A stretch of 64,000 bases of DNA from an uncultured Rhizobiaceae bacterium (lineage in GTDB: Bacteria; Pseudomonadota; Alphaproteobacteria; SMXQ01). Positions 1 through 64,000 of this stretch are shown here, one piece after another; position 1 is the first letter of the stretch, and every line of letters starts with the position of its first letter. The stretch spans positions 490-64,489 of the forward strand of contig CAZOBN010000003.1 in NCBI GenBank assembly GCA_964577835.1, written 5' to 3'. The notes beneath the pieces were generated by a model that saw only the letters and a list, made by a program, of their open reading frames with translations, ran no database searches and was not told the origin of the DNA. The translations under genes and the position numbers were made by a program.

Positions 1-1474
1 CGCCGCTGATCTTGGCTGCCTCCTCCAGATCCTTGTGAATCTGCAGCACGGCCGCGTTCATGACACGGGTGCCGTAGGACATATAGCCGATCAGGAATGC
101 GATGATCAGCGACGTGAGCGAGCCGAACAAGCCGACGCCGAGCTTGTCGATCTGCAGGTAGATCCACAGCAGCGCCAGACCCATGACGATGCCGGGGATG
201 GCGTGCGGCAGGAAGGCGAGCTGGTCGAGGACCTTGCGGCCCCAGAATTTCGACCGCACCACGACCACCGAAATGAGGAACGAGATGATCACCACCCCGG
301 TCGCGACCGAGAGAGTCATCACCAGCGTGTTCCACAACATGCGGCCGATCTGCTCGGTCTGGAATACGGTCTCGTAGTTGCTCCAGCTCATGGCGGCGAA
401 CGCCTTGGCCGAGGGCACCTGCAAATAAGGAATGAACGAGACGTAGGCCAGAACCAGGAAGGGCAGAATCGCCGATAACGCGAGATAGAGCACGACCAGA
501 CCGAAGGCCGGCCAGCGCCAGACCCCCAGTTGCAACAGCCGCGGACGGTAGCCCTTTCCGGTGATGATCGTGAAGCGCTCCGACTTGGTGATCACCCGGC
601 CATAGAGATACGTGCCGATGATGGCGACAATCAGATAGAGCATCGCCAGCGCATTGGCCTCGCCGTAAGACGGCAGGGACGAGGCGGAATGAAGCACCGT
701 GTAGATCTTGGTGCTGAACACGTAGATGCCGGCGGGCAGCCCAAGGATGCCCGGCACCTCGAATCCCTCCAACGCGCTGGTGAATTGGTAGATCGTCACG
801 GCCATGAGCCCGGGCAGCATGAGGCCCAGCGTCACCTTGCGCAGTGCCGATGACGGACGCGCGCCCGACATCGCCGCCGCTTCCTCGAGCGCCGGATCCA
901 TGCTGCGCAGCAACGGCACCAGCATGAGGAAGGCGGTCGGCACCGTGCGCAGCCCTTCGATGAAGATCATGCCTTCGAGGGTGTAGATGTTGAATGGAGC
1001 GGCGGCGAGCCCGAACACGTCCATGACGCCTTTGTTGATGAAGCCGATGCGCGGACTGGCCAGCAACACCCAGGCCATCGACTGCAGCATCCCCGGCATC
1101 GCCAGAGTCATCGGCACGCCGGCGTAGATCCAGATCTTGCCGGGAATGTTGGTGCGCTCGACCAGCCAAGCGAGCCCGGCAGCGATGATGATGCCGACCG
1201 CCGTGCTCCCGGTTGCGAACCACATCGTGTTGGAGAACACGGCATAGGTTCCGGGGTCGCTCCACACCTTGATGTAGTTGGTCAGGCCGAGGGTGAGGAA
1301 CGAGAATTCCGATGGCAGCCGCGCCTGGCTGAAGCTGCCGAGGATCAGAAACAGGAGCGGCGTCACCACCGCCAGAAAGACGATGAGGAAGACGAGGAAA
1401 TGCCAGAGCGACGCGGCGCGAATCTTCGGCAGCCAGACGGAAACGAACGGGCCATTGACGGTCGTTGCGGTCAT
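1..1474 (-). CDS. ABC transporter permease, fused two-domain (FbpB/iron(III)-type); 3' end lies beyond the window
   Basis: Absent from the ORF track because there is no stop in the window. The minus strand from ATG 1474-1472 reads MTATTVNGPFVSVWLPKIRAASLWHFLVFLIVF... and is hydrophobic throughout. Two EAA-loop motifs are present: MDPALEEAAAMSGARP (around 850-900) and KDLEEAAKISG (1-40). The ATG overlaps the TAA of the upstream binding-protein gene (TAATG). Confidence 0.8.
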   Translation of the reverse strand, partial: MTATTVNGPFVSVWLPKIRAASLWHFLVFLIVFLAVVTPLLFLILGSFSQARLPSEFSFLTLGLTNYIKVWSDPGTYAVFSNTMWFATGSTAVGIIIAAGLAWLVERTNIPGKIWIYAGVPMTLAMPGMLQSMAWVLLASPRIGFINKGVMDVFGLAAAPFNIYTLEGMIFIEGLRTVPTAFLMLVPLLRSMDPALEEAAAMSGARPSSALRKVTLGLMLPGLMAVTIYQFTSALEGFEVPGILGLPAGIYVFSTKIYTVLHSASSLPSYGEANALAMLYLIVAIIGTYLYGRVITKSERFTIITGKGYRPRLLQLGVWRWPAFGLVVLYLALSAILPFLVLAYVSFIPYLQVPSAKAFAAMSWSNYETVFQTEQIGRMLWNTLVMTLSVATGVVIISFLISVVVVRSKFWGRKVLDQLAFLPHAIPGIVMGLALLWIYLQIDKLGVGLFGSLTSLIIAFLIGYMSYGTRVMNAAVLQIHKDLEEAAKISG

Positions 1475-2664
1475 TATTCGGATCCCTCTTCGTCAGCCGA
1501 GCGCGCCGTACGTCCGGTCGGATCCCACAGCGGATTCCACACTTTGAAGACTTGCGGCAGATCCACTTCGAGCTGGATCGGATCGCGGAAGGCGACCTTC
1601 TTGCCCACGAGCTGCTCCGGGAAGGACAGGAAAGCCTCGATCTGCAGGTCCTTGTGCACGGGCGGCGAATTCTCCGCGTGATACTGGGCGATCTGCCCTT
1701 CCTTGCTGAGGAACCAATTGACCCACAGCTTCGAGGCATAGGGGTGCGGGTTGCCCTTCATGATGCTGAGCTCGGAGATCGCGAGCGGCACGGGTTCGGG
1801 GCAATGCCAGCTGATCGGCGCTTTCTTTTTCACGTATTGCAGGGTGCGGTAGGCGGCGCCGGGAATGACCGCGTGGAATTCGCCGGCGATGACGAGCCCG
1901 AGCAGCGCGTTGTTGCCTTCCTTGCGGAGCTGCGGCTTGACCTCGCCGAACAGTTTCTCCAGGTAGGGCTTGCCCCATTTCTCGCCATAGCCTTCGAGAG
2001 CCCAAATGTTGGCGAACCATAGATTCGGGCGGTTCGACAGGGCGAGGTTGCCGTCGCGCCACACCGGATTGCTCAGGATGTCCTCCCAGGTTTTCGGGAG
2101 GTCCTCCTTCTTGACCTTGTCGGTGTTGTAAGCCATGCACCAGTAGCGCAGGCGCTGGCCGACCCACAGGCCTTCCTTGTCCTTCATGCCGTCGGGCACG
2201 TTCTTCCAGCCGGGCAGATCGCGCATGTCCACCAGCGCGTCGACCTTCTTGAACATGGCATAGCTGGCGCCGATGCTGCCGATCAGGTCGGTGGTGACCC
2301 GACCGCTCGATTCAAAAGCCAGCAACGGCTTGAGTGTGCGTTCCTGGCGGCTGCCGCGCGAATATTCATGCTTGATGAACGGATAGCGCTCGACGAAGGC
2401 TTCGGTGAGCTTGCGGTATTGCGGCGGGTCCCAGGTGGCCGCCATGCGGACGGCGCCTTCCTTCTTGGCGGCGTCGAGCCACGCCTGCGGCACCGCCAGC
2501 TCTTCATCGAGACCGGCTAGGATCGACGGATCGAGATCGAGCTCCTTGAGGAACTTCTGCGTGGCCTTCGGCAGCTCGGCCGATACGGTCGGAGCCACGG
2601 CAAACGCCGCGGCGCCGGCAACGATCATGGCTGCCGTCAGCAGCCTGTGTGATGAACGCTTCAT
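1474..2664 (-). CDS. ABC transporter substrate-binding protein, paralogue 1 of 4
   Basis: ORF 1474..2748 trimmed to the signal peptide MKRSSHRLLTAAMIVAGAAAFAVAPTVSA (ATG 2664, CCGGAGGG SD). The mature end ELPKATQKFLKELDL... and the WHCPEPVP motif are shared with the other three paralogues. The gene is start/stop-coupled to the permease. Confidence 0.8.
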   Translation of the reverse strand: MKRSSHRLLTAAMIVAGAAAFAVAPTVSAELPKATQKFLKELDLDPSILAGLDEELAVPQAWLDAAKKEGAVRMAATWDPPQYRKLTEAFVERYPFIKHEYSRGSRQERTLKPLLAFESSGRVTTDLIGSIGASYAMFKKVDALVDMRDLPGWKNVPDGMKDKEGLWVGQRLRYWCMAYNTDKVKKEDLPKTWEDILSNPVWRDGNLALSNRPNLWFANIWALEGYGEKWGKPYLEKLFGEVKPQLRKEGNNALLGLVIAGEFHAVIPGAAYRTLQYVKKKAPISWHCPEPVPLAISELSIMKGNPHPYASKLWVNWFLSKEGQIAQYHAENSPPVHKDLQIEAFLSFPEQLVGKKVAFRDPIQLEVDLPQVFKVWNPLWDPTGRTARSADEEGSE

Positions 2665-2704
2665 CTGTAGCCCTCCGGTGTCGGCGGTTCGCCGCATGAT
2701 GGGA

Positions 2705-3880
2705 TCATTCCTCGTTTTGTGACTCGGAGTGGACGCCGCCCGCGCCAACCCAATACTTCGACCAGATCTGGTTGAGCTCTTCAGTGGCGCCCTCCTGCTC
2801 CGGCACGCGGAACGCGATTTTGCGTTCGACGATCTGCTCGGGAAACGAGAGAAAGGACTCGGTTTGCAGGTCCTTATGCACCGGCGGCGCGCCGTCGGCG
2901 GCGAATTGGGCGATCTGGCCTTCCTTGCTCAGGAACCAGTTGACCCAGACGCGCGAGGCGTTGATGTGCGGATTGCCCTTGAGAACGCCCATGCTGGATA
3001 CCGCCAGGGGTACCGGTTCGGGACAATGCCAAGCCACCGGCGCGCCGCGCTCCAGATACTGCTTCGCGCGACGAGCGGACGCCGGCAACGCGCCGTTGAA
3101 CTCGCCGGCGATAGCCAGGCCGAGCAGCGCGTTGTTGCCTTCCTTGCGAACCTGCGGCTTCACCACGTTGAAGAATTTGTCGAGGTAGTTGAGGGTCCAC
3201 TCCTTGCCGAATTCGCCCCACAGCATGAGCAGCCATAGCTGCGGACGGTCGGCGACGCCGATATTGCCGTTGTGCCACTTGGTGTTTGTGAGGATATCGT
3301 CCCAGGTCTTGGGCATATCCTCCTTTTTCACCTTATCTGTGTTGTAGACGATGCACCAATAACGGATGCGAGTACCGACCCAGGTACCATTGGCATCACT
3401 GGTATTCGGCAGCGGATTCTTGAAGCCGGGAATCTGGCGCAAATCCTCGAGCGCGCCGGCCTCTTCGAAATGCTGCTCGCTGCCGCCGAATCCGGTCACG
3501 ATATCCGTGGTATAGCGGCCTTCCTTGTAGGCGATCAGGGTGCGCATCGCCCGGGCGTTGAAGCCGGCGCGGGAGTATTCCACCTTAATCCCAGGGAAGC
3601 GCTCGCGGAACGGCACGTTGAGCAATCCGAACTGCTTGGGGTCCCAGGTGCCGAGGATGCGCACCGTGCCTTCCTTGTGGGCGCCGTCGAGCCACGCCGG
3701 CGGCACGACGAGTTCATCGTCGAGCCCGGACAGCACCTCCGGCGTCAGGTTCAGCTTCTTCAGGATGGCCTGGGTGGCCTTTGGCAATTCGGCGGAGACG
3801 GCCGGCGCCGCGGCAAAGATCGCGGCGCCGGCAACGATCGTTGCGGCGAGCATCAGCATTCCCTGTGAGGAACGCTTCAT
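2705..3880 (-). CDS. ABC transporter substrate-binding protein, paralogue 2 of 4
   Basis: ORF 2705..3913 trimmed to MKRSSQGMLMLAATIVAGAAIFAAAPAVSA (ATG 3880). Collinear with paralogue 3 along its whole length, with most positions identical. Confidence 0.8.
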   Translation of the reverse strand: MKRSSQGMLMLAATIVAGAAIFAAAPAVSAELPKATQAILKKLNLTPEVLSGLDDELVVPPAWLDGAHKEGTVRILGTWDPKQFGLLNVPFRERFPGIKVEYSRAGFNARAMRTLIAYKEGRYTTDIVTGFGGSEQHFEEAGALEDLRQIPGFKNPLPNTSDANGTWVGTRIRYWCIVYNTDKVKKEDMPKTWDDILTNTKWHNGNIGVADRPQLWLLMLWGEFGKEWTLNYLDKFFNVVKPQVRKEGNNALLGLAIAGEFNGALPASARRAKQYLERGAPVAWHCPEPVPLAVSSMGVLKGNPHINASRVWVNWFLSKEGQIAQFAADGAPPVHKDLQTESFLSFPEQIVERKIAFRVPEQEGATEELNQIWSKYWVGAGGVHSESQNEE

Positions 3881-3922
3881 CGATGAGCCTCCGGTATTGG
3901 TGGTTCGCCGCATGGTGTCTCG

Positions 3923-5092
3923 TTATTCCTCGGGCGTATTGGACTGCGTGCCGCCCGCGCCGACCCAATACTTGGCCCAGATCTGGTTGAGTTCCTCCGT
4001 CGCGCCCTCCTGCTCCGGCACGCGGAACGCGATCTTGCGTCCCGAGATCTGATCGGGAAAGGCGAGGAAGGCCTCGGTCTGCAGATCCTTGTGCACCGGC
4101 GGCGCGCTGTCGGCGGCGAACTGCGAGATCTGGCCTTCCTTGCTCAGGAACCAGTTAACCCATAGACGCGACGCGTTCATGTTCGGGTTGCCTTTGAGAA
4201 TACCCATCTGAGAGACGGCGAGCGGCACTGGCTCCGGACAATGCCAAGCGGCCGGCGCTCCACGCTGCTGGTACTGCTTGGTGCGGTAGGATGCGGCCGG
4301 CAATGCGGCATTGAATTCCCCGGCGATGGCGAGGCCCATCAGCGCGTTGGCGCCTTCCTTGCGGATCTGCGGCTTCACCACATTGAAGAATTTGTCGATG
4401 TAGTTGAGGGTCCATTCCTTGCCGTATTCGCCCCACAGCATCAGCAGCCAAAGCTGCGGCCGGTCGGCGACACCGATCTTACCGTTGTGCCACTTGGGAT
4501 TGGTCAGGATGTCGTCCCACGTCTTGGGCAGATCTTCCTTCTTCACATTCTCGGTATTGTAGGTGAGGCACCAGTAACGCAGGCGCGTGCCGACCCAGGT
4601 GTTGTTCGCATCGCCGGTATTCGGCAGCGGGTTCTTCAGGCCAGGGATATCGCTCAAGTTATCGAGCGCGCCGGCCTCTTCGAAGTGCTGCTCGCTGCCG
4701 CCGAATCCGGTCAGGATGTCGGTGATATAGCGGCCTTCCTTGTAGGCGATCAGGGTGCGTAGCGCCCGGGCGTTGAAGCCGGCGCGGGAATATTCCACCT
4801 TGACCCCGGGGAAGCGCTCTCGAAACGGCGCGTTGAGCGGCACGAATTGCTTGGGGTCCCAAGTCCCAAGAATTCGAACCACGCCCTCCTTTTTGGCGCC
4901 GTCGAGCCACGCCTGCGGCACGGCGAGCTCCTCGTCGAGCCCGGCCATCACCTCGGGCGTCAGCTTCAGCTTCTTCAGGACCTCCTGAGTGGCCTTCGGC
5001 AGTTCGGCGGCGCCGGCCGCCGACGCTCCCATTGCGCCGAACACCAGCGCCGTTCCGGCGATCCATTGGACGATACGTTTTGTTCCCATCAT
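3923..5092 (-). CDS. ABC transporter substrate-binding protein, paralogue 3 of 4
   Basis: ORF 3923..5176 trimmed to MMGTKRIVQWIAGTALVFGAMGASAAGA (ATG 5092 or 5089, GGGAGA SD). The mature end is ELPKATQEVLKKLKL... Confidence 0.8.
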   Translation of the reverse strand: MMGTKRIVQWIAGTALVFGAMGASAAGAAELPKATQEVLKKLKLTPEVMAGLDEELAVPQAWLDGAKKEGVVRILGTWDPKQFVPLNAPFRERFPGVKVEYSRAGFNARALRTLIAYKEGRYITDILTGFGGSEQHFEEAGALDNLSDIPGLKNPLPNTGDANNTWVGTRLRYWCLTYNTENVKKEDLPKTWDDILTNPKWHNGKIGVADRPQLWLLMLWGEYGKEWTLNYIDKFFNVVKPQIRKEGANALMGLAIAGEFNAALPAASYRTKQYQQRGAPAAWHCPEPVPLAVSQMGILKGNPNMNASRLWVNWFLSKEGQISQFAADSAPPVHKDLQTEAFLAFPDQISGRKIAFRVPEQEGATEELNQIWAKYWVGAGGTQSNTPEE

Positions 5093-5172
5093 CGTCTCCC
5101 GCATTTCGAAGCCCTGTCCACACGCATAGGTTGTTATACCCACTTGTCGTGCCGCGCCGTCTGACGCGTATC

Positions 5173-6300
5173 TCAACTTGCTTTGGTCAACTCTTTCTCA
5201 TGATCGGTGAAATTCTTGCCGGCGTCGAACTGGATCAATTCTCCCGAGTCGGATCCACGCAGCAAGCCGAAAGGATCCTCACCCTTGCCGACGGATTCGA
5301 TGGACGAAAATACCAGCTTGCGCCACATGACGACGCCGCGGTCCGAGGTGGCGAGGAACTCGCGCGAGCGGTCGTTGATAAGCCCTTGGCTTTCCTGAGC
5401 CGCGCGATCCTGGTCGCCCGATTCGATGCCCCACCACTCGTCCTCCACCCGATCGTACACGCCGCGCACGGTTTTTTTGAGACCGCGACATTTATTTTCA
5501 TACGGTCCCGAAGGTTTCGTCACCGTCTTCACATAGAAGGTGGTGGTCAGCATGTCGTCGGTCGGCACGCGAATGTGCAAATAGTCGCTCGGCATGGTAC
5601 CCACACGCGCGTTATGCCGGCGCGTCGACGACGGAAAGATGTGATGGCTGACGTTACGCTTACCGTTGGGATATTCCGAGCTCATGCGGAAGCCGTACCA
5701 CATGGGCGTCCAGGTCGATTCGGGGCGCTTCATCGCCATGGAGGGATAGACCGAGGCATGCAGCGACATGCTGTGGTAGGGATCGACGCCGTTCTCCGCG
5801 CGTTGTGCCCAGTTGCACTGATCTTCCTTGGCATAGACCGTGCGGTCGCAATCCTCGCGGTGAAGCAGATCGTAGCGCGGCAGACGCGGCGCCGGGTCTG
5901 GCCCGAGATAGGCGAAGATCAGGCCGCCCGCTTCCTGCACCTTGGCGGAGCGCATGCGCACTTCTTCGTGCAGGCGACTGCCCGCGGGCTCCGCCGGCAT
6001 CTCCAGGCATTGTCCTTGGGTATCGTAGAGCCAGCCATGGTAGCAGCAGCGGATGCCGCGTGCTTCGCAGCGGCCGAGTTCGAGGGAGGCGCTGCGGTGG
6101 GCGCAGGCGCGGTCGATCATGCCGGCGTTGCCCGCGCCGTCGCGGAACAGAATGAAATCCTCGCCGAGGTGGCGCACCGGCACGGGCTTGTCGGTGAGCT
6201 CCTGAGTGAACCACACGGGCCACCAATAACGGCGCAGCATCTCGCCGCCCGGAGTGCCGGGCCCTACACGCGTCAGAATCTCGTTCTCTTCCGGTGTCAT
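5173..6300 (-). CDS. Rieske [2Fe-2S] non-heme-iron oxygenase, alpha-subunit family
   Basis: Rieske motif CAHRSASLELGRCEARGIRCCYHGW (C-x-H...C-x2-H) and mononuclear-iron motif ENGVDPYHSMSLH (N-x2-D-x2-H-x4-H). Start placed at MTPEENEILTRV (ATG 6300, GAGAGGAG SD) rather than ORF start 6396. Confidence 0.8.
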   Translation of the reverse strand: MTPEENEILTRVGPGTPGGEMLRRYWWPVWFTQELTDKPVPVRHLGEDFILFRDGAGNAGMIDRACAHRSASLELGRCEARGIRCCYHGWLYDTQGQCLEMPAEPAGSRLHEEVRMRSAKVQEAGGLIFAYLGPDPAPRLPRYDLLHREDCDRTVYAKEDQCNWAQRAENGVDPYHSMSLHASVYPSMAMKRPESTWTPMWYGFRMSSEYPNGKRNVSHHIFPSSTRRHNARVGTMPSDYLHIRVPTDDMLTTTFYVKTVTKPSGPYENKCRGLKKTVRGVYDRVEDEWWGIESGDQDRAAQESQGLINDRSREFLATSDRGVVMWRKLVFSSIESVGKGEDPFGLLRGSDSGELIQFDAGKNFTDHEKELTKAS

Positions 6301-6346
6301 GGTTTTTCGGCTCCTCTCGCCCCTGCTTGCCGCGGCGTCCAAACGC

Positions 6347-7495
6347 TCATCTGCGGCGCTCCCAATAGGGATTCCACAATTCCAGAAGCTCGTCATGCTC
6401 TTCCTCGAGACCCGGATCGCGAAACGCGATCGTCTTACCGACGATTTGCTCCGGAAACGGCATGAAGTCTCGGGTTTTCATATCCTTGTGAATGGGAGGC
6501 GAATCGTCCGCGGCGTATTGCGCCACCTGCCCCTCTTTGCTCAGCAGCCAGTTGATGAACAATTTGGAGGCGTTCATGTTGGGATTGCCACGCATGATGC
6601 CCGCCTCCGAGATGGCCGACGGCACCGGCTCGGGACAGTGCCAACCCAACGGCGCGCCTTTTTCCATATACTGCACGATGCGATGGTCGCCCGACGGAAT
6701 GGCCGCATCCATCTCGCCGGCGCTCACCAGGGTGAGCAGTTGGTTGGCACCTTCCTTGCGCAACTGCGGTTTTAACTCGCCGAACAGACCGGCGAGGAAG
6801 GCTTTGGTCCAATCGTCACCGTGCGCGGCCGACAAGGGGAGGATCCAAAGCTGCGGCAGATTGCCCAGTCCGATCTTCCCATCGCGCCAGCGCGGATGGC
6901 TCAGGAGGTCGTTCCACGTTCTGGGAAGCTCCTCCTTCCTCACCGCGCCGGTGTTGTAGGACATGCACCAGTAGCGGATGCGGATGCCCACCCACAGGCC
7001 ATCCTTGTGCTTCATCCCGTCACGTACATTGCGGGAACCGGGAATATCGCGCAGATCCTCGAGCGCATTTGCGGCGATATATTTCTGCATTGCGCCGCCG
7101 ATGCCGGTGACGACATCGCTGATGTAACGCCCATCCTGAAATGCAAGCAGAGGCTTGAACGCGCGGGCATTGAAGTTGCCCCGGGAATAGTTGGGCTTGA
7201 TGAACGGGTAACGCTCGACGAATGCCGCCGTCATGGTGCGGAATTGCACCGGGTCCCACGAGCCGCCGACACGGAAGCTGCCTTCCTTGCGCGCGCCGTC
7301 GAGCCAGGCCTGGGGCACCGTCAACTCTCGATCGAGACCCGCCAAGGCGGACTCCTCGAGCTTCAGGTCTTTCAGCACTTGCCGCGTCGGCTCCGGCAGA
7401 TCCAGCGCGGATGCCGGAGGCACGCAAAACCCGAGCAGCAGCGCGCTCCGCCACAGCAGACGGATAGCGCGTTTCGCCGGGTAAGGCAGGCCCAT
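6347..7495 (-). CDS. ABC transporter substrate-binding protein, paralogue 4 of 4 (most divergent)
   Basis: 382-aa ORF with a hydrophobic leader, then LDLPEPTRQVLKDLKLEESALAGLDRELTVPQAWLDGARKEG and WHCPEPVP. Alignable end to end with the three paralogues downstream. Confidence 0.75.
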   Translation of the reverse strand: MGLPYPAKRAIRLLWRSALLLGFCVPPASALDLPEPTRQVLKDLKLEESALAGLDRELTVPQAWLDGARKEGSFRVGGSWDPVQFRTMTAAFVERYPFIKPNYSRGNFNARAFKPLLAFQDGRYISDVVTGIGGAMQKYIAANALEDLRDIPGSRNVRDGMKHKDGLWVGIRIRYWCMSYNTGAVRKEELPRTWNDLLSHPRWRDGKIGLGNLPQLWILPLSAAHGDDWTKAFLAGLFGELKPQLRKEGANQLLTLVSAGEMDAAIPSGDHRIVQYMEKGAPLGWHCPEPVPSAISEAGIMRGNPNMNASKLFINWLLSKEGQVAQYAADDSPPIHKDMKTRDFMPFPEQIVGKTIAFRDPGLEEEHDELLELWNPYWERRR

Positions 7496-7501
7496 CGGAT
7501 T

Positions 7502-8722
7502 TTATCCCTTCGCGACGGCGATGTCGTGGGGACGCGAGCCGAGACGCCGTCCGCCTTTCGATGTGACGACGACCGTATCGCCCCACGTCAGGATCGACTT
7601 ATCCGCGCCGTCACCCACTTCCGTGGCCGGCTTGAAGATGAAGACCATGTTCTCCTGCAGCTCGACCGCGAGTTGCTCCGGATCGCGCGCATGGTCGGTG
7701 ATGATCGGGCCGTCGTCGCCCTGGCCGCGCCCGTGCATGGTAAGCTTGGTCTTGCAGCCCGCCGCAGCCCCGCCGTTGGGCGCCGCCTTGCGTCCGGCTT
7801 CCTTGGTTTGCTCGGCCAGCTCGCGCACGGTCACGCCGGGCTTCAGCCACTCCATCAGGTGGTTGAAGACCTGGCGTTGGACCTTCATCAGCTCGCTGTG
7901 CACGTCGGTCGCGACATCGACGAACACCGGCTGCACCGCCTGGGAGCGGTAGCCGATCCAGGAAGCCTCGAGCTCGTTGATGATCATGTCGCCGCTTTCG
8001 AGCGTCCGCATGCTCGGGCGGGTCAGGGTGCGGATCGGGTTCTTGCCCGATACCCAGTTGCAATGGACCGGCATCTCGGAACCGGCGCGCAGCATGGCGC
8101 CCTGGGCGGCGGCCCACACGTCCCAATCCTTCGCGCCAGGACGCGCCGCGGCGATCTTCGCCTCGATGCCCTTTTCCACGATCTGGATGGATTTGGTGAG
8201 GACACCGACTTCCTCGTCGCTCTTGACGTAGCGCACCTTGGTCAGGATCGGCGTCGCATCGACGATGTCCGCGTTCGGGAAAGCTTCGCGAAGCTGAACC
8301 CAGAAGCCGTGGGAAATGGTGCCTTCCGGCGTGCGGGTGCCGCCGCCCAGGCCGGTCACGCCGATGCGACCGCGATCGACGCCGAGCTCCTTCAGCCGCT
8401 CGACCGCCACCTTGCCGTATCGGCGACGCGCCTCGCGCACGTCCTTGGTCCATTCCTGCACGGTCGGCCAGCGCGGCGCCGCCGAGGTGGCGACGGCGGT
8501 GACTTCGCCGTCGAGCGGAAACACCACGGCGATATCCGCATCGCCGCCGCCGCCCACATGGCTGAGGTAGCGCGAATTCGACTGGAAATCCGTCGAGTGG
8601 CCCGTGTTGTTCGGGCAGACGATCACGTCGATGTTCTGTTCGCGCATCATGGCGCGAACGGCCTTCCAGCGCCGGTCGCGTTCAGCCAGCGAGAACCGCG
8701 GGTAGGGAAAAAGCTCTGCCAT
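7502..8722 (-). CDS. M24-fold hydrolase (creatinase / Xaa-Pro peptidase / ectoine-hydrolase-like)
   Basis: 406 aa. A creatinase/prolidase-type N-domain (MAELFPYPRFSLAERDRRWKAVRAMMREQNIDVIVC...) is followed by a pita-bread-type C-domain (...LTMHGRGQGDDGPII...). Family-level call by eye only. Confidence 0.6.
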   Translation of the reverse strand: MAELFPYPRFSLAERDRRWKAVRAMMREQNIDVIVCPNNTGHSTDFQSNSRYLSHVGGGGDADIAVVFPLDGEVTAVATSAAPRWPTVQEWTKDVREARRRYGKVAVERLKELGVDRGRIGVTGLGGGTRTPEGTISHGFWVQLREAFPNADIVDATPILTKVRYVKSDEEVGVLTKSIQIVEKGIEAKIAAARPGAKDWDVWAAAQGAMLRAGSEMPVHCNWVSGKNPIRTLTRPSMRTLESGDMIINELEASWIGYRSQAVQPVFVDVATDVHSELMKVQRQVFNHLMEWLKPGVTVRELAEQTKEAGRKAAPNGGAAAGCKTKLTMHGRGQGDDGPIITDHARDPEQLAVELQENMVFIFKPATEVGDGADKSILTWGDTVVVTSKGGRRLGSRPHDIAVAKG

Positions 8723-8770
8723 GGTGAATTACCGCCCTGTTTATTGTCGCAATTGTTCGCATCGTTTGGC

Positions 8771-9718
8771 TCACCGTCTGCGCGGCGTGCAAAGTTCGAT
8801 GAAGTTTCCGCCCGGATCGCGGAAGTAAACGGACGCTTCCAGGATGCTCGACGTCGGGTGGACGACCGGCCCCTCGACGGCCTTTCCGGTCGCCGCGATC
8901 AGCTTTGCCGCCCGCGCCAGTTCGTCGCGGGATGCCGCGAGCGCGATGCGCGGCGTGCCGGTCGCCTGCTCCTCCGGCGGCTCCTGGAAATGCTTGTTGG
9001 CGAGAAACACGCCGACGACCGCGTCGCCCATGCGGTAAAACAGTTGCATGTTGCAGCGGGGCACGGTTTTGCGATTGACCATCACCGTATAGCGTTGGTC
9101 GAGCCGCCGGGTTCCGGGCGCCATGTTCTCCTCGCCGGAGGCCCACTTGCGCGCGCGCACGTAATCGGCGGTCTGCCAACCGACGCGGTGATCGACCGCG
9201 AGCCCGAGATCCTCGCCATAGAATTTTTCGGTCCACAGGATATCGGCGACCTGCACGGCGGCATGATCGATGCCGAGCACGCCGCTGCCTTTGGCACCCT
9301 GGACAGCGACCAACTGCACGCGGTTGCCGGACGGGTCGAAGACGTAGAAGTTATCGTTCTCCTCCGCCGGCCGGTCCTCCTTGTAGGTGAACGCGGTCGC
9401 GCCCCTGGCGGCGAGCCGCGCTCCGATCGCGTCGCGCTCCGCCGCGCTCACCCGGTAGGCCTGATGCACGCCGGTCTCGCGCAGGTCCAGCATGGCGACC
9501 GTCGGAACCAGCGCGAGCATCTGCCCCGACGCGGCGCGCAGGGCGGTATGGCTGCCGCAATGGGGGATCACGTCGGTACCGAATTCGGCGAAGCCCAGAT
9601 CCTTGTAGAAATCCTTGGCCGCGGCCAGGTCCGAGACCGCCACAGCGAGATGGTCGATGCCGTCCACTGTGAGGGAACGTACCAATCGCGGGGAAGCCAG
9701 CGCGTCCACGATGCTCAC
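8771..9718 (-). CDS. VOC-family protein with two tandem glyoxalase/extradiol-dioxygenase modules
   Basis: Repeated module starts IDHLAVAVSDLAAAKDFY and IDHAAVQVADILWTEKFY. The GTG start at 9718 overlaps the TGA of the upstream gene (GTGA). Confidence 0.7.
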   Translation of the reverse strand: MSIVDALASPRLVRSLTVDGIDHLAVAVSDLAAAKDFYKDLGFAEFGTDVIPHCGSHTALRAASGQMLALVPTVAMLDLRETGVHQAYRVSAAERDAIGARLAARGATAFTYKEDRPAEENDNFYVFDPSGNRVQLVAVQGAKGSGVLGIDHAAVQVADILWTEKFYGEDLGLAVDHRVGWQTADYVRARKWASGEENMAPGTRRLDQRYTVMVNRKTVPRCNMQLFYRMGDAVVGVFLANKHFQEPPEEQATGTPRIALAASRDELARAAKLIAATGKAVEGPVVHPTSSILEASVYFRDPGGNFIELCTPRRR

Positions 9719-10182
9719 TCCACATCCATGATGGGCGTTTCGTCATACTTGACGTTTTCGTCGCGGCGCCACAGCACCTCGAGGAAATTGCCGCTCGGAT
9801 CCTTGAAATAGATCGACTGTCCGAACGGGCCCTTCTCCGGATGATCGACCGGGCCCTGGTAGGGGATGCCGCGCTGCTTGAGCACGCCGATCGTGTTGGC
9901 GAAACGGGCTTTCGAAACCGTGAAGGCGTGCCGGAAACCATGGGCGCCGCGCAGCTGCTCGTCCGGCGGCATGGGCATGAAATCGCCGGCCAGGGCCAAC
10001 GCGATCAGATAGTCCTCGAGCATCACCGATTTGTGGACCGAGCGGCCCTTGATGGTGTCCTCGGTGATGAAGTTGACGCCGGCGTGCGGATGCGCGCCGA
10101 GAATACCGCAGTAGAAATCTTCCGCTTCCTTGAGGTCATGAACGCAGATCGCGCTATGGCTCAGGCTCTGTACTTCGGCCAT
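9715..10182 (-). CDS. VOC-family protein (single glyoxalase/dioxygenase module)
   Basis: 155 aa, LSHSAICVHDLKEAEDFYCGILG.... An AAGGAGA SD precedes ATG 10182. Confidence 0.7.
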   Translation of the reverse strand: MAEVQSLSHSAICVHDLKEAEDFYCGILGAHPHAGVNFITEDTIKGRSVHKSVMLEDYLIALALAGDFMPMPPDEQLRGAHGFRHAFTVSKARFANTIGVLKQRGIPYQGPVDHPEKGPFGQSIYFKDPSGNFLEVLWRRDENVKYDETPIMDVE

Positions 10183-10195
10183 GGGCTTGTCTCCT

Positions 10196-10996
10196 TCAGG
10201 CGCTCGCGGTGCTGCTCGCCGCCGCGCATTCCGCCGACGTGAGTTGGCTCGGGTCGAATTCGTCGCGCAGGATGGCTTCGTCGGGCCGCACGGTGATGGT
10301 GCCGTCGGCGGCGATCGAGACCGGATGCAGGCGTAGCGGCGGCAGTTCGCGCCCGAAGGTCACGCACTCGCCTTTGCGGTTGTAGACCGCGCCATGCATC
10401 GGGCAATAGAACTGCCAATGCTCCTTCTTCCAGGTGAGCAGGCCGTTCATGTGGGTGCACCAGCGCGAAACCGCGAGAAAACCGTCCTGCATGCGCACCA
10501 GGAAGAACTTGCCCTTCACGAAGGCCTTGACCGATCCGACGGCGTAGTCGGCCACATTGCCGCAGACGATCTCGCCGACATTCTCGGTGATGATCTCCTT
10601 CGCGTCGGGCCCGTAGGACTGCACTTGATAGCGATGACCGTCGGGATCGAACACGTCGAGGCTGCGTTCGCCCTTGGCGCGGAAGTCCTTGCGGCTGTCC
10701 GTGATATCGAAGCCCATGGACTGCAGCCGTGCCTCGGCGCGGCCGAATTGCTCGGGCGTCAGAAGCCAGGCGTGATGGATGCTGCTGCTGTTGGGGCGGA
10801 AGGGCACCACTTCGGGCACCTTGACCAGCAGGAGGCGCTGGCGGGTGTTCATGGCGAGCAGCGAATTCTCGCCCTCGTCGCTGACCAGGTTGCGGCCGAC
10901 CACGTCGAGGCCGAACACCTCCTGGTAGAACGTCTCCGATCGATCGAGGTCCGTGACATGGACGACGAGATGGCTGAAGCCGTCGACAAGGGCCAT
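10196..10996 (-). CDS. Fusion protein: N-terminal VOC module + C-terminal Rieske [2Fe-2S] ferredoxin-type domain
   Basis: N-terminal FSHLVVHVTDLDRSETFYQEVFG (VOC). C-terminal WCTHMNGLLTWKKEHWQFYCPMHGAVY (C-x-H...C-x2-H). Start set at MALVDGF (ATG 10996, GGGAGAAG SD). Confidence 0.7.
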   Translation of the reverse strand: MALVDGFSHLVVHVTDLDRSETFYQEVFGLDVVGRNLVSDEGENSLLAMNTRQRLLLVKVPEVVPFRPNSSSIHHAWLLTPEQFGRAEARLQSMGFDITDSRKDFRAKGERSLDVFDPDGHRYQVQSYGPDAKEIITENVGEIVCGNVADYAVGSVKAFVKGKFFLVRMQDGFLAVSRWCTHMNGLLTWKKEHWQFYCPMHGAVYNRKGECVTFGRELPPLRLHPVSIAADGTITVRPDEAILRDEFDPSQLTSAECAAASSTASA

Positions 10997-11088
10997 CGTA
11001 CTTCTCCCAGCGAGCGCAACAGCCTGCGCCAAGCTCCCAGCCGGCGCGCTTGGCGCATCCAGCTCTCCGTGATCCGCAGGTCTCGCGC

Positions 11089-11193
11089 CTAGACCATGAT
11101 CCGCTTCCGTGGAATCGGATCATGGTCTCGAGTCTTGATTTCGTCGCGTTTTCTACGCCGAACCGGTATCCACTTCGGCGGAAAACGCTCTAG
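11089..11193 (+). mobile_element. 105-bp CTAG-bounded double-hairpin MITE, copy A
   Basis: CTAGACCATGATCCG...CGGATCATGGTCTCGAG...CGTTTTCTACGCCGAA...TTCGGCGGAAAACGCTCTAG. Same length and architecture as copies at 36605..36709 and 45825..45929. Confidence 0.8.
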
Positions 11194-11317
11194 CGCGGTT
11201 TCGCTGCGTCTGTCACACATTCTTAACCGCAGGGGGATTTTTGTTTAGTGGGATAATGCGCAAAACATTCTTGCAGAAATATGCGTAATTATAATATATT
11301 AATGTAAAATCAATGAG

Positions 11318-12229
11318 TTATTTAATTTCGCTATCTACTGATTTCTTGCGCATAAAGGTCCCCAGGAAGTCGAGGAAGACGCGCACCCGGAGCGGCTGGT
11401 GGGCGCTGCGGGGAAAAAACGCCTTGATGCTGCGCCCCCAGCCGACGACGTTCCGAAACAGCGGCACCAGCGTGCCGGACCGCAGATCGTCGCTCACCGC
11501 GTAATGCGGCAGGCGCGCGATGCCGAGGCCGCCCATGACCGCCTCGTAAAGCGCAATTCCGTTGTTGGTGCGCAGGTTGCCGCTGACGATCACCGAAAAA
11601 GTTTCGCCGCTATCCTGGAAACGCCATTCGTTGGCGCGCGTCTGTCCCGTATGGATGAGGCAATTGAAGTTCTTGAGATCGCGCGGCTCGGCCGGCGTGC
11701 CGAACTTGGCGAGGAAGCCGGGCGTGGCACAGATCGAATACCGCACCGGACTCAATTCGCGCAGTGCCAGGCTGCTGTCGTTGACCTGCGCGCTGCGGAT
11801 GACGACATCGAATCCCTCTTCGAGGACGTTCACCGCATGGGAGCCGATGTTCAGGTCGATGTTCAGGTCGGGATAGTGGGAGAGGAATTCGCGCACCGCG
11901 GGCGCCACCAACCGCTGGCCGAGACCAAGGGTGGCATGCACGCGCAAGGTGCCCTTGATCTCCGCGTTATGCGCCGAGGCCATGCTGCGCGCCTTGTCCA
12001 GGTCGCGCATGATGCGGGCGCATTGCTCGTAGAAATCGACCGCGATGTCGGTCAGCACCAGCCGGCGCGTCGAGCGCTTGATGAGCTGGATGCCCAGCCC
12101 CGCTTCGAGATGGCTGATATGACGGCTGACGGCGGAAGGCGACAGGTTGAGGTCGCGCGCGGCGGCGGTGAAGCTCTGCTTCTCGACGACGCGCACGAAC
12201 ACCACGATATCGCTGAGATTGTTGTCCAT
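11318..12229 (-). CDS. LysR-family transcriptional regulator
   Basis: The N-terminal HTH FTAAARDLNLSPSAVSRHISHLEAGLGIQLIKRSTRRLVLT and the 303-aa length are typical of LysR regulators. Confidence 0.85.
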   Translation of the reverse strand: MDNNLSDIVVFVRVVEKQSFTAAARDLNLSPSAVSRHISHLEAGLGIQLIKRSTRRLVLTDIAVDFYEQCARIMRDLDKARSMASAHNAEIKGTLRVHATLGLGQRLVAPAVREFLSHYPDLNIDLNIGSHAVNVLEEGFDVVIRSAQVNDSSLALRELSPVRYSICATPGFLAKFGTPAEPRDLKNFNCLIHTGQTRANEWRFQDSGETFSVIVSGNLRTNNGIALYEAVMGGLGIARLPHYAVSDDLRSGTLVPLFRNVVGWGRSIKAFFPRSAHQPLRVRVFLDFLGTFMRKKSVDSEIK

Positions 12230-12338
12230 CGCCGCGCCATCATCTCCTGCTGTCCATCGTGGAACGATGTTAACCGCGGCGGCGGATTTTCCCAGCCTTA
12301 TTCCGGTGCCTTTGGGCCCTGGTTAGCCTATTGCGCCA

Positions 12339-13274
12339 TCAGTCTTTCCGGACGCGCGGATAGGGCTGTCCGCGCTCGACCTTGATGCCCTTGATCACTT
12401 CCTTGATCACGCCGCACAGCGGCAGGCTGACGCGTGCCTCGTCGGCTTCGTGCAGCACGAGCGACATGTCCTTTTCGGCCCACGGCATGGGAAGATCGAC
12501 GTTGTGCATCTCGAGCGCCCAGTTGCGCGCGCTCGACTGCAGCAGCGCCTGACGGAGCGGCTCCTGCTCGACACCGAGCGTGCGGGCGAGCTTGAGGCCC
12601 TCGTCGTTGGCCGATATGCAGGCCCACAGGATCAGGTTGTTGACCATTTTGCCGACCTGGCCGGCGCCGAGCGCGCCCAGATAATGAATCGAGGTGGCGA
12701 AGGTTCCGAACGCCGGACGGCAGCGCGCAAAGGCGGCCTCCTCGCCGCCGCCGAGCAGCAGCAATTCGCCCGCTTCCGCCGCCGGCTCGCCGCGGCACAA
12801 CGGCGCGTCGACGAAGGTGACCTTCTTGCGGGTGCGCGCGGCCCGTTCCGGCAGCTCGCGCATGTAGCTCGGCGAGATGGTCGAGGCGATGGCGACCGTG
12901 AGGCCCGGCTTGGCCCCTGCCATGATGCCCTGCGGACCGAACAGCGCCTTGTCGACCTCGGAGTCGAAGCCGACGATGACGATGACGAGGTCGCTCGCCG
13001 CCGCCACCTGGGCGGGCGATTTGACGACCTTCGCGCCGACGGCGCGCGCCTTGGCGATCGCCGTCGGATTGACGTCGAAACCGGTGACGGTGAACCCCTT
13101 GGTGGCCAGGTGACGGGCCATCGGCAGGCCCATCTTGCCGAGTCCGATAAGGCCGACCTTCCTGATGGTCTGTTTCGCCGCGCCGCGTCCGGTATTTTCC
13201 GCCACTGCTTTCCTCGGGCGGCCGGTCTTCCCGGCCGCCATCTTCGTCGTCGTCGTCTTCGCCACGCTACTCAT
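12339..13274 (-). CDS. NAD(P)-dependent beta-hydroxyacid dehydrogenase (3-hydroxyisobutyrate dehydrogenase family)
   Basis: Rossmann motif VGLIGLGKMGLPMARHL. The ORF track runs the frame on to 13970, but that part overlaps the Bug gene. Start is uncertain: ATG 13274 or GTG 13265. Confidence 0.75.
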   Translation of the reverse strand: MSSVAKTTTTKMAAGKTGRPRKAVAENTGRGAAKQTIRKVGLIGLGKMGLPMARHLATKGFTVTGFDVNPTAIAKARAVGAKVVKSPAQVAAASDLVIVIVGFDSEVDKALFGPQGIMAGAKPGLTVAIASTISPSYMRELPERAARTRKKVTFVDAPLCRGEPAAEAGELLLLGGGEEAAFARCRPAFGTFATSIHYLGALGAGQVGKMVNNLILWACISANDEGLKLARTLGVEQEPLRQALLQSSARNWALEMHNVDLPMPWAEKDMSLVLHEADEARVSLPLCGVIKEVIKGIKVERGQPYPRVRKD

Positions 13275-13315
13275 CCTCTCAGGGGCGGCGGCATGCCGCC
13301 TGAACCAATCGTTCG

Positions 13316-14353
13316 CTACTTCGCCGGGCCGCCGCGGCTGACTTTCTTGGCGCGCTCCAGCAACGCGCCCTCCAGGCTGGTCACCTCGTTGATCAGCGCC
13401 GTGAGCTGTTCGCCCGAAAGCACCTTCAATTCCATCTTGGCCTTTTTTGCCTCGGCCAGCAGATCGGGATCCTTCACGGTGGCGTCGAACGCGGCGCGCA
13501 GCGCCTTGACGCGATCGGCGGGCACCTTGGGCGGCGTGACGATCGAGCGGCCGACGGTGGTGTAGGAGGAATAGAAGTTCAGCAGCTTGCGCTCGTCCTC
13601 GTCGCGAGCGAGCTGGATCAGGGTCGGCACGCCCGGCAGGTCGGGCGCCGGCTCGATCGAGGCCTGATAGACGATGTTGAGCTTGCGCTCGCGGATCCAG
13701 TCGCGCTCGATGCGCCAGAGCGTGCTGGCGGAACCTTCGACCTCGCCGCGCTCGAGCGCCAGGCGGATCTGCGCGCTGCCCTCGTAGCCGGAAATGATCT
13801 TGAACTTGGTGCCGAGCAGGCCGTTGACGGCGGTGACATTGAGCGCCGTGGCGGAGCCCGCGCCGGGCACGCCGACCATGACTTCCTTGGTCAGCGCCTC
13901 CTTGATCGTCGCGGGCGACCCGGGCAGCGTCACCATGACCGGATCGGAATCCGCCATGCGGCCGATCCAATTGAAGTCGCGGGCGACGAACTTGGCGGCG
14001 GGGTCGCCGAGCACCTGGCTGATCACCAGGGATTCGCCGATCATGCCGAGCGCGGTGCCGTCCTTCGGCAGCACGTTATAGAGCTCGTTGGCGAGCTTGA
14101 AGCTGCCGGCGCCGGGCTCGTTCTTCGGAATCACGTTGGGCTTGCCGGCGAGATGCTTGCCGAGATGGCGCGCCAGCAGGCGCGAATAGAGATCGTAGCC
14201 GCCGCCCGCGCCGTAGCCGATATAGACCGTCACGGTCTTCGATTTGTAGAAATCCTCGGCCGACTGGGCCGCGGCTGGGCCAGCCATGACTGCGATCGCA
14301 GCAGCCGAGATCAGTGCCGCCGCGAGGCGACGCTTCGTCAGAATTCCGGTCAT
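13316..14353 (-). CDS. Bug-family (TctC-like) tripartite tricarboxylate transporter substrate-binding protein
   Basis: Signal peptide MTGILTKRRLAAALISAAAIAVMAGPAAA (ATG 14353, GGAGGA SD). Signature region TVYIGYGAGGGYDLYSRLLARHLGKHLAGKPNVIPKNEPGAGS. Confidence 0.8.
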   Translation of the reverse strand: MTGILTKRRLAAALISAAAIAVMAGPAAAQSAEDFYKSKTVTVYIGYGAGGGYDLYSRLLARHLGKHLAGKPNVIPKNEPGAGSFKLANELYNVLPKDGTALGMIGESLVISQVLGDPAAKFVARDFNWIGRMADSDPVMVTLPGSPATIKEALTKEVMVGVPGAGSATALNVTAVNGLLGTKFKIISGYEGSAQIRLALERGEVEGSASTLWRIERDWIRERKLNIVYQASIEPAPDLPGVPTLIQLARDEDERKLLNFYSSYTTVGRSIVTPPKVPADRVKALRAAFDATVKDPDLLAEAKKAKMELKVLSGEQLTALINEVTSLEGALLERAKKVSRGGPAK

Positions 14354-14452
14354 GAGGGTCCTCCCCGTGTGAAGCCGTGCGGCTATTGCCGTCACAGCAT
14401 GCTGTAAAGAGATAAGGGCCGCCCGATTCCGCCGGTGCGGCCCTTACGTCGA

Positions 14453-15190
14453 TCACTTGTCGATCTGAAGCATCTCGTAGGCGAGCGCCACGCGGAATGC
14501 CCGGTCGAGCACCGCGCAGATCTGCGCGCCTTCCAAGGCGATCTGATAGCTGTACTCGTCCTTCACGTTATCGGCGATGGTATCCCAGATCGAGTCCGAG
14601 TGATCCATGTCGGCTTCGACGTGGACGTTGGACGAGATCAGCAGCTTCGAGTCGACCTTGAGCTCCTTCACCATCTTGTCGCGGAAACGGGAGGAGAAAC
14701 CGCCGCCACGCACGAGGCGGTTGTTGTTGCGGCGCTCGAGGAAGTGGGCGAACGTCATGGCGCCGAGCCACGGCAGCGAACTGGAGGCGTTGTTGAACGC
14801 CATCAGAGTCGCCTGGATGAGCGGCGACGGCTTCGCCTTGGCGAGGTCCGCCTCGCTGACGCCGAGCGCGATGGCTTCCTTCGACATCAGGGCGCGGTGA
14901 TCGGCGCCGCCGCGCGGGTCATGGAACAACTCGTCCTTCTCATGCTCCCAGATCAAGCGCTTCACATCCCACGGCGCCTTGGCCTGGACATAGGCCCAGC
15001 CTTCGCGACGGTTGACGTTGTAGAACACCATCTGGATGGCGACGTGCTGGGCGCGCTTCATGGTGAGCGGCGTGTTGAAAAGCAGCTCGAATTCGGGCGT
15101 GGTGAATTGCGCGTTGGCGAGCGCGGTCAACTCGGTGGCCAACCGGTCCACCCAACTGTCCTTCTTCGTCGCGGCTGATGTCGCGTTCAT
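14453..15190 (-). CDS. Heme-oxygenase-like fold protein (TenA/PqqC/iron-containing redox enzyme family)
   Basis: 245 aa, predicted all-helical, with acidic/His clusters WEHEKDELFHD and HVEADMDHSD resembling di-iron ligand motifs of this fold. Functional call is tentative. Confidence 0.5.
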   Translation of the reverse strand: MNATSAATKKDSWVDRLATELTALANAQFTTPEFELLFNTPLTMKRAQHVAIQMVFYNVNRREGWAYVQAKAPWDVKRLIWEHEKDELFHDPRGGADHRALMSKEAIALGVSEADLAKAKPSPLIQATLMAFNNASSSLPWLGAMTFAHFLERRNNNRLVRGGGFSSRFRDKMVKELKVDSKLLISSNVHVEADMDHSDSIWDTIADNVKDEYSYQIALEGAQICAVLDRAFRVALAYEMLQIDK

Positions 15191-15245
15191 AATCTTGGTC
15201 CTCCTTTTACTAAACTGGATGAGAATGATCGCTGATGAGGAAGCC

Positions 15246-16247
15246 TCAGAGCGTCGCTGTTTCGCGGCGCATAAGGCCGAAATGCTTCAGAATCGGCTCA
15301 TCGCTGACGCTGAACAGAATGGCGCCGTCTTCGGCGGCAACGTGGTGGTCGTGCCAAGTCCAGCCGGGCATGACGAAGATATCGCCCTGCTCCCAGTCCA
15401 GCGTCACGTCGCCGCCGCGGGTGCGGCCCTTGCCGGTGACCACGTGGTAGATGATGTTTGCCGTCTGGCGCGCTGACAGGGTCTCCTCGCCGGCCGCGAA
15501 GCGATGCAGCCGGCAGGCCATGGTCGGCAGCGTGCTCGCGGCGCCGCCGGGCCCGCGAAAATCGAGGGTGACGCCCATGGACGGATCGTGCGCGTCCTTG
15601 GCCTTGAGCGCCGCGAAACTGTCGCGGCCCTTGAATACGAACGGCGACGGGGTTGCGCCGGCATTGCGCAGCGGCTGCTGCAACTGGCCGTAGGGCTGAT
15701 AGAAAATGCTGCCGAGGTGATTGGTGAAGGGAAAGTCGTGGACGTCGATCCAGATGCTCGGAATGTCGCCCTCGTGGCCATGATCGTGCCACGCCCATTG
15801 CGGCGTGAGAATCAGATCGCCGGCTTCCATGGTGAGCTTCTCGCCTTCCACCGTCGTGAAGCCGCCGCGGCCCTCGAGCACGAAGCGGAAGGCGCCCATG
15901 GTATGGCGGTGGGCCTCGGCGATCTCGCCCGGCTTGACCAGTTGGACGGACGCGTGGATCGTCGGCGTCGTCCAGTTCAGACCATGGCCGGGCGTGCAGA
16001 GCCGCACCGTGCGGCGCGACGCGCCGCCTTCGATGCCGCGCATCTCACCCGCCCGCCATAGCAGGCGCCGGATGTCGTGCCAGCGCCACAGGTACGGCTT
16101 GGCATAGGGTTTCGGCTCGGGCGGAACTCCGCCGACCAGCTTCCAATGGCCTTCCAGATTGTACTGCGCGATCTCCTCGTCCAAACGCACGAGGTCGTCA
16201 TCGACCATCGATCCGCCAGCGGGAGCCGTTGCTGAAATTCCGCCCAT
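15246..16247 (-). CDS. Bicupin dioxygenase, gentisate 1,2-dioxygenase-like
   Basis: Cupin metal motifs AEAHRHTMGAFRFVLEG and WAWHDHGHEG, plus PYLWRWHDIRRLLWRAGE, resemble the gentisate dioxygenase family. A GAGGA SD lies 6 nt before ATG 16247. Confidence 0.7.
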   Translation of the reverse strand: MGGISATAPAGGSMVDDDLVRLDEEIAQYNLEGHWKLVGGVPPEPKPYAKPYLWRWHDIRRLLWRAGEMRGIEGGASRRTVRLCTPGHGLNWTTPTIHASVQLVKPGEIAEAHRHTMGAFRFVLEGRGGFTTVEGEKLTMEAGDLILTPQWAWHDHGHEGDIPSIWIDVHDFPFTNHLGSIFYQPYGQLQQPLRNAGATPSPFVFKGRDSFAALKAKDAHDPSMGVTLDFRGPGGAASTLPTMACRLHRFAAGEETLSARQTANIIYHVVTGKGRTRGGDVTLDWEQGDIFVMPGWTWHDHHVAAEDGAILFSVSDEPILKHFGLMRRETATL

Positions 16248-16280
16248 GCCTGATCCTCTACGCTACGCTTGAGTGAATGA

Positions 16281-17201
16281 TCAGGCCGCTTTCTTGGCGA
16301 GCACGCTGCGCGCCTGGCGGAACAGACCGCTGAGCCACTCCTTGCGCTCCGCCGTCATCTCGCCGGTCGGCCAGCGCGGATAGCGCTTCACCTTGAAGCC
16401 GAGCTCGATGAGGCCCTGCTTGTAAACGGTGCGGCCGCACTCGCGCAGGATCTCGGGCCTCAGGAAGGCGCTGTGGAAATCGACCACCGCCTGCTGCAGC
16501 TCGAGCGCGCGGGCATTGTCCTTGCGGTCGATGGCGCGCACCAGTTCGACGCCGAGCTCGGGGAATACGGCGAGCGGCGGACTGACGGTGCCGGCGATGC
16601 CGCACAGCATGCCCGGGAACAGGGTGCTGGCGAGCGAGAACAGCTTGAAATCGCCGCCGATCGTGGCGAGGTAGTTGCGCGCCTCGTCGAGCGAGCCCAT
16701 GGCGAGCTTGGCGCCGAAGATCTGCGGGCTGTCGTCGCGCATCTGGCGCATCAGCTCCGGTCCGATCGGATAACCCTGGTACTTCGGGTTGTTGTAGAGC
16801 ATCATCGGAGCCTTGAGCGCGGCTCCCACCATCTTGAAATGCTCGCGCACTTCCTGCTGGGTGTGGTCGGCGTAATAGTACGGGCCGACGAAAGCGAGCG
16901 CCTCGGCGCCGACCTGGAGCGCATGCTTGCCGAGCTCGATGGTGGTGAACGGGTCGGCGGTGCCGGCGTGGACCACGACCGGAATGCGGCCCTTCACGCG
17001 CTTGGCGACGATCTCGGAAAGCTGCTTGCGCTCCTCCAGCGACATCGCCGGGCCCTGCCCGAACGACCCGCCGACGAACAGCGCATTGACCCCGGAGTTG
17101 ACGTAGTAATCGACCAGCTCATCCATGAGCTTGACGTCGATGCGGCCGTCTTCCTCGAAGACGGTCGGGATCGGGAGCAACATTCCCCGAATGGCCTGCA
17201 T
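16281..17201 (-). CDS. Dihydrodipicolinate synthase-family (class I) aldolase/lyase
   Basis: 306 aa. GVNALFVGGSFGQGPAMSLEERKQL, VVHAGTADPFTTIELGKHA and a candidate Schiff-base Lys in IFGAKLAMGS. Confidence 0.75.
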   Translation of the reverse strand: MQAIRGMLLPIPTVFEEDGRIDVKLMDELVDYYVNSGVNALFVGGSFGQGPAMSLEERKQLSEIVAKRVKGRIPVVVHAGTADPFTTIELGKHALQVGAEALAFVGPYYYADHTQQEVREHFKMVGAALKAPMMLYNNPKYQGYPIGPELMRQMRDDSPQIFGAKLAMGSLDEARNYLATIGGDFKLFSLASTLFPGMLCGIAGTVSPPLAVFPELGVELVRAIDRKDNARALELQQAVVDFHSAFLRPEILRECGRTVYKQGLIELGFKVKRYPRWPTGEMTAERKEWLSGLFRQARSVLAKKAA

Positions 17202-17409
17202 GATATCCTCCGATTTGCCTGAGCGGTTTTGTGGGCGGTGTTGTCGGCGAAAAAATCCGGATGTGGCGAACGGCCGCCCTTCCAGCCGGCGGCTTATTTT
17301 CCACTAACTAGAAAATATTTCCGAAATATATTGCCCGTCCGCCCGGAACGTGTCAACTGTGATCACGCAACTCACGAAAAACCGTCGCAAACCGGTAGTG
17401 GACAAGGTC

Positions 17410-18321
17410 ATGTCGAATCAGAGCCGACGCACCGACGGCAACTCAGCCGGCGCACAGCCCAGCGCCCCCCGGCGCGCCGGGCGCCCGGCCACGCGCTCGC
17501 CCGACGCCGCCGGCGTGCGCACGCTGCTGATGGGCATCGCGCTGCTCAAGACCATCGCCCGCTTGCCCGAGCCCGCCAACCTCAGCGAGATCGCGCGGCG
17601 CGCGCAATTGCCGGTGAGTCGCGCGCATCGCTACCTCACCACGCTGGTGCAAGGCGGCATGCTCGCGGTCGATCCGAGCACCGGGCTTTACACCCTGGGC
17701 CCGGCCGCGGTCGAACTCGGCGTCGCCGCCATGTCGAACACCGATTCGCTGCAGATCGCGACCAACATCATGCGGCTGCTCACCGCGCGCACCGCTCTCG
17801 TCTCGGTGCTCACCGTGTGGGGCAGCCATGGCCCGACCGTGGTGCGCTGGGAACAGGGCAAGCTGGAAGCCGCGGTGCGCGTGCGCGAGGGCATCAATCT
17901 CTCGATGCTGACGACGGCGGCGGGACAGATCTTCCTCGCCTATCTCGATCCGCGCACCATCGCCGAACAGCTCGAGCGCGACCTGAAGGCATTGAACCGC
18001 GGCGCGCCGCCGGCGCAACGCATGAACGCGGACAAGGTCAAGGCGCTGCAGAAGGCCATTCGCGCCGATGGCATGGCATGCGCCGTGGGCATCCGCAATC
18101 CGCTGGTCGCCGCCATTTCGGCCCCGGTCTTCGACCGCAGCGGCCTGATCATGAGCCTGACGCTGACCGGCATTCAGGGCGCCTTCGACACCGGCCCCGA
18201 CGGCGAGCCGGCGCGCCATATGAAAGAGGCCGCGCGCGAGATTTCCGGCCTGTTGGGCGGCGCGGGTTTCCTGCGCGGGGACGTCGAATTCGATCCGCCG
18301 ACCCGCCGGGCTATCGGGTAA
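17410..18321 (+). CDS. IclR-family transcriptional regulator
   Basis: HTH LLKTIARLPEPANLSEIARRAQLPVSRAHRYLTTLVQGGML plus an IclR-type effector domain. Start is either GTG 17350 or ATG 17410. Confidence 0.8.
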   Translation: MSNQSRRTDGNSAGAQPSAPRRAGRPATRSPDAAGVRTLLMGIALLKTIARLPEPANLSEIARRAQLPVSRAHRYLTTLVQGGMLAVDPSTGLYTLGPAAVELGVAAMSNTDSLQIATNIMRLLTARTALVSVLTVWGSHGPTVVRWEQGKLEAAVRVREGINLSMLTTAAGQIFLAYLDPRTIAEQLERDLKALNRGAPPAQRMNADKVKALQKAIRADGMACAVGIRNPLVAAISAPVFDRSGLIMSLTLTGIQGAFDTGPDGEPARHMKEAAREISGLLGGAGFLRGDVEFDPPTRRAIG

Positions 18322-18368
18322 CAACCACCGCATGACAATCGAAAGCGAGTCACAGGAGTCATTCGACT

Positions 18369-19481
18369 ATGAGCGTGCGCGAAAAGGATGTCGGCCTTCC
18401 CGAAACCGGGGAGCGGCTGTTCATCGATCCTTATCTCGATTGGGCCGCGGCACAGGGCGTGCCGGTCGTCGAGGACTATGGCGTCGATCTGCTGACGACG
18501 CCGACCAAGCCTTGGGCGATGTTCGAATCCAACGGCGCCATCGTGCATCTCAAGGGCCGCGGCGATTTCGTCTCGGTGTTTCTGCTCGACCTGCAGCCGG
18601 GCGGCAAGACGGCGCCGCAACAGCATCTCTATGAAGAGATCTTCTACGTGGTCGAAGGCCACGGCAGCACCCAAGTCGAGATCGGCGGCGAAACCCACAG
18701 CTTCGAGTGGGGTCCGCGCAGCATGTTCGCCCTGCCGCTCAACGCGCGTTACCGCCTGTTCAACGGCAGCGGCCAGGAGCGCGCGCTGCTCGCCTCTTGC
18801 AACTACTTCCCGATGGTGAAGAACCTGTTCCGCAGCGACAGCGTGATCTTCGATCGCGCGCTGCGGCTCGAAGACCGCGAATATCCGGCGGACTATCTGC
18901 ACGGCGAGGGCCGCTACATCCCGATCCGGCCCGGCTGGAACAGTTGGGAGACGAATTTCGTGCAGGATGTCGCCGCGTTCGAGCTCAAGGCCTGGAACAA
19001 GCGCGGCGCCGGCAGCTCCAACATGAACTTCATCCTGGCCGACGGGGTGATGAAGGCGCACGTCTCCTCCATGCCGGTCGGGTCCTACAAGAAGGGCCAC
19101 CGCCACGGCCCGGACTTCTCGATCTTCAGCATCTCCGGCTCGGGCTATTCGCTGTTCTGGTACGAGGGCGAGACGGACTTCGTCCGCGTCGACTGGAAAT
19201 ACGGCATGCTGTTCGCGCCGCCCGAGATGATGTGGCACCAGCACTTCAACTCCGGGCCGGAGCCCGCGCGCTATCTCGCGGTGGCGCTCGGCGGTATCCG
19301 CTATCCGTTCCTCAATTCACGGCGCAAGCAACTGCTCGGCGTCGATGTCAGCGCCAAGGATGGCGGCGGCCAGATCGAGTATTGCGACCAGGATCCTCGC
19401 ATCCACAAGACGTTCCTCGACGAACTCGCGAAACATGGCGCCGCCTGCGCCATGGGCGCGGAGATTTTCAACAAGCGTTAG
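18369..19481 (+). CDS. Bicupin-domain protein of unknown specificity
   Basis: 370 aa with two cupin barrels (HLYEEIFYVVEGHGSTQVE and HRHGPDFSIFSISGSGYSLFW). Confidence 0.65.
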   Translation: MSVREKDVGLPETGERLFIDPYLDWAAAQGVPVVEDYGVDLLTTPTKPWAMFESNGAIVHLKGRGDFVSVFLLDLQPGGKTAPQQHLYEEIFYVVEGHGSTQVEIGGETHSFEWGPRSMFALPLNARYRLFNGSGQERALLASCNYFPMVKNLFRSDSVIFDRALRLEDREYPADYLHGEGRYIPIRPGWNSWETNFVQDVAAFELKAWNKRGAGSSNMNFILADGVMKAHVSSMPVGSYKKGHRHGPDFSIFSISGSGYSLFWYEGETDFVRVDWKYGMLFAPPEMMWHQHFNSGPEPARYLAVALGGIRYPFLNSRRKQLLGVDVSAKDGGGQIEYCDQDPRIHKTFLDELAKHGAACAMGAEIFNKR

Positions 19482-19528
19482 ACGGCCTGCAACGACACCC
19501 TTCGCGGACCGACCACAAGGAGACCAGA

Positions 19529-20554
19529 ATGACGTTACGTGCTCTGTCCTTCGCCGCCGCCGGGATTACGGCTGCGCTCGCGTGCGGACCCGTCGCCGCC
19601 CAAAGCGGCGCGCCTTCCTTCGCCGGCAAGACCATCGAGATCTGGATCGGCGCCGCGCCGGCCGGCGGCTATGATATCAACGCCCGCGCTGTGGCGCGCT
19701 ACATGCCCGACTACATTCCGGGCAAGCCGACCATGCTGCCCAAGAACATGCCCGGCGCCGGCAGCCTGCGCGCCGCCAACCTCGCCTACAACACCGGCGC
19801 CAAGGACGGCACGGTGATCGGCGCGCCCAGCCGCTCGGTCATGACCATGCCGCTGCTCGGCGTCGAGAACGCCAAGCTCGACGTCACCAAGATCAACTGG
19901 ATCGGCAGCGTGGCGAGCGAGGACAGCACCTGCATCTCCTGGCACACCACGGGCGTGAAGACGCTGAAGGACGCCCAGGAAAAGAAGCTGATCGTCGGCA
20001 CCTCCGGTCCCGGCACCAGCACGCACACCTATGCGCTGCTGATCCAGAACCTGTTCGACGCCAAGTTCCACATCATCGGCGGCTACCCCGGTGGCAAGGA
20101 CGCTCAGATCGCGCTCGAGCGCGGCGAGGTGGAAGGCACCTGCGGCTCCTATTCCAGCATCAAGACCCAGAAGCCGGATTGGATCCGCGACAAGCAGATC
20201 AACTTCCTGGTGCTGATCGGCGCCAACCGTGACCCCGATCTGCCGGACGTGCCGACCGTCGTCGAGCTCTCGACCACCGACGAGCAGCGCAACCTGTTGA
20301 AGATCGTGCTCGCGCCGCAGACCGCCGGCCGGCCCCTGTTCCTGCCGCCCGGTGTACCAGCCGATATCGTGAACACGATGCGCCGCGCCTTCGATTCGAC
20401 CATGAAAGATCCGCGCTTCCTGGCGGAGGCCAAGAAGATCGGCATCGAGGTCAATCCGGTAACCGGCGAGCAGATCCAGAAAATCGCCCAGGATGTCTAT
20501 GCCCTGCCGCCCGCCGCGGTGGAAAAGGCCAAGGCCTACCTGGAGTCGCGCTGA
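19529..20554 (+). CDS. Bug-family (TctC-like) substrate-binding protein
   Basis: AAGGAG SD + ATG 19529. Signal peptide MTLRALSFAAAGITAALACGPVAA. IWIGAAPAGGYDINARAVARYMPDYIPGKPTMLPKNMPGAGS. The upstream part of ORF 18707..20554 is an out-of-frame overlap of the cupin gene. Confidence 0.8.
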   Translation: MTLRALSFAAAGITAALACGPVAAQSGAPSFAGKTIEIWIGAAPAGGYDINARAVARYMPDYIPGKPTMLPKNMPGAGSLRAANLAYNTGAKDGTVIGAPSRSVMTMPLLGVENAKLDVTKINWIGSVASEDSTCISWHTTGVKTLKDAQEKKLIVGTSGPGTSTHTYALLIQNLFDAKFHIIGGYPGGKDAQIALERGEVEGTCGSYSSIKTQKPDWIRDKQINFLVLIGANRDPDLPDVPTVVELSTTDEQRNLLKIVLAPQTAGRPLFLPPGVPADIVNTMRRAFDSTMKDPRFLAEAKKIGIEVNPVTGEQIQKIAQDVYALPPAAVEKAKAYLESR

Positions 20555-20575
20555 GCGGTTGGGAAGCAGGCTCGG

Positions 20576-20612
20576 CAAAAAGGGGACCCGGTTGGGCCCC
20601 CCTTTTTCTTTG
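20576..20612. terminator. Bidirectional intrinsic terminator
   Basis: AAAAAGGGGACCC-GGTT-GGGCCCCCCTTTTTC: a GC stem flanked by an A-run and a T-run between convergent genes. Confidence 0.7.
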
Positions 20613-20635
20613 GCGCGAACGGGCGCGGCTGAACC

Positions 20636-20827
20636 TCAGCGCCGGTCCATCTTGCGCGCTTGGCGCCGGTGGGCGCGCCGGACTTGGCGCGAGCGCGTGT
20701 CGGGACCGGGCACGAAACGGCGTGCCTTGCGGCGGTCGATGATGCGGCGAATGCCGCGCGCGATCAGGAAGGCCACGGCGAGGCCGCCGAAGAACGTGAT
20801 GAGAAACAGGGGATCGGTGAGCATCAT
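20636..20827 (-). CDS. Small membrane protein, hypothetical
   Basis: 63 aa: one TM segment (LFLITFFGGLAVAFLIA) followed by an Arg-rich tail. Weak SD. Confidence 0.35.
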   Translation of the reverse strand: MMLTDPLFLITFFGGLAVAFLIARGIRRIIDRRKARRFVPGPDTRSRQVRRAHRRQARKMDRR

Positions 20828-20958
20828 GGAACTGTGGCCCTCATCGGCCGACCATAGAACGGCACGCCCGATTGTTCAGCACGGAATTTTGATCGCCGAG
20901 CCGCAGCCTGGCGGAGCCCGGGGATGACAAGCAGCCTCCCTCTTCCCTATAAAGAGGC

Positions 20959-21534
20959 ATGACACATCCCGAGACCGCTCCCGCAAGACGCGCCGAACCC
21001 GCCTGGCTCAAACCCGTCACCGACTACGGCCCGCTTGCCGTGTTCTTCGGCGTCTACCTGAAGTTCGGCCTGATGCCGGCGACCGGCGCGCTGATCGCGG
21101 CGACCTGCGTCGCCCTCGCGGCGTCCCTGATCATCGCGCGCCGGGTGCCGATCATGGCGGTGATCACCGCCGTGGTGGTCGGCATCTTCGGCGGCCTTAC
21201 CCTGTGGTTCGACGACGATACCTTCATCAAGATGAAGCCGACCATCGTGCAGGCGGTCCTCGGCGCCATCCTGCTCGGCGGCCTCGTTTTCGGACGCCCG
21301 CTGCTCAAGCCGGTGATGGGCACCGCCTGGAACATGGACGACACGGGCTGGCGCAAGCTCAGCCTGCGCTTCGCCCTGTTCTTCCTGGCGATGGCGGTGC
21401 TCAACGAGCTCGTGTGGCGCACCCAGTCGACCGACTTCTGGGTCAACTTCAAGGTGTTCGGCATCCTCGGGCTGACGATGGTCTTCTCGCTCGCCCAGAT
21501 GCCGCTGCTGAACAAGCACCGCCTGCCCGATTGA
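20959..21534 (+). CDS. yciB: Intracellular septation protein A (YciB/IspZ family)
   Basis: 191 aa, multi-TM. DDDTFIKMKPTIVQAVLGAILLGGLVFGRPLLK and FWVNFKVFGILGLTMVF match the YciB family by eye. Confidence 0.75.
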   Translation: MTHPETAPARRAEPAWLKPVTDYGPLAVFFGVYLKFGLMPATGALIAATCVALAASLIIARRVPIMAVITAVVVGIFGGLTLWFDDDTFIKMKPTIVQAVLGAILLGGLVFGRPLLKPVMGTAWNMDDTGWRKLSLRFALFFLAMAVLNELVWRTQSTDFWVNFKVFGILGLTMVFSLAQMPLLNKHRLPD

Positions 21535-21585
21535 GCGGCGGCCGGCGAAACGCCCGCCGGCCGGATCGCCCTCGACCGCCCCGCG

Positions 21586-22437
21586 TCACTCCGCGGCGGC
21601 CGTGTTGTTCTTCTTCTTTCCCGTCCAGTCGGGCGCGCTCGTCGCCTTGATCTTGCGCGCGTCCTTGACCAGCTCCTTGATCGCGCCGGTGATCGGCAGC
21701 GACAGGCTGGCCGCGTCGGTCATCTGGGACACGATCTGCATGTCCTTGAGCGCCCAGGTGAAGGTGATCATGTCCCAATCCTCGAGCGCCGCCGAGTTGC
21801 CCGATGACATGAGCAGCGCCTCGCGCAGCTTGGGCAGCTCGATGCCGGTGCTTTCGGCGAGCTTGCCCGCTTCGATCAGCGCCACGCCATTCACCCACAG
21901 CAGCAGGTTGTTCATGGTCTTGGCGACCTGGCCATGGCCGACGTCGCCGACATGCACGATGTCCGACGAGAACGCCGAATAGACCGGGCGCGAGCGTTCC
22001 GCGACTTCCGCCTTGGCGCCGAACAGCGCCAGCAGCGTGCCCTCGTCGGCCGCCCAGCCGCCGCGGCAGATCGGCGCGTCGAGCACATCGATGCCCTTGG
22101 CTTGCGCGAGCTTGTCGAGCGCCTTCACCGTGTCGGGCGCGACCGTGGAGGACACCGCGATGATCGAGCCCGGCTGCATGGTTTCGAGCAGCCCGCCCTT
22201 GCCGGTCACCACCTCGATCGCCTCGTTGTCGAATCCGACCGCGATGATGACGAACTTGGAGACCCTGCCGAGCTCGGCGGCGCTCGCGGCGCTCTGCGCG
22301 CCGGCGGCTTCCGCCTTCCGGATCTGGTCGGCATCGATGTCCGTCACCGTCACCGGATAGCCCTGCTTGAGCATGTGCTTGAGCATGGCGTAGCCCATGC
22401 GGCCCGGGCCGACGAGACCGATTCGTTCCTTTGACAT
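21586..22437 (-). CDS. NAD(P)-dependent beta-hydroxyacid dehydrogenase, paralogue of 12339..13274
   Basis: MSKERIGLVGPGRMGYAMLKHMLKQGY Rossmann start (ATG 22437, alternative 22449). The rest of ORF 21586..22746 is an Arg/Pro-rich upstream read-through. Confidence 0.75.
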   Translation of the reverse strand: MSKERIGLVGPGRMGYAMLKHMLKQGYPVTVTDIDADQIRKAEAAGAQSAASAAELGRVSKFVIIAVGFDNEAIEVVTGKGGLLETMQPGSIIAVSSTVAPDTVKALDKLAQAKGIDVLDAPICRGGWAADEGTLLALFGAKAEVAERSRPVYSAFSSDIVHVGDVGHGQVAKTMNNLLLWVNGVALIEAGKLAESTGIELPKLREALLMSSGNSAALEDWDMITFTWALKDMQIVSQMTDAASLSLPITGAIKELVKDARKIKATSAPDWTGKKKNNTAAAE

Positions 22438-22553
22438 GTCCGACAGCATCCTCTGTTGACTATTGTTCGTGCTGGAACGGGTCTTACCGCGCGAAGGCGG
22501 ATTTTTCCAGCCGGAGACGGGATTCGGGCAGGCAGAGCGCGCGCGCCCAGGCG

Positions 22554-23639
22554 TCAGGGGCTGCGCATGCGCCTCGGGGGAATCGGGCGCCCCTTGGCGC
22601 GCCCGCCGGTTCGGCGCGCCGCGCGCGTCGGAACGGCCGTCGCACCGACGGCGCGAATCGGTGTCGCCGCGGCGGCCGGCGGGCTTTGGGCGGGCGCGTC
22701 CGATAGCGCGTCCTCGCCCGGGCTGGCGGCGCTTGGCACCTCCCATGGCGAAGCGCTGATGCGGGCGGCCAAGAAATCGATGAACAGCCGAACCTTGGCC
22801 GCGACGAGATGACGATGGGGGAACAGGACGTAGATCGGCTCCTGCTGGCCGGTGAACTCAGCGAGCGTGCGGCGCAGAACTCCTCTCGCCAAGTCCGGGC
22901 CGATGCAATAGGTGGGCAGCAGCGCGATTCCCATGCCGTTCCGGGTGATCTGGCGCAGCACCATGGCGCTGTTGGCGACCATGGCGCCCACAACCTTGAC
23001 CTGGTTCTCGCCAGCGGCATGTTCGAAACGCCAAACGCCGTCCGCGTGCTTGGTGTGCAGCAGGCATTTGTGGCGCGCGAGGTCTTCCAGCGTCGCCGGC
23101 TCGCCGTGCGCCGCGAGATAGGCCGGCGATGCGCAGAGCAGCCAATGGAAGGCGCCGATGCGGCGCGCGACCAGGCTCGAGTCGGATGGCGACTGCAGGC
23201 GGATGGCGAGGTCGAAGCCGTGCTCGACCAGATCGAGCGCGTGCAGCGACACGTCGCTCAGCACCAACGAGACGCGGATCTCCGGATAGAGCGCCATGAA
23301 TTCGGATACGATGTTGCCGAGATAGAGGCTGCCGAACGACTTGGGCGCCAACACCTTGAGCTCGCCGCGCGGCTCCTCCTGCAGGCGCGCCACCAGCGCG
23401 TCCTGCTCCGCCATCTCCGCAAGAACGCGGACGCAGAAATCGAAATAGCCCTGGCCGATGTCGGTCACGCTGGAGCGCCGCGTGGTGCGATTGATCAGCC
23501 GCACGCCGAGCTGCTTCTCGAGCTGCATGACATGCTTGGTGACGATCGCCCGCGACAGCCCAAGCTGGGACGCCGCGGCGGCGAAGCTGCCTTCACGCAC
23601 CACACGCACGAAGGTTTCCATGGCCTTGAGACGATCCAA
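22554..23639 (-). CDS. LysR-family transcriptional regulator with a ~65-aa Pro/Ala/Arg-rich C-terminal extension
   Basis: MDRLKAMETFVRVVREGSFAAAASQLGLSRAIVTKHVMQLEKQLGVRLINRTTRR. The canonical LysR body ends near ...FIDFLAARI and the frame then continues to 22554. Confidence 0.8.
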   Translation of the reverse strand: MDRLKAMETFVRVVREGSFAAAASQLGLSRAIVTKHVMQLEKQLGVRLINRTTRRSSVTDIGQGYFDFCVRVLAEMAEQDALVARLQEEPRGELKVLAPKSFGSLYLGNIVSEFMALYPEIRVSLVLSDVSLHALDLVEHGFDLAIRLQSPSDSSLVARRIGAFHWLLCASPAYLAAHGEPATLEDLARHKCLLHTKHADGVWRFEHAAGENQVKVVGAMVANSAMVLRQITRNGMGIALLPTYCIGPDLARGVLRRTLAEFTGQQEPIYVLFPHRHLVAAKVRLFIDFLAARISASPWEVPSAASPGEDALSDAPAQSPPAAAATPIRAVGATAVPTRAARRTGGRAKGRPIPPRRMRSP

Positions 23640-23952
23640 GTCCCACCGTCACGTAAGAATGAAACGAAGGGGGCGAGTCTGCTGGCCCGAGCGCATCTCG
23701 TCAAGCCCGCGACGACCGTGGGAATTGGCCCGATAGCCTGAACATCTCGCCGGGGGACTATCCCTCGTCCGGGTGAATTCCACCCTGCGACGAGGGATAT
23801 GGGCGTTTCCTCCCGATCCTCGGTAACCGCGGCTTTTTGCGCGCCGCATGGATCGTGCGTTTCCTGCCCGTCGCGGCCATGGCTGCCGCTTCAACGAAAC
23901 ATTCTAGAGAGGCGGACAGGGCCGATCTACGCGCGGGCGGCAAATGCACTGT

Positions 23953-23966
23953 TTCATAATAGTGAA
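23953..23966. promoter_or_regulatory. Candidate LysR-type T-N11-A dyad
   Basis: TTCATAATAGTGAA (TCA-N7-TGA dyad inside T-N11-A), in the LysR/amidohydrolase divergent region about 120 bp upstream of 24082. Confidence 0.25.
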
Positions 23967-24081
23967 CAACGGCGGAAAACCGCCAGAAACGCCCTTTGGC
24001 CGGCGCCCATGGCGATTGAACCGAGACGCGGGACGGCTATAAGGGACTGACTGCCTTCCCCCTGCCGCGCGGTCCGCGGCC

Positions 24082-25149
24082 TTGCCGGAGATCCCCATGC
24101 CCCTGCGTACCATCGACGCCGACGCCCATGTGCTGGAAATCCCCTATAGCTGGGAATTCATGGCGGAAGCCGACCGCGGCTTTACGCCCATGGTGGTGAC
24201 CTACGCGGCGGGCCAGCAGAAGTTGGGGGCCCAGGGCAACGTGCAGAAGGAATTCTGGGTGATCGACGGCCGCATCCAGCCCAAGGAGGCCAATGTCGGG
24301 GTCGAGAACACCACCCAGGAGGCACGCGAGATGCGCGACATCGACGCCCGCCTCAAGCATATGGACGAGCTCGAGATCGACGTGCAGGTGCTCTACCCCA
24401 CCCTGTTCCTGCGCCCGATCACCCTGAAGGCGCCGCTCGAGCTGGCGCTGGTGAAAAGCTACAACCGCTGGCTCGCCGAGATCTGGAAGAAGGGCAAGGG
24501 CCGCCTGCGCTGGGTCGTCATGCCGCCGCTGCTGACCATGGAGAAGGTGCGCGACGAACTGGCCTGGGCGAAGGAGCACGGCGCCTGCGGCGTCTTCCTG
24601 CGCGGGCTCGAGTGCGAGCGGGTGCTGTCCGATCCGTATTTCTTTCCGCTCTACGAGGCGGCGCAGGAACTCGACCTGCCGCTCTGCCTGCACTCGGGCA
24701 CCAACGGATTCCAGGTGCACGATTTCTTCGCCGGCGATTCCGGCTTCAACAAGTTCAAGCTCGCCGTGGTCGGCGCCTTCCACACGCTGGTCATGGATGG
24801 CATCCCCGGCCAGTTCCCCAAGGCGCGCTGGGGCTTCGTCGAGGTCAGCTCGCAATGGATACCGTACGTGATGAACGACCTCGGCCTGCGCTTCAAGCGG
24901 CGCGGCCGGCGCATCGGCACCATGAAGGATTACAATTTCTACGTCGCCTGCCAGGTGACCGACGATCTCGCCGACATCATCAAGGTGGCCGGCGAGGACA
25001 ATCTGGTGGTCGGCACCGATTACGGCCACCACGACACCTCGACCGAGATCGAGGCGCTGCGCCTCTTGAAGCAGAACGGCAAGGTGCCGCCCGCCGTGGT
25101 CGACAAGATCCTCGGCCCCAACGCCGAGAGGTTTTACGGGCTGAACTGA
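24082..25149 (+). CDS. Amidohydrolase-2 family protein (ACMSD/LigW-like metal-dependent hydrolase/decarboxylase fold)
   Basis: TIDADAHV near the N-terminus and VVGTDYGHHD near the C-terminus. 355 aa. An alternative start is ATG 24097. Confidence 0.7.
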   Translation: MPEIPMPLRTIDADAHVLEIPYSWEFMAEADRGFTPMVVTYAAGQQKLGAQGNVQKEFWVIDGRIQPKEANVGVENTTQEAREMRDIDARLKHMDELEIDVQVLYPTLFLRPITLKAPLELALVKSYNRWLAEIWKKGKGRLRWVVMPPLLTMEKVRDELAWAKEHGACGVFLRGLECERVLSDPYFFPLYEAAQELDLPLCLHSGTNGFQVHDFFAGDSGFNKFKLAVVGAFHTLVMDGIPGQFPKARWGFVEVSSQWIPYVMNDLGLRFKRRGRRIGTMKDYNFYVACQVTDDLADIIKVAGEDNLVVGTDYGHHDTSTEIEALRLLKQNGKVPPAVVDKILGPNAERFYGLN

Positions 25150-25176
25150 CGATCGCGCACGCGCCGACGGCGAAAG

Positions 25177-25206
25177 AAAAGGCGGCGGTTACGGCCCCCG
25201 CCTTTT
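25177..25206. terminator. Bidirectional intrinsic terminator
   Basis: AAAAGGCGG-cggttacggccc-CCGCCTTTT between convergent genes. Confidence 0.7.
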
Positions 25207-25228
25207 CCTTGTCCGACACCGGCCTCGC

Positions 25229-25618
25229 TCAGCACCACGGCTGACGCTTGCCGACCCAGGGCCGTGCCAATTTCGCTTTGATCAAGGCTTCGCCGAGATC
25301 CGCGCCGTTGCGCTCCACTGTCGCGAGGACACGGCCATAGCGGTCGATGCCGGTCTGCTTGATGGTGACGTGCCCCTTGGCGAGCCAGGCGCGGGTGAAT
25401 TCCTTGGCCCGCAGCGCGAGCTGACGTTCGTAGTCGCATTGGCCCTGGATTTCCGGCGCGTCGATATTGGCGATGCGGAAAGTGGCGCGCAGGGTGTCGC
25501 CATCGTAATTGGCGAAGCCCCGGTCGGACGCCGCGAAGCTCGGCACGGCGGGGCACGCGGCGAACAAGAACACGGACAGGAACAGTACGGGACGCGTAAA
25601 GACTCTGATCATGAACAA
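25229..25618 (-). CDS. Secreted thermonuclease (SNase-like) family protein
   Basis: Signal peptide with a lipobox-like LFAAC. Core DGDTLRATFRIANIDAPE...DRYGRVLATVERNGADLGEALIKAKLARPW. Confidence 0.7.
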   Translation of the reverse strand: MFMIRVFTRPVLFLSVFLFAACPAVPSFAASDRGFANYDGDTLRATFRIANIDAPEIQGQCDYERQLALRAKEFTRAWLAKGHVTIKQTGIDRYGRVLATVERNGADLGEALIKAKLARPWVGKRQPWC

Positions 25619-25730
25619 AACAACGCTTACAAAACTTAGCGGACAATGTCAGGTGCGCCGAAACAACAAGCGGCGCCGGATTTCCATCCCACGCCGCCGG
25701 CCGTCCCGCAACGGTGAATTTAAAGGCCGA

Positions 25731-26801
25731 CTATTGCCCGCCGGCACGTTTGAACTCGTTGATGGCGCGCTCGACCAACGGCTTGGGCGCGCCGAAGGTT
25801 TTGTCGAGCAGCGCCAGGATCTGCTCGTGGCTGCCGACCTCGATCTCGGCGCCCATCTTGCCGGCCTCGGCCAGCATCGCCGGGTCCTTGGCCATTTCCG
25901 CGAAGCCCTGGCGCAGCGCGGCGGCGACGTCGGCCGGAATGCCCGGCGGTGCGGCGTAGGAGCGGCCGTATTCCTGACGGGCGAGCAGGAGTTCCATGAC
26001 CTGACGGCTTTCCGGATCCGTGATGCGATCGACGATCACCGGCACATCCTTCAATTCGGGATGGGACGCCAGCGCGATCTGCAGCACGACGCGCGCCTTC
26101 TTGTCGCGCAGCCAGTCCGGCTTGCTCGCCTTGAGGCTCGACCAGTCGGTGCCGACGATGCCGTGGACCTCGCCGCGCTCCATGGCCAGGCTGGTCTCGC
26201 CGGTGCCGGAATAGCCGGTGATGACCTTGAACTTGGTGCCGATCAGGTTATTCAGCAGGTTGGGGAACACCTGGGTCGAGGAATTGCCGCCGGCGCTCGA
26301 TCCCACCAGCACTTCGCCCTTGAACAGATCGTCGACCGTGTGGATCGGACTCTCGTGCCAGAACACGCCGATGTTGGAAATGCGGTTGAGGCTGATCAGC
26401 CAGGTGAACTTGAGCGGATCGAATTTGGTCTGGGTATTGCCGAACAGCGGCTCGAACGCGGTGCCGGCCTGGAAGATGCCGAGCGCGGAGCCGTCTTTCG
26501 GCGCCACGTTGTAGACCCAGTTGGCGGCGACCACGCCGCCGGCGCCCGGCATGTTCTTCGGCACCACCGCGGGGTTGCCCGGCAGATGCTTGCCGAGATG
26601 GCGGCCGGCGAGGCGGCCGTAGACATCATAGCCGCCGCCGGTGCCCGAGCCGATGGCGATGGTGACGGTATGGCCCTTGAAATCGGCGGCATGGGATTCG
26701 CCGGCGAGGCCGACGGCTGTCGCCGCCGCGGCGCACAGGGCTGTGACGAAGAAACGCGCGCGCCCATTGAACGCTGATCTCAGTACGCGAGATGCCGTCA
26801 T
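25731..26801 (-). CDS. Bug-family (TctC-like) substrate-binding protein
   Basis: Start at MTASRVLRSAFNGRARFFVTALCAAAATAVGLAG (ATG 26801, GGAGGC SD). TIAIGSGTGGGYDVYGRLAGRHLGKHLPGNPAVVPKNMPGAGG. Confidence 0.8.
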   Translation of the reverse strand: MTASRVLRSAFNGRARFFVTALCAAAATAVGLAGESHAADFKGHTVTIAIGSGTGGGYDVYGRLAGRHLGKHLPGNPAVVPKNMPGAGGVVAANWVYNVAPKDGSALGIFQAGTAFEPLFGNTQTKFDPLKFTWLISLNRISNIGVFWHESPIHTVDDLFKGEVLVGSSAGGNSSTQVFPNLLNNLIGTKFKVITGYSGTGETSLAMERGEVHGIVGTDWSSLKASKPDWLRDKKARVVLQIALASHPELKDVPVIVDRITDPESRQVMELLLARQEYGRSYAAPPGIPADVAAALRQGFAEMAKDPAMLAEAGKMGAEIEVGSHEQILALLDKTFGAPKPLVERAINEFKRAGGQ

Positions 26802-26928
26802 CGAAGCCTCCCATCCGCTGGGCCGCGCACCTATTGATGTCGCGGCGTTATCGTCTCTCATGTTCTCGGCACGTCTCGAATCGGCCCGTGGCGGCGCGAT
26901 TGCGCCAGCCACGGGTATCGGATGTCGG

Positions 26929-27888
26929 TCAGCGCTTGGTCTGGCGCTTGACCCCAGTCTTCTTAGATGCCGTCTTCTTAGCCGGCGCCTTGGCCGACAG
27001 TTGCGCGGCGGCAGCCGCCTTCGGCTTCGCCGACGCGGCCTTCTGGTTTTCCTTCAGGGCGCGCTTGCGGTCGTACTGGCCGAGTCCCGGACGATAGGTC
27101 TTGTCGTCGAGGAACTGTTTCATGCCGTGCTCGCGGCCCCTTTCCTTGTCGACGAACTTCAGCGCGTCGCTCTTGCAGTTGAGGTAGTCGGCGGCCTCGG
27201 GCTCGTTCATGAAGCGCACGGCGCGGATCGCTTCCTTGGTGTAGCGCATCGCCATGGGATTCTTTTCCATCAGCTTCTTCGCGAGCTTGACGGTCTCCGC
27301 CTTGAGCTTCGCCTTGGGCACCGAGTAGTTCACATAGCCGATCTCGGCGGCCCGCTTGCCGTTGAACGGATCGCCGGTCACCGCGTAATACATCGCGTTG
27401 CGGAAATTCATGAGCTGGGTGACGTTCCAGCTGACGATGCCGCCCGGGATGATGCCCCAGTTGACTTCCGAGAGGCCGAAGATCGCGTCGTCCGCCGCGA
27501 TGGCGAAGTCGCAGGCCGCGACCTGGGTGAAGGCGCCGCCGAAGCAGAAGCCGTTGACCATGGCGATGGTCGGCTTCGGAAAGCGCGACAGCTTCTGCCA
27601 GCGCCAGGCGTTCGAGGCGTTGCGCGCCTTGTGCCGCGCCGCCGGGTCGGCCTGGGTGCCGCGGAAATAGAGCTTGATGTCCTGGCCGGCGGAGAACGCC
27701 TTGCCGGCGCCGGTGATCACCAGCACGTCGGTTTCGTCGTCGACCGCGAGCTCCTCGAGCGCGTCGTCCATGTCGAGATGGAGCTGCGGGCTCATGGCGT
27801 TGCGCTTGTCGGGACGGTTGAAGATCACCCAGGTGACGCCCTTGTCCTTCTCGATCAGGATGGTCTCGTATTTCTTGTTGGTTGCCAT
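26929..27888 (-). CDS. Hydroxycinnamoyl-CoA hydratase/lyase (FerB/HCHL-like crotonase) with a Lys/Ala/Pro-rich C-terminal tail
   Basis: Alignable by eye with feruloyl-CoA hydratase/lyases: VWVIFNRPDKRNAMSP, KPTIAMVNGFCFGG, FGLSEVNWGIIPGG, GREHGMKQFLDDKTYRPGLGQY. An extra tail follows: ...KAASAKPKAAAAAQLSAKAPAKKTASKKTGVKRQTKR. Confidence 0.8.
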   Translation of the reverse strand: MATNKKYETILIEKDKGVTWVIFNRPDKRNAMSPQLHLDMDDALEELAVDDETDVLVITGAGKAFSAGQDIKLYFRGTQADPAARHKARNASNAWRWQKLSRFPKPTIAMVNGFCFGGAFTQVAACDFAIAADDAIFGLSEVNWGIIPGGIVSWNVTQLMNFRNAMYYAVTGDPFNGKRAAEIGYVNYSVPKAKLKAETVKLAKKLMEKNPMAMRYTKEAIRAVRFMNEPEAADYLNCKSDALKFVDKERGREHGMKQFLDDKTYRPGLGQYDRKRALKENQKAASAKPKAAAAAQLSAKAPAKKTASKKTGVKRQTKR

Positions 27889-27939
27889 CGTGGTTCCTCC
27901 TTGAATGCGTGGTTTTGCTTGCGATCTGTGTGTCCGAGG

Positions 27940-29094
27940 TCAGCCGTATGTTTTGAGGACGTGCCGGGCGATGACCATCTTCATGACCTCCGTCGCGCCC
28001 TCGGTGATACGGTAGCTGCGCTGCTGGCGCCAGAACTTTTCGATCGGCAGATCGGTGGTCAGGCCGATGCCGCCGTGGATCTGCATGCAGCGGTCGGCGA
28101 CGCGGAACGCCATCTCGTCGGCGTAGGATTTCGAGGTATAGGCCTCGACCCTGGCATCCTCCCCGGCATCGGCCTTGGCCGCCGCCTGATAGACCATGAG
28201 GCGCGCCGCCTGCAGCTCGGTATAGGAATCCACCAGCATGAACTGGATGGCCTGGCGGTCCGCCAGCGGCTTGCCGAAGGTGACGCGCTGCTTGGCGTAG
28301 GAGGTCGCCATCTCGAGACAGCGCTCCGCGACGCCCAGCGCCCGCGCCCCGTGCTTGACGCGACCCACGCCGAGCCATTGCTGGCCGAGCTTGAAGCCTT
28401 CGCCTTCGCCGCCGACCCGGTGGCTGACCGGCACGCGCACATTGTCGAACACGATCTCTGACGGGCGGTCGCCCATCATGGTCTCGTAGCGCGCGGTGAT
28501 CTTGACGCCTGGCGTGTCCATATCGACCAGGAAACAGGAGATGCCGCCGCGCGAACCCTTGGCGCGGTCGGTCGCCGCCATGACTTGGGCAAAGTGGGAC
28601 TTGTCGGCGCCGCTGATGAATCGCTTCACGCCGTTGATCACGTAATGGTCGCCGTCGCGCACCGCCGTCGTGCGCATGGAGCCCGGGTCCGATCCGGCGT
28701 CCGGCTCGGTCTGCGCGAAGCAGGCGCGCTTCTCGCCGCGCAGCACCGGCATCAGGTATTTTTCCTTCATCTCGCCTTCGAGGTCGTAAAGGATGGCGCG
28801 CACGGTGGGGCCCATGATGCCTTCGCCGCGCGACGGCAGGGCGATGGTGCGGGCCAGTTCCTCCCACACCACCACGCGCGGCATGATGCCGAGGCCCAGC
28901 CCGCCGTATTCCTCCGGCACCTCCATCATCCAGATGCCGATGTCCTTGGCGCGTTGGTTGAGCTTCTCGCGCCATTCCGGCTTGAGCTCCTCGCCGTCGC
29001 AGGTCTCCCGCTCGACCGGAATCAGCTCGTCGTTGACGAAGCGGCGCAGCGAGTCCTTCAGAATGCGCAGTTCTTCGGGGAGCGTGAAATCCAT
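27940..29094 (-). CDS. Acyl-CoA dehydrogenase
   Basis: 384 aa. CFAQTEPDAGSDPGSMRTTA and QIHGGIGLTTDLPIEKFWR are typical acyl-CoA dehydrogenase signatures. Confidence 0.85.
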   Translation of the reverse strand: MDFTLPEELRILKDSLRRFVNDELIPVERETCDGEELKPEWREKLNQRAKDIGIWMMEVPEEYGGLGLGIMPRVVVWEELARTIALPSRGEGIMGPTVRAILYDLEGEMKEKYLMPVLRGEKRACFAQTEPDAGSDPGSMRTTAVRDGDHYVINGVKRFISGADKSHFAQVMAATDRAKGSRGGISCFLVDMDTPGVKITARYETMMGDRPSEIVFDNVRVPVSHRVGGEGEGFKLGQQWLGVGRVKHGARALGVAERCLEMATSYAKQRVTFGKPLADRQAIQFMLVDSYTELQAARLMVYQAAAKADAGEDARVEAYTSKSYADEMAFRVADRCMQIHGGIGLTTDLPIEKFWRQQRSYRITEGATEVMKMVIARHVLKTYG

Positions 29095-29103
29095 GGTGTC
29101 CCC

Positions 29104-31215
29104 TCAGGCCTGGACGGCGGCGCGGGACCGCGCCTGAGCGTCGGTGAAAACAGGCCGCACATCGACGGCGCGGACGCCCTGACCCTCGGGCAGGACGATC
29201 AGCGGATTGACCTCGAGATCGCTCAGCAGATGGCGGTGCGACAGATACAGGGTGGACAGGCCGACGATGGCGCGTTCGAGCGCCGCCATATCCGCCGGCG
29301 GTTTGCCGCGGAAGCCCGCGAGCAGCTTGGCGATCTTGAGTTCGGAGAGCATCTCCCTGGCATCCTCCGGTCCGACCGGCAGCAGGCGCAGTGCCGCGTC
29401 CTGCATCAGCTCGACCAGGATACCGCCGGCGCCGACCAGAATCACCGGCCCATAGAGCGGATCGGTGCGCGCGCCGAGAATGACCTCGACGCCGCTGACC
29501 ATCTCCTGCACCAGATAGCCGGAGATGCGCGCGGTGGGCGCCGCCTTGCGGATACTGTCGGCGAGCTCCTTGGCTCCGGATTCCACATCGGCCGGCGTGC
29601 GCAGGTCGAGCAGCACGCCCCCTACTTCGGTCTTATGGCTCACGTCCGGCGAGACGATCTTGAGCGCCACGGGAAAGCCGATCTTGCCGGCTGCCGCGGC
29701 TGCTTCCTCGGGCCGCACGGCGAAGGCGCTGGCCGGCGGAGTCAGCCCATGGGCGGCGAGCAATCCCTGCCACGCTTCGCCCTGCAGCGGTTCGGCGCGG
29801 CCGTTGGCCTTGGGCAATTCGGCAACCGGCTTGCCTTCGAGCGCACCGAATCGGGTCAGCGCGCTGAGCGCTCTTACGGTCGGCCCGATGCCCTGCAGGA
29901 ACGGAATGCCGAGAGCGTCCTGGAAGCGCACGCCTTCCTCGTCCACCGGATAGTTCATGCGGCCGAACGCGACGACGGCCTTGTCGGTCGCCGCCAGCAT
30001 GTCGGTGATCGGCGTCGCATCCGTGCCCTTCCGCTTGCCGGATCTGGAAGGCAGCTGGTAAGCCCAGGCCAACGCGTCGATCTGCGGATCGTTCAGCACG
30101 GCGGCGCAGATCTTCGCCGCGGTCGGCAGATCGGACGGGATGCCCGAGTCGAGCGGGTTCCTGACGTTGACCTCCGGGATCACGTTCGGCTTGATCGCCG
30201 CCACGGTCGCCGGCGCGTAATCCGGCATGGTGATGACCCGTTCCTTGTCCATCATGTCGTGCAGCAGATCGACGGTGCCGCCCGACGTGGTGACCCAGCC
30301 GACGCGCTTGCCCTTCGGCCGCCGCGCGTAGCGGAACGCCAGTGCGATCTCGACCATGTCCTCCAGCGTGTCGCAATTGGCGATGCCGTAGCGCCGGCAC
30401 ATGGCCTCGTAGGTTTCGAAATCGCCGGCGATGGCGCCGGTGTGCGACTGCGCCGCGGCGCGCGAGCGCGCGGAACGGCCCGTCTTGATGGCGACGATCG
30501 GCTTGCCGGCGGCGAGCGCGCGCGATGCGGCGGCCATGAAGGCATCGCCGCGGCGGATGCCCTCGATGAACAGCGCGATCGCCTTGGTGTGCTCGTCGTC
30601 GACCAGGAAATTGACGTAGTCCGCCAGATCGACGCCGAGCTCGTTGCCCGACGAGATCATATAGCTGAAGGTGACGCCGCGGCTGGCCGCCGTCTGGACC
30701 CAGAACTGCAGCGTGCCGCCCGACTGGAACACCGCGGCCATGGGTCCGGCGGGAATCTGGCAGAGGTCCTCGTTGGGATAGAAGAACGCCTTCTCGCGCA
30801 CGGACATGGCGCCCATGCAATTGGGGCCCGCGAGCGTCAAACCAGTGCGCGCGCACAGCGCCCTCAGCGCCTGACCGCGCCCGACGATCTCCGGATCGTC
30901 GCCTTCGCCGATGTTCGCCGCATAGACCGTCGCCGATTTGAGACCGTGCGCCGTGCCTTCGGTCAGCGTATCGAGCACGCCCTTGGCCGGGATGATGACC
31001 AGCGCATGCTCCGCCGGTTCGGGCAAGGCCTCGAAGCTCGGGTAGCAGCGCGTGCCCCAGACCTCGGAATATTTCGGATTGATCGGGTAGATCTTACCGG
31101 GGTAGCCGTTGGCGCGGAGATTGGCGAAGATGTTGGACGGCCAGCGCGCGCGGTCGGACGCGCCCACGATGGCGACCGAACGCGCCCTGAGAACCTGCTC
31201 AGGCGACTTGAACAA
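29104..31215 (-). CDS. NDP(ADP)-forming acyl-CoA synthetase (CoA-binding + ATP-grasp; FerA-like)
   Basis: CoA-binding start SVAIVGASDRARWPSNIFANLRANGY, ligase-CoA region and C-terminal ATP-grasp (FPVALKIVSPDVSHKTEVGGV). No ATG lies near the domain start, so AGGGAGA SD + TTG 31215 is proposed. ORF-track start 31416 would add about 67 unlikely residues. Confidence 0.75.
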   Translation of the reverse strand: MFKSPEQVLRARSVAIVGASDRARWPSNIFANLRANGYPGKIYPINPKYSEVWGTRCYPSFEALPEPAEHALVIIPAKGVLDTLTEGTAHGLKSATVYAANIGEGDDPEIVGRGQALRALCARTGLTLAGPNCMGAMSVREKAFFYPNEDLCQIPAGPMAAVFQSGGTLQFWVQTAASRGVTFSYMISSGNELGVDLADYVNFLVDDEHTKAIALFIEGIRRGDAFMAAASRALAAGKPIVAIKTGRSARSRAAAQSHTGAIAGDFETYEAMCRRYGIANCDTLEDMVEIALAFRYARRPKGKRVGWVTTSGGTVDLLHDMMDKERVITMPDYAPATVAAIKPNVIPEVNVRNPLDSGIPSDLPTAAKICAAVLNDPQIDALAWAYQLPSRSGKRKGTDATPITDMLAATDKAVVAFGRMNYPVDEEGVRFQDALGIPFLQGIGPTVRALSALTRFGALEGKPVAELPKANGRAEPLQGEAWQGLLAAHGLTPPASAFAVRPEEAAAAAGKIGFPVALKIVSPDVSHKTEVGGVLLDLRTPADVESGAKELADSIRKAAPTARISGYLVQEMVSGVEVILGARTDPLYGPVILVGAGGILVELMQDAALRLLPVGPEDAREMLSELKIAKLLAGFRGKPPADMAALERAIVGLSTLYLSHRHLLSDLEVNPLIVLPEGQGVRAVDVRPVFTDAQARSRAAVQA

Positions 31216-31434
31216 GGGCGTCTCCCTGGTGAAGGCGGATGTTGTTTTCGTTGGCCGGCTGGCCTTTGGATGATCGATCCTCGCTGCCGGATTGTCAACG
31301 CGAGGCAATCGGCAGGACCGCGCCGATTGCGAGTACACGACCTTTGAGGCAATCTGTTTACCAGAAACGACACAATCCGGCCGCAGCATCCTGCTCACGG
31401 CCGCATCATGCACCATTCACCGAGGAGCTCAGCC

Positions 31435-31578
31435 ATGATGATGGTCGCCATCCAACCCGCCGTCGCGCTGTTTGCCGGCATCTTGATTCTTCTGGTGCCC
31501 CGGCTTCTCAATTATATTGTCGCCGTCTATCTGATCGTTGTCGGCATCGTCGGCCTGTGGCCGCATTTCATCCGCTGA
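31435..31578 (+). CDS. DUF3096-like small membrane protein
   Basis: Below the ORF-track size cut-off. GAGGAG SD + ATG 31435. MMMVAIQPAVALFAGILILLVPRLLNYIVAVYLIVVGIVGLWPHFIR (47 aa, two TM segments). Confidence 0.6.
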   Translation: MMMVAIQPAVALFAGILILLVPRLLNYIVAVYLIVVGIVGLWPHFIR

Positions 31579-31607
31579 GTTCAAGGAGAGCATCATGGGA
31601 AAGCATC

Positions 31608-31928
31608 ATGGCAGGGCCACATGACAACGGCGGCCAAGCGTCCGCGACGGCCGAACCCCAGGTAAAGGACATGACCTTCTGGGAGAAGCAGATCGACGCC
31701 TTGCATACGCTGATCGGCGACGACAAGCGCCGCATCGTCGGGCGCGACGAGAACCGGCGCGCCGTCGAGTCGCTCGGCGACGACGTCTACGACACCATGA
31801 ATTACTATGAGCGGTGGACGGCCGCGACCTGCCGCCAGCTCATCGACAAGGGCGTTCTGACCCAGGACGAGATCGACGCCAAGATCGCCGAGATTCGCAA
31901 CCGTATCGCAGCGGAGGAGAAAGCGTGA
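31608..31928 (+). CDS. Nitrile hydratase beta-subunit N-terminal-half-like protein
   Basis: MAGPHDNGGQ... (compare the HDxGG start of NHase beta) and NYYERWTAAT (compare YYEHW). 106 aa. The upstream part of ORF 31239..31928 is read-through. Confidence 0.6.
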   Translation: MAGPHDNGGQASATAEPQVKDMTFWEKQIDALHTLIGDDKRRIVGRDENRRAVESLGDDVYDTMNYYERWTAATCRQLIDKGVLTQDEIDAKIAEIRNRIAAEEKA

Positions 31929-32230
31929 GTGAAGCCGATGTGGTGAACAAGCCGAAATTCGCCGCCGGAGAGCGCGTCCTGGTGCGCGACGATTATCCGC
32001 CCGGCCACATCCGCACGCCGGTCTATGTCCGCGGCAAGAGCGGCGTGGTGGTGAAGTGCCACGGCGCCTTCAAGAATCCGGAGCGGCTCGCCATCGGCAA
32101 GGACGGACTGCCGAAGAAGGCGCTCTATCAGGTGCGCTTCAAGCAGACCGATGTGTGGCCGGACTACGAGGGCCCGGCGACCGACACGCTGCTGCTCGAC
32201 ATCTACGAACACTGGCTCGAAAAGGCCTGA
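31925..32230 (+). CDS. Nitrile hydratase beta-subunit C-terminal (SH3-like) half-like protein
   Basis: The GTG at 31925 overlaps the upstream TGA (GTGA), with a GGAGGAG SD. FAAGERVLVRDDYPPGHIRTPVYVRGKSGVVV...LYQVRF...LLLDIYEHWLE resembles the NHase beta C-terminal domain. Confidence 0.6.
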   Translation: MSEADVVNKPKFAAGERVLVRDDYPPGHIRTPVYVRGKSGVVVKCHGAFKNPERLAIGKDGLPKKALYQVRFKQTDVWPDYEGPATDTLLLDIYEHWLEKA

Positions 32231-32250
32231 GCGGCCGATCGGGCGCGCAC

Positions 32251-32287
32251 AAAAAAACAGCGTGTCGCGGGACACGCTGTTTTCGTT
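32251..32287. terminator. Bidirectional intrinsic terminator
   Basis: AAAAAAACAGCGTGTC-gcgg-GACACGCTGTTTTCGTTT between convergent genes. Confidence 0.75.
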
Positions 32288-32315
32288 TGTAACGATATTC
32301 GCTGATCGACGGCGA

Positions 32316-32723
32316 TCAGACCTCGGCTTGTGCGCTCGGCCCTTGCGGCTGACGCCGGCGGTCCGCCATGAACTGGTCGAACTCGGCCTTGTCCTTGGCG
32401 TGGCGCAGGCGCTCGAGGAATTCGCGGAATTCGCGCTGCTCCTCCTCGAGCCGACGCAGGGTTTCCTCACGATACTCGTCGAAGGCGCTGTTGCCGCTCG
32501 AACCGTAATGGCGGCCGCCATACCACTGGCTGGCCTTCTCCTGCATCCGCTCCATTTTCCGCGTCCAGCGGCCTTCGCGCATCGAGCATCCCATACGTCC
32601 GCTCCATATCATGTAGGCGAGGACCGCCAGTCCCGCAGGCCAGAAGAGGATGAAACTCACCACCATCAGAGCGACCCAGGCCGGCCGGCCCAGTTCGTCA
32701 AGTTTCGCAGTGATGCTGCCCAT
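32316..32723 (-). CDS. DUF2852-like membrane protein
   Basis: N-terminal TM pair (WVALMVVSFILFWPAGLAVLAYMIW) and a charged C-terminal helix EYREETLRRLEEEQREFREFLERLRHAKDKAEFDQF. Confidence 0.65.
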   Translation of the reverse strand: MGSITAKLDELGRPAWVALMVVSFILFWPAGLAVLAYMIWSGRMGCSMREGRWTRKMERMQEKASQWYGGRHYGSSGNSAFDEYREETLRRLEEEQREFREFLERLRHAKDKAEFDQFMADRRRQPQGPSAQAEV

Positions 32724-32798
32724 GGGCGTGCCCTCATGTGAATGTTAATCACATTAACATAGGAGACGGCGGCACCCCTGTCAATATGGCCGGCGCCT

Positions 32799-33449
32799 TT
32801 ATCTGGATAGCCCGCCGGTGAAGCCGAGCCCCTGGAGATAGATCAAAACGGCCGCCTCGAGCAGGTCCTCGGGCGCCATCGGCAACTTGCGCCGGCCCGC
32901 GTCTCCGCGCGCGAACAGCGAGGCAATGCCGTGCGACAGCGACCAGATATGCAGACTCATCATCCCCGCCGGCGGTCGCTTGTCCGGCGGCAACTGGGCG
33001 CATAGCAGCTCGGAGGCCTTGCGCAGGCTGGCGCTGGCGCGATCCGCGGCATCGCGCAGTGCCGCATCCTCGTCCGGCGAAATGCCCGCTTCGAACATGG
33101 CGGAATAGTAGGCCGGCTCGTCGCGCGCGAAGGCAAGCCAGGCGCGCCCGATATTCTCGAACGCGGTGAAGGGATCCGGCTTGCCCTCGTTCCACGCGCG
33201 GTCGAGCTGTTCGGCGAACAGCTCGAAGCCGCGGCGCGCCACGTCGGCGACGAGAGCGTCGCGGTCGCGGAAGTGACGATAGGGCGCGGCCGAGCTGACG
33301 CCGGCCGAGCGCGCCGCGTCGGCGAAGGTGAAACCGAACGGCCCCTTCTCGGCGATCAGGTCGAGCGCCGCCCGAATCAGGGCTTCGCGCAGGTTGCCGT
33401 GATGATAGCCGCGGCGCCCGCCGTCCGACGAATTGCGTGACCAGCCCAT
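32799..33449 (-). CDS. TetR/AcrR-family transcriptional regulator
   Basis: HHGNLREALIRAALDLIAEKGPFGFTFADAARSAGVSSAAPYRHFRDRDAL. Confidence 0.85.
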   Translation of the reverse strand: MGWSRNSSDGGRRGYHHGNLREALIRAALDLIAEKGPFGFTFADAARSAGVSSAAPYRHFRDRDALVADVARRGFELFAEQLDRAWNEGKPDPFTAFENIGRAWLAFARDEPAYYSAMFEAGISPDEDAALRDAADRASASLRKASELLCAQLPPDKRPPAGMMSLHIWSLSHGIASLFARGDAGRRKLPMAPEDLLEAAVLIYLQGLGFTGGLSR

Positions 33450-33617
33450 GTAACAAGCTCTTACATCATCCGCCGGGCGAATGCAGCCGCAATCGGCCTC
33501 GCAGTATCCGATGCCGCATCCTCCGCCTCGCCCAGCAGCGAGGGCAAATCGCGATCCTTCAGGGTCGATGAAAAGCGTTCGATACCGTCATCTCGGGACA
33601 AGGCCGCTCTTCTCCTT

Positions 33618-33713
33618 CGTCATGCCCCGGCTTGTCCGGGGCATCCACGTTCTGTTGCGACGCATAGAAAAGAAAAGTCGTGGATGGCCCGACTAAATCG
33701 GGCCCCCCACGAC
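33618..33713. repeat. Palindromic REP-like element (TCGTCATGCC...CATCCACG / CGTGGATGGCC... arms)
   Basis: CGTCATGCCCCGGCTTGTCCGGGGCATCCACG ... CGTGGATGGCCCGACTAAATCGGGCC. Each arm contains its own hairpin. A related copy lies at 45594..45763. Confidence 0.65.
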
Positions 33714-33728
33714 TGAAAGGATTGCGAA

Positions 33729-34661
33729 TCACGCTTTCAACCAGCGCCAGCCGTCGCCACGATGGCCAAAATCGAATGTCGCGGGATGCAGAATCTCGGC
33801 GAGGATTTCCGCCGAGTCGGCGAGGCGCGGCCCCGGCCGGTTGAAATAGCGGTTGCCGTCGGCGACCGCGACACGCCCGCCGCCCACAGCGCGCAGAGTC
33901 TGCCAGCCATCGCGACCGGCCAAGGCGCTCATCTCCGCGTGGGTGCGCGCCAGATCGAACCCGCACGGCATGGCGACGATCGCATCGGGATCGCTCGCGA
34001 CGATTTGGTCCCATCGCAGCCAAGGCGAATGAGCGCCCGCAACGCCGAACAGGTTTTCGCCGCCCGCCGCCGCGATCAGCTCCGGCACCCAATTGCCCGC
34101 CGTCATCAGCGGCTCGATCCATTCGATGGTGGCGACGCGTGGCCGTTCGGCAACCGCGGTCGTCCGCGCCGCCAGCGCCGCGATGCGGCTCGTCATGCGG
34201 TCCGCCAGCTTGTCGCCCTCGGCGGCGCGGCCGATGGCCGCGGCGATGGTGCGAAAACTGTCGGCCACCTCGGCGATGGTCGCCGGCGTCAGGCTGACGA
34301 CCTGCGGCGCTGCGCCGAGCCATTCGGCTAGCGCGCCGCGCAGATCGCTCTCCGAAACCGCGCAGACTTCGCATTGCGACTGGGTGACGATCAGGTCGGG
34401 CTGGAGCGCGCGCAGCCGCGCCGCGTCCACCTTGTAGATTCCGAGAGCCTGCTCGATCAGCATCGTGATGTCGCGATGAATGGCGGCAGAATCGCCCGCC
34501 AGAGGACGCTTCAGCGCGGTACAGGCCGGAAGCTGCGCAACGGATGGCGGAAAATCGCACTCGTGAGAGCGACCGACGAGGGCGTCAGCCGCGCCGAGTG
34601 CGGCGACGATCTCGGTGGCGCTCGGCAGCAGGGAGACAATGCGGGGCAAGGCGTTGACCAT
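33729..34661 (-). CDS. Cobalamin/siderophore-type periplasmic-binding-fold protein (BtuF-like)
   Basis: MVNALPRIVSLLPSATEIVAALGAADALVGRSHECDFPP.... There is no obvious signal peptide from ATG 34661. Confidence 0.7.
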   Translation of the reverse strand: MVNALPRIVSLLPSATEIVAALGAADALVGRSHECDFPPSVAQLPACTALKRPLAGDSAAIHRDITMLIEQALGIYKVDAARLRALQPDLIVTQSQCEVCAVSESDLRGALAEWLGAAPQVVSLTPATIAEVADSFRTIAAAIGRAAEGDKLADRMTSRIAALAARTTAVAERPRVATIEWIEPLMTAGNWVPELIAAAGGENLFGVAGAHSPWLRWDQIVASDPDAIVAMPCGFDLARTHAEMSALAGRDGWQTLRAVGGGRVAVADGNRYFNRPGPRLADSAEILAEILHPATFDFGHRGDGWRWLKA

Positions 34662-34732
34662 GGCGGCAGACTGGCCCGTGGTTGCGCGCGCCGCAAGGGA
34701 ATGGTTCACTCGGCGGCAATGGGAGGCCGAGG

Positions 34733-34930
34733 ATGACACGCACCATCGACGCGGAGTTGCGCGAACGGCTGGAGATGGCCGGCTGCTATCCCAAGCGCGT
34801 GACCCCCGGAGGCGGCGAGATCTGGTTCTCGCCCCATCTCAACCGCGATTTCACCGTCGAGCGCCGCATCGCCGACGCGGCCGCCGCCAACGCCGCCCTG
34901 CGCCGCGCCGGCATGGAAGAAGCATTCTAG
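34733..34930 (+). CDS. Small hypothetical protein with HicA/YcfA-like pattern
   Basis: GGGAGG SD + ATG 34733, with high third-position G+C. MTRTIDAELRERLEMAGCYPKRVTPGGGEIWFSPHLNRDFTVERRIADAAAANAALRRAGMEEAF. Confidence 0.5.
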   Translation: MTRTIDAELRERLEMAGCYPKRVTPGGGEIWFSPHLNRDFTVERRIADAAAANAALRRAGMEEAF

Positions 34931-35037
34931 GTCGCCCGCGCGGCCACGTCCTATGTTCGACGGAGTGGCCAAGGCGGGACGATTGCGCTTATAAAAGCCA
35001 GTAAGCCGCGCGAGACGGCGGTTGAGGGGGAAATTTC

Positions 35038-36111
35038 ATGTTGCTGCTGGGTAGTCTGTTGGCGGTTCTGTCCGCCGCCACCTTCGCGCTCAATGGTGCC
35101 ACGGTGCGACGGGGCGTGCTCACCGGCACCGTGTCGCAGGCCATGGCGATCACCGTACCCCTCGGCGTGCCGATGTTCTTTTTCGGCGCCCTCGCCCTCG
35201 GCCACCTTGGCGATATTTTCGGCTTCCCGCCCGAGACCGTCGCCATGCTCGCCGCGGCCGGCATCATTCACTTCGTATGGGGACGCTACTGCAACTACCG
35301 CGCGACCAAGGCGATCGGCGGCAATGCCTCGATCCCTCTGCAGCAGCTCGACTTTCCCTTCAAGCTCGGGCTCGCCATCGTCCTGCTCGGCGAAACGCTG
35401 ACGCCTCTGCGCGTCTTCGGCATCGCGCTGATCATGCTGGGCGGCGCCATCGCCGTTCCCAAGCGGCGCAAGAAAGCCAAGAAGGAACCGTCCGAGGGCG
35501 CCATGGCGGGCACCGGCGCCGCCGATCCGCAGTTGCAGAGCGTCGGGGCCGCGGCCGTGCCAGCCGATACAGGCAAACCCGCAAAGCCCGTGTTCGTGCC
35601 GAACTATCGGGAAGGCTACATCTTCGCCGCGCTGTCGGTCACGGGCTACGGCATCAGCCCGCTGTTCATCCGCGCGGCGCTCGAGGACACGAGCATCGGC
35701 ACCAGCCTCGCGGGCGGCTTCATTTCCTATCTCGCTGCCACCATCGTCATCATGCTGATGTGGCTCAAGCCCGGCCAGTTCCAGCACGTGATCTCGGTCA
35801 ACCGTCAGTCGGTGAAGTGGTTCCTGATGTCGGCGGTGTTCGTCGGCTTCTCGCAGATGACCCGCTACATGGCCCTGGCGTTGGCGCCGATCACCGTCGT
35901 CGCGCCGTTGCAGCGCTCGGCCTCGTTGTTCCGCGTGATTTTCAACTGGCTGATCAACCGGCAATATGAAGTCTTCGAGCGTCGCTTGCTCGTCGGCATC
36001 TTCATCTCCGTGCTCGGTGGCGTGTCGCTCGCGCTGACCACGGATTTCGTGGTCTCGATCCTGTCGTTGCCGGACTTCGCCCGCGAGGCGATGTACTGGA
36101 CCTGGCCGTAA
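35038..36111 (+). CDS. DMT (EamA-type) superfamily transporter
   Basis: 357 aa. Two five-TM halves are separated by a charged insert (PKRRKKAKKEPSEG...). Confidence 0.7.
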   Translation: MLLLGSLLAVLSAATFALNGATVRRGVLTGTVSQAMAITVPLGVPMFFFGALALGHLGDIFGFPPETVAMLAAAGIIHFVWGRYCNYRATKAIGGNASIPLQQLDFPFKLGLAIVLLGETLTPLRVFGIALIMLGGAIAVPKRRKKAKKEPSEGAMAGTGAADPQLQSVGAAAVPADTGKPAKPVFVPNYREGYIFAALSVTGYGISPLFIRAALEDTSIGTSLAGGFISYLAATIVIMLMWLKPGQFQHVISVNRQSVKWFLMSAVFVGFSQMTRYMALALAPITVVAPLQRSASLFRVIFNWLINRQYEVFERRLLVGIFISVLGGVSLALTTDFVVSILSLPDFAREAMYWTWP

Positions 36112-36223
36112 TCGCCGCGAAGGGCAAAAAAGACCGCCCAGCATTTGGCGCTTGCCTTTGCGGCTGGGGTTCTATAATTTAGAACAAATCGTGAACATTC
36201 CAACGAGATTGCAGGAGGGCGTC

Positions 36224-36511
36224 ATGCGTTATCCGAGCTTGATCGTGAGCGTGTTGATGACTGCGGCGGTCGTTTCGCCCGTCTTGAGCCAGCCTTACAA
36301 TTTCTTCGAAACCCGCGAGGAGCTGGAGCGCCGGCGCCAAGCCGAGCAGTATTATTACGAGAAAGAGCAGCAGAAGCGCGGCAACTATCTGAATACGGTG
36401 AAGCCGCGCCCGCTCGGCGAGGCACAGTCCTCATGGACATCGCGCGGCCAGCCCGACAACTTCGCCCCCAACCGTCCGCGCGAATGCCCGCCGAACAACT
36501 ACATTTGCTGA
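36224..36511 (+). CDS. Small secreted protein, hypothetical
   Basis: GGAGGG SD + ATG 36224. Signal peptide MRYPSLIVSVLMTAAVVSPVLSQ, then a charged Tyr/Glu/Gln-rich sequence ending ...CPPNNYIC. Confidence 0.5.
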   Translation: MRYPSLIVSVLMTAAVVSPVLSQPYNFFETREELERRRQAEQYYYEKEQQKRGNYLNTVKPRPLGEAQSSWTSRGQPDNFAPNRPRECPPNNYIC

Positions 36512-36586
36512 TGCGCGCATGGTGAGGCGCGGGGCGACCATGTCGGCTGCCTCGCCGCCTCGCTTCCAATTGGGATGTCGCGTTGG

Positions 36587-36763
36587 GAGCGCCGAGCTCA
36601 GTCGCTAGGGCGTTTTCCGCCGAAGTGGAAACCGGTTCGGCGTAGAAAACGCGATTAAATCAAGACTCGAGAGCATGATCCGATTCCACTGAAACGGATC
36701 ATGCTCTAGGGCATCTGACTTTTAATCAGAGGGTCCCGGGTTCGAATCCCGGCGCGCTCACCA
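36587..36763 (+). pseudogene. tRNA-Lys(UUU) gene interrupted in the D-loop by a MITE
   Basis: 5' piece 36587..36608: GAGCGCC GA GCTC AGTCGCTA G. 3' piece 36710..36763: GGC A TCTGA CTTTTAA TCAGA GGGTC CCGGG TTCGAAT CCCGG CGCGCTC A CCA. The two pieces join to a 76-nt cloverleaf. Confidence 0.7.
36605..36709 (-). mobile_element. 105-bp CTAG-bounded double-hairpin MITE, copy B (inverted relative to A and C)
   Basis: Its reverse complement is essentially identical to copy C (one C/T difference seen near the end). Confidence 0.85.
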
Positions 36764-36769
36764 AAAAAA

Positions 36770-37378
36770 TCACGCAGCGGCGCCGGACACCGCGCTTTCG
36801 ACCAGCCGACGGCGGTCCTCGGGAAGCGTTCGGCTGAGCGCCAGCGCCGCGGCATGGCCCGAGGGCGACATCTTGGCCCAGGTCTTGCGCAGGATGTCGA
36901 CGACCTTGGCGTCGTCATGCTGGCGCGAGAAGTCGGTGAAGAAATTTTCAAGGAAAACCAGGCAGGCCGCGTCTTCGAGCAGTTGCGCCTCGGGGTCGGT
37001 CTTGAGGTTCTCCTTGCGCAGCAACTGGCCGACCCGCGTCACGGTCGCCGCGTCGTAACCGGCTTCGGCCAGGATACCGCCGGCGGTCTTGGCGTGGAAC
37101 GCGGCCAGCGCGCGGCGCCAGCGGTAATAGCCTTGCTTGCCCGCCGGATAGTCGGCGCGCGGGCTGGTCCAGCGGCCGATATGCTGCGCGCGGACGGCGA
37201 GTCGCAGCGCGTCCGACGCGTCGGGCGCCAACTGGCTCAGCCAGTGGCTCATGCGGCGGCCATAATAGAGTTCTTTCGCCAGCGATTGGCCGTCGATCAT
37301 CAAGCGGTTGGGATCGCCGCTGTTGAAAGCGTCGATGCCGGCGATGGCGCGGGTGAATTTGTCGTTCGTTTCGGGCAT
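36770..37378 (-). CDS. DUF4202-family protein
   Basis: MPETNDKFTRAIAGIDAFNSGDPN...RRMSHWLSQLAPDASDALRLAVRAQHIGRW...DAACLVFLE. GAGGAA SD before ATG 37378. Confidence 0.65.
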   Translation of the reverse strand: MPETNDKFTRAIAGIDAFNSGDPNRLMIDGQSLAKELYYGRRMSHWLSQLAPDASDALRLAVRAQHIGRWTSPRADYPAGKQGYYRWRRALAAFHAKTAGGILAEAGYDAATVTRVGQLLRKENLKTDPEAQLLEDAACLVFLENFFTDFSRQHDDAKVVDILRKTWAKMSPSGHAAALALSRTLPEDRRRLVESAVSGAAA

Positions 37379-37428
37379 CGGTTCCTCGCGTCTTGCAATC
37401 CCACGGTGCCGCATACTACATCGTACCC

Positions 37429-38436
37429 ATGGATGTGCGATCCCTTCCCCAGACCATGACGGCCATCGAAATCGCCGAGCCGGGCGGTCCCGAGGTGCTG
37501 CGGCCGAATACGCGGCAGGTGCCGCATATCGGCCCGAACGACGTGCTCATCAAAGTGGCCGCCGCCGGGATCAACCGGCCTGATCTGTTGCAGCGCCAGG
37601 GCGGCTATCCACCGCCCCCGGGCGTCACCGACATTCCCGGGCTCGAGGTCGCCGGCGCGGTGGTCGCGGTCGGCGAGCACGCTTATCCGAAGTGGCATAT
37701 CGGCGACAAGGTCTGCGCCCTGATCGCGGGCGGCGGCTACGCCGAATATTGCGCGGCCCCCGCCGGCCAATGTCTGCCGATTCCGGCGGGGCTGACGCCG
37801 GTCGAAGCGGCGTCCCTGCCGGAAACCTTCTTCACCGTGTGGAGCAATCTGTTCGACCGCGCCCGGCTCACCAGCGGCGAGACCCTGCTGGTGCATGGCG
37901 GATCGAGCGGCATCGGAGTCACCGCGATCCAGCTCGCCACGGCGTTCGGCGTGCGCGTGCTGGTCACCGCCGGCAGTGACGAGAAGTGCGCCGCCTGCCT
38001 GAACCTGGGCGCGGAGCGCGCGATCAACTATCGCAAGCAGGATTTCGTCAAGGAAACGAGAGCCATGACCGACAACCGCGGTGTCGATGTGGTGCTCGAC
38101 ATGGTCGGCGGCGACTATATCGCGCGCAATATCGAGGCGCTGGCCCCCGACGGCCGCATGGTCTTCATCGCCTTCCAGAAGGGCGTGAAATCCGAAATCA
38201 ATTTCCTTCCCATCATGCTCAAGCGCCTGACCCTCACGGGCTCGACGCTGCGGCCGCGCGACGTGTCCTTCAAATCCGCCATAGCGCGCGAACTCGAGGC
38301 CAAGGTGTGGCCTTTGATCGCGTCGCGCGTCGTGCGGCCGGTGGTGCACGCCACCCTGCCGCTCGCCGAGGCCGCCGAGGCGCATCGGATCATGGAAGTC
38401 GGCAATCACGTCGGCAAGATCGTGCTCACGGTCTGA
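37429..38436 (+). CDS. NAD(P)H:quinone oxidoreductase (MDR superfamily, Qor/PIG3-like)
   Basis: AAGINRPDLLQRQGGYPPPPG and VHGGSSGIGVTAIQLA. Start is either ATG 37429 or 37456. Confidence 0.8.
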   Translation: MDVRSLPQTMTAIEIAEPGGPEVLRPNTRQVPHIGPNDVLIKVAAAGINRPDLLQRQGGYPPPPGVTDIPGLEVAGAVVAVGEHAYPKWHIGDKVCALIAGGGYAEYCAAPAGQCLPIPAGLTPVEAASLPETFFTVWSNLFDRARLTSGETLLVHGGSSGIGVTAIQLATAFGVRVLVTAGSDEKCAACLNLGAERAINYRKQDFVKETRAMTDNRGVDVVLDMVGGDYIARNIEALAPDGRMVFIAFQKGVKSEINFLPIMLKRLTLTGSTLRPRDVSFKSAIARELEAKVWPLIASRVVRPVVHATLPLAEAAEAHRIMEVGNHVGKIVLTV

Positions 38437-38456
38437 CCCGGCGTTTCGCCGATCCG

Positions 38457-39575
38457 TCAACCGGCAAATTCCCGCCGCAGTTTTTCCGAATGTTCGCCCA
38501 GCGCCGGCACGCGCCCGAGGCGTGAGGTTTCGCCCGTGACCTGCGCGGGTGGCGCGGGCAGGGCCACGGGACCACTCGACGTTTCGATCACAGTGCGACG
38601 AAGCTGCGGATGAGCCGACAATCCATCCACCCCATTGAGCATGCCATAGGCGATTGCCGCACCGCTCAAGCGGCGCACGGCTTCGTCGCGCGTCAAGGTA
38701 CCGAGCACCGCCGCGATCTCGGCATCCAGCGCCGGGCGGTGGGCAACGCGCGCCGTATTGTCGTGAAAGCGCGGATCGCTCGCCATCGCCGGCTTCCGCA
38801 GGACGTCGGCGCACAGGCGCTGCCATTCGCGCTCGTTCTGAATCGACAGCAGCACCTCGCCATCGGCGAACCGATAGACGCCATAGGGCGCGATGGTCGG
38901 ATGGTTGAGTCCGACTCGCGCCGGCGCCTCGCCGCCGTAATCGAAATGCAGCAGCGGCACCGTCATCCAATCGGCCATGCCGTCGAACAGCGACACTTTG
39001 ATGCCGCTTCCCTCTCCCGTCTGGCCACGGCGGATCAGGGCTTCGAGAATGGCGCTGTAGGCATACAGCCCGGCGGCGATATCGCACACCGACACGCCGA
39101 CGCGGCCCGGCCCTTCCGCACGCCCGGTGATCGCCGCCAGCCCGCTTTCGGCCTGGACCAGGAGATCGTAGGCCTTCATGTCGCGATAAGGTCCGCTCCC
39201 GCCATAGCCGGAGACGTCGCAGGTGATCAGGCGCGGATGGCGGCGGCGCAGATCGCCCGACTCGAAGCCGAGACGGGCCGCGGCGCCCGGCGCCAGGTTC
39301 TGGATGAAGACATCGGCGCGCGCCACCATGCGGGCGAGCAGCGCCGCGTCCTCCGGGTTCTTGACGTCCAGCGCAATCGATTCCTTGCCGCGATTGAGCC
39401 AGACGAAATAGGCGCTCTCGCCATGCACGACATGATCGTAGCTGCGGGCGAAGTCGCCCTCCGGGCGCTCGATCTTGATAACGCGCGCGCCCGCATCGGC
39501 CAATCGCCCGCTCGCCAGCGGCGCGGCGACCGCCTGCTCGAGCGCGAGGACGAGGAGCCCGTCAAGAGCGCCCAT
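38457..39575 (-). CDS. Class III CoA-transferase (CaiB/BaiF family)
   Basis: [38 protein letters not shown]. The start overlaps the nhaA stop by 14 nt. Confidence 0.8.
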
Positions 39576-40836
39576 GAGTCGCGGCCTCGTTCACGGGTTT
39601 GCTGTTCGTATCGCTGCCGAGCACGGCGCGCAGGAAGAAGTAGCCGATCAGCGCCGCCACGGTCGAGCCACCGAGAACGCCGATTCGCACCTGGGCCGCC
39701 TGCTCCGGTCCCTGAAACGCCAAGGTGCCGATAAAAAGACTCATGGTGAAACCGATACCGGCGAGAATTGCGACACCGTAGATCTGCGCCCAGTTGGTGC
39801 CCGCCGGCATCCGTCCGACGCCGGTCTTGACCGCCAGCCAGGTCGCGCCGAACACGCCGACCTGCTTGCCGAAGAACAGACCGAGGGCGATGCCGAGCGG
39901 CAACGGCTCGAACAGCGCCACGAGGGACACGCCGGCGAGCGACACGCCGGCGTTGGCGAAAGCGAATAGCGGCAAGATGCCGTAGGCCACCCAAACATGC
40001 AGCCGGTGCTCGATCTCGCCCAATGGGGAGCGTTCCGGGTCGTCCGGATCGCGGGTCGGAATCGCCATGGCGAGCGCCACGCCCGCCAGGGTCGCGTGAA
40101 CGCCGGACTTCAACACGAAGATCCACAGCGCGACGCCGACCAGCACATAGGCCGAGATGCGCATGACCTTCATTTTGTTCAGCGTGAACAGCACAGCGAG
40201 CGCGATACCGGCCAGCGTCAGCGACTCGACGGAGAGATTCGCGGTGTAGAACAGCGCGATGATCACGATGGCGCCGAGGTCGTCGATGATCGCCAGGGCG
40301 GTCAGGAAGACCTTGAGCGAGACCGGTACGCGGGAGCCGAGCAGCGTCAGCACGCCGAGCGCGAAGGCAATATCGGTGGCTGTGGGAATCGCCCAACCGC
40401 GCAGGGCAACATCGTCGCCCCAATTGAGCGCCGCATAGATGACGGCTGGCACGACCATGCCGCCCAGCGCGGCGCTGCAGGGCAACAGGGCCTGATCGCG
40501 GCTGGACAGCTCGCCCTCGCGGATTTCGCGCTTGATCTCCAGACCGACGAGAAGAAAAAAAACCGCCATCAGACCGTCGTTGATCCACAGCAGCAGCGGC
40601 TTGGCGATGCCGAGACCGCCGACCTGGACCGAAACGGGAATATCGAACAGAGCGGTATAGAAATGGCCGAGCGGCGAGTTGGCCATGGCCATCGCCAGCG
40701 CCGCCGCGATGACGAGAATGATGCCGCTCGCCGCCTCGAGACGGAGAAACTCCCGCAGATAGACGATGGGGGTCAGTTTTCCTTTTCGTCGCGCCACGCT
40801 GGCCCTCCCTCTTTCAAGAGGCCGCAGCATGCCCAA
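39562..40836 (-). CDS. nhaA: Na+/H+ antiporter NhaA
   Basis: 424 aa, 11-12 [20 protein letters not shown] and [18 protein letters not shown] are NhaA hallmarks. Confidence 0.85.
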
Positions 40837-40875
40837 AAGGCGCCGCCCAGGCCAGCCTAAAGCAGAATGGCGCGC

Positions 40876-41130
40876 CTATTTGTAGCGCAGCTTGAAAAAC
40901 AGGATCGTCAGCACGAGGACGAGCGTCACCAGATTGGCGAGGATCAGCGGCAGATCGCGGATCATCGCGCCATAGATCAGCCATAGGACGATGCCGGCCG
41001 CGAGAACCAGAAACATCGGCAGGGAGATGTCATGCGTCGACCGGGTGCGCCACGTGCGGACCACCTGCGGCACGAACGCGACCGTCGTCAACGTGGCGGC
41101 GGCAAGTCCGATGAGAGTGATGGAATTCAT
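40876..41130 (-). CDS. SemiSWEET (PQ-loop) transporter
   Basis: 84 aa, three TM. LTTVAFVPQVVRTWRTRST contains the PQ motif. Confidence 0.7.
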   Translation of the reverse strand: MNSITLIGLAAATLTTVAFVPQVVRTWRTRSTHDISLPMFLVLAAGIVLWLIYGAMIRDLPLILANLVTLVLVLTILFFKLRYK

Positions 41131-41238
41131 GGAAGGAGGTCGCGGCTTACAATGTCGTTTGTCTGGTCGGCGATCATCTTGTCGGCGAGAGTGCCGGCGA
41201 GGCAAGGGACAATGGCCGGACGATGGCCGTCGATTCGC

Positions 41239-41670
41239 CTAACGGCCACCGATGTAGTCGCGCAGGGTCGTCGCCTCGGTCTCCAGTTCCATCAGCCGAT
41301 GCTTGACCACGTCGCCGATGCTGACGATGCCGCAGAGCCGGCCGTCGCGCATGACAGGAAGGTGCCGGATACGCCGGCGCGTCATCTGCCGCATCAGCTC
41401 CTCGAGGCTGGTTTCCGGCGTGCAGGTGAACACATGGCGGGTCATGAGGTCCGCGATGCGCGCACCGAGCAGATCGGTGCCGCGCTCGGCAAGACCGTTG
41501 ATCAAGTCACGCTCGGACAGCACCCCCTCGATGTCGCCGCGCGAGCTGGTAACCACGATGGCGCCGATCCGACGCTCGTTCAACGTGCGGATCGCGTCGG
41601 CGATGAGCGCATCCGCGGCCATCGTCACGACATCGGCGCCTTTGTCCTTGAGGATCTGCATGACTTGCAT
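41239..41670 (-). CDS. CBS-domain pair protein
   Basis: GGAGG SD + ATG 41670. IGAIVVTSSRGDIEGVLSERDL and IRHLPVMRDGRLCGIVSIGDVV are the two CBS motifs. Confidence 0.8.
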   Translation of the reverse strand: MQVMQILKDKGADVVTMAADALIADAIRTLNERRIGAIVVTSSRGDIEGVLSERDLINGLAERGTDLLGARIADLMTRHVFTCTPETSLEELMRQMTRRRIRHLPVMRDGRLCGIVSIGDVVKHRLMELETEATTLRDYIGGR

Positions 41671-41817
41671 CGAGCTGCCTCCTTCCAGGCCACACCCGCA
41701 ACACCGCCGCGACGGTTCGGCCCTCGCGGGCGAGTGCGACCATCGGGGATAGCCTATACCGGGGATGAGGCAGCGAAAAGCGCGATGATCCGCAAGGAAC
41801 CGCGGATCTCTGCTCAA

Positions 41818-42210
41818 TCAGCCCAACGCCTTCAGGATGAAGCGGCTCAGGGTCCGCATCGGCACGGGTTTCTCGAGCACCGCAAAGATGTCCAATTGGG
41901 TGGTATTCGCCCGGTACAGCGAAGAGGGATCGCCGGTCATCAGAATGACACGGGGCTTGTAATCGAGATCGGCCATCGCCTGGGCGGCGGCGATGCCATC
42001 GAGGACCGGCATGCGCACGTCCATGATGACGACCGCCGGCCGCGCGGCGCGCATGGTTTCCAGCGCCGCCGACCCCTCTTCCTCCTGCAGCACCTCGATG
42101 CCGAGGTCGGAAAGGGTTTCGGTGAGTTGGAGACGCTGCAGCGGGTCGTCATCTACCACCAGCACAGACCGAGAGGGCTTGGCATTGTGGCTTGCAGCGC
42201 GAACGGTCAT
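41818..42210 (-). CDS. Stand-alone response-regulator receiver domain
   Basis: VLVVDDDPLQRLQ...VIMDVRMPVLDGI...ILMTG, with no output domain. GGGGAGA SD before ATG 42210. Confidence 0.8.
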   Translation of the reverse strand: MTVRAASHNAKPSRSVLVVDDDPLQRLQLTETLSDLGIEVLQEEEGSAALETMRAARPAVVIMDVRMPVLDGIAAAQAMADLDYKPRVILMTGDPSSLYRANTTQLDIFAVLEKPVPMRTLSRFILKALG

Positions 42211-42395
42211 CGATTTTTCTCCCCAGGCAACGAGCACAGTATATGGGCAAAGTTTTCAACAAGGGAACGGACCGTTTTACGTACTCGTCAATGGCAAGTC
42301 GCGGCGGATCTCCGTGGAAAAGGGTTGAATGGAACGGCTTGAGCCCTACACTGCGCCCTCCACGGGGGACTACAGATTGGTACACGTATCCAGCC

Positions 42396-43490
42396 ATGAA
42401 ACAGCTCCCTTTTCCGACTTCGCTTCTTTTCGCCATCATGCTCACGGCTGTCTGCCCCACGAGCGGCGCGGTGGCGGACGACGGCGCGCAGCACCGCGTC
42501 ACACCAGTCGAGGCAGAGACCGAGAGCCAGGCGGCCACCGCCGAAGCAGCCCCACACGACGAGGACCGGCGCGGCACCTGGACCTTCGTCGTGGAAAACG
42601 ACTTGTTCGCCGGCACCGACCGCCACTACACCAATGGCCTCCACCTGAGCTGGCTATCGGCCTCCGACGACGTGCCGGACTCCGCTCGGGTCGTAGCCTC
42701 GTGGCTGCCCTTTCTGCTCGATCCCCAAGGCAAGTGGCGCATCGGCTACAATTTCGGCCAGAGCATGTTCACGCCGACCGACACCAAGATCCGCGAAGCG
42801 CAGCCGAACGACCGGCCCTGGGCCGGCTATCTCTACGGCGGCGTCGCGCTGCTCTCCGAGACGCCGCGCACCCTCGAAACGCTCGAGCTCGACGTCGGCG
42901 TGGTCGGCCCCGCCTCGTTCGCCGAGCAGTCGCAGAAGACATGGCATGAGCTGATCGGCGTCTCCAACCCGGAAGGCTGGAACAATCAGATCAAGAACGA
43001 GCCGACCGTGGCGCTGATCTACGAACGGAAATGGCGCGAGGAGCTCTGGCGTTTCGCCGTTCCCGACAGCGATCTCGGCATCGATGTCACGCCCCATGTC
43101 GGCGCGACACTCGGCAATGTCTTCACCTATGCGGCGACCGGCCTCGGATTTCGCATCGGCGAGGATCTGCCGGCCGACTTCGGACCGCCACGGATCCGGC
43201 CCAGCCTGCCCGGCTCGGGCTTCTTCGAGCTCGACGATCGCTTCGGATGGTATTTTTTCGCCTCGGCCGAAGGGCGCGCGGTCGCCCGCAACATCTTCCT
43301 GGACGGCAATACCTTCACCGACAGCGCCAGCGTCGACAAGCTGCCGTTCGTCGCGGATATGCAGGTCGGCCTGGCCTTCATGGTGGACCAGGCACGCATC
43401 GGTATCGCGCAGGTCTACCGCACGCGCGAGTTCCGCACGCAGAATGCGCCCGACCGCTTCGGCGTCGTCAGCCTGTCGTTGAAATTCTGA
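42396..43490 (+). CDS. lpxR: Lipid A deacylase LpxR-family outer-membrane protein
   Basis: Signal peptide MKQLPFPTSLLFAIMLTAVCPTSGAVA. TWTFVVENDLFAGTDRHYTNGLHLSW is typical of the LpxR/DUF2219 family. Confidence 0.7.
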   Translation: MKQLPFPTSLLFAIMLTAVCPTSGAVADDGAQHRVTPVEAETESQAATAEAAPHDEDRRGTWTFVVENDLFAGTDRHYTNGLHLSWLSASDDVPDSARVVASWLPFLLDPQGKWRIGYNFGQSMFTPTDTKIREAQPNDRPWAGYLYGGVALLSETPRTLETLELDVGVVGPASFAEQSQKTWHELIGVSNPEGWNNQIKNEPTVALIYERKWREELWRFAVPDSDLGIDVTPHVGATLGNVFTYAATGLGFRIGEDLPADFGPPRIRPSLPGSGFFELDDRFGWYFFASAEGRAVARNIFLDGNTFTDSASVDKLPFVADMQVGLAFMVDQARIGIAQVYRTREFRTQNAPDRFGVVSLSLKF

Positions 43491-43505
43491 CGGATGAGCG
43501 CCGGG

Positions 43506-43907
43506 TCAGTGGGCGGCGACCACGATTTTCACCAGGCGGTCGGATGCGCGCTCTTTGGCGCTTTGCGCGATCGCGGCGCGGAAGACTTCCGCGGTGTGCG
43601 CATCGGGCACCGTCACCGTGTGCGGCAGCCCGGTGACCGCTACCCTGGCACAGGCCGGCGACAGACGCATGAGCGCGAGGGCGACGAGCGCAGCCTGGGC
43701 AGGAATGAGCGCGGCGGGGTCGATCTGCGCCTCGGGCTGCCGATCATAGCCGTCAACAAAGCCGAACTCCGCCAATGCGGCCAGCGCTTGTTGCGCCTTT
43801 TCCTTGGCTGTCCCCCGCGCCCGCGCCGCCAGCAACACCTTGGCGAACGCGCTTTTCATCTTCTGGCGGATGACGACGCTCTTGTTTTCTGTGATGTCGG
43901 TTCTCAT
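43506..43907 (-). CDS. Hypothetical protein
   Basis: 133-aa ORF with a GGGGAG SD 7 nt before the ATG and plausible composition. No family recognised. Confidence 0.5.
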   Translation of the reverse strand: MRTDITENKSVVIRQKMKSAFAKVLLAARARGTAKEKAQQALAALAEFGFVDGYDRQPEAQIDPAALIPAQAALVALALMRLSPACARVAVTGLPHTVTVPDAHTAEVFRAAIAQSAKERASDRLVKIVVAAH

Positions 43908-44093
43908 CGACTACTCCCCTGATGTCGTCGGGCCAAGCTTACCCGCAGATCATTAGCAAGGAAATGTTACAGAAAAGCGGCTACATTCAGTATGTGTAGG
44001 ATGAATATGACACAACTCGTTGCGGAATGCAGCGGTCGCCTCGCGGTTGTAAAGTCCGCCGGGTGAGCAGCTCGCGTGGCGAAAGGACACGGC

Positions 44094-44576
44094 ATGCCAC
44101 AGGATGAGAAGCGGATTGCGATCGCCGCCGAGGCGGCGCCACCGCGCACCAAGCCCTCCAACTATCCGGAACCATTCTTTTCCCGCATGGCCGGGCGCTT
44201 GAAGCGGCCGCTCGGGGATCTGTTCGGTTTGAGCAACTTCGGCGTCAATCTCACCAGACTCTCGCCCGGCGGACAATCGGCCCTGCGCCACGCCCATACC
44301 CGCCAGGACGAGTTCATCTATGTCTTGGAGGGCGAGCCGACGCTGATCACCGACGCGGGCGAGACGATCCTGCGACCCGGCATGTGCGCCGGTTTTAAGG
44401 CGGGAACGGGCGACGGGCATCATTTGATCAACCGCACAGATCGGGACGTGGTCTATCTCGAGATCGGCGATCGCACGGCGGGCGATACCGGTAGTTACCC
44501 TGACGACGACATCCAGGCGACGCTGGACAGCAGCGGAAAATGGGCCTTCACCCACAAGGACGGCCGCGCCTATTGA
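44094..44576 (+). CDS. Cupin-domain protein
   Basis: RHAHTRQDEFIYVLEGEPTLITD...GDGHHLINR. AAAGGA SD before ATG 44094. Confidence 0.75.
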   Translation: MPQDEKRIAIAAEAAPPRTKPSNYPEPFFSRMAGRLKRPLGDLFGLSNFGVNLTRLSPGGQSALRHAHTRQDEFIYVLEGEPTLITDAGETILRPGMCAGFKAGTGDGHHLINRTDRDVVYLEIGDRTAGDTGSYPDDDIQATLDSSGKWAFTHKDGRAY

Positions 44577-44707
44577 AGCCATGGTTGACGTGCGTCGGCA
44601 CGGCCTTGCGCGGCGCGCCGTTCCATGCACAATGCGCCGCCTGATTTATCTGCCCCTGATCTGGCCGCCAGCCGGCCGTCCCTCACTGGTCCGAAAGGAA
44701 ACCAGCC

Positions 44708-45199
44708 ATGTCCGCCAAAAGCACCGGCGCGTCCGACGACGTGCGCGAAAACTTCCTCCATCTCTATCTCGATAGCGGCCGCGTCGTGATCCAACTGCGC
44801 CCGGACCTCGCCCCCACCCACGTGGAGCGCATCAAGCAACTGACGCGCGATGGGTTCTACGACGGCATCGTCTTCCATCGCGTCATCGACGGCTTCATGG
44901 CCCAGACCGGCGACCCGACCGGCACCGGCACGGGCGGCTCGGGCCAGAAGCTCAAGGCCGAGTTCACCCGCACGCCATTCAAGCGCGGCACCGTCGGCAT
45001 GGCGCGCTCGCAGAACCCGAACAGCGGCGACAGCCAGTTCTTCATCTGCTTCGCCGATGCCCGCTTCCTCGACGGTCAATACACCGTGTGGGGCGAGGTC
45101 ACCGAAGGCATGGAGTTGGTCGACGGCATCGCCCAGGGCGAGCCGCCGGAGGATCCGGATAAGATCGTCCGCATGGTCGTCGCCGCGGACGACAAATAA
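44708..45199 (+). CDS. Cyclophilin-type peptidyl-prolyl cis-trans isomerase
   Basis: [30 protein letters not shown]...SQFFICF...[11 protein letters not shown]. Confidence 0.9.
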
Positions 45200-45270
45200 G
45201 CACGAGACGATCGGCGAGCGCGGCATACCTGATCCGCCGCGCCGTCCTCAATTCCCAGGAGTTGCGAATT

Positions 45271-45558
45271 ATGGCCACTGCCAAAACCCAGCAGGTCAAG
45301 ACCGGCGGCGTCGCCGCCGACCAGCTGCGAAGCTTCATCGAGCGCATCGAGCGGCTCGACGAGGAAAAGGCGACGCTCGCCAACGACATCAAGGAGGTCT
45401 TCGCCGAAGCCAAGATGAACGGATTCGACACGCCGGCGATGCGCCAAATCCTCAAGCTGCGCAAGATGGACCATTCGGACCGCCAGGAGCGCGAGGCCAT
45501 CCTGGATCTCTATATGCGCGCGCTCGGCATGGACGACGACCGCGGCGCGGAGGAGTAG
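45271..45558 (+). CDS. gapR: DUF2312-family nucleoid-associated protein (GapR-like)
   Basis: [62 protein letters not shown] before ATG 45271. Confidence 0.75.
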
Positions 45559-45593
45559 GCGGCTCGACGCCGACGACAACCAGTCCTAGTTTC

Positions 45594-45763
45594 TCGTCAT
45601 GCCCCGGCTTGTCCCACGGCTGTCCGGTTGAGCATCCAAGTTTTCCAGAAAAAACGCGGACAGCATGACATTCGATGGTGAATTCGCAGAGGACGGACAC
45701 CGATCGTCACAGTCACAAGCGACGGCTTGACGTGGATGGCCCGACTGAATCGGGCCATGACGA
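45594..45763. repeat. REP-like palindromic element, split copy (arms 45595..45615 and 45731..45762)
   Basis: TCGTCATGCCCCGGCTTGTCCC ... CGTGGATGGCCCGACTGAATCGGGCCATGACGA. The arms are inverted repeats as at 33618..33713 but are separated by about 115 bp. Confidence 0.55.
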
Positions 45764-45824
45764 TTTTTTTCGTCGCGCGCATCGTCGGGCTGGTGGCGGC
45801 CGTCTTAACAGCCGATTCCAGGTG

Positions 45825-45929
45825 CTAGAGCATGATCCGTTTCAGTGGAATCGGATCATGCTCTCGAGTCTTGATTTAATCGCGTTTTCTACGCCGAACC
45901 GGTTTCCACTTCGGCGGAAAACGCTCTAG
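45825..45929 (+). mobile_element. 105-bp CTAG-bounded double-hairpin MITE, copy C
   Basis: CTAGAGCATGATCCGTTTCAGTGGAATCGGATCATGCTCTCGAG...CGTTTTCTACGCCGAACCGGTTTCCACTTCGGCGGAAAACGCTCTAG. It ends 3 nt from the DUF488 stop codon. Confidence 0.85.
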
Positions 45930-45932
45930 GGC

Positions 45933-46487
45933 CTACAGCCCCGGCAGCCGCGGCGCTGCGGGGTTTTCCGGATAGAGCAGAGCGCCGTTCTCGCTCCGCA
46001 CCGCGTTCTCGGCGATGCGCGCCGGCTCGGTCTTGCCCGCCGCCAGGATGTGAACCACCTCGTTGCCGTCGGCCAGCAGATAGTCGGCGATGATGCGTCG
46101 GTGGCATTTCCACCACAGCGCTTCCGCGCACATGATGGCCGGCCGGCGGATCGCGGCGATCCGTTCCAGCTCGGCAAGCGCCGCGCGGAACGGCGGCGTC
46201 AGGGCATAGTCGGCGTAGTTGCGGAATCCCGCATGCGTCCAGAACGAATTGGGCGAGGGCCCCTCTTGCTGCTTGCCGCGCCGGCCGCCGAGCGCCTTGT
46301 CGTTGCTGTAGGCGATGCCGGCGTCCGGCAGCGCGGCCGCCAGATGTTCCATATTGAACTGCGGGTTCCGGCGCGAGCGCGGTATGGTCCGCACATCGAG
46401 CAGCATATCCACGCCCCGTTCGCGCAGCATGGCGATCAGTTCGTCGAGGCTGCGCGTCGAATGGCCAATGGTGAAGATCGTCGGCAT
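45933..46487 (-). CDS. DUF488-family protein
   Basis: MPTIFTIGHSTRSLDELIAMLRERGVDMLLDVRTIPRSRRNPQFN... Confidence 0.8.
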   Translation of the reverse strand: MPTIFTIGHSTRSLDELIAMLRERGVDMLLDVRTIPRSRRNPQFNMEHLAAALPDAGIAYSNDKALGGRRGKQQEGPSPNSFWTHAGFRNYADYALTPPFRAALAELERIAAIRRPAIMCAEALWWKCHRRIIADYLLADGNEVVHILAAGKTEPARIAENAVRSENGALLYPENPAAPRLPGL

Positions 46488-46533
46488 GCCGATCAGATAA
46501 GCACGATGGGCGCAGGCTGCCAGTCCGCGTCTT

Positions 46534-47943
46534 TCAGCCCGGCAGCCGCAGGGTGAAGATAACCGCGCCGACAGCCGCGCTGACGGCCAGCACCGTCAGC
46601 ATGCGGATATGGAAAACCAGCATGGCGACGATCGCCGCAGCCGAGAGCGCGAGCGCGAAAGGATCGAGCGTCGCCCACGCCGGCCAGTGCAGCTTGAGAC
46701 CGTGGGTCTCGATCGTGTCGACCCGGGCGAACAGCACGTGCAGCGCGAACCATACGGTCAGGTTCAGCATGACGCCGACCACGGCGGCGGTGATGGTGGT
46801 CAGCGCCGCCGCCAGCGCGTTGTTGCCGCGCAGGGCCTCGATATAGGGCGCGCCGAGGAAGATCCACAGGAAGCAGGGCACGAAGGTGACCCAGGTGGTG
46901 AGCGCAGCGCCGAGCACGCCCGCCATCATCGGGTCGAGCGTGCCCGGGTTGCGGAAAGCGCCCATGAAACCGACGAACTGCAGCACCAGGATGAGCGGCC
47001 CGGGCGTGGTCTCGGCGAGACCCAAGCCGTCGAGCATTTCGCCCGGCTGCAGCCAGCCGTGGGTGTTCACCGCCTCCTGCGCCACATAGGCGAGCACGGC
47101 ATAGGCGCCGCCGAAGGTGACCACCGCCATTTTGCTGAAGAACAGGCCCTCGGCGACATAGATGCTGTTCCAACCGGCCCAAACCGCGACGGCGGAAATC
47201 GGCGCGAACCACAACACCAGGCAGATCCCCAGCACGCGCATGGCGCGCCCCAGACTGGGGCGGGTGTGGTCGAGCGTGCCGTCGGCGAGCGCCGCGTCGA
47301 GCGCGGGCGTAGCCTCCGTCTTGCCGCCGTGGCTCTGGGCGAGGCCGAAGACACGCGGCCAAAGCCGGCCGCCGACCAGGCCGACGAGCGCGGCGCCGAG
47401 CACGATGATGGGAAAATCCACGTCGAAGGCGAAGATGCCGAGGAAGGCCGCGGCGGCGATGAGATACATCCAGACGTTCTTCAGCGCGCGTCTGCTGATC
47501 CGCAACAGCGCCTCGACCACGACCGCGAGCACGGCAGCCTTCACGCCGAAGAAAATCGCCTGGACCAGGGTGAGGTCATGGAAGCCGGCATAGAGAATGC
47601 TCAAGCCCAGAATGACCAGCGCGCCCGGCACCACGAACAGGATGCCGGCGGCCAGGCCGCCCGCCGTGCGATGCAGCAGCCAGCCGATATAGGTGGCGAG
47701 TTGCTGCGCCTCGGGACCCGGCAGCAGCATGCAATAGTTGAGCGCATGGAGAAAGCGGCTCTCGCCGATCCAGCGCTTCTCGTCGACCAGGATGCGGTGC
47801 ATGAGGGCGATCTGCCCGGCCGGACCGCCGAAGCTCAGCAGGCCGATCTTGAGCCAGACGCGAAAGGCCTCCGCGAAGCTGACGCCATGACCTTGCGCCT
47901 GGGCGGTTTCGTTCGCGGCTGCGGCGCCCAGGTTCTCTGGCAT
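46534..47943 (-). CDS. chrA: Chromate transporter ChrA (two CHR domains)
   Basis: Start at MPENLGAAAANE (ATG 47943). GLLSFGGPAGQIALMH in the first half and VVTFGGAYAVLAYV in the second. Confidence 0.85.
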   Translation of the reverse strand: MPENLGAAAANETAQAQGHGVSFAEAFRVWLKIGLLSFGGPAGQIALMHRILVDEKRWIGESRFLHALNYCMLLPGPEAQQLATYIGWLLHRTAGGLAAGILFVVPGALVILGLSILYAGFHDLTLVQAIFFGVKAAVLAVVVEALLRISRRALKNVWMYLIAAAAFLGIFAFDVDFPIIVLGAALVGLVGGRLWPRVFGLAQSHGGKTEATPALDAALADGTLDHTRPSLGRAMRVLGICLVLWFAPISAVAVWAGWNSIYVAEGLFFSKMAVVTFGGAYAVLAYVAQEAVNTHGWLQPGEMLDGLGLAETTPGPLILVLQFVGFMGAFRNPGTLDPMMAGVLGAALTTWVTFVPCFLWIFLGAPYIEALRGNNALAAALTTITAAVVGVMLNLTVWFALHVLFARVDTIETHGLKLHWPAWATLDPFALALSAAAIVAMLVFHIRMLTVLAVSAAVGAVIFTLRLPG

Positions 47944-48210
47944 GGCTTCAACCCGCTTGATGGCGACGCGATGAAAAGACCGGTGAACCGGCAAGCGCCG
48001 GGACCAAGCCGATCGCGCGTGTTGCAAATGGAGCGACAAGCCGCAAGGCACCCTCCCCTATGAACGAGGCAAGGGCAGCGCTTGGACAGGGCGTCTTGGG
48101 ATACCGGGCGTCTGCCGAGCCCGACGAAGCAATCTACAAGTTGACCTCGACAATGCCAAGGCCAATACAACTATGATATTTTCCCGAAGTGACCGTCGAC
48201 GGTGATCGCC

Positions 48211-49449
48211 TCAGTTTCGCTGACTGTTCCGCGCAACTCTCTCCGCATTATGCTGGATGCTGTCACTGATCAGGCGCAAACTTTCACCGTTAACCTGAAA
48301 TCTGTTACTCAATTCGGTGGCGATTCGTTGTGCTCCCGATGAAACAGCCTCAGCAATTTGATTGACTCGGCGGGGTGTTGCAGAAGGTGACAATCCAACA
48401 CTGGACGCGAAGCGTTCCCAATGACGCTTATGCAAGTGTTCAGCGCGGCTCTTATCAGCGATCTTCATCGCAAGGTTTCGAGTGATGTTCTGATATATGA
48501 GCGCGGTCATGAGATCGTATGCCGGGGCCAATCGAGGTCCGTCATCGGTCAGCATGAGGGAGTAGTTTTTGCCATGGCGGTCGGTATCGCCTATGCAACA
48601 TGAAAAAACGATAAGATCCAAAAGGTGGAGTCGATCACGAGCACGCTGTTTCGAGTGCTCGTCAATGACGCTGAATAAATTTGCGAACCCCGGCCATCCT
48701 CCCGACTCATGTTTATTCGTTGGATAGATAGAGAGGGCCTGACAGAAGTCTTCTTGATGATCCCTGTGCACCTTCCTATCGGCAGATAAGTGCCGATCAT
48801 AGCGCTCCACGAGCAGATATTTTTTGTCTAAGGCGGTCGCCATTGTCGTAGAAGCTGTCGGCAAACCAACATGCGCCGCTAAATGCATGCAGAAAAGCTC
48901 ATTCTCTACCGTGGCATGGAGACGGTCACTCGCCGGTTTTAGTATATGTGTGGATGCGGCGCCGTTGAGGGGCAGCAGGATGTTGCCATCGAAAACTGCG
49001 ACGGTCAGTTTCGACTGAGCGCCTGCCAGAGACATGGTTACGCCTCCCTCGCCAATCAGCAAGGGGCGGTCGGGAAGTTGAGCTATGGCTTGCGCGAGTT
49101 GAACGTCGTCCAGTTTGCGATATTGAGCATCATTGGTTGATTCAGAGGCACCAATAGATAGCGCGCCAGCGGTTTCACGACCGATTTTCTCAAGGAGGCC
49201 GTAGACGTCCCCCTGGCTGCGTCCCAGAAGGCGTCCAATCACCTCCAACTGCCGTTCCTCGGGTAAGAGGTTTGCAAACCAGGGGGTTGCGACTGAGTTC
49301 TCGAACTCTCCCTCGCGCAGTGGCATGCTGACGGATATTGCAAAGGAGTTCTTTTGACTCAACCATTCCGGCGAGTAAGCAAATGTGAGGCCAACTTTGT
49401 CTCGCGTGATATGGCCGACAAGTTGGTCTTCATAGAAGACAGGCAGCAT
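48211..49449 (-). CDS. hipA: HipA-family serine/threonine kinase toxin
   Basis: 412 aa. Couple_hipA-like N-terminus (MLPVFYEDQLVGHI...), P-loop-like MSLAGAQSKLTV, catalytic GDTDRHGKNYSLM and LAPAYDLM. Visibly lower G+C than the flanks. Confidence 0.85.
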   Translation of the reverse strand: MLPVFYEDQLVGHITRDKVGLTFAYSPEWLSQKNSFAISVSMPLREGEFENSVATPWFANLLPEERQLEVIGRLLGRSQGDVYGLLEKIGRETAGALSIGASESTNDAQYRKLDDVQLAQAIAQLPDRPLLIGEGGVTMSLAGAQSKLTVAVFDGNILLPLNGAASTHILKPASDRLHATVENELFCMHLAAHVGLPTASTTMATALDKKYLLVERYDRHLSADRKVHRDHQEDFCQALSIYPTNKHESGGWPGFANLFSVIDEHSKQRARDRLHLLDLIVFSCCIGDTDRHGKNYSLMLTDDGPRLAPAYDLMTALIYQNITRNLAMKIADKSRAEHLHKRHWERFASSVGLSPSATPRRVNQIAEAVSSGAQRIATELSNRFQVNGESLRLISDSIQHNAERVARNSQRN

Positions 49450-49451
49450 TT

Positions 49452-49661
49452 CTATGGCCTATCAGTCAGGCCGATATACAGACCGAGCGAGGTCGCCACC
49501 CGAAAAGCCAACCCCAGACGGACTGTTTCCTTACCGGCTTCCAAATCGACGATGAAGCGCTCTCCGGTGCCTACCGAGAGGGCCAATTCCTTCTGGGTCA
49601 ATCCAGCTCTGCGCCGAGCCTCTCGGACAGACGACCCAAAATCTCGCGCGTCTTTTATCAT
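49452..49661 (-). CDS. hipB: HipB-like XRE-family HTH antitoxin
   Basis: MIKDARDFGSSVREARRRAGLTQKELALSVGTGERFIVDLEAGKETVRL. Start moved from ORF start 49751 to ATG 49661 because the promoter and operators occupy 49678..49793. The stop lies 2 nt before the hipA ATG. Confidence 0.75.
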   Translation of the reverse strand: MIKDARDFGSSVREARRRAGLTQKELALSVGTGERFIVDLEAGKETVRLGLAFRVATSLGLYIGLTDRP

Positions 49662-49677
49662 CCTAGCCAACCTCAAT

Positions 49678-49793
49678 CTTACTGATCGGTAAGATATAAG
49701 ATTGGAATGGCTACTTGCAAGGTTAAACTTACCGATCGGGTTGTTCTCCATTAAACGGGCGTTAAAAAAGCCAAATTCTTACCGTTCGGTAAG
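49678..49793. promoter_or_regulatory. Three 16-bp palindromic operator candidates (CTTACCGWWCGGTAAG) at exactly 50-bp spacing
   Basis: 49678 CTTACTGATCGGTAAG; 49728 CTTACCGATCGGGTTG; 49778 CTTACCGTTCGGTAAG. Confidence 0.6.
49691..49720 (-). promoter_or_regulatory. Candidate sigma70 promoter of hipBA
   Basis: On the minus strand: TTGCAA (49720..49715), 18 nt, TATCTT (49696..49691). The -10 overlaps operator 1. Confidence 0.45.
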
Positions 49794-49809
49794 ATGCGCG
49801 GACACGTGC

Positions 49810-49848
49810 AAAAATGAAACCCCGCCCGGGCAGAAGCCGCGGCGGGGT
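49810..49848 (-). terminator. Intrinsic terminator (minus strand)
   Basis: On the minus strand: CCCCGCC-gcggcttctgcccg-GGCGGGG followed by TTTCATTTTT. Confidence 0.75.
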
Positions 49849-50240
49849 TCCGATTTTGGTGGGGTCTAACCCCCGACCCGTCCGAAACGGATCATATGAC
49901 GGGCGTCAATGCCCGGTCTTCAGGTCTTACGTATGTCTGGCAGCCCGCGATCCGGTACCCCCCATGGCGGGACTAGAAAGCGGACTGTGGCTTCCGGTAT
50001 GTGGGCGGAAGCCAACGTAACTGGCTGGGTGGATCTTCCATGCGTGACGCACCCTCCTGACTGTTGACACGGTGTCGGCCGCTTGCCGGCCATCGAAGGC
50101 ACCGATGAAAGGGCCTGGTCCCGTCGGATGACAAGCCGGCGCGCCTTGCTCCAGGAAGGCGCCGGCTCAGCGCGTCCCGGTTAGTACCGGCGAAGGGTTG
50201 TTGGCAAACCCGCGCGCTTTCATCGGCATGTGCCGACATG
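49810..50240 (-). ncRNA. Candidate ~430-nt structured non-coding RNA, family unassigned
   Basis: No credible ORF; the frames are Arg-rich and third-position G+C is not elevated. The unit is bracketed by a promoter-like element and an intrinsic terminator. Many perfect helices are present, for example 50102-50111/50217-50226, 50135-50166, 49989-50013, 50177-50190 and 50195-50211. Confidence 0.4.
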
Positions 50241-50244
50241 AAGA

Positions 50245-50273
50245 AGCCTAGGACTCACATTTTCGTGTTTCAA
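50245..50273 (-). promoter_or_regulatory. Candidate sigma70 promoter for the structured RNA
   Basis: On the minus strand: TTGAAA (50273..50268), 17 nt, TAGGCT (50250..50245). An AT-rich tract (AATTTAATTATGATATATGTCAATT) lies just upstream. Confidence 0.3.
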
Positions 50274-50521
50274 GCAGTAAAGTGACGTCAAATTGACATA
50301 TATCATAATTAAATTGCGTCGCTCCGCTTGGCTTGGCCGGCACTCGCCTGAACCCCCTGAGTCAAATGTGGGACAGGCCCATACCATCGTACAGCGCCCA
50401 TTGTCCGCCGCCTCGCATGCCGATAAATAGGGCAGTGCCGGATGCCAAGTGCAACGGAGCAAGGTTTCCGGCGTTTAGTATCGTTTGGTATCGTTCGAGA
50501 ACTCAATCATAAGGGGCCCCC

Positions 50522-50935
50522 ATGCTGAAATCCCGCAAGTTCTGCCGTGCCGTCGTCGCTGCCGTGACCGCCGGCCTGTTCGTCACCTCGATGCCGATGC
50601 CGCGCGCCCAGGCGGCGCTCGTCACCAGCGAAGAGCTCGTCACCCAGCGGTCGGTCGCCGCCGACCGCGCCCGCATCAACGAGCTGATGGCCCGCGAGGA
50701 CGTTCAGCGCGAGCTGAAGACCTATGGCATCTCGCCGGACGAAGCCCAGGCGCGCGTCAACAGCCTGACCGACGAGGAAGTCATGCAGGTCGCCGGCCGG
50801 CTCGACCAAATGCCGGCAGGCCAGGGCGCGCTCGGCGTCATCATCGGCGCCGCGCTGATTATCTTCATCGTCCTGCTGATCACCGACATCGCGGGTCTGA
50901 CCAAGGTCTTCCCCTGGACGCGTAGCGTGCGTTAA
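50522..50935 (+). CDS. PA2779-family small membrane-anchored protein
   Basis: Signal peptide MLKSRKFCRAVVAAVTAGLFVTSMPMPRAQA, helical middle (DRARINELMAREDVQRELKTYGISPDEAQARVNSLTDEEV) and a C-terminal TM segment (ALGVIIGAALIIFIVLLI). Confidence 0.7.
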   Translation: MLKSRKFCRAVVAAVTAGLFVTSMPMPRAQAALVTSEELVTQRSVAADRARINELMAREDVQRELKTYGISPDEAQARVNSLTDEEVMQVAGRLDQMPAGQGALGVIIGAALIIFIVLLITDIAGLTKVFPWTRSVR

Positions 50936-50959
50936 TCGGCCAGGTCGAAGACGCGTTCC

Positions 50960-51937
50960 ATGCGGTGGCTGATCGCCATTGCGCTGCTCGCGCTCGCCGG
51001 CTGCGCCACGCCGCAGACCGATTCGGTTCTGCAGCAACGTGGCGCGTTGCCGCCGCAGGTCGAGCTCGACAACGTCGTCTTCTATCCCCAGGCCGAGAAT
51101 GAGTGCGGTCCGGCGTCGCTTGCCATGGCGCTCGGCGCGAGCGGCGTGAAGGTCACGCCGGACCAACTCACCCCCATCGTCTTCACGCCGGGCCGCGAAG
51201 GCAGCCTGCAGGCCGATATGCTCTCGGCGAGCCGGCGGCACGGCCGCGTCGCCTACCCGATCAAGGATCTGCGCTCGATCCTCGCCGAGATCGCCAACGG
51301 CACCCCGGTCGTCGTCTTCCAGAATTTGGCCCTGTCCTGGTATCCGCAATGGCACTACGCGGTCGCCATCGGCTACGACATGGACAGCAGGGAGCTCATC
51401 CTGCATTCGGGCCTCACCGCGCGCGACCGCCTGCCGCTCACCACGTTCGAGCGCACCTGGGAGCGCGGCGGCCATTGGGCCATCGCCGTGCTACCGCCCG
51501 ACCGGCTGCCCGCCACCGCGCAGCCGTTGCCCTACCTGGCGGCCGTCAAAGGCCTCGAGCAGGCCAGGCAATACGATGCGGCCGCGCGGGCCTATGCCAC
51601 GGCGCTCGAGCAATGGCCCGACGACCTGCAGGCCATGATGGGCCGCGGCAACGCACTCTATGCGCTGAACAAGAAAACCGAAGCCGCCCGCGCCTTCCGC
51701 ACGGCGGCCGCCCAGCATCCGGATTCCGCCGCGGCGCTCAACAACCTCGCCCATGTGCTGGCCGAACTGGGCCAGCTCGCCGAGGCGGAGAAGACGGCGC
51801 GCCGGGCGGTCGAGATCGGCGGGTCCTTCTCCGACACGGCACGCAAGACGCTCGATGAGATCATCGCCAAGCGCACCGAGGCGCAGGCCAGCGGCCCGCC
51901 CCACGCCCTGAGCCGCCAGATCGCGGGTGTCGAATAA
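50960..51937 (+). CDS. PA2778-family C39-like cysteine peptidase lipoprotein with TPR repeats
   Basis: Lipobox LALAGC. Papain/C39-like QAENECGPASLAMAL ... WHYAVAIGYD. C-terminal TPR repeats (AARAYATALEQWPDDLQAMMGRGNALYAL...). Confidence 0.7.
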   Translation: MRWLIAIALLALAGCATPQTDSVLQQRGALPPQVELDNVVFYPQAENECGPASLAMALGASGVKVTPDQLTPIVFTPGREGSLQADMLSASRRHGRVAYPIKDLRSILAEIANGTPVVVFQNLALSWYPQWHYAVAIGYDMDSRELILHSGLTARDRLPLTTFERTWERGGHWAIAVLPPDRLPATAQPLPYLAAVKGLEQARQYDAAARAYATALEQWPDDLQAMMGRGNALYALNKKTEAARAFRTAAAQHPDSAAALNNLAHVLAELGQLAEAEKTARRAVEIGGSFSDTARKTLDEIIAKRTEAQASGPPHALSRQIAGVE

Positions 51938-51988
51938 AAACGGCGGCGCCTTGCACAAGGCGCCGCCGCATCCCCGGCATGCGCCTTC

Positions 51989-52798
51989 TTACATGCCCGG
52001 CCAAACCGCGATGTCGGTGATCGTGCCGGACGCACCCGACAGCTTGCCGGTCATGGTCGCCTTGCCGGTCGCGAGATCGACCTTGTGCAACATGCCACCG
52101 GCGACCAGCCACGCCGTGTTGTTACTCATGCCGTCCGACACGATATCGAACGCGACAGGCCCCGATACGGTGACGCCGAGCTTGCCGACCGCGTTCAGGA
52201 TGCCGTCGTTCGGCGGCGTCTGCTTGAGCAAGCCGCCGATCGTCCCGTCGATGTCGTAGAGCGCCGTTTCCTTGGCGCCCTTCATGGAATTGATATAGGC
52301 GCCGGCGATCACATTGGGCTTCTCGCCCTTGTGCATGTCGGTCTCGGCGAATTTCAGCGCGCCATCGGTCGTCACCGAGCCGTCGTCCACGTTGGCACGC
52401 AGGTTGGCGCCGTCGCTGCCGATGATGCGCAACCGGTCCGCCACCGGGTTGAAATCCACCGTGGCCGCGACGCCTTTCGGCAACATGGTCTTGAGCTTGC
52501 TCTTTTCCATGGCCTTGCCGCTCGTCGGATCGATGGTGACAACCGCGCCGTCGGCGGTGACGCCGTAGAGCATGCCGTCCGCCGGCCGCACATCGATGCC
52601 GATCAGATTGGCGGCGCCGCTCACCGGGACGGTTTTGGTGATCTTGCCGCTCATGCTGTCGAGCATGACCAGGGACTTGCCATCGGCCAGGCCGATGACC
52701 GTTTGCGCCGAGGCTCCGGCGGACAGGGAGACGGACGTGAAGACGGCGGCGACAAGCCCTGCCGCCATGAGAACCGCGTGACGGTTGCTGAGTGTCAT
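51989..52798 (-). CDS. DUF4394-family secreted protein
   Basis: Start at MTLSNRHAVLMAAGLVAAVFTSVSLSAGASA (ATG 52798). LIGIDVRPADGMLYGVT...VDFNPVADRLRIIG...LYDIDG. Confidence 0.7.
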   Translation of the reverse strand: MTLSNRHAVLMAAGLVAAVFTSVSLSAGASAQTVIGLADGKSLVMLDSMSGKITKTVPVSGAANLIGIDVRPADGMLYGVTADGAVVTIDPTSGKAMEKSKLKTMLPKGVAATVDFNPVADRLRIIGSDGANLRANVDDGSVTTDGALKFAETDMHKGEKPNVIAGAYINSMKGAKETALYDIDGTIGGLLKQTPPNDGILNAVGKLGVTVSGPVAFDIVSDGMSNNTAWLVAGGMLHKVDLATGKATMTGKLSGASGTITDIAVWPGM

Positions 52799-53014
52799 GG
52801 TGCTTCTCTCGCATTGGATTGCCAAGGCACGCGGAATTGCATGCCCTCCCAATACCGCGGAGCGCACGGTTCGGATGCGGAGCAGGATGGGTTTATATTT
52901 TATCCGCGACGGCGATCCGACGGCTTTCCGGCGCGTATAAGTCCGAATCGCCGATCGGCGCATTCCAAGGCAGCCGCCTCCTTAAGAGGGCGGCAACGCT
53001 CCCAGGCGCGATGG

Positions 53015-53887
53015 TTAGAAGGTCGCGCCCGATTTCAGGAAGTGCTCGGCGATCTCGCAGCCAGTCGCCTTCCACACCCCCGGCTTGCTGTTGATGTATT
53101 GGAAGATATTTTCCACCGCCTTGAGCCGGTGGGGCACGCCGGAGACGAAAGGGTGCAGCGCGACGATCAGCACCTTGCCGGTCTTCTCGCCTTCCCGATA
53201 AAGCACGTCGAACTGGTCCTGCACCATGCGCTCGAACTCCCACGGCTTGTAGCCGAGCCGCTCGTAGGCGCCCTTGTCGTGCGGCTGCTCGCCGTACGGC
53301 ACCTGCACCATGGTGTGACCGTTGATCTCCATCAGATACGGCTGGTCGTCGTTGATCCAGTCGGCGTTGTAGAGCATGCCCTCCTCCGCCAGCAGGTCGA
53401 GGGTCTGCCAGGTCTCGTGCATGCCGGGCCCCATCCAGCCCTGCGGCTTCCGGCCCCAGGCGCGGCCGACCGCGGCGATGGAGTCGCGGATTTCGCGCTT
53501 TTCATCCTCCGGCGACAGGTGGTGCATCGGCCGGCTGTTGCTGCCGCCGTGCGCCATGAACTCCCAGCCGAGCCGCTTGGCCTCGACCAACACCTCGGGG
53601 TGGAATTCGCACATCTCGGCATTGACGTTGGCGGTACCCGGCATGCCGTAGCGCTCCATCGCCTCCATGAGGCGATAGACGCCGACCCGGTTGCCGTAGT
53701 CGCGCTTCGACCAGGCCACCACGTCGGGCACCTTGCCGTGGCCGCCGGGGACAGGCCGGTCGAGTCGGAAGAATTCGAGATTGACCACGACCCAGACGGC
53801 GATCTGGGCACCATTCGGCCATTGGATGCGCGGCCGCTTCGGCAGAGGCACGCAGGGAAACGGGCCGTAGGGCGTCGGCTTTACCAT
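53015..53887 (-). CDS. Polysaccharide deacetylase (NodB-homology, PuuE-like) family protein
   Basis: Start at MVKPTPYGPF (ATG 53887). RIQWPNGAQIAVWVVVNLEFF...HGGSNSRPMHHLSPEDEKREI. Confidence 0.65.
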   Translation of the reverse strand: MVKPTPYGPFPCVPLPKRPRIQWPNGAQIAVWVVVNLEFFRLDRPVPGGHGKVPDVVAWSKRDYGNRVGVYRLMEAMERYGMPGTANVNAEMCEFHPEVLVEAKRLGWEFMAHGGSNSRPMHHLSPEDEKREIRDSIAAVGRAWGRKPQGWMGPGMHETWQTLDLLAEEGMLYNADWINDDQPYLMEINGHTMVQVPYGEQPHDKGAYERLGYKPWEFERMVQDQFDVLYREGEKTGKVLIVALHPFVSGVPHRLKAVENIFQYINSKPGVWKATGCEIAEHFLKSGATF

Positions 53888-54072
53888 GCGGCGGCACCAT
53901 CGGCCGCAAGGTCGGAGCACGCGCTGCCCCTCCGCGCCGGGCGCCGCAAACACAGTCGATCAAAGCTCACGGACAGCCTCCCAGGCGATGACGGCCGCAA
54001 GAAAACGGCCGAGGCAGGTATATTCCCGCCTCGGCCGTGAACTGCCAAGTGCTTTAGATTAATGAGGCCAGC

Positions 54073-55497
<1,425 letters not shown>

Positions 55498-55742
55498 TGT
55501 TCTTTCACTATTCGCGGCCCTGCGCGCGAACAGGACGGCCCTTTGTATTAAAGGGGAATTCTCGGGATGGAGGGCATCGCAAATTTTGGGAGAAATGCGG
55601 ACGCGCTTCGCGCGATCACGAGAGGGAAGCCTTGGCAAAGCCATCGGCCTCGACGGGATAGATGCGCCCTTGAGATGCTAAAGTCAAGGAATCATATGCA
55701 GAATGCATTAACCAGCCGTTAGGACTTCGGCGCAATCGCCGG

Positions 55743-56750
55743 TCAATCCTGCTCCTTGCACAGATTGACTTCCACGGTGATATGGCGGATGCCGAGGTCG
55801 TCAGGCACCAGGTTCTTGTAGTAGTCGGGAAGCTTTGGATGATGGGTGACCACCGACAGGGCGACCGCGAAAATGCCCGGCCCGATCGACCAGACATGGA
55901 GGTCGGCGAGCCGATTGTCGGCGTCGCTTTCGATCGCCTGGCGCAGCCGCCGGCTCACCGATGCCGGAGCCGCGCGATCGAGCAGCATATGGCTGCTCCC
56001 GCGCACCAGACCGATCGACCACCAGATGATGATCACGGCGCCGAGCAGTCCGACGGCAGGATCGAGCCAGAGCCAACCGAAGCGCGCCGCGCCGAGCAGG
56101 GCGACGATGGCGAGAACGGACGTCAGCATGTCGGTCGCCACATGAAGATAGGCGGAGCGCAGGTTGTGGTCGTCACCATGGGAGTTCTCATGAGCATGAC
56201 CGTGCTCATGGGCATGGCCATCTTCCGCCGCCGCATGGCGATGGCCGTGCGTCGCGGGCTCCGCGCGTGACAGGATGACGGCGGAAACGCCATTCACCGC
56301 CAGGCCGACGACGGCAACCGCCAGCGCCCAGGTAAAGTCGATCGGCGTCGGCGACAGCAGCTTCTCGATGCTCTCCCACACCATGAGTGCCACCGGGATG
56401 AGCAGGAGGAGCGCTCCGGTATAGCCGGCGAGCGCCGATATCTTGCCGGTGCCGAGCGAAAACCGCGCGTCGCCGGCGCGCCGGCGCATCCACGAATAGG
56501 CCAGCGCGCTGAGGCCGAGCGCCATGGCATGGGAGCCCATGTGGAGGCCGTCGGCGAGCAGGGCCATGGAACCGAAGAGCTGGCCGGCGACGATCTCGAG
56601 CACCATGGTGACGAGAGTCAGCGCCGCGACGATCTTGACGCGCCGCTCGGCAGTCCGCGGCCGATGCAAACCGAAGCGGTGATCGTGCTGCCAGGGGGAT
56701 AGAGAGTGCTCGGCGTGCTGATCCATGGCTATTCGCGAAAATGATGCCAT
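55743..56750 (-). CDS. Cation diffusion facilitator (CzcD/ZitB-like) metal efflux transporter
   Basis: Six TM segments, a His-rich loop HGHRHAAAEDGHAHEHGHAHENSHGDDHN and a C-terminal cytoplasmic domain. An alternative start is ATG 56726. Confidence 0.8.
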   Translation of the reverse strand: MASFSRIAMDQHAEHSLSPWQHDHRFGLHRPRTAERRVKIVAALTLVTMVLEIVAGQLFGSMALLADGLHMGSHAMALGLSALAYSWMRRRAGDARFSLGTGKISALAGYTGALLLLIPVALMVWESIEKLLSPTPIDFTWALAVAVVGLAVNGVSAVILSRAEPATHGHRHAAAEDGHAHEHGHAHENSHGDDHNLRSAYLHVATDMLTSVLAIVALLGAARFGWLWLDPAVGLLGAVIIIWWSIGLVRGSSHMLLDRAAPASVSRRLRQAIESDADNRLADLHVWSIGPGIFAVALSVVTHHPKLPDYYKNLVPDDLGIRHITVEVNLCKEQD

Positions 56751-56782
56751 CCAGGACGGACTCGGGTCAGCGTGGCGCGGCC

Positions 56783-56941
56783 CTAGTACTCGGAATCACC
56801 GATGCCTGTATCACCCCCCACCCTAACCCTCCCCCACAAGGGTGGAGGGGATTCGCAATGTTGCTCAATAACGTCCCCTCCCCCTCGATGGGGGAGGGAC
56901 CGGGGTGGGGTGACTCTTGCTTCAATGATAGCCAGTACTAG
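56783..56941. mobile_element. 159-bp CTAG-bounded MITE of a second family
   Basis: Terminal inverted repeats CTAGTACTCGGAATCA / TGATAGCCAGTACTAG. Internal G/C-tract hairpins include CCCTCCCCC-tcgat-GGGGGAGGG. Confidence 0.6.
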
Positions 56942-56999
56942 CCCATTCGGATGGCTTTGACTGCGTCCAGTATACCATCACTCACGCGGTGCAGGAGTC

Positions 57000-57386
57000 T
57001 CAGGCGGGCACCGCGACCATGGAGCCGAGCGGGTCGGCGCCAAAACGATTGGGCCCCGGTGTGCCACGTTGAACGAGCCAGATGATCAAGACGATCCAGC
57101 CAATGATCGGGACAAGCCAGAGCAGTTGCCACCAGCCGGACTTATCAACGTCGCGGAGCCGCCGCGACGTGACCGCCAGCGAAGGCAGAAACGTGACCAG
57201 CGAAAAAATCGAATTCAGCGGCGAAATGACGTTGGCCGGAAACAGGATCGCGTCGAGCACGCCTGTTATCACCCCGACGATAACCAGGAATAGCACGAAA
57301 TACCAATATTCGGAGCGCGGCGCGCGGCCGCTGAACGTGATGTAGTTGGCAAAGCAGGTTTTGACGGCTGTTTGAAAATCCATCAT
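57000..57386 (-). CDS. DUF805-family inner-membrane protein
   Basis: FSGRAPRSEYWYFVLFLVIVGVI...RRLRDVDKSGWWQLLWLVPIIGWIVLIIW. Confidence 0.8.
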   Translation of the reverse strand: MMDFQTAVKTCFANYITFSGRAPRSEYWYFVLFLVIVGVITGVLDAILFPANVISPLNSIFSLVTFLPSLAVTSRRLRDVDKSGWWQLLWLVPIIGWIVLIIWLVQRGTPGPNRFGADPLGSMVAVPA

Positions 57387-57487
57387 GTCCCCCGAAATTC
57401 GCCGCTTGGGCGGCATATTCCCCAAGGCGCCAGAGGCGTACCCCTCCAGGCGCCAGCGATGAGTTTAGCACCTCCGCCAGAAATAAG

Positions 57488-58504
57488 TCAGCGCCAGGGA
57501 TTGGCTCGTCTTTCCGCCTGTTTGTTCGCCGCCGGGCGGCGCTGTGCCGGCGAACCCTTGGATGGCGCCCGAGGCGCGGGCGTAGCCGCTTTGGACATGA
57601 CGACCGCGTCGCCCAGCGTTTTCTTGAGCTTGGCGATCAAGGCTTCGGCGTCGCGCGGCGCCCGAACTTTGGCATCGTTGTCGAAATACACGAACACGTC
57701 GCGGCGGGGCCGCTTCCCAGGCGGCTTTGAGCTGGCCTTCTCGGCATCCTTCGGCTCGCCGCCGCGCGCCCAAGCCGCGGTGCGCGCCGCCCAGTGGTCG
57801 AGCGCCTTGTCGTCATAGCCGCTGGCATAGAGCACTTCCGAACCATGCAAGCGGCAATAGACGAAGTCGCTGGTGACGTCCATCAGGCGCGGCCATTCCA
57901 CCGTGTCGGCACAGACCAGCGCGACGTTGTAGCGGCGCAGCAGGTCGACGAATTCAGGCGTCACGAAACTATCGTGGCGGATCTCCATGGCGTGACGCAT
58001 TTTCCGCTTCGGGGTCTTCTCCACCCAGGCGCGCCCCGCCATACGCTTCTCGTGGTGGCTCGCCATGTCGGTCGCCGCGTCGGTGTCGTGCGGCAGCAGC
58101 TTGAAGAATGCCTCGACGCGGGGCGCATCGAATTTGAAGTTGGACGGGAACTGCCACAGAAACGGTCCGAGCTTGTTCTGGAGCCGCAGCACGCCGGAGG
58201 CGAAAAAGTTGGCGAGCGGCGCCTCGACCTCCCTCAGACGGCGGATGTGGGTGATGAAGCGCCCTCCTTTGACCGCGAACTGGAAGTTGGGCGGCGTCTC
58301 ATCGTACCATTGCGCGAAATAGTCCGGTCGCTGCAATGAATAGAAGGTGCCGTTGATCTCGATGGTCGGGAATTTCGAACTGGCGTAGGCGAGCTCGTCC
58401 TTCTGGCGGAGCTTTTCGGGATAGAACACACCCCGCCAGGGCTCATAGCGCCAGCCTGAAATGCCGATGCGCACGTTTCCCGGGGTTTTGGCCGCCATTC
58501 GCAC
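57488..58504 (-). CDS. DUF72-family protein with basic C-terminal tail
   Basis: VRIGISGWRYEPWRGVFYP...FPTIEINGTFYSLQRP, then about 45 aa of Ala/Pro/Arg/Lys-rich tail. Confidence 0.8.
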   Translation of the reverse strand: MRMAAKTPGNVRIGISGWRYEPWRGVFYPEKLRQKDELAYASSKFPTIEINGTFYSLQRPDYFAQWYDETPPNFQFAVKGGRFITHIRRLREVEAPLANFFASGVLRLQNKLGPFLWQFPSNFKFDAPRVEAFFKLLPHDTDAATDMASHHEKRMAGRAWVEKTPKRKMRHAMEIRHDSFVTPEFVDLLRRYNVALVCADTVEWPRLMDVTSDFVYCRLHGSEVLYASGYDDKALDHWAARTAAWARGGEPKDAEKASSKPPGKRPRRDVFVYFDNDAKVRAPRDAEALIAKLKKTLGDAVVMSKAATPAPRAPSKGSPAQRRPAANKQAERRANPWR

Positions 58505-58653
58505 GCCCCTTCAAGATCGATCCCGCGCTTGATCAACGTGCGGACGCGCATTTGGCTCCGAACATCTTGTCCACAGCAAGGTCGCTCAAGGCTATTCCGG
58601 CTTTTCGGCAGACGCGCTAGGTTCCCCGGATCCACCAACATGAGGAAAAGACC

Positions 58654-59001
58654 ATGGCCGTCGTGATCTACCACAATCCGCGCTGCACCAAATCGCGCGA
58701 AACCATGAAGCTCTTGGAAGACAAGGGAATCAAACCCCAGGTGATCGAGTATCTCAAGACCCCGCCTTCGGTCGCGGAGCTCAAGGATCTGGTGGCCAAG
58801 CTCGGAATCAGCCCGCGGCAGCTTCTGCGCAAGGGCGAGGCGCCCTACAAGGATCTGAAGCTCGCCGACGAGAAGCTCAGCGATGCGGCGATCATCAAGG
58901 CGATGGCGGACAACCCGATCTTGATCGAGCGTCCTATCGTGGTGAACGGCAAGAAAGCGGCGCTCGGTCGTCCACCGGAAGCGGTGTTGGGGATTTTGTA
59001 A
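58654..59001 (+). CDS. arsC: Arsenate reductase, glutaredoxin-coupled ArsC family
   Basis: VIYHNPRCTKSRETMKLLEDKGI...ILIERPIVVNGKKAALGRPPEAVLGIL. Confidence 0.85.
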   Translation: MAVVIYHNPRCTKSRETMKLLEDKGIKPQVIEYLKTPPSVAELKDLVAKLGISPRQLLRKGEAPYKDLKLADEKLSDAAIIKAMADNPILIERPIVVNGKKAALGRPPEAVLGIL

Positions 59002-59223
59002 TCCACCGTCGCCACACGAGCGACCACCGAGGCGTGCGCGCATTCGGCCGTCCCGCTTGAAGGTGGCACGGCGAATACCCATTTATATTCAAGTTCCTTG
59101 CTTCCGTCGGCTCGCGTTGTTGGCCCGTTTTTCCTTCGCATGATGGGGTGCCAACCCGAAATGAACGGGCGTCGTTTCAACAGCGCGGCTTCTGTCGCGC
59201 CCATGCTCCGTGAGGAGGCTTTC

Positions 59224-59727
59224 ATGCGGCACGGATTCAAGCCCAACGATGTGGTCGTGCATCCCAACCATGGGATCGGCAGCGTCGGCAAGACGGTCGA
59301 GATGGAGGTGAATGGCGAAACCCATCGCTTCCTCGTCGTCGATTTCCGTCGCACCGCTCTCACGCTGCGCATCCCGGAACGCACGCTGGAGCAGTCCGGA
59401 TTGCGCTCGATCAGTTCGAAAGAGACCATGCAGGCCGCCCTTGCGGTCTTGCCGGCACCGCGCGCCATGCTGCCGGGCCACTGGTCGCGCTGGGCCAACA
59501 TCTATGTGGCGAAGCTGAACAGCGGCAAGCCGGAACTCCTGGCGGAGGTGCTCCGCGACCTCAGCCCGATCGGCGGCAGTTGGAAAGCCAGACTCTATGA
59601 TGAGGCCCTCAACCGACTGGCCGAGGAGCTCGCGCTGGTCGAGCGCGTCGAAATCGCCGAAGCACAGCGCATGATCGAAACGCAGCTTCCAACCGAGGCG
59701 CCCAAGCAGACCTCGGCGGCGCCCTGA
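59224..59727 (+). CDS. cdnL: CarD/CdnL-family RNA-polymerase-binding regulator
   Basis: GAGGAGG SD + ATG 59224. FKPNDVVVHPNHGIGSVGKTVEMEVNGETHRFLVVDF... Confidence 0.8.
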   Translation: MRHGFKPNDVVVHPNHGIGSVGKTVEMEVNGETHRFLVVDFRRTALTLRIPERTLEQSGLRSISSKETMQAALAVLPAPRAMLPGHWSRWANIYVAKLNSGKPELLAEVLRDLSPIGGSWKARLYDEALNRLAEELALVERVEIAEAQRMIETQLPTEAPKQTSAAP

Positions 59728-59991
59728 CGCTGCATAAACCCTTGTCTCACAAGCATTCGACGCGGGCTCTGGCAGGCCGTACGCAGGCGCCTTTGGCAAA
59801 GCCCATGCTTGCAAAACCCGCAAAACGGCTTATGGTAGGTTCTGTCAACGCGATTTGGGTCGGCTGCGCCTTCGGTCTTGCTAAATGCCCGACCCCCGGT
59901 TTCCCTTCCTGAACGCTGCTTGATCACGTCGCACATTGTTTCAACGCTGAGCAATGAGGCGCGACGCGCTTAACGTTATTGGAGGGACTCT

Positions 59992-60198
59992 ATGTCCAGC
60001 GGCACTGTCAAATGGTTCAACCCGACGAAGGGTTACGGCTTTATTCAGCCCGATGATGGCTCGAAGGATGTCTTCGTGCATATCTCCGCGGTCGAACGCG
60101 CCGGCCTCAGTAACCTGAGGGAAGGCCAGAAGGTCACCTTCGATCTGGAGCGTGGTCAGCAGGGCAAGGTCTCGGCTGTCAATCTCAAGGCCGAATGA
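59992..60198 (+). CDS. Cold-shock domain protein (CspA family)
   Basis: [34 protein letters not shown] (RNP1/RNP2). Confidence 0.9.
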
Positions 60199-60204
60199 TC
60201 CAAC

Positions 60205-60224
60205 GGGGCAGCTTCGGCTGCCCC
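60205..60224 (+). terminator. GC hairpin between csp and infA (weak terminator or attenuator)
   Basis: GGGGCAGC-ttcg-GCTGCCCC with no clear T-run. Confidence 0.35.
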
Positions 60225-60252
60225 GCGTCGTTCACGAAAGTGCGTAGAAAAA

Positions 60253-60522
60253 ATGGCCAAGGAAGATCTTCTCGAATTTGAGGGCGCGGTCGTGGAAGTC
60301 CTACCGGACTCGCGCTTCCGCGTGCGCCTCGACAACGGCCATGAAGCCCTCGCCTATATCGCGGGCAAGATGCGCAAGCACCGCATCCGCATCATCGCGG
60401 GCGACCGGGTGATGGTGGAAATGACCCCCTACGATCTCGACAAGGGACGCATCGTGTTCCGCCAGAAGGATGAGCGCCAAGGGTCGGCGCCCCGTCGTCC
60501 GCAACAGTTCAAGCGCCGCTGA
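60253..60522 (+). CDS. infA: Translation initiation factor IF-1 homologue with a 17-aa basic C-terminal extension
   Basis: [70 protein letters not shown], then [19 protein letters not shown]. Confidence 0.8.
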
Positions 60523-60882
60523 TCGAATTCATCGCCGGCCATTGACCGCGGACCGCTTCGTGCGGCCTCTGATCGAGGCGACGGTTCTGGTTCTCCGCAA
60601 TTGCGGAAGACCACTATAGAGCCGTCGCGCCTCAGCACCCTAAGCTCCGCCCGCTTGTAGATCGTCCGAGGGTCGGATGCTGTCGGGGTCACACCCATTC
60701 TTTTCGCCTCTGCCGTGCGGCCGCGTCGTCGCGCTGGCGACATTCGTCGACCGATGTCTCCGGCGCCATCAGGCTACGCCTTGCTATCGCGATCAACGGT
60801 TCGGAGCTCGCGCGGCACGATTCGAACAGCATAGCCCGACGCGGGCTTGGGGCGCCTTGCGCGCATTTGCGAATAGAGGATC

Positions 60883-61047
60883 ATGACAATGAGCGAACAG
60901 GTTCAAGCCGCCGTACTCAATCCGTCCGATGAACATCCGCCGTCGCGCCCGGGCGCGAAGACCATGGCCGGGGCGGCCGTTCTCCTCGCCCTGTTGCTCG
61001 CCTACTTCAATTGGTCGGCCGTGAAGGGAATCGTCGGTCTCGACTGA
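60883..61047 (+). CDS. Possible small membrane protein
   Basis: Below the ORF-track cut-off. AGAGGA SD. MTMSEQVQAAVLNPSDEHPPSRPGAKTMAGAAVLLALLLAYFNWSAVKGIVGLD. Confidence 0.3.
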   Translation: MTMSEQVQAAVLNPSDEHPPSRPGAKTMAGAAVLLALLLAYFNWSAVKGIVGLD

Positions 61048-61325
61048 CCGCAACAAGATCGATTCGACCAGCGCCGGCCGCTCTCGGGCGGCTGGTTGCG
61101 TTATGGGGCGGGTGTCGCCCAACGGCGCTGGCGAAGCAGGCGCCAGCCAAACGCGGGCAGTTTGTTAACCACGGCCATGGCATCGACGCGCAAGCCATTG
61201 AAAATCCGCGCCGCGAACACATCCGATCGCTAAGAAACGCGTACGTCGGAAACCTCATATTTTAGTCAATCTTTACTCACTACAGTCCGCTTCACCATTT
61301 CGCGGCCCACAGTGGGGAGAGGATC

Positions 61326-62009
61326 ATGTTCACCCGGCTCGTTCGTGCCTTGGCGATATACAGTGCTCTGACCTTGGCATCGAGCGCCGGGGCTCAGGCC
61401 GCGCTCATCGTCAATGCTTCCGTCGGCGGCGCGCCGACCGGGGTGACCTATATCAACTTCAACCTTCTGCCTCTGGGTAATTCCGGCGGAGCCAGCGGCG
61501 GGCTGACGGTCTCCTACACCGGCACCGGCCAGACCGTGCAGGGAGCGGCATCCGGTCTCTATGCCGCGCCGTTCCTCTCCAACAACAACGGCGTGCCGTT
61601 CGGCACCGCGGGCAATGGCGCCGATCCCACGAGATATCTCAGCACCGGCATCGGCACGGTGACTCTGCTGTTGCCCGGCGACATGCAGTATTTCGGCCTG
61701 CTGTGGGGCTCGGTCGACAACTACAACTCGCTGCAGTTCTGGGACGGCGCGGCCATGGTCGGAAGCCTGACGGGCACCGACATCTGGGCCGGCGCCAACG
61801 GCGACCAAGGCGCCAATGGCACCTTCTATGTCAACGTCAATTCCACCCTCGCGTTCGACCGCGTGGTCGCCAAGAGCACCCAATACGCCTTCGAGTTCGA
61901 CAACGTCGCCTATAACCCGACATCCACCGTGCCGGAACCGGGCACTCTGGCATTGTTCGGAACCCTTGTTGCCGGCCTCGCGCTGGTCCGTCGCCAGCGC
62001 GGGATTTGA
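61326..62009 (+). CDS. PEP-CTERM sorting-domain secreted protein
   Basis: Signal peptide, Gly/Asn/Thr-rich body and a C-terminal VPEPGTLALFGTLVAGLALVRRQR (PEP motif + TM + basic). Confidence 0.8.
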   Translation: MFTRLVRALAIYSALTLASSAGAQAALIVNASVGGAPTGVTYINFNLLPLGNSGGASGGLTVSYTGTGQTVQGAASGLYAAPFLSNNNGVPFGTAGNGADPTRYLSTGIGTVTLLLPGDMQYFGLLWGSVDNYNSLQFWDGAAMVGSLTGTDIWAGANGDQGANGTFYVNVNSTLAFDRVVAKSTQYAFEFDNVAYNPTSTVPEPGTLALFGTLVAGLALVRRQRGI

Positions 62010-62042
62010 AGACGGTCCTCCGCCGTCTTCTGCGTGAACGAA

Positions 62043-62072
62043 CGCCCGGCACCGTGTGCCGGGCGTCTTTTT
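62043..62072 (+). terminator. Intrinsic terminator
   Basis: CGCCCGGCA-ccgtg-TGCCGGGCG followed by TCTTTTT. Confidence 0.75.
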
Positions 62073-62119
62073 ATGCCCTTTGACCGTCGACCGTCCCGCC
62101 CCCTCCGCCGGCGCGGCGG

Positions 62120-63586
62120 TCACGATCCGAGGCTCGGACGATGGCGGATCGCCGCCATCGCGAAATCCAGCAAACGGAGAACCGACGCGCGCCCGGCGAC
62201 CGCCAGCGCCGCCCCGTAGATCACGGCGCCGAGCGGCACCAGCATGGCGAGGCGGGTCATCGCCGAGGCGTGCTGCAGCCAATGATGGTCGATCAGCGCC
62301 AGCGTGGCGCCCATGACGATCGTCGCACCCAGGGGCACCCAACCGATCTTGACGATGAGCCATGGCGAACAGTTGAGCAGGCGGCAAACCAAGAGATGCA
62401 GAATGGGGCCGCCGATCGCGATGCGGCTGGCCCATAGCGCCGTCGCCTCGAACACGTCGTCCGGACGGAGCAGGAAGAACGCCGCAAAGACGAAGAAAAA
62501 ATTGACCAGGCTGGCGGCGAACACAAGACCGGGACGACCGAGCGCCGTCAGGGTTGTCGGGCCGAACAGAAACAGGAATTGCAGCATGGCGCCGATCGCC
62601 AGCATGGTGACGAGGGGCGCGGCCGGAAGCCAGGTCTCTCCCAGCAGCACAGCGATGATCGGCAACGCGCAAACCGCCAGGCCGCCGAACAGCGGCTGTG
62701 TCGCGAGCGCGGAGAATTCCGTCGCCTGCTTATAGGCGCGCACCAGGGATGCTCTGTCTTCCTGGCGACGCGAGAAGATCGGCAACGCCAGATTGTGCGC
62801 CCCGCCGGCGAGCAGGTCGAATAGCGTATCGACGACGCGCTGGGCGATATTGAGATAGCCGACCGCCGTTACCCCGAGGTAGTTGCCAACCAGCAGCGTG
62901 AACATCCGCCCGCTACCGGTCCAGACGAGCCGCGTACCGACGGAGAGCGCGCCGAACGAGAACAGCTCGCCCAGGCGCGCTGGCGAAAACGACAATGCCG
63001 GGCGCCACGGGCAGGCTGGCCAGACCAGCAGCGTGCTGACGAAAACCTGGATCAGATGCTGCGCCACGAGGCTCCACACGCCGTAGTGCGACGCCGCCAT
63101 GGCGACGGCGACCAGCGCGCCGCACAGGCGGCCGCACAGCGATCGCAGCGCGAGCGGCCGAAAGCGAACCTCCCGCCGCAAAACGGCGATCGGCACGCAA
63201 CCGGCGCCGCTCATCGCGAGGCTGAGGCCGATGATCGGGAGTAGTGCCGCGACCTGCTCGCTCTCGAAGATCTCGCCGATCGGCTTGGCGGCGAACCAGC
63301 AGGCCGCGCTCAACCCGAGGCCCAGCACGAGGCAGACCCAGAACGCGGAGTGCAGATGGCTCGGCGTCAGCTTCGGCCGCTGGATGATGGCATCATGCAG
63401 CAGCATCTCCACCACCATCGCGAGGATTTGGACGATCCCCAGCGCGATGGCGAAAGCGCCCAGCTCGCCGGGCCCCGCCAAGCGGGCCACCACGAGCAAG
63501 ACCGCCAAGGATAAGACGGATAGGCCACCACTTTCGATCAATGCCCAGATCAGAGAGCGACCCGGATGGTCTTTAGGCGCCGGCAT
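62120..63586 (-). CDS. Polysaccharide biosynthesis flippase (MOP/Wzx-type)
   Basis: Start at MPAPKDHPGRSLIWALIESGG (ATG 63586). About 12-14 TM segments throughout. Confidence 0.7.
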   Translation of the reverse strand: MPAPKDHPGRSLIWALIESGGLSVLSLAVLLVVARLAGPGELGAFAIALGIVQILAMVVEMLLHDAIIQRPKLTPSHLHSAFWVCLVLGLGLSAACWFAAKPIGEIFESEQVAALLPIIGLSLAMSGAGCVPIAVLRREVRFRPLALRSLCGRLCGALVAVAMAASHYGVWSLVAQHLIQVFVSTLLVWPACPWRPALSFSPARLGELFSFGALSVGTRLVWTGSGRMFTLLVGNYLGVTAVGYLNIAQRVVDTLFDLLAGGAHNLALPIFSRRQEDRASLVRAYKQATEFSALATQPLFGGLAVCALPIIAVLLGETWLPAAPLVTMLAIGAMLQFLFLFGPTTLTALGRPGLVFAASLVNFFFVFAAFFLLRPDDVFEATALWASRIAIGGPILHLLVCRLLNCSPWLIVKIGWVPLGATIVMGATLALIDHHWLQHASAMTRLAMLVPLGAVIYGAALAVAGRASVLRLLDFAMAAIRHRPSLGS

Positions 63587-63826
63587 CAAGGAACCCCCAC
63601 ATAACCGTTCCCCCACGGATTTCGTGAGAACCCCGACGCCAAACGTTGTCCACTGTGATTGGGTTCCAATCGCTCCGCCGTGCCGCGCGCCGAATGGACC
63701 CAATCCCCATCTCGGCCGTTATGCGGGTGAAGGGATGATGCGAGGCCGGTTTCACGGCCGCAATCGCAGGGCCCCCTCTTTTCCGAATTAACGTTTGGCC
63801 TTATGGCATTGGCTGCGATTGGTTGC

Positions 63827-64000
63827 ATGGTAGGAAATTCCTTATCCCTCATCGTCTGCACCCGGAACCGGGCGCATAGTCTCTCTCGGTGTCTTGCAGC
63901 CATAGCCGCGATCGAGCCCCCCGAATCCCACGACTTCGAGTTCATTCTGGTCGACAACGGATCGACCGACGACACGCCGGCCGTGTTCGAGCGCTGGCGC
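63827..64000 (+). CDS. Family-2 glycosyltransferase, N-terminal fragment (runs off window)
   Basis: MVGNSLSLIVCTRNRAHSLSRCLAAIAAI...FEFILVDNGSTDDT. An alternative in-frame ATG lies at 63803. Confidence 0.7.
   Translation, partial: MVGNSLSLIVCTRNRAHSLSRCLAAIAAIEPPESHDFEFILVDNGSTDDTPAVFERWR

Follow-up and report, generated by a model that had tools for sequence, protein, structure and literature searches.

The locus at 36587-36763 of the 64-kb window, that is, the whole stretch of 64,000 nucleotides that was analysed, is very probably a non-functional and lineage-specific extra copy of tRNA-Lys(UUU), whose D-loop would have been hit by a non-autonomous MITE of the IS630 family. This reading, derived from sequence comparisons, starts from the layout of the locus, GAGCGCCGAGCTCAGTCG-CTAG-[101 bp]-GGCATCTGACTTTTAATCAGAGGGTCCCGGGTTCGAATCCCGGCGCGCTCACCA, where the MITE interrupts the tRNA between positions 22 and 23, within the D-loop, and the anticodon UUU of the 3' piece lies at 36721-36723 (Table 1). 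When 36587-36608 is joined to 36710-36763, the resulting 76 nt are called by ARAGORN as tRNA-Lys(ttt). The fold given for this reconstruction has six of the seven acceptor pairs, C7.C66 being a mismatch, and a U12-G23 wobble. Its anticodon and T arms are perfect, and the CCA is encoded.

Table 1. Features of the split tRNA-Lys(UUU) locus and its surroundings in the window (G001, the only other genome of the genus)
Feature	Position	Strand	Remarks
Third MITE copy in the window	11089..11193	-	More diverged, 93% identity
119-aa ORF, left neighbour	36152..36511	+	No Pfam family; adjoins the DUF4202 gene in G001 too
5' piece of the tRNA-Lys(UUU) copy	36587..36608	+	tRNA positions 1-22, from the acceptor 5' strand through G8 and the 5' half of the D-stem to a D-loop with CTAG at its end
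MITE, putatively of the IS630 family	36605..36709	+	105 bp with both CTAG ends, two hairpins; 99% identity to the reference form
3' piece of the tRNA-Lys(UUU) copy	36710..36763	+	tRNA positions 23-76, from the 3' half of the D-stem through the anticodon arm, variable loop, and T arm to the 3' acceptor strand and CCA
A6 run adjoining the CCA end	36764..36769	.	5/6 match to AGAAAA downstream of the intact gene; G001 without the run
DUF4202 gene, right neighbour	36770..37414	-	Pfam PF13875, E = 3e-72; 91% identical G001 ortholog; synteny anchor
Second MITE copy in the window	45825..45929	-	100% identity to the reference form

However, on the native sequence ARAGORN reports no tRNA gene, either in the whole 64-kb window or in a 500-bp native region. 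The Rfam tRNA model (RF00005, cut-off of 29 bits) matches the native DNA at 36703-36752 only, corresponding to the 3' two-thirds of the copy, with 31.5 bits. This match spans model positions 10-63, and its alignment uses the terminal GCTC of the insert as a stand-in D-stem strand. These results agree with the preliminary description of this DNA in most respects. It had proposed a tRNA-Lys(UUU) gene split in its D-loop by a MITE, which is borne out by the ARAGORN call of the excised 76 nt and by the insert being a repeat family of about 17 copies; it had put forward the excision of 36609..36709 to restore a 76-nt cloverleaf, with which both ARAGORN and the empty sites described below (a gain of 101 bp) are in accord; and it had expected scanners to report either nothing or a 3' fragment, as ARAGORN and Rfam do, respectively. 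A qualification concerns the standing of the gene: the copy is full-length, but it is an extra one and not the tRNA-Lys(UUU) gene of the organism, the working one being on another contig (C15). Run in intron mode on the native sequence, ARAGORN returned a "tRNA-Pyl(cta)" with a 168-nt intron, which was discarded as an artefact of the forced intron model.

The 5' piece is identical to the intact tRNA-Lys(UUU) of C15 at 19 of 22 positions. With annotated tRNA genes left aside, a single further site among the 7.67 million positions of the genome reaches 18 of 22, and the resemblance of the 5' piece to tRNA-Lys(UUU) is far beyond chance. On C51, a stretch of 17 nt agrees exactly with the variant 5' piece; it sits within a long coding frame and was set aside as a chance occurrence.

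The tRNA complement of the genome amounts to 48 tRNA genes plus the tmRNA, a count to be taken with caution because of apparent ARAGORN false positives: at least one is likely in GC-rich coding sequence (C6:4598, a 95-nt "tRNA-Ala(ggc)"), and a "tRNA-Asp(atc)" call is also listed. The tRNA-Lys genes are one tRNA-Lys(CUU) and one intact tRNA-Lys(UUU), at C15:46399-46474, the latter answering the question raised in the preliminary description about other genes with this anticodon. C15 and the contig of the split copy (C3) are compositionally alike, with a GC content of 64% in both and a tetranucleotide correlation of r = 0.997, so both come from one organism. Moreover, the flanks of the C15 gene align with those of the single tRNA-Lys(UUU) of G001 at 83-85% identity over ~1 kb, which makes C15 the ancestral locus and the positional ortholog.

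A comparison of the reconstructed copy with the C15 gene reveals differences at positions 7 (G>C), 8 (U>G), 19 (G>C), and 23 (A>G) only, whereas positions 24-76, the last 53 nt, are 100% identical. Because the tRNA-Lys(UUU) genes recovered from relatives all keep G or U at position 7, U8, G19, and A23, the four changes are derived in the split copy. The preliminary description had pointed to G8, C19, and the C7-C66 mismatch, which are thus real and derived; the fourth difference, A23>G, was absent from it. U8 and G19 are universal tRNA positions engaged in tertiary interactions, and the split copy lacks U8, an unaltered G18-G19, and a fully paired acceptor stem (G8, C19, C7.C66). Each of the four changes lowers the ARAGORN score, and the single reversion of any one raises it. 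The reconstructed tRNA is detectable only up to 104% of the ARAGORN default thresholds, compared with 124% for the intact gene. In Rfam, the intact C15 gene reaches 79.3 bits, against the 31.5 bits of the 3' part of the split copy. Also, no recognisable sigma-70-like promoter is observed upstream of the copy. With no recognisable promoter, no known bacterial pathway for removing the insert, and the loss of U8 and G19, the split copy is predicted to yield no tRNA, and the decoding need is met by the working C15 gene.

The distribution of the four changes is uneven: positions 1-23 contain all of them, and the 53 nt that follow contain none (Fisher p = 0.007). Such clustering is not expected if a recent duplicate simply decays in a uniform manner; it could stem from gene conversion of the longer 3' piece by the working gene, or from changes that accompanied the duplication or the insertion. 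The two copies cease to be homologous within a few bases of the gene, being limited to tgg upstream (~3 nt) and A(G/A)AAAA downstream (~6 nt). On the minus strand, the A6 run that follows the CCA forms the U-tract of a terminator-like hairpin (36795-36772) that lies over the last DUF4202 codons. Since the run is missing from G001, the tRNA-derived DNA may have given the DUF4202 gene its terminator tail.

The insert itself corresponds to 101 bp of net additional DNA (36609-36709) and belongs to an element with the ends CTAGAGC...GCTCTAG. About 17 copies are present in the genome, 16 full-length and one truncated, with unrelated flanks, and four of them are 100% identical to the 105-bp reference form. 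The element has the features of a MITE, being small, non-coding, and multi-copy, with near-identical copies. Searching the window with the exact hairpin gave two matches, compared with none in shuffles. Among the 17 copies, the left end CTAGGGC is unique to the one at the tRNA locus. This 7-nt string forms a direct repeat at both junctions (36605-36611 and 36706-36712), where CTAGAGC would be expected from the element reference and GTAGAGC from the intact tRNA. Parallel A>G changes, 101 bp apart, are thus seen at both junctions and are not accounted for by the explanation preferred here.

Comparison with G001 provides the target rule of the family. This genome harbors ~23 copies of the family at 79-89% identity; when the joined flanks of 15 of the present copies were queried in it, six orthologous sites could be aligned, and the element is found at none of these six. 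For the C145 copy, G001 reads ...ggcta-CTAG-acgcgg..., compared with ...ggcta-CTAG[...]CTAG-acgcgg... here, and for the C22 copy a single CTAG in G001 corresponds to CTAG[...]CTAG. The empty variants for the C36, C2, and C11 copies are CTAA, TTAG, and TTAA. These empty sites show that the element lands in CTAG-like sites with a gain of 101 bp, and the structure at C145 and C22 makes the excision of 101 bp empirically correct.

Outside the genus, 39 other relatives were searched and 38 of them lack the family, the exception being G028, a member of the same class, with a 42-nt partial match. Contigs of named genomes that carry the 18-nt terminus number 35 and belong mostly to soil Alphaproteobacteria; full-length copies with 80-87% identity occur in Stellaceae MAGs and in CAVVYA01, and distant, unannotated relatives on plasmids of Xanthobacter, Methylobacterium, and Sphingobium. 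An association between the element and a tRNA was considered in the Stellaceae MAG Bin_16 (L157:1-120), where the element is followed by TCGAATCCCGGCGC(G), identical to a tRNA T-loop/T-stem string, but this string recurs at L183:1388-1525. There it again follows the same element subfamily in mid-contig, with no tRNA, so TCGAATCCCGGCGC belongs to the repeat and the candidate was rejected.

Several copies in the present genome have neighbours of their own. The MITE copy at C145:3952-4056 lies outside an intact tRNA-Pro(CGG) gene (4182-4258), at a distance of ~125 bp on its upstream side. The copies C50:15524-15628, C6:5681-5784, and C1:28415-28519 are located at the end of another repeat family (...GACTTTTTCCGCAGCC..., ending CTGCTAG); in these three cases, the CTAG ends of one small element were used as landing sites by another. 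Also, the copy at C59:49-153 adjoins sequence of C279 (flank tgtagcgattctaacg...), a contig of 1,140 bp that is in essence one IS630-family element and has CTAG at either extremity; one element is thus nested in the other, with a CTAG in common.

Elements of this build are known from Brucella, where the palindromic repeats Bru-RS1 and Bru-RS2, of about 103 and 105 bp, were reportedly described by Halling and Bricker in 1994. Like the MITE, these are alphaproteobacterial, intergenic, double-hairpin repeats of ~105 bp. Repeats of the Bru-RS type have been associated with insertion sequences that target TA/YTAR (PMC2266754). The MITE is weakly similar to the Rfam family BASRCI27, built on a Bru-RS-type repeat, but with 28.1 bits it stays below the cut-off of 59.8 and falls outside the family, and the host lineage differs.

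Three IS630-family DDE_3 transposase genes are found in the genome. One of them, a DDE_3 transposase ORF of 312 aa that is intact, belongs to an IS630-family element of 1,051 bp on C122 (5254-6304), which is flanked by TA and has a left end, CTAGAGCGTTTTCCGCCG (C122:5254-5271), that is 100% identical to nucleotides 1-18 of the MITE. However, the right ends have only the terminal ~7 nt in common (the C122 element ends in ...CGCTCTA, and ...GCTCTA is shared), the interior of the MITE consists of two unrelated hairpins, and the MITE would have to be mobilised in trans. The assignment of the C122 element as the putative partner is thus based mainly on the left end. The C122 element closes an apparent small island (C122:2371-6304) that starts with a tyrosine integrase (2371-2892, minus strand), followed by a bare 3' fragment of tRNA-Thr(UGU) (3955-4003). 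The candidate partner of the MITE may have arrived on an integrative element.

According to PMC2170065 and to Tenzen and Ohtsubo (1991), cited there, the IS630 family inserts at TA and duplicates it, and IS630 itself prefers the TA of 5'-CTAG-3'. The present element resembles the IS630/Tc1-mariner insertion sequences and their MITE derivatives (e.g. ISY100, PMC2170065) in the insertion at TA within CTAG, in a gain of length that fits TA duplication, and in its short inverted termini; as in those derivatives, it is a non-coding, multi-copy, near-identical element, here with an 18-nt left end equal to that of a resident IS630-family element. IS5-type MITEs are also able to duplicate CTAG (PMC3189936). 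One of them, MITEPsy1 of Pseudomonas syringae, is similar in its length of 100 nt and in its CTAG or YTAA targets, but it is derived from IS5 and generates a 4-bp duplication (PMC3189936), whereas the end identity observed here points to an IS630-family partner. The empty sites alone fit TA or CTAG duplication equally, and it is the identity of the ends that favours an IS630-family element over an IS5-type one as the candidate partner.

The neighbourhood of the split copy is conserved in G001. There the small ORF reads ...CPPNHYLC at its C-terminus, in keeping with the conserved ...CPPN(N/H)Y(I/L)C, and a spacer of 51 nt separates it from the DUF4202 gene, both the tRNA and the MITE being absent from this spacer. 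An Rfam scan of 19 orthologous DUF4202 loci (G001 and 18 relatives) at E up to 5 detects no tRNA remnant. The preliminary description had proposed such orthologous loci as a check, where the lack of a tRNA would count against its reading. Since G001 has no tRNA there, the copy is not conserved; its identity as a tRNA stands on the comparison with the paralog. A DUF4202 protein search of contigs gave no record of a near-identical strain, and the 26-nt 5' junction shared by the filled and empty forms has no metagenome match.

Based on these data, the locus would have arisen in three steps. First, a copy of the size of the tRNA gene, with ~3 nt of upstream and ~6 nt of downstream sequence, would have been placed between the small ORF and the DUF4202 gene. 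Second, point changes gathered in its 5' part, among them G19>C, by which GTAG in the D-loop became CTAG; the alignment shows these changes, whereas their place in this order is a matter of inference. Third, the MITE would have inserted at the TA of the D-loop CTAG, as the target rule from the empty sites suggests, with duplication of its target and a gain of 101 bp, presumably mobilised in trans by the transposase of the C122 IS630-family element or by a relative of that transposase. The GTAG of an intact D-loop becomes the target CTAG only through G19>C, so that, following the target rule, at least this change probably preceded the insertion. The copy was then probably impaired already when the MITE landed, which gives substance to the suggestion in the preliminary description that it may already be decaying.

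A different history within the same pseudogene reading places the duplication earlier. The copy would be an old paralog that predates the split from G001, where it was lost or decayed, and after its interruption by the MITE the 54-nt 3' piece would have been homogenised by gene conversion while the 22-nt 5' piece drifted. Gene conversion accounts for the four-versus-zero asymmetry of the changes and for the T-stem of the 3' piece, which is the CCCGG/CCGGG of its own genome rather than the CATGG/CCATG of G001. The G001 spacer also resembles the acceptor end and T-arm in a weak, collinear way, with agreement in 24 of 33 columns of the alignment; this is marginal, however, since scores as good are obtained from 324 shuffles and from 263 random genomic 51-mers, out of 5000 each, and Rfam finds nothing in the spacer, so that no weight is placed on it. 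Moreover, the identity of 99% between the MITE copy and the reference form implies a recent split with little time for three changes to accumulate in the 22-nt 5' piece, and drift after the split does not fit a G19C change that has to predate the insertion. We regard this variant as rather unlikely.

Much less probable is a set of more unusual events. The split copy could be a mature, CCA-ended, and oligo-adenylated tRNA-Lys that was reverse-transcribed into intergenic DNA; and/or the TAGAGC termini of the element, which mimic the universal D-arm GGTAGAGC, could favour decaying tRNA D-loops, with the CTAGGGC pair recording an unusual homology-assisted insertion or conversion. The end of the homology with the parent ~3 nt upstream and the A6 run after the CCA are pointers to a retro-copy. 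On the other hand, the changed positions (7, 8, 19, and 23) are unlike the misreads of a reverse transcriptase expected at modified bases, and five of the six bases of the A-run are those of the 3' flank of the parent. We therefore consider these events very unlikely.

The extra copy proposed here must also be distinguished from the att-site remnant of a former tRNA-Lys island, where an element landed beside a 3' fragment and the likeness of the 5' piece is incidental. Such remnants share with the split copy a 3' block identical to a resident tRNA gene; here, the identity block begins at position 24. In addition, a BLAST of all tRNAs against the genome reveals ~10 other unannotated tRNA-like pieces, nearly all of them 3' fragments starting at positions 20-39 (65 for a short tRNA-Ser piece), and on C122, C5, and C85 three tRNA fragments lie beside tyrosine integrases. 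However, the other fragments have 5' sides at chance level, about 25-40%, whereas the split copy has a 5' part with 19 of 22 identities that falls in register once the independently defined 101-bp insert is removed. Also, no integrase (PF00589) is found on C3 or C15, and both flanks are contiguous in G001, with no synteny break and hence no island border. This reading is contradicted by the data and was rejected as highly improbable.

Genes for tRNA-Leu, Phe, Thr, Arg, and Ser are represented by further 3' fragments, all without the 5' part, at C5:5305-5351, C57:6163-6213, C55:1-54, C6:7939-7994, C5:21705-21753, C74:2289-2337, and C15:29934-29959. They are probable att-site scars of integrative elements, some of them lying beside integrases.

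Still less can be said for a working interrupted gene, in which the insert would be removed from the transcript or the two pieces would cooperate, as in the intron-containing and split tRNAs of archaea. The insert is composed of two self-contained hairpins in a very stable fold (the 177-nt locus has a predicted energy of -85.3 kcal/mol, z = -7.0), so the flanks could in principle meet. The situation resembles archaeal BHB introns and split tRNAs, as well as the group I introns of bacterial anticodon loops, in that parts of a tRNA gene are kept apart by an intervening sequence. Here, however, this sequence is a common mobile repeat with 16 further copies at unrelated sites, it lies in the D-loop, Rfam gives no intron family match at E up to 1 over positions 34000-39000 of the window, and the exons are defective, with the loss of U8 and G19, no promoter, and a locus that is absent in relatives. 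To our knowledge, there is no bacterial pathway for removing a D-loop insert, and bacteria are without the splicing endonuclease of archaea and eukaryotes. A functional gene of this kind would be extremely improbable. Finally, an assembly artefact, in which the collapse of a 105-bp repeat fused two contig halves that do not belong together, can hardly be credited: it could be suspected in a metagenome-type assembly of 283 contigs with 5.7% estimated contamination, where several MITE copies are 100% identical, but G001 has the small ORF next to the DUF4202 gene as well, a false join would not bring two halves of one tRNA together in register by chance, and this copy has a private variant at its left end.

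No report of a bacterial MITE inside a tRNA D-loop was found in the literature searched, which is not proof of novelty. The split locus is ordinary in kind, a gene fossil that is useful for annotation: at such a site a tRNA finder is silent, and a covariance search gives a 3' fragment that can be mistaken for an island att site. The presence of an in-register 5' part, of an integrase, and of conserved synteny are the features that tell a split tRNA from an att remnant. As an intact tRNA-Lys(UUU) gene is present, the insertion would have no evident physiological consequence for the organism. For the element, the locus and its relatives offer a natural example of the CTAG rule of IS630-type transposition in an uncultured soil alphaproteobacterial lineage, with empty sites at base resolution and a resident candidate partner. 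In this example, the single change G19>C would have opened to insertion the GTAG of the D-loop, a conserved tRNA motif that is otherwise immune.

What the first reader, a model, noticed from the sequence alone, without database searches (positions are those of the whole stretch)
49810..50273. Orphan ~430-nt, densely structured transcription unit with promoter and terminator but no ORF, abutting the hipBA islet
**No coding signal.** The 770-bp gap between hipB and the PA2779 gene has no credible ORF. All frames are Arg-rich, and third-position G+C is not elevated as it is in real genes here.

**Transcription signals on the minus strand.**
- An AT-rich tract followed by TTGAAA-N17-TAGGCT (50273..50245).
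- About 430 nt further on, a textbook intrinsic terminator (CCCCGCC...GGCGGGG + TTTCATTTTT, 49848..49810), which stops just before the hipB operators.

**Perfect helices in between.**
- CCGAUGAAAG / CUUUCAUCGG (50226-50217 with 50111-50102)
- AGCGCG / CGCGCU, enclosing two 5-bp hairpins (50195-50211 and 50177-50190)
- a 13-bp bulged hairpin at 50135-50166
- GGCUUCCG / CGGAAGCC at 49989-50013
- others at 50070-50104 and 49875-49907

**Possible switch.** The CCGAUGAA segment can pair either with an upstream partner (CUUCAUGUCGGCA) or with the downstream one, so two mutually exclusive folds exist.

**tmRNA-like traits, but no family match.** Some pieces recall tmRNA or a tRNA-like domain:
- UUUCGGACGGG
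- GGGG-UUAGA-CCCC-ACCA immediately before the terminator
- a GCC AAC AAC ... frame

Against that, I find no canonical acceptor stem with a G-U pair, no TPsiC loop and no RNase P P4 motif (GGAAAGUCCGGGC).

**Context.** A low-G+C islet sits directly 3' of this unit, which is the classic arrangement for islands inserted at tRNA or tmRNA genes. It may be a divergent or decayed tmRNA-like gene, a leader or attenuator feeding hipBA, or a new RNA class.
Basis: partly seen in the sequence, partly recalled or inferred. Interest (0 to 1): 0.72.

Follow-up and report, generated by a model that had tools for sequence, protein, structure and literature searches.

The report
Unclassified 430-nt structured RNA gene
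This stretch is a real, conserved, heavily folded RNA gene of about 430 bases with its own promoter and terminator, found so far only in uncultured soil Alphaproteobacteria; it matches no known RNA family, is not a tmRNA or a hipBA leader, and its job is still unknown.

Summary
Window 50238..49810 (minus strand) is a non-coding transcription unit. It has a conserved sigma-70-type promoter (TTGAAA-N17-TAGGCT), about 19 helices and a conserved intrinsic terminator.

I recovered 17 full-length and 6 partial homologues from one MAG and from metagenomes. They show compensatory base changes: 17 pairs changed on both sides against 6.8±1.8 in shuffles. They show no codon periodicity, and most indels break the reading frame. 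Sequence identity is well above that of neighbouring four-fold degenerate sites.

Rfam 15 (gathering and permissive scans) and ARAGORN find no family. The tmRNA-like details (ACCA, GCC-AAC-AAC) are not conserved. hipBA is a recent 1.6-kb insertion that most relatives lack, so the RNA is not its leader.

The conserved neighbour is downstream: the chrB-b motif and the chromate transporter chrA, which have their own promoter.

An invariant central hairpin locks a GGAGG and an AUG. A mini-ORF (MEDPPS...) starts there, but its length varies from 8 to 35 codons.

Best reading: a stand-alone structured RNA of a new, narrowly distributed family. Its mechanism is inferred only.

The parts
50245..50273 (-). 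Promoter of the RNA: -35 TTGAAA (50273..50268), 17-nt spacer, -10 TAGGCT (50250..50245). The inferred start is near 50238.
   Evidence: The -35 TTG and the -10 TA are invariant in 11 homologues while the spacer varies. Sequence conservation of the RNA begins 7-9 nt after the -10. The start site is inferred, not mapped.
49810..50238 (-). The whole predicted RNA, about 429 nt.
   Evidence: nhmmer and CM homologues cover exactly this span. MFE z-score is -4.9. Covariation is shown. The strand is supported by 96.4% standard pairs on minus against 90.4% on plus.
50074..50237 (-). 5' multi-helix domain closed by the long-range helix P1 (GUCGGC 50237..50232 with GCCGAC 50079..50074). It contains:
- P2 (50218..50212 / 50175..50169) with hairpins P2a (50211-50194) and P2b (50190-50177)
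- P3
- P4 (50128-50119)
- P5 (50115-50098)
   Evidence: Consensus fold and per-pair counts are. P1 and P2 each carry pairs changed on both sides. The loops of P2a and P2b vary while their stems are kept.
50134..50167 (-). P3: long hairpin AGCCGGCGC...GCGCCGGCU. Its apical CCUGGAGCAAGG carries the invariant motif CCUGG.GC.AG.
   Evidence: Four of nine pairs changed on both sides in the main clade. The stem is rewritten as GGUGACGC/GCGUCAUC in the L111/L105 clade. A possible pseudoknot of CCUGG with the invariant CCAGG (50118..50114) is listed. It cannot be tested because both sides never vary.
50024..50058 (-). Invariant core, hairpin P7 (50057..50028). The AGGAGG (50058..50053) and the AUG (50041..50039) are both base-paired. 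The 3' strand AUCCACC resembles an anti-Shine-Dalgarno sequence.
   Evidence: The motif GGAGG.UGCGUC..GCAUGGA..AUCCACC is present in all 23 family members. Only loop or unpaired positions vary, and a G-U becomes A-U in L098/L099.
49973..50041 (-). Mini-ORF from the invariant AUG (MEDPPSQLRWLPPTYRKPQSAF, 22 codons in the window). It is doubtful as a gene.
   Evidence: Its length is 8, 13, 22, 25-26 or 34-35 codons in different members, and only MEDPPS is kept. Where hairpin P8 covaries, the peptide changes from LPP to SAQ.
49989..50013 (-). P8 hairpin GGCUUCCG / CGGAAGCC.
   Evidence: All 8 pairs show changes on both sides across the two clades in the CM alignment. Three of 8 do so in the main clade alone.
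49941..49987 (-). P9: CAGUCCGC...GCGGGCUG with the inner hairpin CCC/GGG (49971-49958).
   Evidence: U-G alternates with U-A. The inner 3-bp helix covaries at all three pairs. A shorter P9 is kept in the L111 clade.
49861..49914 (-). Three 3' hairpins:
- P10 GGGC/GCCC (49914-49901)
- P11 GAUCCGUU/GACGGGUC (49893-49875)
- P12 GGGG/CCCC (49874-49861)
   Evidence: P12 changes to GCGG/CCGC, and P10 is rebuilt with compensating changes, in L111/L105.
49810..49851 (-). Intrinsic terminator: 14-bp G+C-rich stem (49851..49837 with 49829..49816) and U-tract UUUCAUUUUU (49819..49810).
   Evidence: It is conserved in every full-length homologue, with two pairs changed on both sides. The terminator scan lists the inner part.
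48131..48159 (-). Context, not part of the RNA: separate promoter of the chrB-b/chrA unit, TTGGCA (48159..48154), N17, TAGATT (48136..48131).
   Evidence: The same TTGGCA-N17-TAG.TT lies between the RNA terminator and chrB-b in most relatives (weaker -35 in L095 and L106). My A7 range cut off the window's own -35, which I read directly from the sequence.
48075..48124 (-). Context: chrB-b RNA motif (RF03086) in the leader of chrA (46534..48051).
   Evidence: Rfam gathering-level hit of 44.9 bits. The same motif lies 50-110 nt after the RNA terminator in 8 relatives, and is cut by the contig end in L112.
48165..49800 (-). Context: hipBA islet (hipB 49452..49661, hipA 48211..49449, two 19-nt palindromic operators). 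It is inserted between the RNA terminator and the chrA promoter. The boundaries are approximate.
   Evidence: L008 goes from the terminator to chrB-b in about 55 nt where the window has about 1.69 kb. G+C is 0.49-0.56 against 0.62-0.71 in the flanks. Only the window, its own metagenome copies and L107 carry it.

Best explanation
This is an independent gene for a structured non-coding RNA of about 430 nt. It belongs to a family not yet described.

**Shown**
- It is transcribed on the minus strand from its own sigma-70-type promoter.
- It ends at a strong intrinsic terminator.
- It folds into three parts: a 5' multi-helix domain closed by a long-range helix; an invariant central hairpin (P7) that pairs a Shine-Dalgarno-like GGAGG and an AUG against an anti-SD-like AUCCACC strand; and a string of covarying hairpins.
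- It is non-coding, on this strand, under purifying selection, and independent of hipBA.

**Inferred**
- It acts as a free-standing RNA rather than as an mRNA leader.
- Its invariant elements (P7, the CCUGG/CCAGG pair, the UUUCAUC loop) form a fixed tertiary core or a binding surface for a protein or the 30S subunit.
- Its function is tied to the chromate-resistance unit (chrB-b motif and chrA) that follows it in both clades.
For: **Homologues**
- 17 full-length and 6 partial homologues were found by synteny and by a core-motif scan.

**Structure**
- MFE z-score -4.9.
- 17 pairs changed on both sides against 6.8±1.8 in shuffles, 0/500; slid controls give 1-7.
- In the CM alignment of the central domain, 13 pairs against 4.6±1.4, and every pair of P8 covaries.
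- Further compensating changes occur between L111 and L105.

**Non-coding**
- No codon periodicity (p=0.76, against 1.6e-8 in the neighbouring CDS).
- 36 of 41 indels break the frame.
- No Pfam hit.

**Selection**
- RNA identity is 74-91%. Four-fold degenerate sites of the adjacent genes, in the same genome pairs, are 60-85% identical.

**Own transcription signals**
- Invariant -35 TTG and -10 TA, and a conserved terminator.
- A separate conserved promoter for chrB-b/chrA lies after the terminator.

**Strand**
- 78 G-U cells would be A-C on the other strand.

**Independence from hipBA and from DUF6627**
- hipBA is absent in most relatives.
- The L111/L105 clade has cspA-infA-arsC upstream instead of DUF6627, yet still has chrA downstream.

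**Survival without chrA in cis**
- L088 and L089 have lost chrB-b and chrA but keep the RNA intact.

**No known family**
-.
Against: - No expression data exist. The start site and the RNA ends are inferred from sequence only.
- Nothing shows a trans target or a binding partner.
- The steady position upstream of chrB-b/chrA, on the same strand, would also fit a cis role.
- The invariant GGAGG plus AUG could be a real translation start.
- All members come from closely related uncultured genomes. Some conservation and synteny may therefore be simple inheritance.
- The shuffle control does not correct for relatedness.
- The family looks rare, with 8 loci in the JGI metagenome scan. That scan needed 20 exact bases, so it gives a lower bound.
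Confidence: 0.55

Rival explanations
1. It is a long cis-acting leader, a riboswitch-like sensor, of the chromate-resistance unit. The 5' domain senses a signal and the terminator is conditional, so read-through feeds chrB-b and chrA.
For: - The RNA is co-oriented with, and directly upstream of, chrB-b and/or chrA in 11 of 13 loci with downstream sequence. This includes the divergent L111 clade, whose upstream neighbour differs.
- P1 closes an aptamer-like multi-helix junction with invariant loops.
- The P12 5' strand (CGGGG) can pair with the terminator 5' strand (CCCCG) in the window and its main-clade relatives; I noted a weaker GCGG/CCGC version in the L111 clade by eye. That would be a weak anti-terminator.
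- chrB-b is itself an orphan chromate-related candidate sensor (PMC5737381).
Against: - A conserved promoter (TTGGCA-N17-TAG.TT) lies between the terminator and chrB-b, so chrA has its own start.
- The terminator has 14 G+C-rich pairs. The only alternative pairing has 5-6 bp and no covariation.
- The RNA is kept intact where chrB-b and chrA are deleted (L088, L089), and where 1.6 kb of hipBA separates them.
- The gene after the terminator varies: DUF1080-like, DUF3750, DUF488 or hipB.
Confidence: 0.15
2. It is a dual-function RNA, or a regulated small-ORF transcript. The GGAGG and the AUG at 50041 start translation of a short peptide (MEDPPS...). P7 and the 5' domain gate ribosome access, and the DPP motif could stall ribosomes.
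For: - GGAGG and AUG are invariant in all 23 members, with fixed 11-nt spacing.
- The first six codons keep their meaning. Variation at CCC/CCG/CCU and AGC/AGU is silent.
- The layout is that of a translational riboswitch: a domain closed by P1, then a hairpin that sequesters the SD.
Against: - ORF length varies from 8 to 35 codons, and only seven residues are kept.
- Every varying position is an unpaired or loop position of P7, so RNA structure alone explains the pattern.
- Compensating changes in P8 alter the peptide non-conservatively, LPP to SAQ.
- No periodicity across the region.
- The 11-nt SD-AUG spacing is long, and both elements are base-paired.
Confidence: 0.18
3. It is a divergent or decayed tmRNA or tRNA-like gene that served as the integration site for the hipBA islet.
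For: - Its size is similar to that of tmRNA.
- A short internal frame and a GGGG...CCCC-ACCA ending occur in the window.
- A low-G+C islet abuts its 3' end.
Against: - ARAGORN finds no tmRNA or tRNA.
- No tmRNA, alpha_tmRNA or tRNA hit in the region at E<=10, in the window or in seven relatives.
- ACCA is not conserved, and the hairpin before it has no T-loop.
- The 'GCC AAC AAC' frame is a variable hairpin loop.
- The RNA ends in an intrinsic terminator, not a processed CCA end.
- The islet has no integrase.
- The RNA is under purifying selection, so it is not decaying.
Confidence: 0.01
4. It is the remnant of a protein-coding gene, a pseudogene, or an unannotated gene. Public gene callers do sometimes call ORFs of 120-210 aa across it.
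For: - One frame (…GGCV.HGRSTQ…) is open for 43-212 codons in various members.
- Six such products sit in the protein collection as hypothetical proteins.
Against: - The open stretch differs in extent and in upstream frame between members.
- 36 of 41 indels break the frame, and there is no codon periodicity.
- No Pfam hit.
- Only 6 such products exist among 5.8 billion clusters.
- Stems covary.
Confidence: 0.02

Closest known systems
Large orphan structured bacterial RNAs (OLE, GOLLD, ROOL, raiA; Rfam families; cryo-EM in PMC12286853)
   Same: - Several hundred nucleotides long.
- Many covarying helices interspersed with invariant nucleotides.
- No coding capacity.
- Found by comparative analysis, with function not evident from sequence.
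   Different: - No sequence or structure match to any of them.
- Much narrower distribution: one uncultured alphaproteobacterial lineage.
- Smaller than OLE, ROOL and GOLLD.
- It has a plain promoter and terminator and a fixed chromosomal position, and is not phage- or element-borne (0 hits in viral contigs; no plasmid hit).
Dual-function sRNAs such as Staphylococcus RNAIII (hld) or SgrS (sgrT) (my own knowledge)
   Same: - A stand-alone, terminator-ended, multi-hairpin RNA.
- An internal Shine-Dalgarno sequence and AUG that could direct a short peptide.
   Different: - The ORF is not conserved in length or sequence beyond 7 codons.
- No homology.
- No known target.
Translational riboswitches and SD-sequestering thermometers (my own knowledge)
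   Same: - A junction domain closed by P1, followed by a hairpin in which GGAGG and AUG are paired to an anti-SD-like strand.
   Different: - No conserved downstream gene is attached to that start codon.
- 230 more nucleotides of conserved hairpins and a terminator follow.
- No Rfam aptamer matches.
tmRNA, including the two-piece alphaproteobacterial form
   Same: - Similar length.
- A highly structured, independent gene.
   Different: - No tRNA-like domain.
- No conserved CCA end.
- No tag frame.
- Not detected by ARAGORN or Rfam.
chrB-b RNA motif (RF03086; Weinberg et al. 2017, PMC5737381)
   Same: - Same locus and strand, and the same narrow alphaproteobacterial setting next to chromate-resistance genes.
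- The 8-mer GGAGGGUG occurs only twice in the 64-kb window: in the RNA core and at the ribosome-binding site of chrA, downstream of chrB-b. About 1.9 occurrences are expected by chance.
   Different: - chrB-b is a 49-nt leader element downstream of a separate promoter.
- The RNA studied here is a different, roughly nine-fold larger unit that ends in its own terminator before that promoter.

Membership tests
tmRNA (one-piece or permuted two-piece) | tRNA-like domain: acceptor stem with a G-U pair, a T-arm with a T-loop, and a 3' CCA end | tested here: not met
   ARAGORN finds no gene in the window. The GGGG-loop-CCCC hairpin has a variable 4-8-nt loop without UUCRA, and the following ACCA is not conserved.
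tmRNA (one-piece or permuted two-piece) | Conserved tag reading frame with a resume codon | tested here: not met
   'GCC AAC AAC' lies in the variable loop of hairpin P2a and is absent in relatives. No tmRNA model hit at E<=10.
Bacterial RNase P RNA (type A) | P4 helix with conserved regions CR-I (GGAAAGUCCGGGC) and CR-V (ACAGAA...GGCUUA), and a match to RF00010 | tested here: not met
   No RNase P hit in permissive scans of the window region or of seven relatives. Short look-alikes such as GAAGACCGGGC and GGAGCAAGG occur in the wrong order. That comparison is by eye and from my own knowledge.
Any Rfam 15 family | Score at or above the family's gathering threshold | tested here: not met
   The window at gathering level gives only chrB-b and a tRNA fragment, both elsewhere. 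16 relatives give only chrB-b. Permissive scans give only sub-threshold terminator look-alikes: ctRNA_pGA1 20.9 against 45 bits, ar14, isrJ and rnk leader.
hipBA leader or attenuator | Constant association with, and co-transcription into, hipBA | tested here: not met
   Among distinct homologues (L001-L007 are fragments of the window's own sequence), only the window and L107 carry hipBA. L008, L088, L092-L095, L102, L106 and L111 do not. A conserved terminator precedes the hipB operators.
Stand-alone bacterial ncRNA gene | Own promoter and own terminator, both conserved | tested here: met
   Invariant -35 TTG and -10 TA with a 17-nt spacer, and a terminator kept in all full-length homologues. 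Transcription itself cannot be tested here.
Stand-alone bacterial ncRNA gene | Conserved secondary structure with compensatory changes, and no coding signal | tested here: met
   covariation; no periodicity, frame-breaking indels; no Pfam; more conserved than four-fold sites.
Stand-alone bacterial ncRNA gene | A discrete transcript of the predicted size | not testable with these tools
   No expression data are on hand. All carriers are uncultured: the best named relatives of the RhlE helicase are MAGs at about 65-70% identity.
Riboswitch or cis-leader of chrB-b/chrA | Same transcript as the regulated gene, with mutually exclusive terminator and anti-terminator folds | tested here: inconclusive
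   For: constant position upstream of chrB-b/chrA. Against: an intervening conserved promoter, only a 5-6-bp invariant alternative pairing, and survival of the RNA after loss of chrA.
Protein-coding gene or small-protein gene | A conserved open reading frame with a codon-position substitution pattern | tested here: not met
   No periodicity. Long frames are not conserved. The mini-ORF keeps only MEDPPS and varies from 8 to 35 codons.

The most novel reading that the evidence does not exclude
This is a new class of large, ornate bacterial RNA, about 430 nt here and possibly about 530 nt in a sister clade. Its invariant core is an intramolecular Shine-Dalgarno/anti-Shine-Dalgarno-like hairpin. 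It works as a free-standing sensor or as a ribosome- or protein-binding regulator of the chromate/oxyanion-resistance locus, in effect the missing partner of the orphan chrB-b riboswitch candidate.
Probability: 0.25. Interest if true: 0.8.

Novelty: categorically new. Interest (0 to 1): 0.62.

Why it matters
- **Rarity of the type.** Few bacterial RNAs above 400 nt have a dozen or more covarying helices and no assigned family. Each one characterised so far (OLE, GOLLD, ROOL, raiA) has opened unexpected biology.
- **Ready to test.** This one has clean, testable anatomy: its own promoter, a junction closed by P1, an invariant hairpin that hides a GGAGG and an AUG, and a terminator.
- **Link to an open question.** Its fixed neighbour, the chrB-b motif, is a candidate chromate-related sensor whose ligand was never found (PMC5737381). 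The RNA may bear on that question.
- **Annotation.** Six 'hypothetical proteins' in public collections are translations of this RNA. The hipBA module beside it is an unrelated recent insertion.
- **Limit.** The family is so far confined to one uncultured soil lineage, which limits both its reach and the chance of a quick experiment.

Tried and rejected
**Database and tool searches that found nothing**
- Rfam at gathering and at E<=10, on the window and on relatives. Only terminator look-alikes below threshold came up.
- ARAGORN: nothing.
- blastn against plasmids: nothing.
- Core motif in viral contigs: nothing.
- Full-text search for the core sequence, for PA2779/DUF6627 and for chromate-linked RNA motifs in recent discovery papers: nothing relevant.

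**Searches for more distant members**
- The 80 GTDB loci around more distant DUF6627/C39 operons carry no copy, by nhmmer or by a covariance model of the central domain.
- I searched the protein collection with the spurious translation of the RNA to find more members. Only 6 came up.
- L108 and L109 match the 24-nt core pattern but nothing else, in low-G+C DNA. I treated them as chance.

**Analyses that failed or were dropped**
- RNAduplex between the RNA and the chrB-b leader gave meaningless whole-length duplexes. By eye I saw no conserved complementarity.
- A scan for alternative or pseudoknot helices gave only invariant or G-U-rich candidates that cannot be tested by covariation: CCUGG/CCAGG, UUCAU/AUGGA, the P3 3' strand with P7, and P12 with the terminator.

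**Ideas considered and rejected**
- A decayed chrB gene. Rejected because of covariation, the lack of any Pfam hit and the lack of periodicity.
- My own first reading, that hipBA had replaced the -35 of the chrA promoter. This was wrong: the alignment range had cut the -35 off, and the promoter is intact at 48131-48159.
Full report
**1. What is in the window**

- An AT-rich tract.
- TTGAAA (50273..50268), 17 nt, then TAGGCT (50250..50245).
- About 430 nt of G+C-rich sequence.
- A long G+C-rich stem followed by UUUCAUUUUU (49819..49810).
- Then the two palindromic operators and the start of hipB.

The region folds far better than shuffled sequence: -208 kcal/mol, z = -4.9, and 0 of 100 shuffles fold as well. 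ORFs over it are short and arginine-rich. None hits Pfam.

**2. Known families**

- Rfam 15 at gathering thresholds finds two things in the 64 kb, both elsewhere: a chrB-b motif at 48075-48124 and a tRNA fragment at 36703-36752.
- A permissive scan of 49600-50560 at E<=10 gives only sub-threshold matches to the last hairpins and terminator: ctRNA_pGA1, ar14, isrJ and rnk leader.
- The same holds for seven relatives.
- ARAGORN finds no tRNA or tmRNA.
- There is no match in plasmids or viral contigs.

**3. Relatives**

How I found them:
- The exact neighbour proteins occur only on short metagenome contigs.
- A scan of one genome per GTDB species with the adjacent C39-type peptidase gave a single close relative, L008. 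It is an uncultured alphaproteobacterial MAG at 90% protein identity. The remaining hits were distant.
- L008 carries the RNA region at 89% identity.
- A graded series of DUF6627 homologues (93-63% identity) led to their contigs. These gave L088/L089, L092, L093/L094, L095/L096, L098/L099, L101 and L102/L103, all with the element. L104 (63%) lacks it.
- A metagenome scan with the invariant core TGCGTCNNGCATGGANNATCCACC added L106, L107, L110 and L112. It also added a divergent clade, L111 and L105.
- Searching the protein collection with the spurious translation of the RNA gave six 'hypothetical proteins'. Two of them led to L113 and L114.

In total there are 17 full-length and 6 partial copies.

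The carriers have no close cultured relative. The best named hits of the window's RhlE helicase are Alphaproteobacteria, Stellaceae and Rhodospirillales MAGs at about 65-70% identity.

**4. It is an RNA, on the minus strand, and under selection**

*Covariation.* The consensus fold of 11 homologues has 106 pairs in 19 helices, and 96.4% of cells are paired. Seventeen pairs changed on both sides, against 6.8±1.8 in shuffles (0/500). Slid controls give 1-7.

*Central domain.* A covariance model of this domain aligns both clades. Thirteen of 29 pairs changed on both sides, against 4.6±1.4 in shuffles, and all eight pairs of P8 covary.

*Sister clade.* L111 and L105 add their own compensating changes in P8 and P10. 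Compared with the main clade, they rewrite P3 (GGUGACGC/GCGUCAUC) and P12 (GCGG/CCGC).

*No coding signal.* Variable columns show no 3-nt periodicity (p=0.76), while the neighbouring DUF6627 CDS gives p=1.6e-8. Of 41 distinct indels, 36 are not multiples of three.

*Selection.* RNA identity to the window is 74-91%. Four-fold degenerate sites of the adjacent genes in the same genome pairs are 60-85% identical.

*Strand.* The given strand has 96.4% standard pairs and the opposite strand 90.4%. The difference comes from 78 G-U cells.

*Transcription signals.* The -35 TTG and the -10 TA are invariant while the spacer drifts, and conservation of the RNA begins 7-9 nt after the -10. The terminator is kept in every full-length copy.

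**5. Anatomy in window coordinates**

| Element | Coordinates | Notes |
|---|---|---|
| P1 | 50237-50232 / 50079-50074 | closes the 5' domain |
| P2 | 50218-50212 / 50175-50169 | contains P2a (50211-50194) and P2b (50190-50177) |
| P3 | 50167-50134 | apex CCUGGAGCAAGG |
| P4 | 50128-50119 | |
| P5 | 50115-50098 | loop UUUCAUC |
| P7 | 50057-50028 | invariant; AGGAGG (50058-50053) and AUG (50041-50039) are paired against AUCCACC |
| P8 | 50013-49989 | |
| P9 | 49987-49941 | |
| P10 | 49914-49901 | |
| P11 | 49893-49875 | |
| P12 | 49874-49861 | |
| Terminator | 49851-49810 | |

A variable linker follows P5, between the 5' domain and P7.

In P7 only loop or unpaired positions vary, and a G-U becomes A-U in L098/L099.

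Candidate tertiary pairings exist: CCUGG with CCAGG, the P5 loop with the AUG region, and the P3 3' strand with P7. Both sides of each are invariant or G-U-rich, so covariation cannot test them.

**6.

- *tmRNA-like.* The ACCA after P12 is not conserved, and the hairpin has no T-loop. 'GCC AAC AAC' is the variable loop of P2a. No tool detects a tmRNA. Refuted.
- *hipBA leader.* L008 runs from the terminator to chrB-b in about 55 nt, where the window has about 1.69 kb carrying hipBA. The islet has 49-56% G+C against 62-71% around it. Of all homologues, only L107 shares it. Refuted.
- *The CCGAUGAA switch.* The 10-bp helix is present in the window, but L008 already has two mismatches in it. It is not part of the consensus. 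Not supported.
- *New RNA class.* Supported.

**7. Context and what it suggests**

*Main clade.* The order of genes is:
1. DUF6627 and the C39 peptidase, transcribed divergently.
2. The RNA and its terminator.
3. A second promoter, TTGGCA-N17-TAG.TT.
4. The chrB-b motif.
5. Sometimes a DUF1080-like gene.
6. chrA.
7. DUF488.

The window keeps the second promoter at 48159-48131.

*L111/L105 clade.* The upstream neighbour is cspA-infA-arsC instead. Downstream, DUF3750 and then chrA still follow on the same strand.

*Where chrA is missing.* L088 and L089 have lost chrB-b and chrA. L008 has lost chrA but keeps chrB-b. All three keep the RNA.

*What this means.* The stable link is to the chromate-resistance unit, not to DUF6627 or hipBA. 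The RNA nevertheless has its own terminator, a promoter separates it from chrA, and it survives without chrA beside it.

*The chrB-b motif.* It is an orphan candidate sensor in alphaproteobacterial chromate loci (PMC5737381).

*A shared 8-mer.* GGAGGGUG occurs twice in the window, in P7 and at the chrA ribosome-binding site. About 1.9 occurrences are expected by chance, so this is only a lead.

**8. The mini-ORF**

From the invariant AUG the frame reads MEDPPS(Q/H/Y/D). It then runs for 8 codons in the L111 clade, and for 13, 22, 25-26 or 34-35 codons elsewhere.

Silent-looking changes (CCC/CCG/CCU, AGC/AGU) fall exactly on positions that are unpaired in the P7 model. The covarying stem P8 changes the peptide from LPP to SAQ. 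RNA-level constraint is therefore enough to explain the pattern. Translation cannot be excluded.

**9. Verdict**

- Shown: a real, conserved, non-coding, highly structured RNA gene of a family absent from Rfam 15, unrelated to tmRNA and to hipBA.
- Inferred: it acts as a free-standing RNA whose invariant core is a tertiary or binding module, and its function is linked to the chromate locus.
- Rivals still open: a conditional leader of chrB-b/chrA, and a regulated mini-ORF transcript.
- Limits: there are no expression data. All members are close relatives from uncultured soil bacteria. The public-collection scans were exact-pattern or synteny based, so the true range is unknown.

Noticed in passing
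window 48165-49800 (approximate): hipBA is a low-G+C (0.49-0.56) insertion of about 1.6 kb between the RNA terminator and the chrA promoter. It has no integrase or flanking repeats that I could see. Apart from the window's own metagenome copies, only L107 shares it. Two 19-nt palindromes, TCTTACYGWTCGGTAAGAT, lie 100 nt apart at 49677-49695 and 49777-49795 and look like HipB operators.
   Followed up: partly
window 48075-48124 and 48131-48159 (minus strand): A chrB-b motif (RF03086, 44.9 bits) sits in the leader of chrA (46534-48051), preceded by a conserved TTGGCA-N17-TAGATT promoter. A stretch of the leader, starting inside the motif's 3' end (CCCUUGCCUC), can pair with the GGGGAGGG ribosome-binding site. 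That would make it an SD-sequestering arrangement.
   Followed up: partly
window 50050-50057 and 48049-48056 (minus strand): The 8-mer GGAGGGTG occurs only twice in 64 kb: once in the invariant core of the RNA and once at the chrA ribosome-binding site. About 1.9 occurrences are expected by chance, so it is not significant on its own, but both sites are conserved in relatives.
   Followed up: partly
window 36672-36763 (plus strand): This is the 3' two-thirds of a tRNA: an anticodon arm with UUU (Lys), a T-arm GGGTTCGAATCCC, and an acceptor 3' strand plus CCA. Rfam gives 31.5 bits for model positions 10-63, and ARAGORN does not call it. A perfect 17-bp inverted repeat (GAGAGCATGATCCGATT...) lies directly before it. 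It may be the attachment-site remnant of an integrated element.
   Followed up: no
L008 1969-2735; L092 85-1386; L088 2222-2297: The chromate transporter is unstable in this lineage. In L008 it is replaced by a DUF1080-like gene. In L092 it is broken into fragments of 49-57% identity. In L088 and L089 it is deleted together with chrB-b, leaving the RNA next to DUF488.
   Followed up: partly
L111 1251-1800; L105 312-885: The sister clade of the RNA has an extra conserved stretch of about 90 nt at the 5' end with two more hairpins, an inserted hairpin inside P2, a deletion of the linker after P5, and a hairpin inserted in the terminator loop. If the AT-rich TTATTT-N17-TAATAT upstream is its promoter, the RNA would be about 530 nt. 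It lies divergent from cspA-infA-arsC.
   Followed up: partly
P0121-P0126 (for example L088 2247-2870, L113 584-1072, L114 115-555): Public gene calls of 146-207 aa annotated as hypothetical proteins are translations of this RNA in one open frame (…GGCV.HGRSTQ…). P0126 fuses the start of a Bug/TctC-like binding protein to the RNA on a 556-nt contig.
   Followed up: partly
L108 317-343; L109 1110-1135: Two nearly identical low-G+C metagenome contigs carry the 24-nt core pattern (ATGCGTCAAGCATGGAAAATCCACC) with no other similarity to the RNA. I treated this as a chance match. About 2 are expected for 20 fixed bases in a collection of that size, by my own rough estimate.
   Followed up: partly
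window 50274-50521: The spacer between the divergent promoters and the DUF6627 start codon is about 85% identical to L008 apart from two indels. A GTGACG-N16-CATAAT promoter-like site at 50282-50309 would give the DUF6627 mRNA a 5' UTR of about 200 nt, which I did not examine for structure.
   Followed up: no
window 54073-55644; L105 1127-1818: Genes for RNA-remodelling or cold-shock-type proteins lie near the RNA in both contexts. A RhlE-type DEAD-box helicase is 4 kb away in the main clade, and CspA and IF-1 are directly adjacent in the sister clade. This may be coincidence.
   Followed up: no
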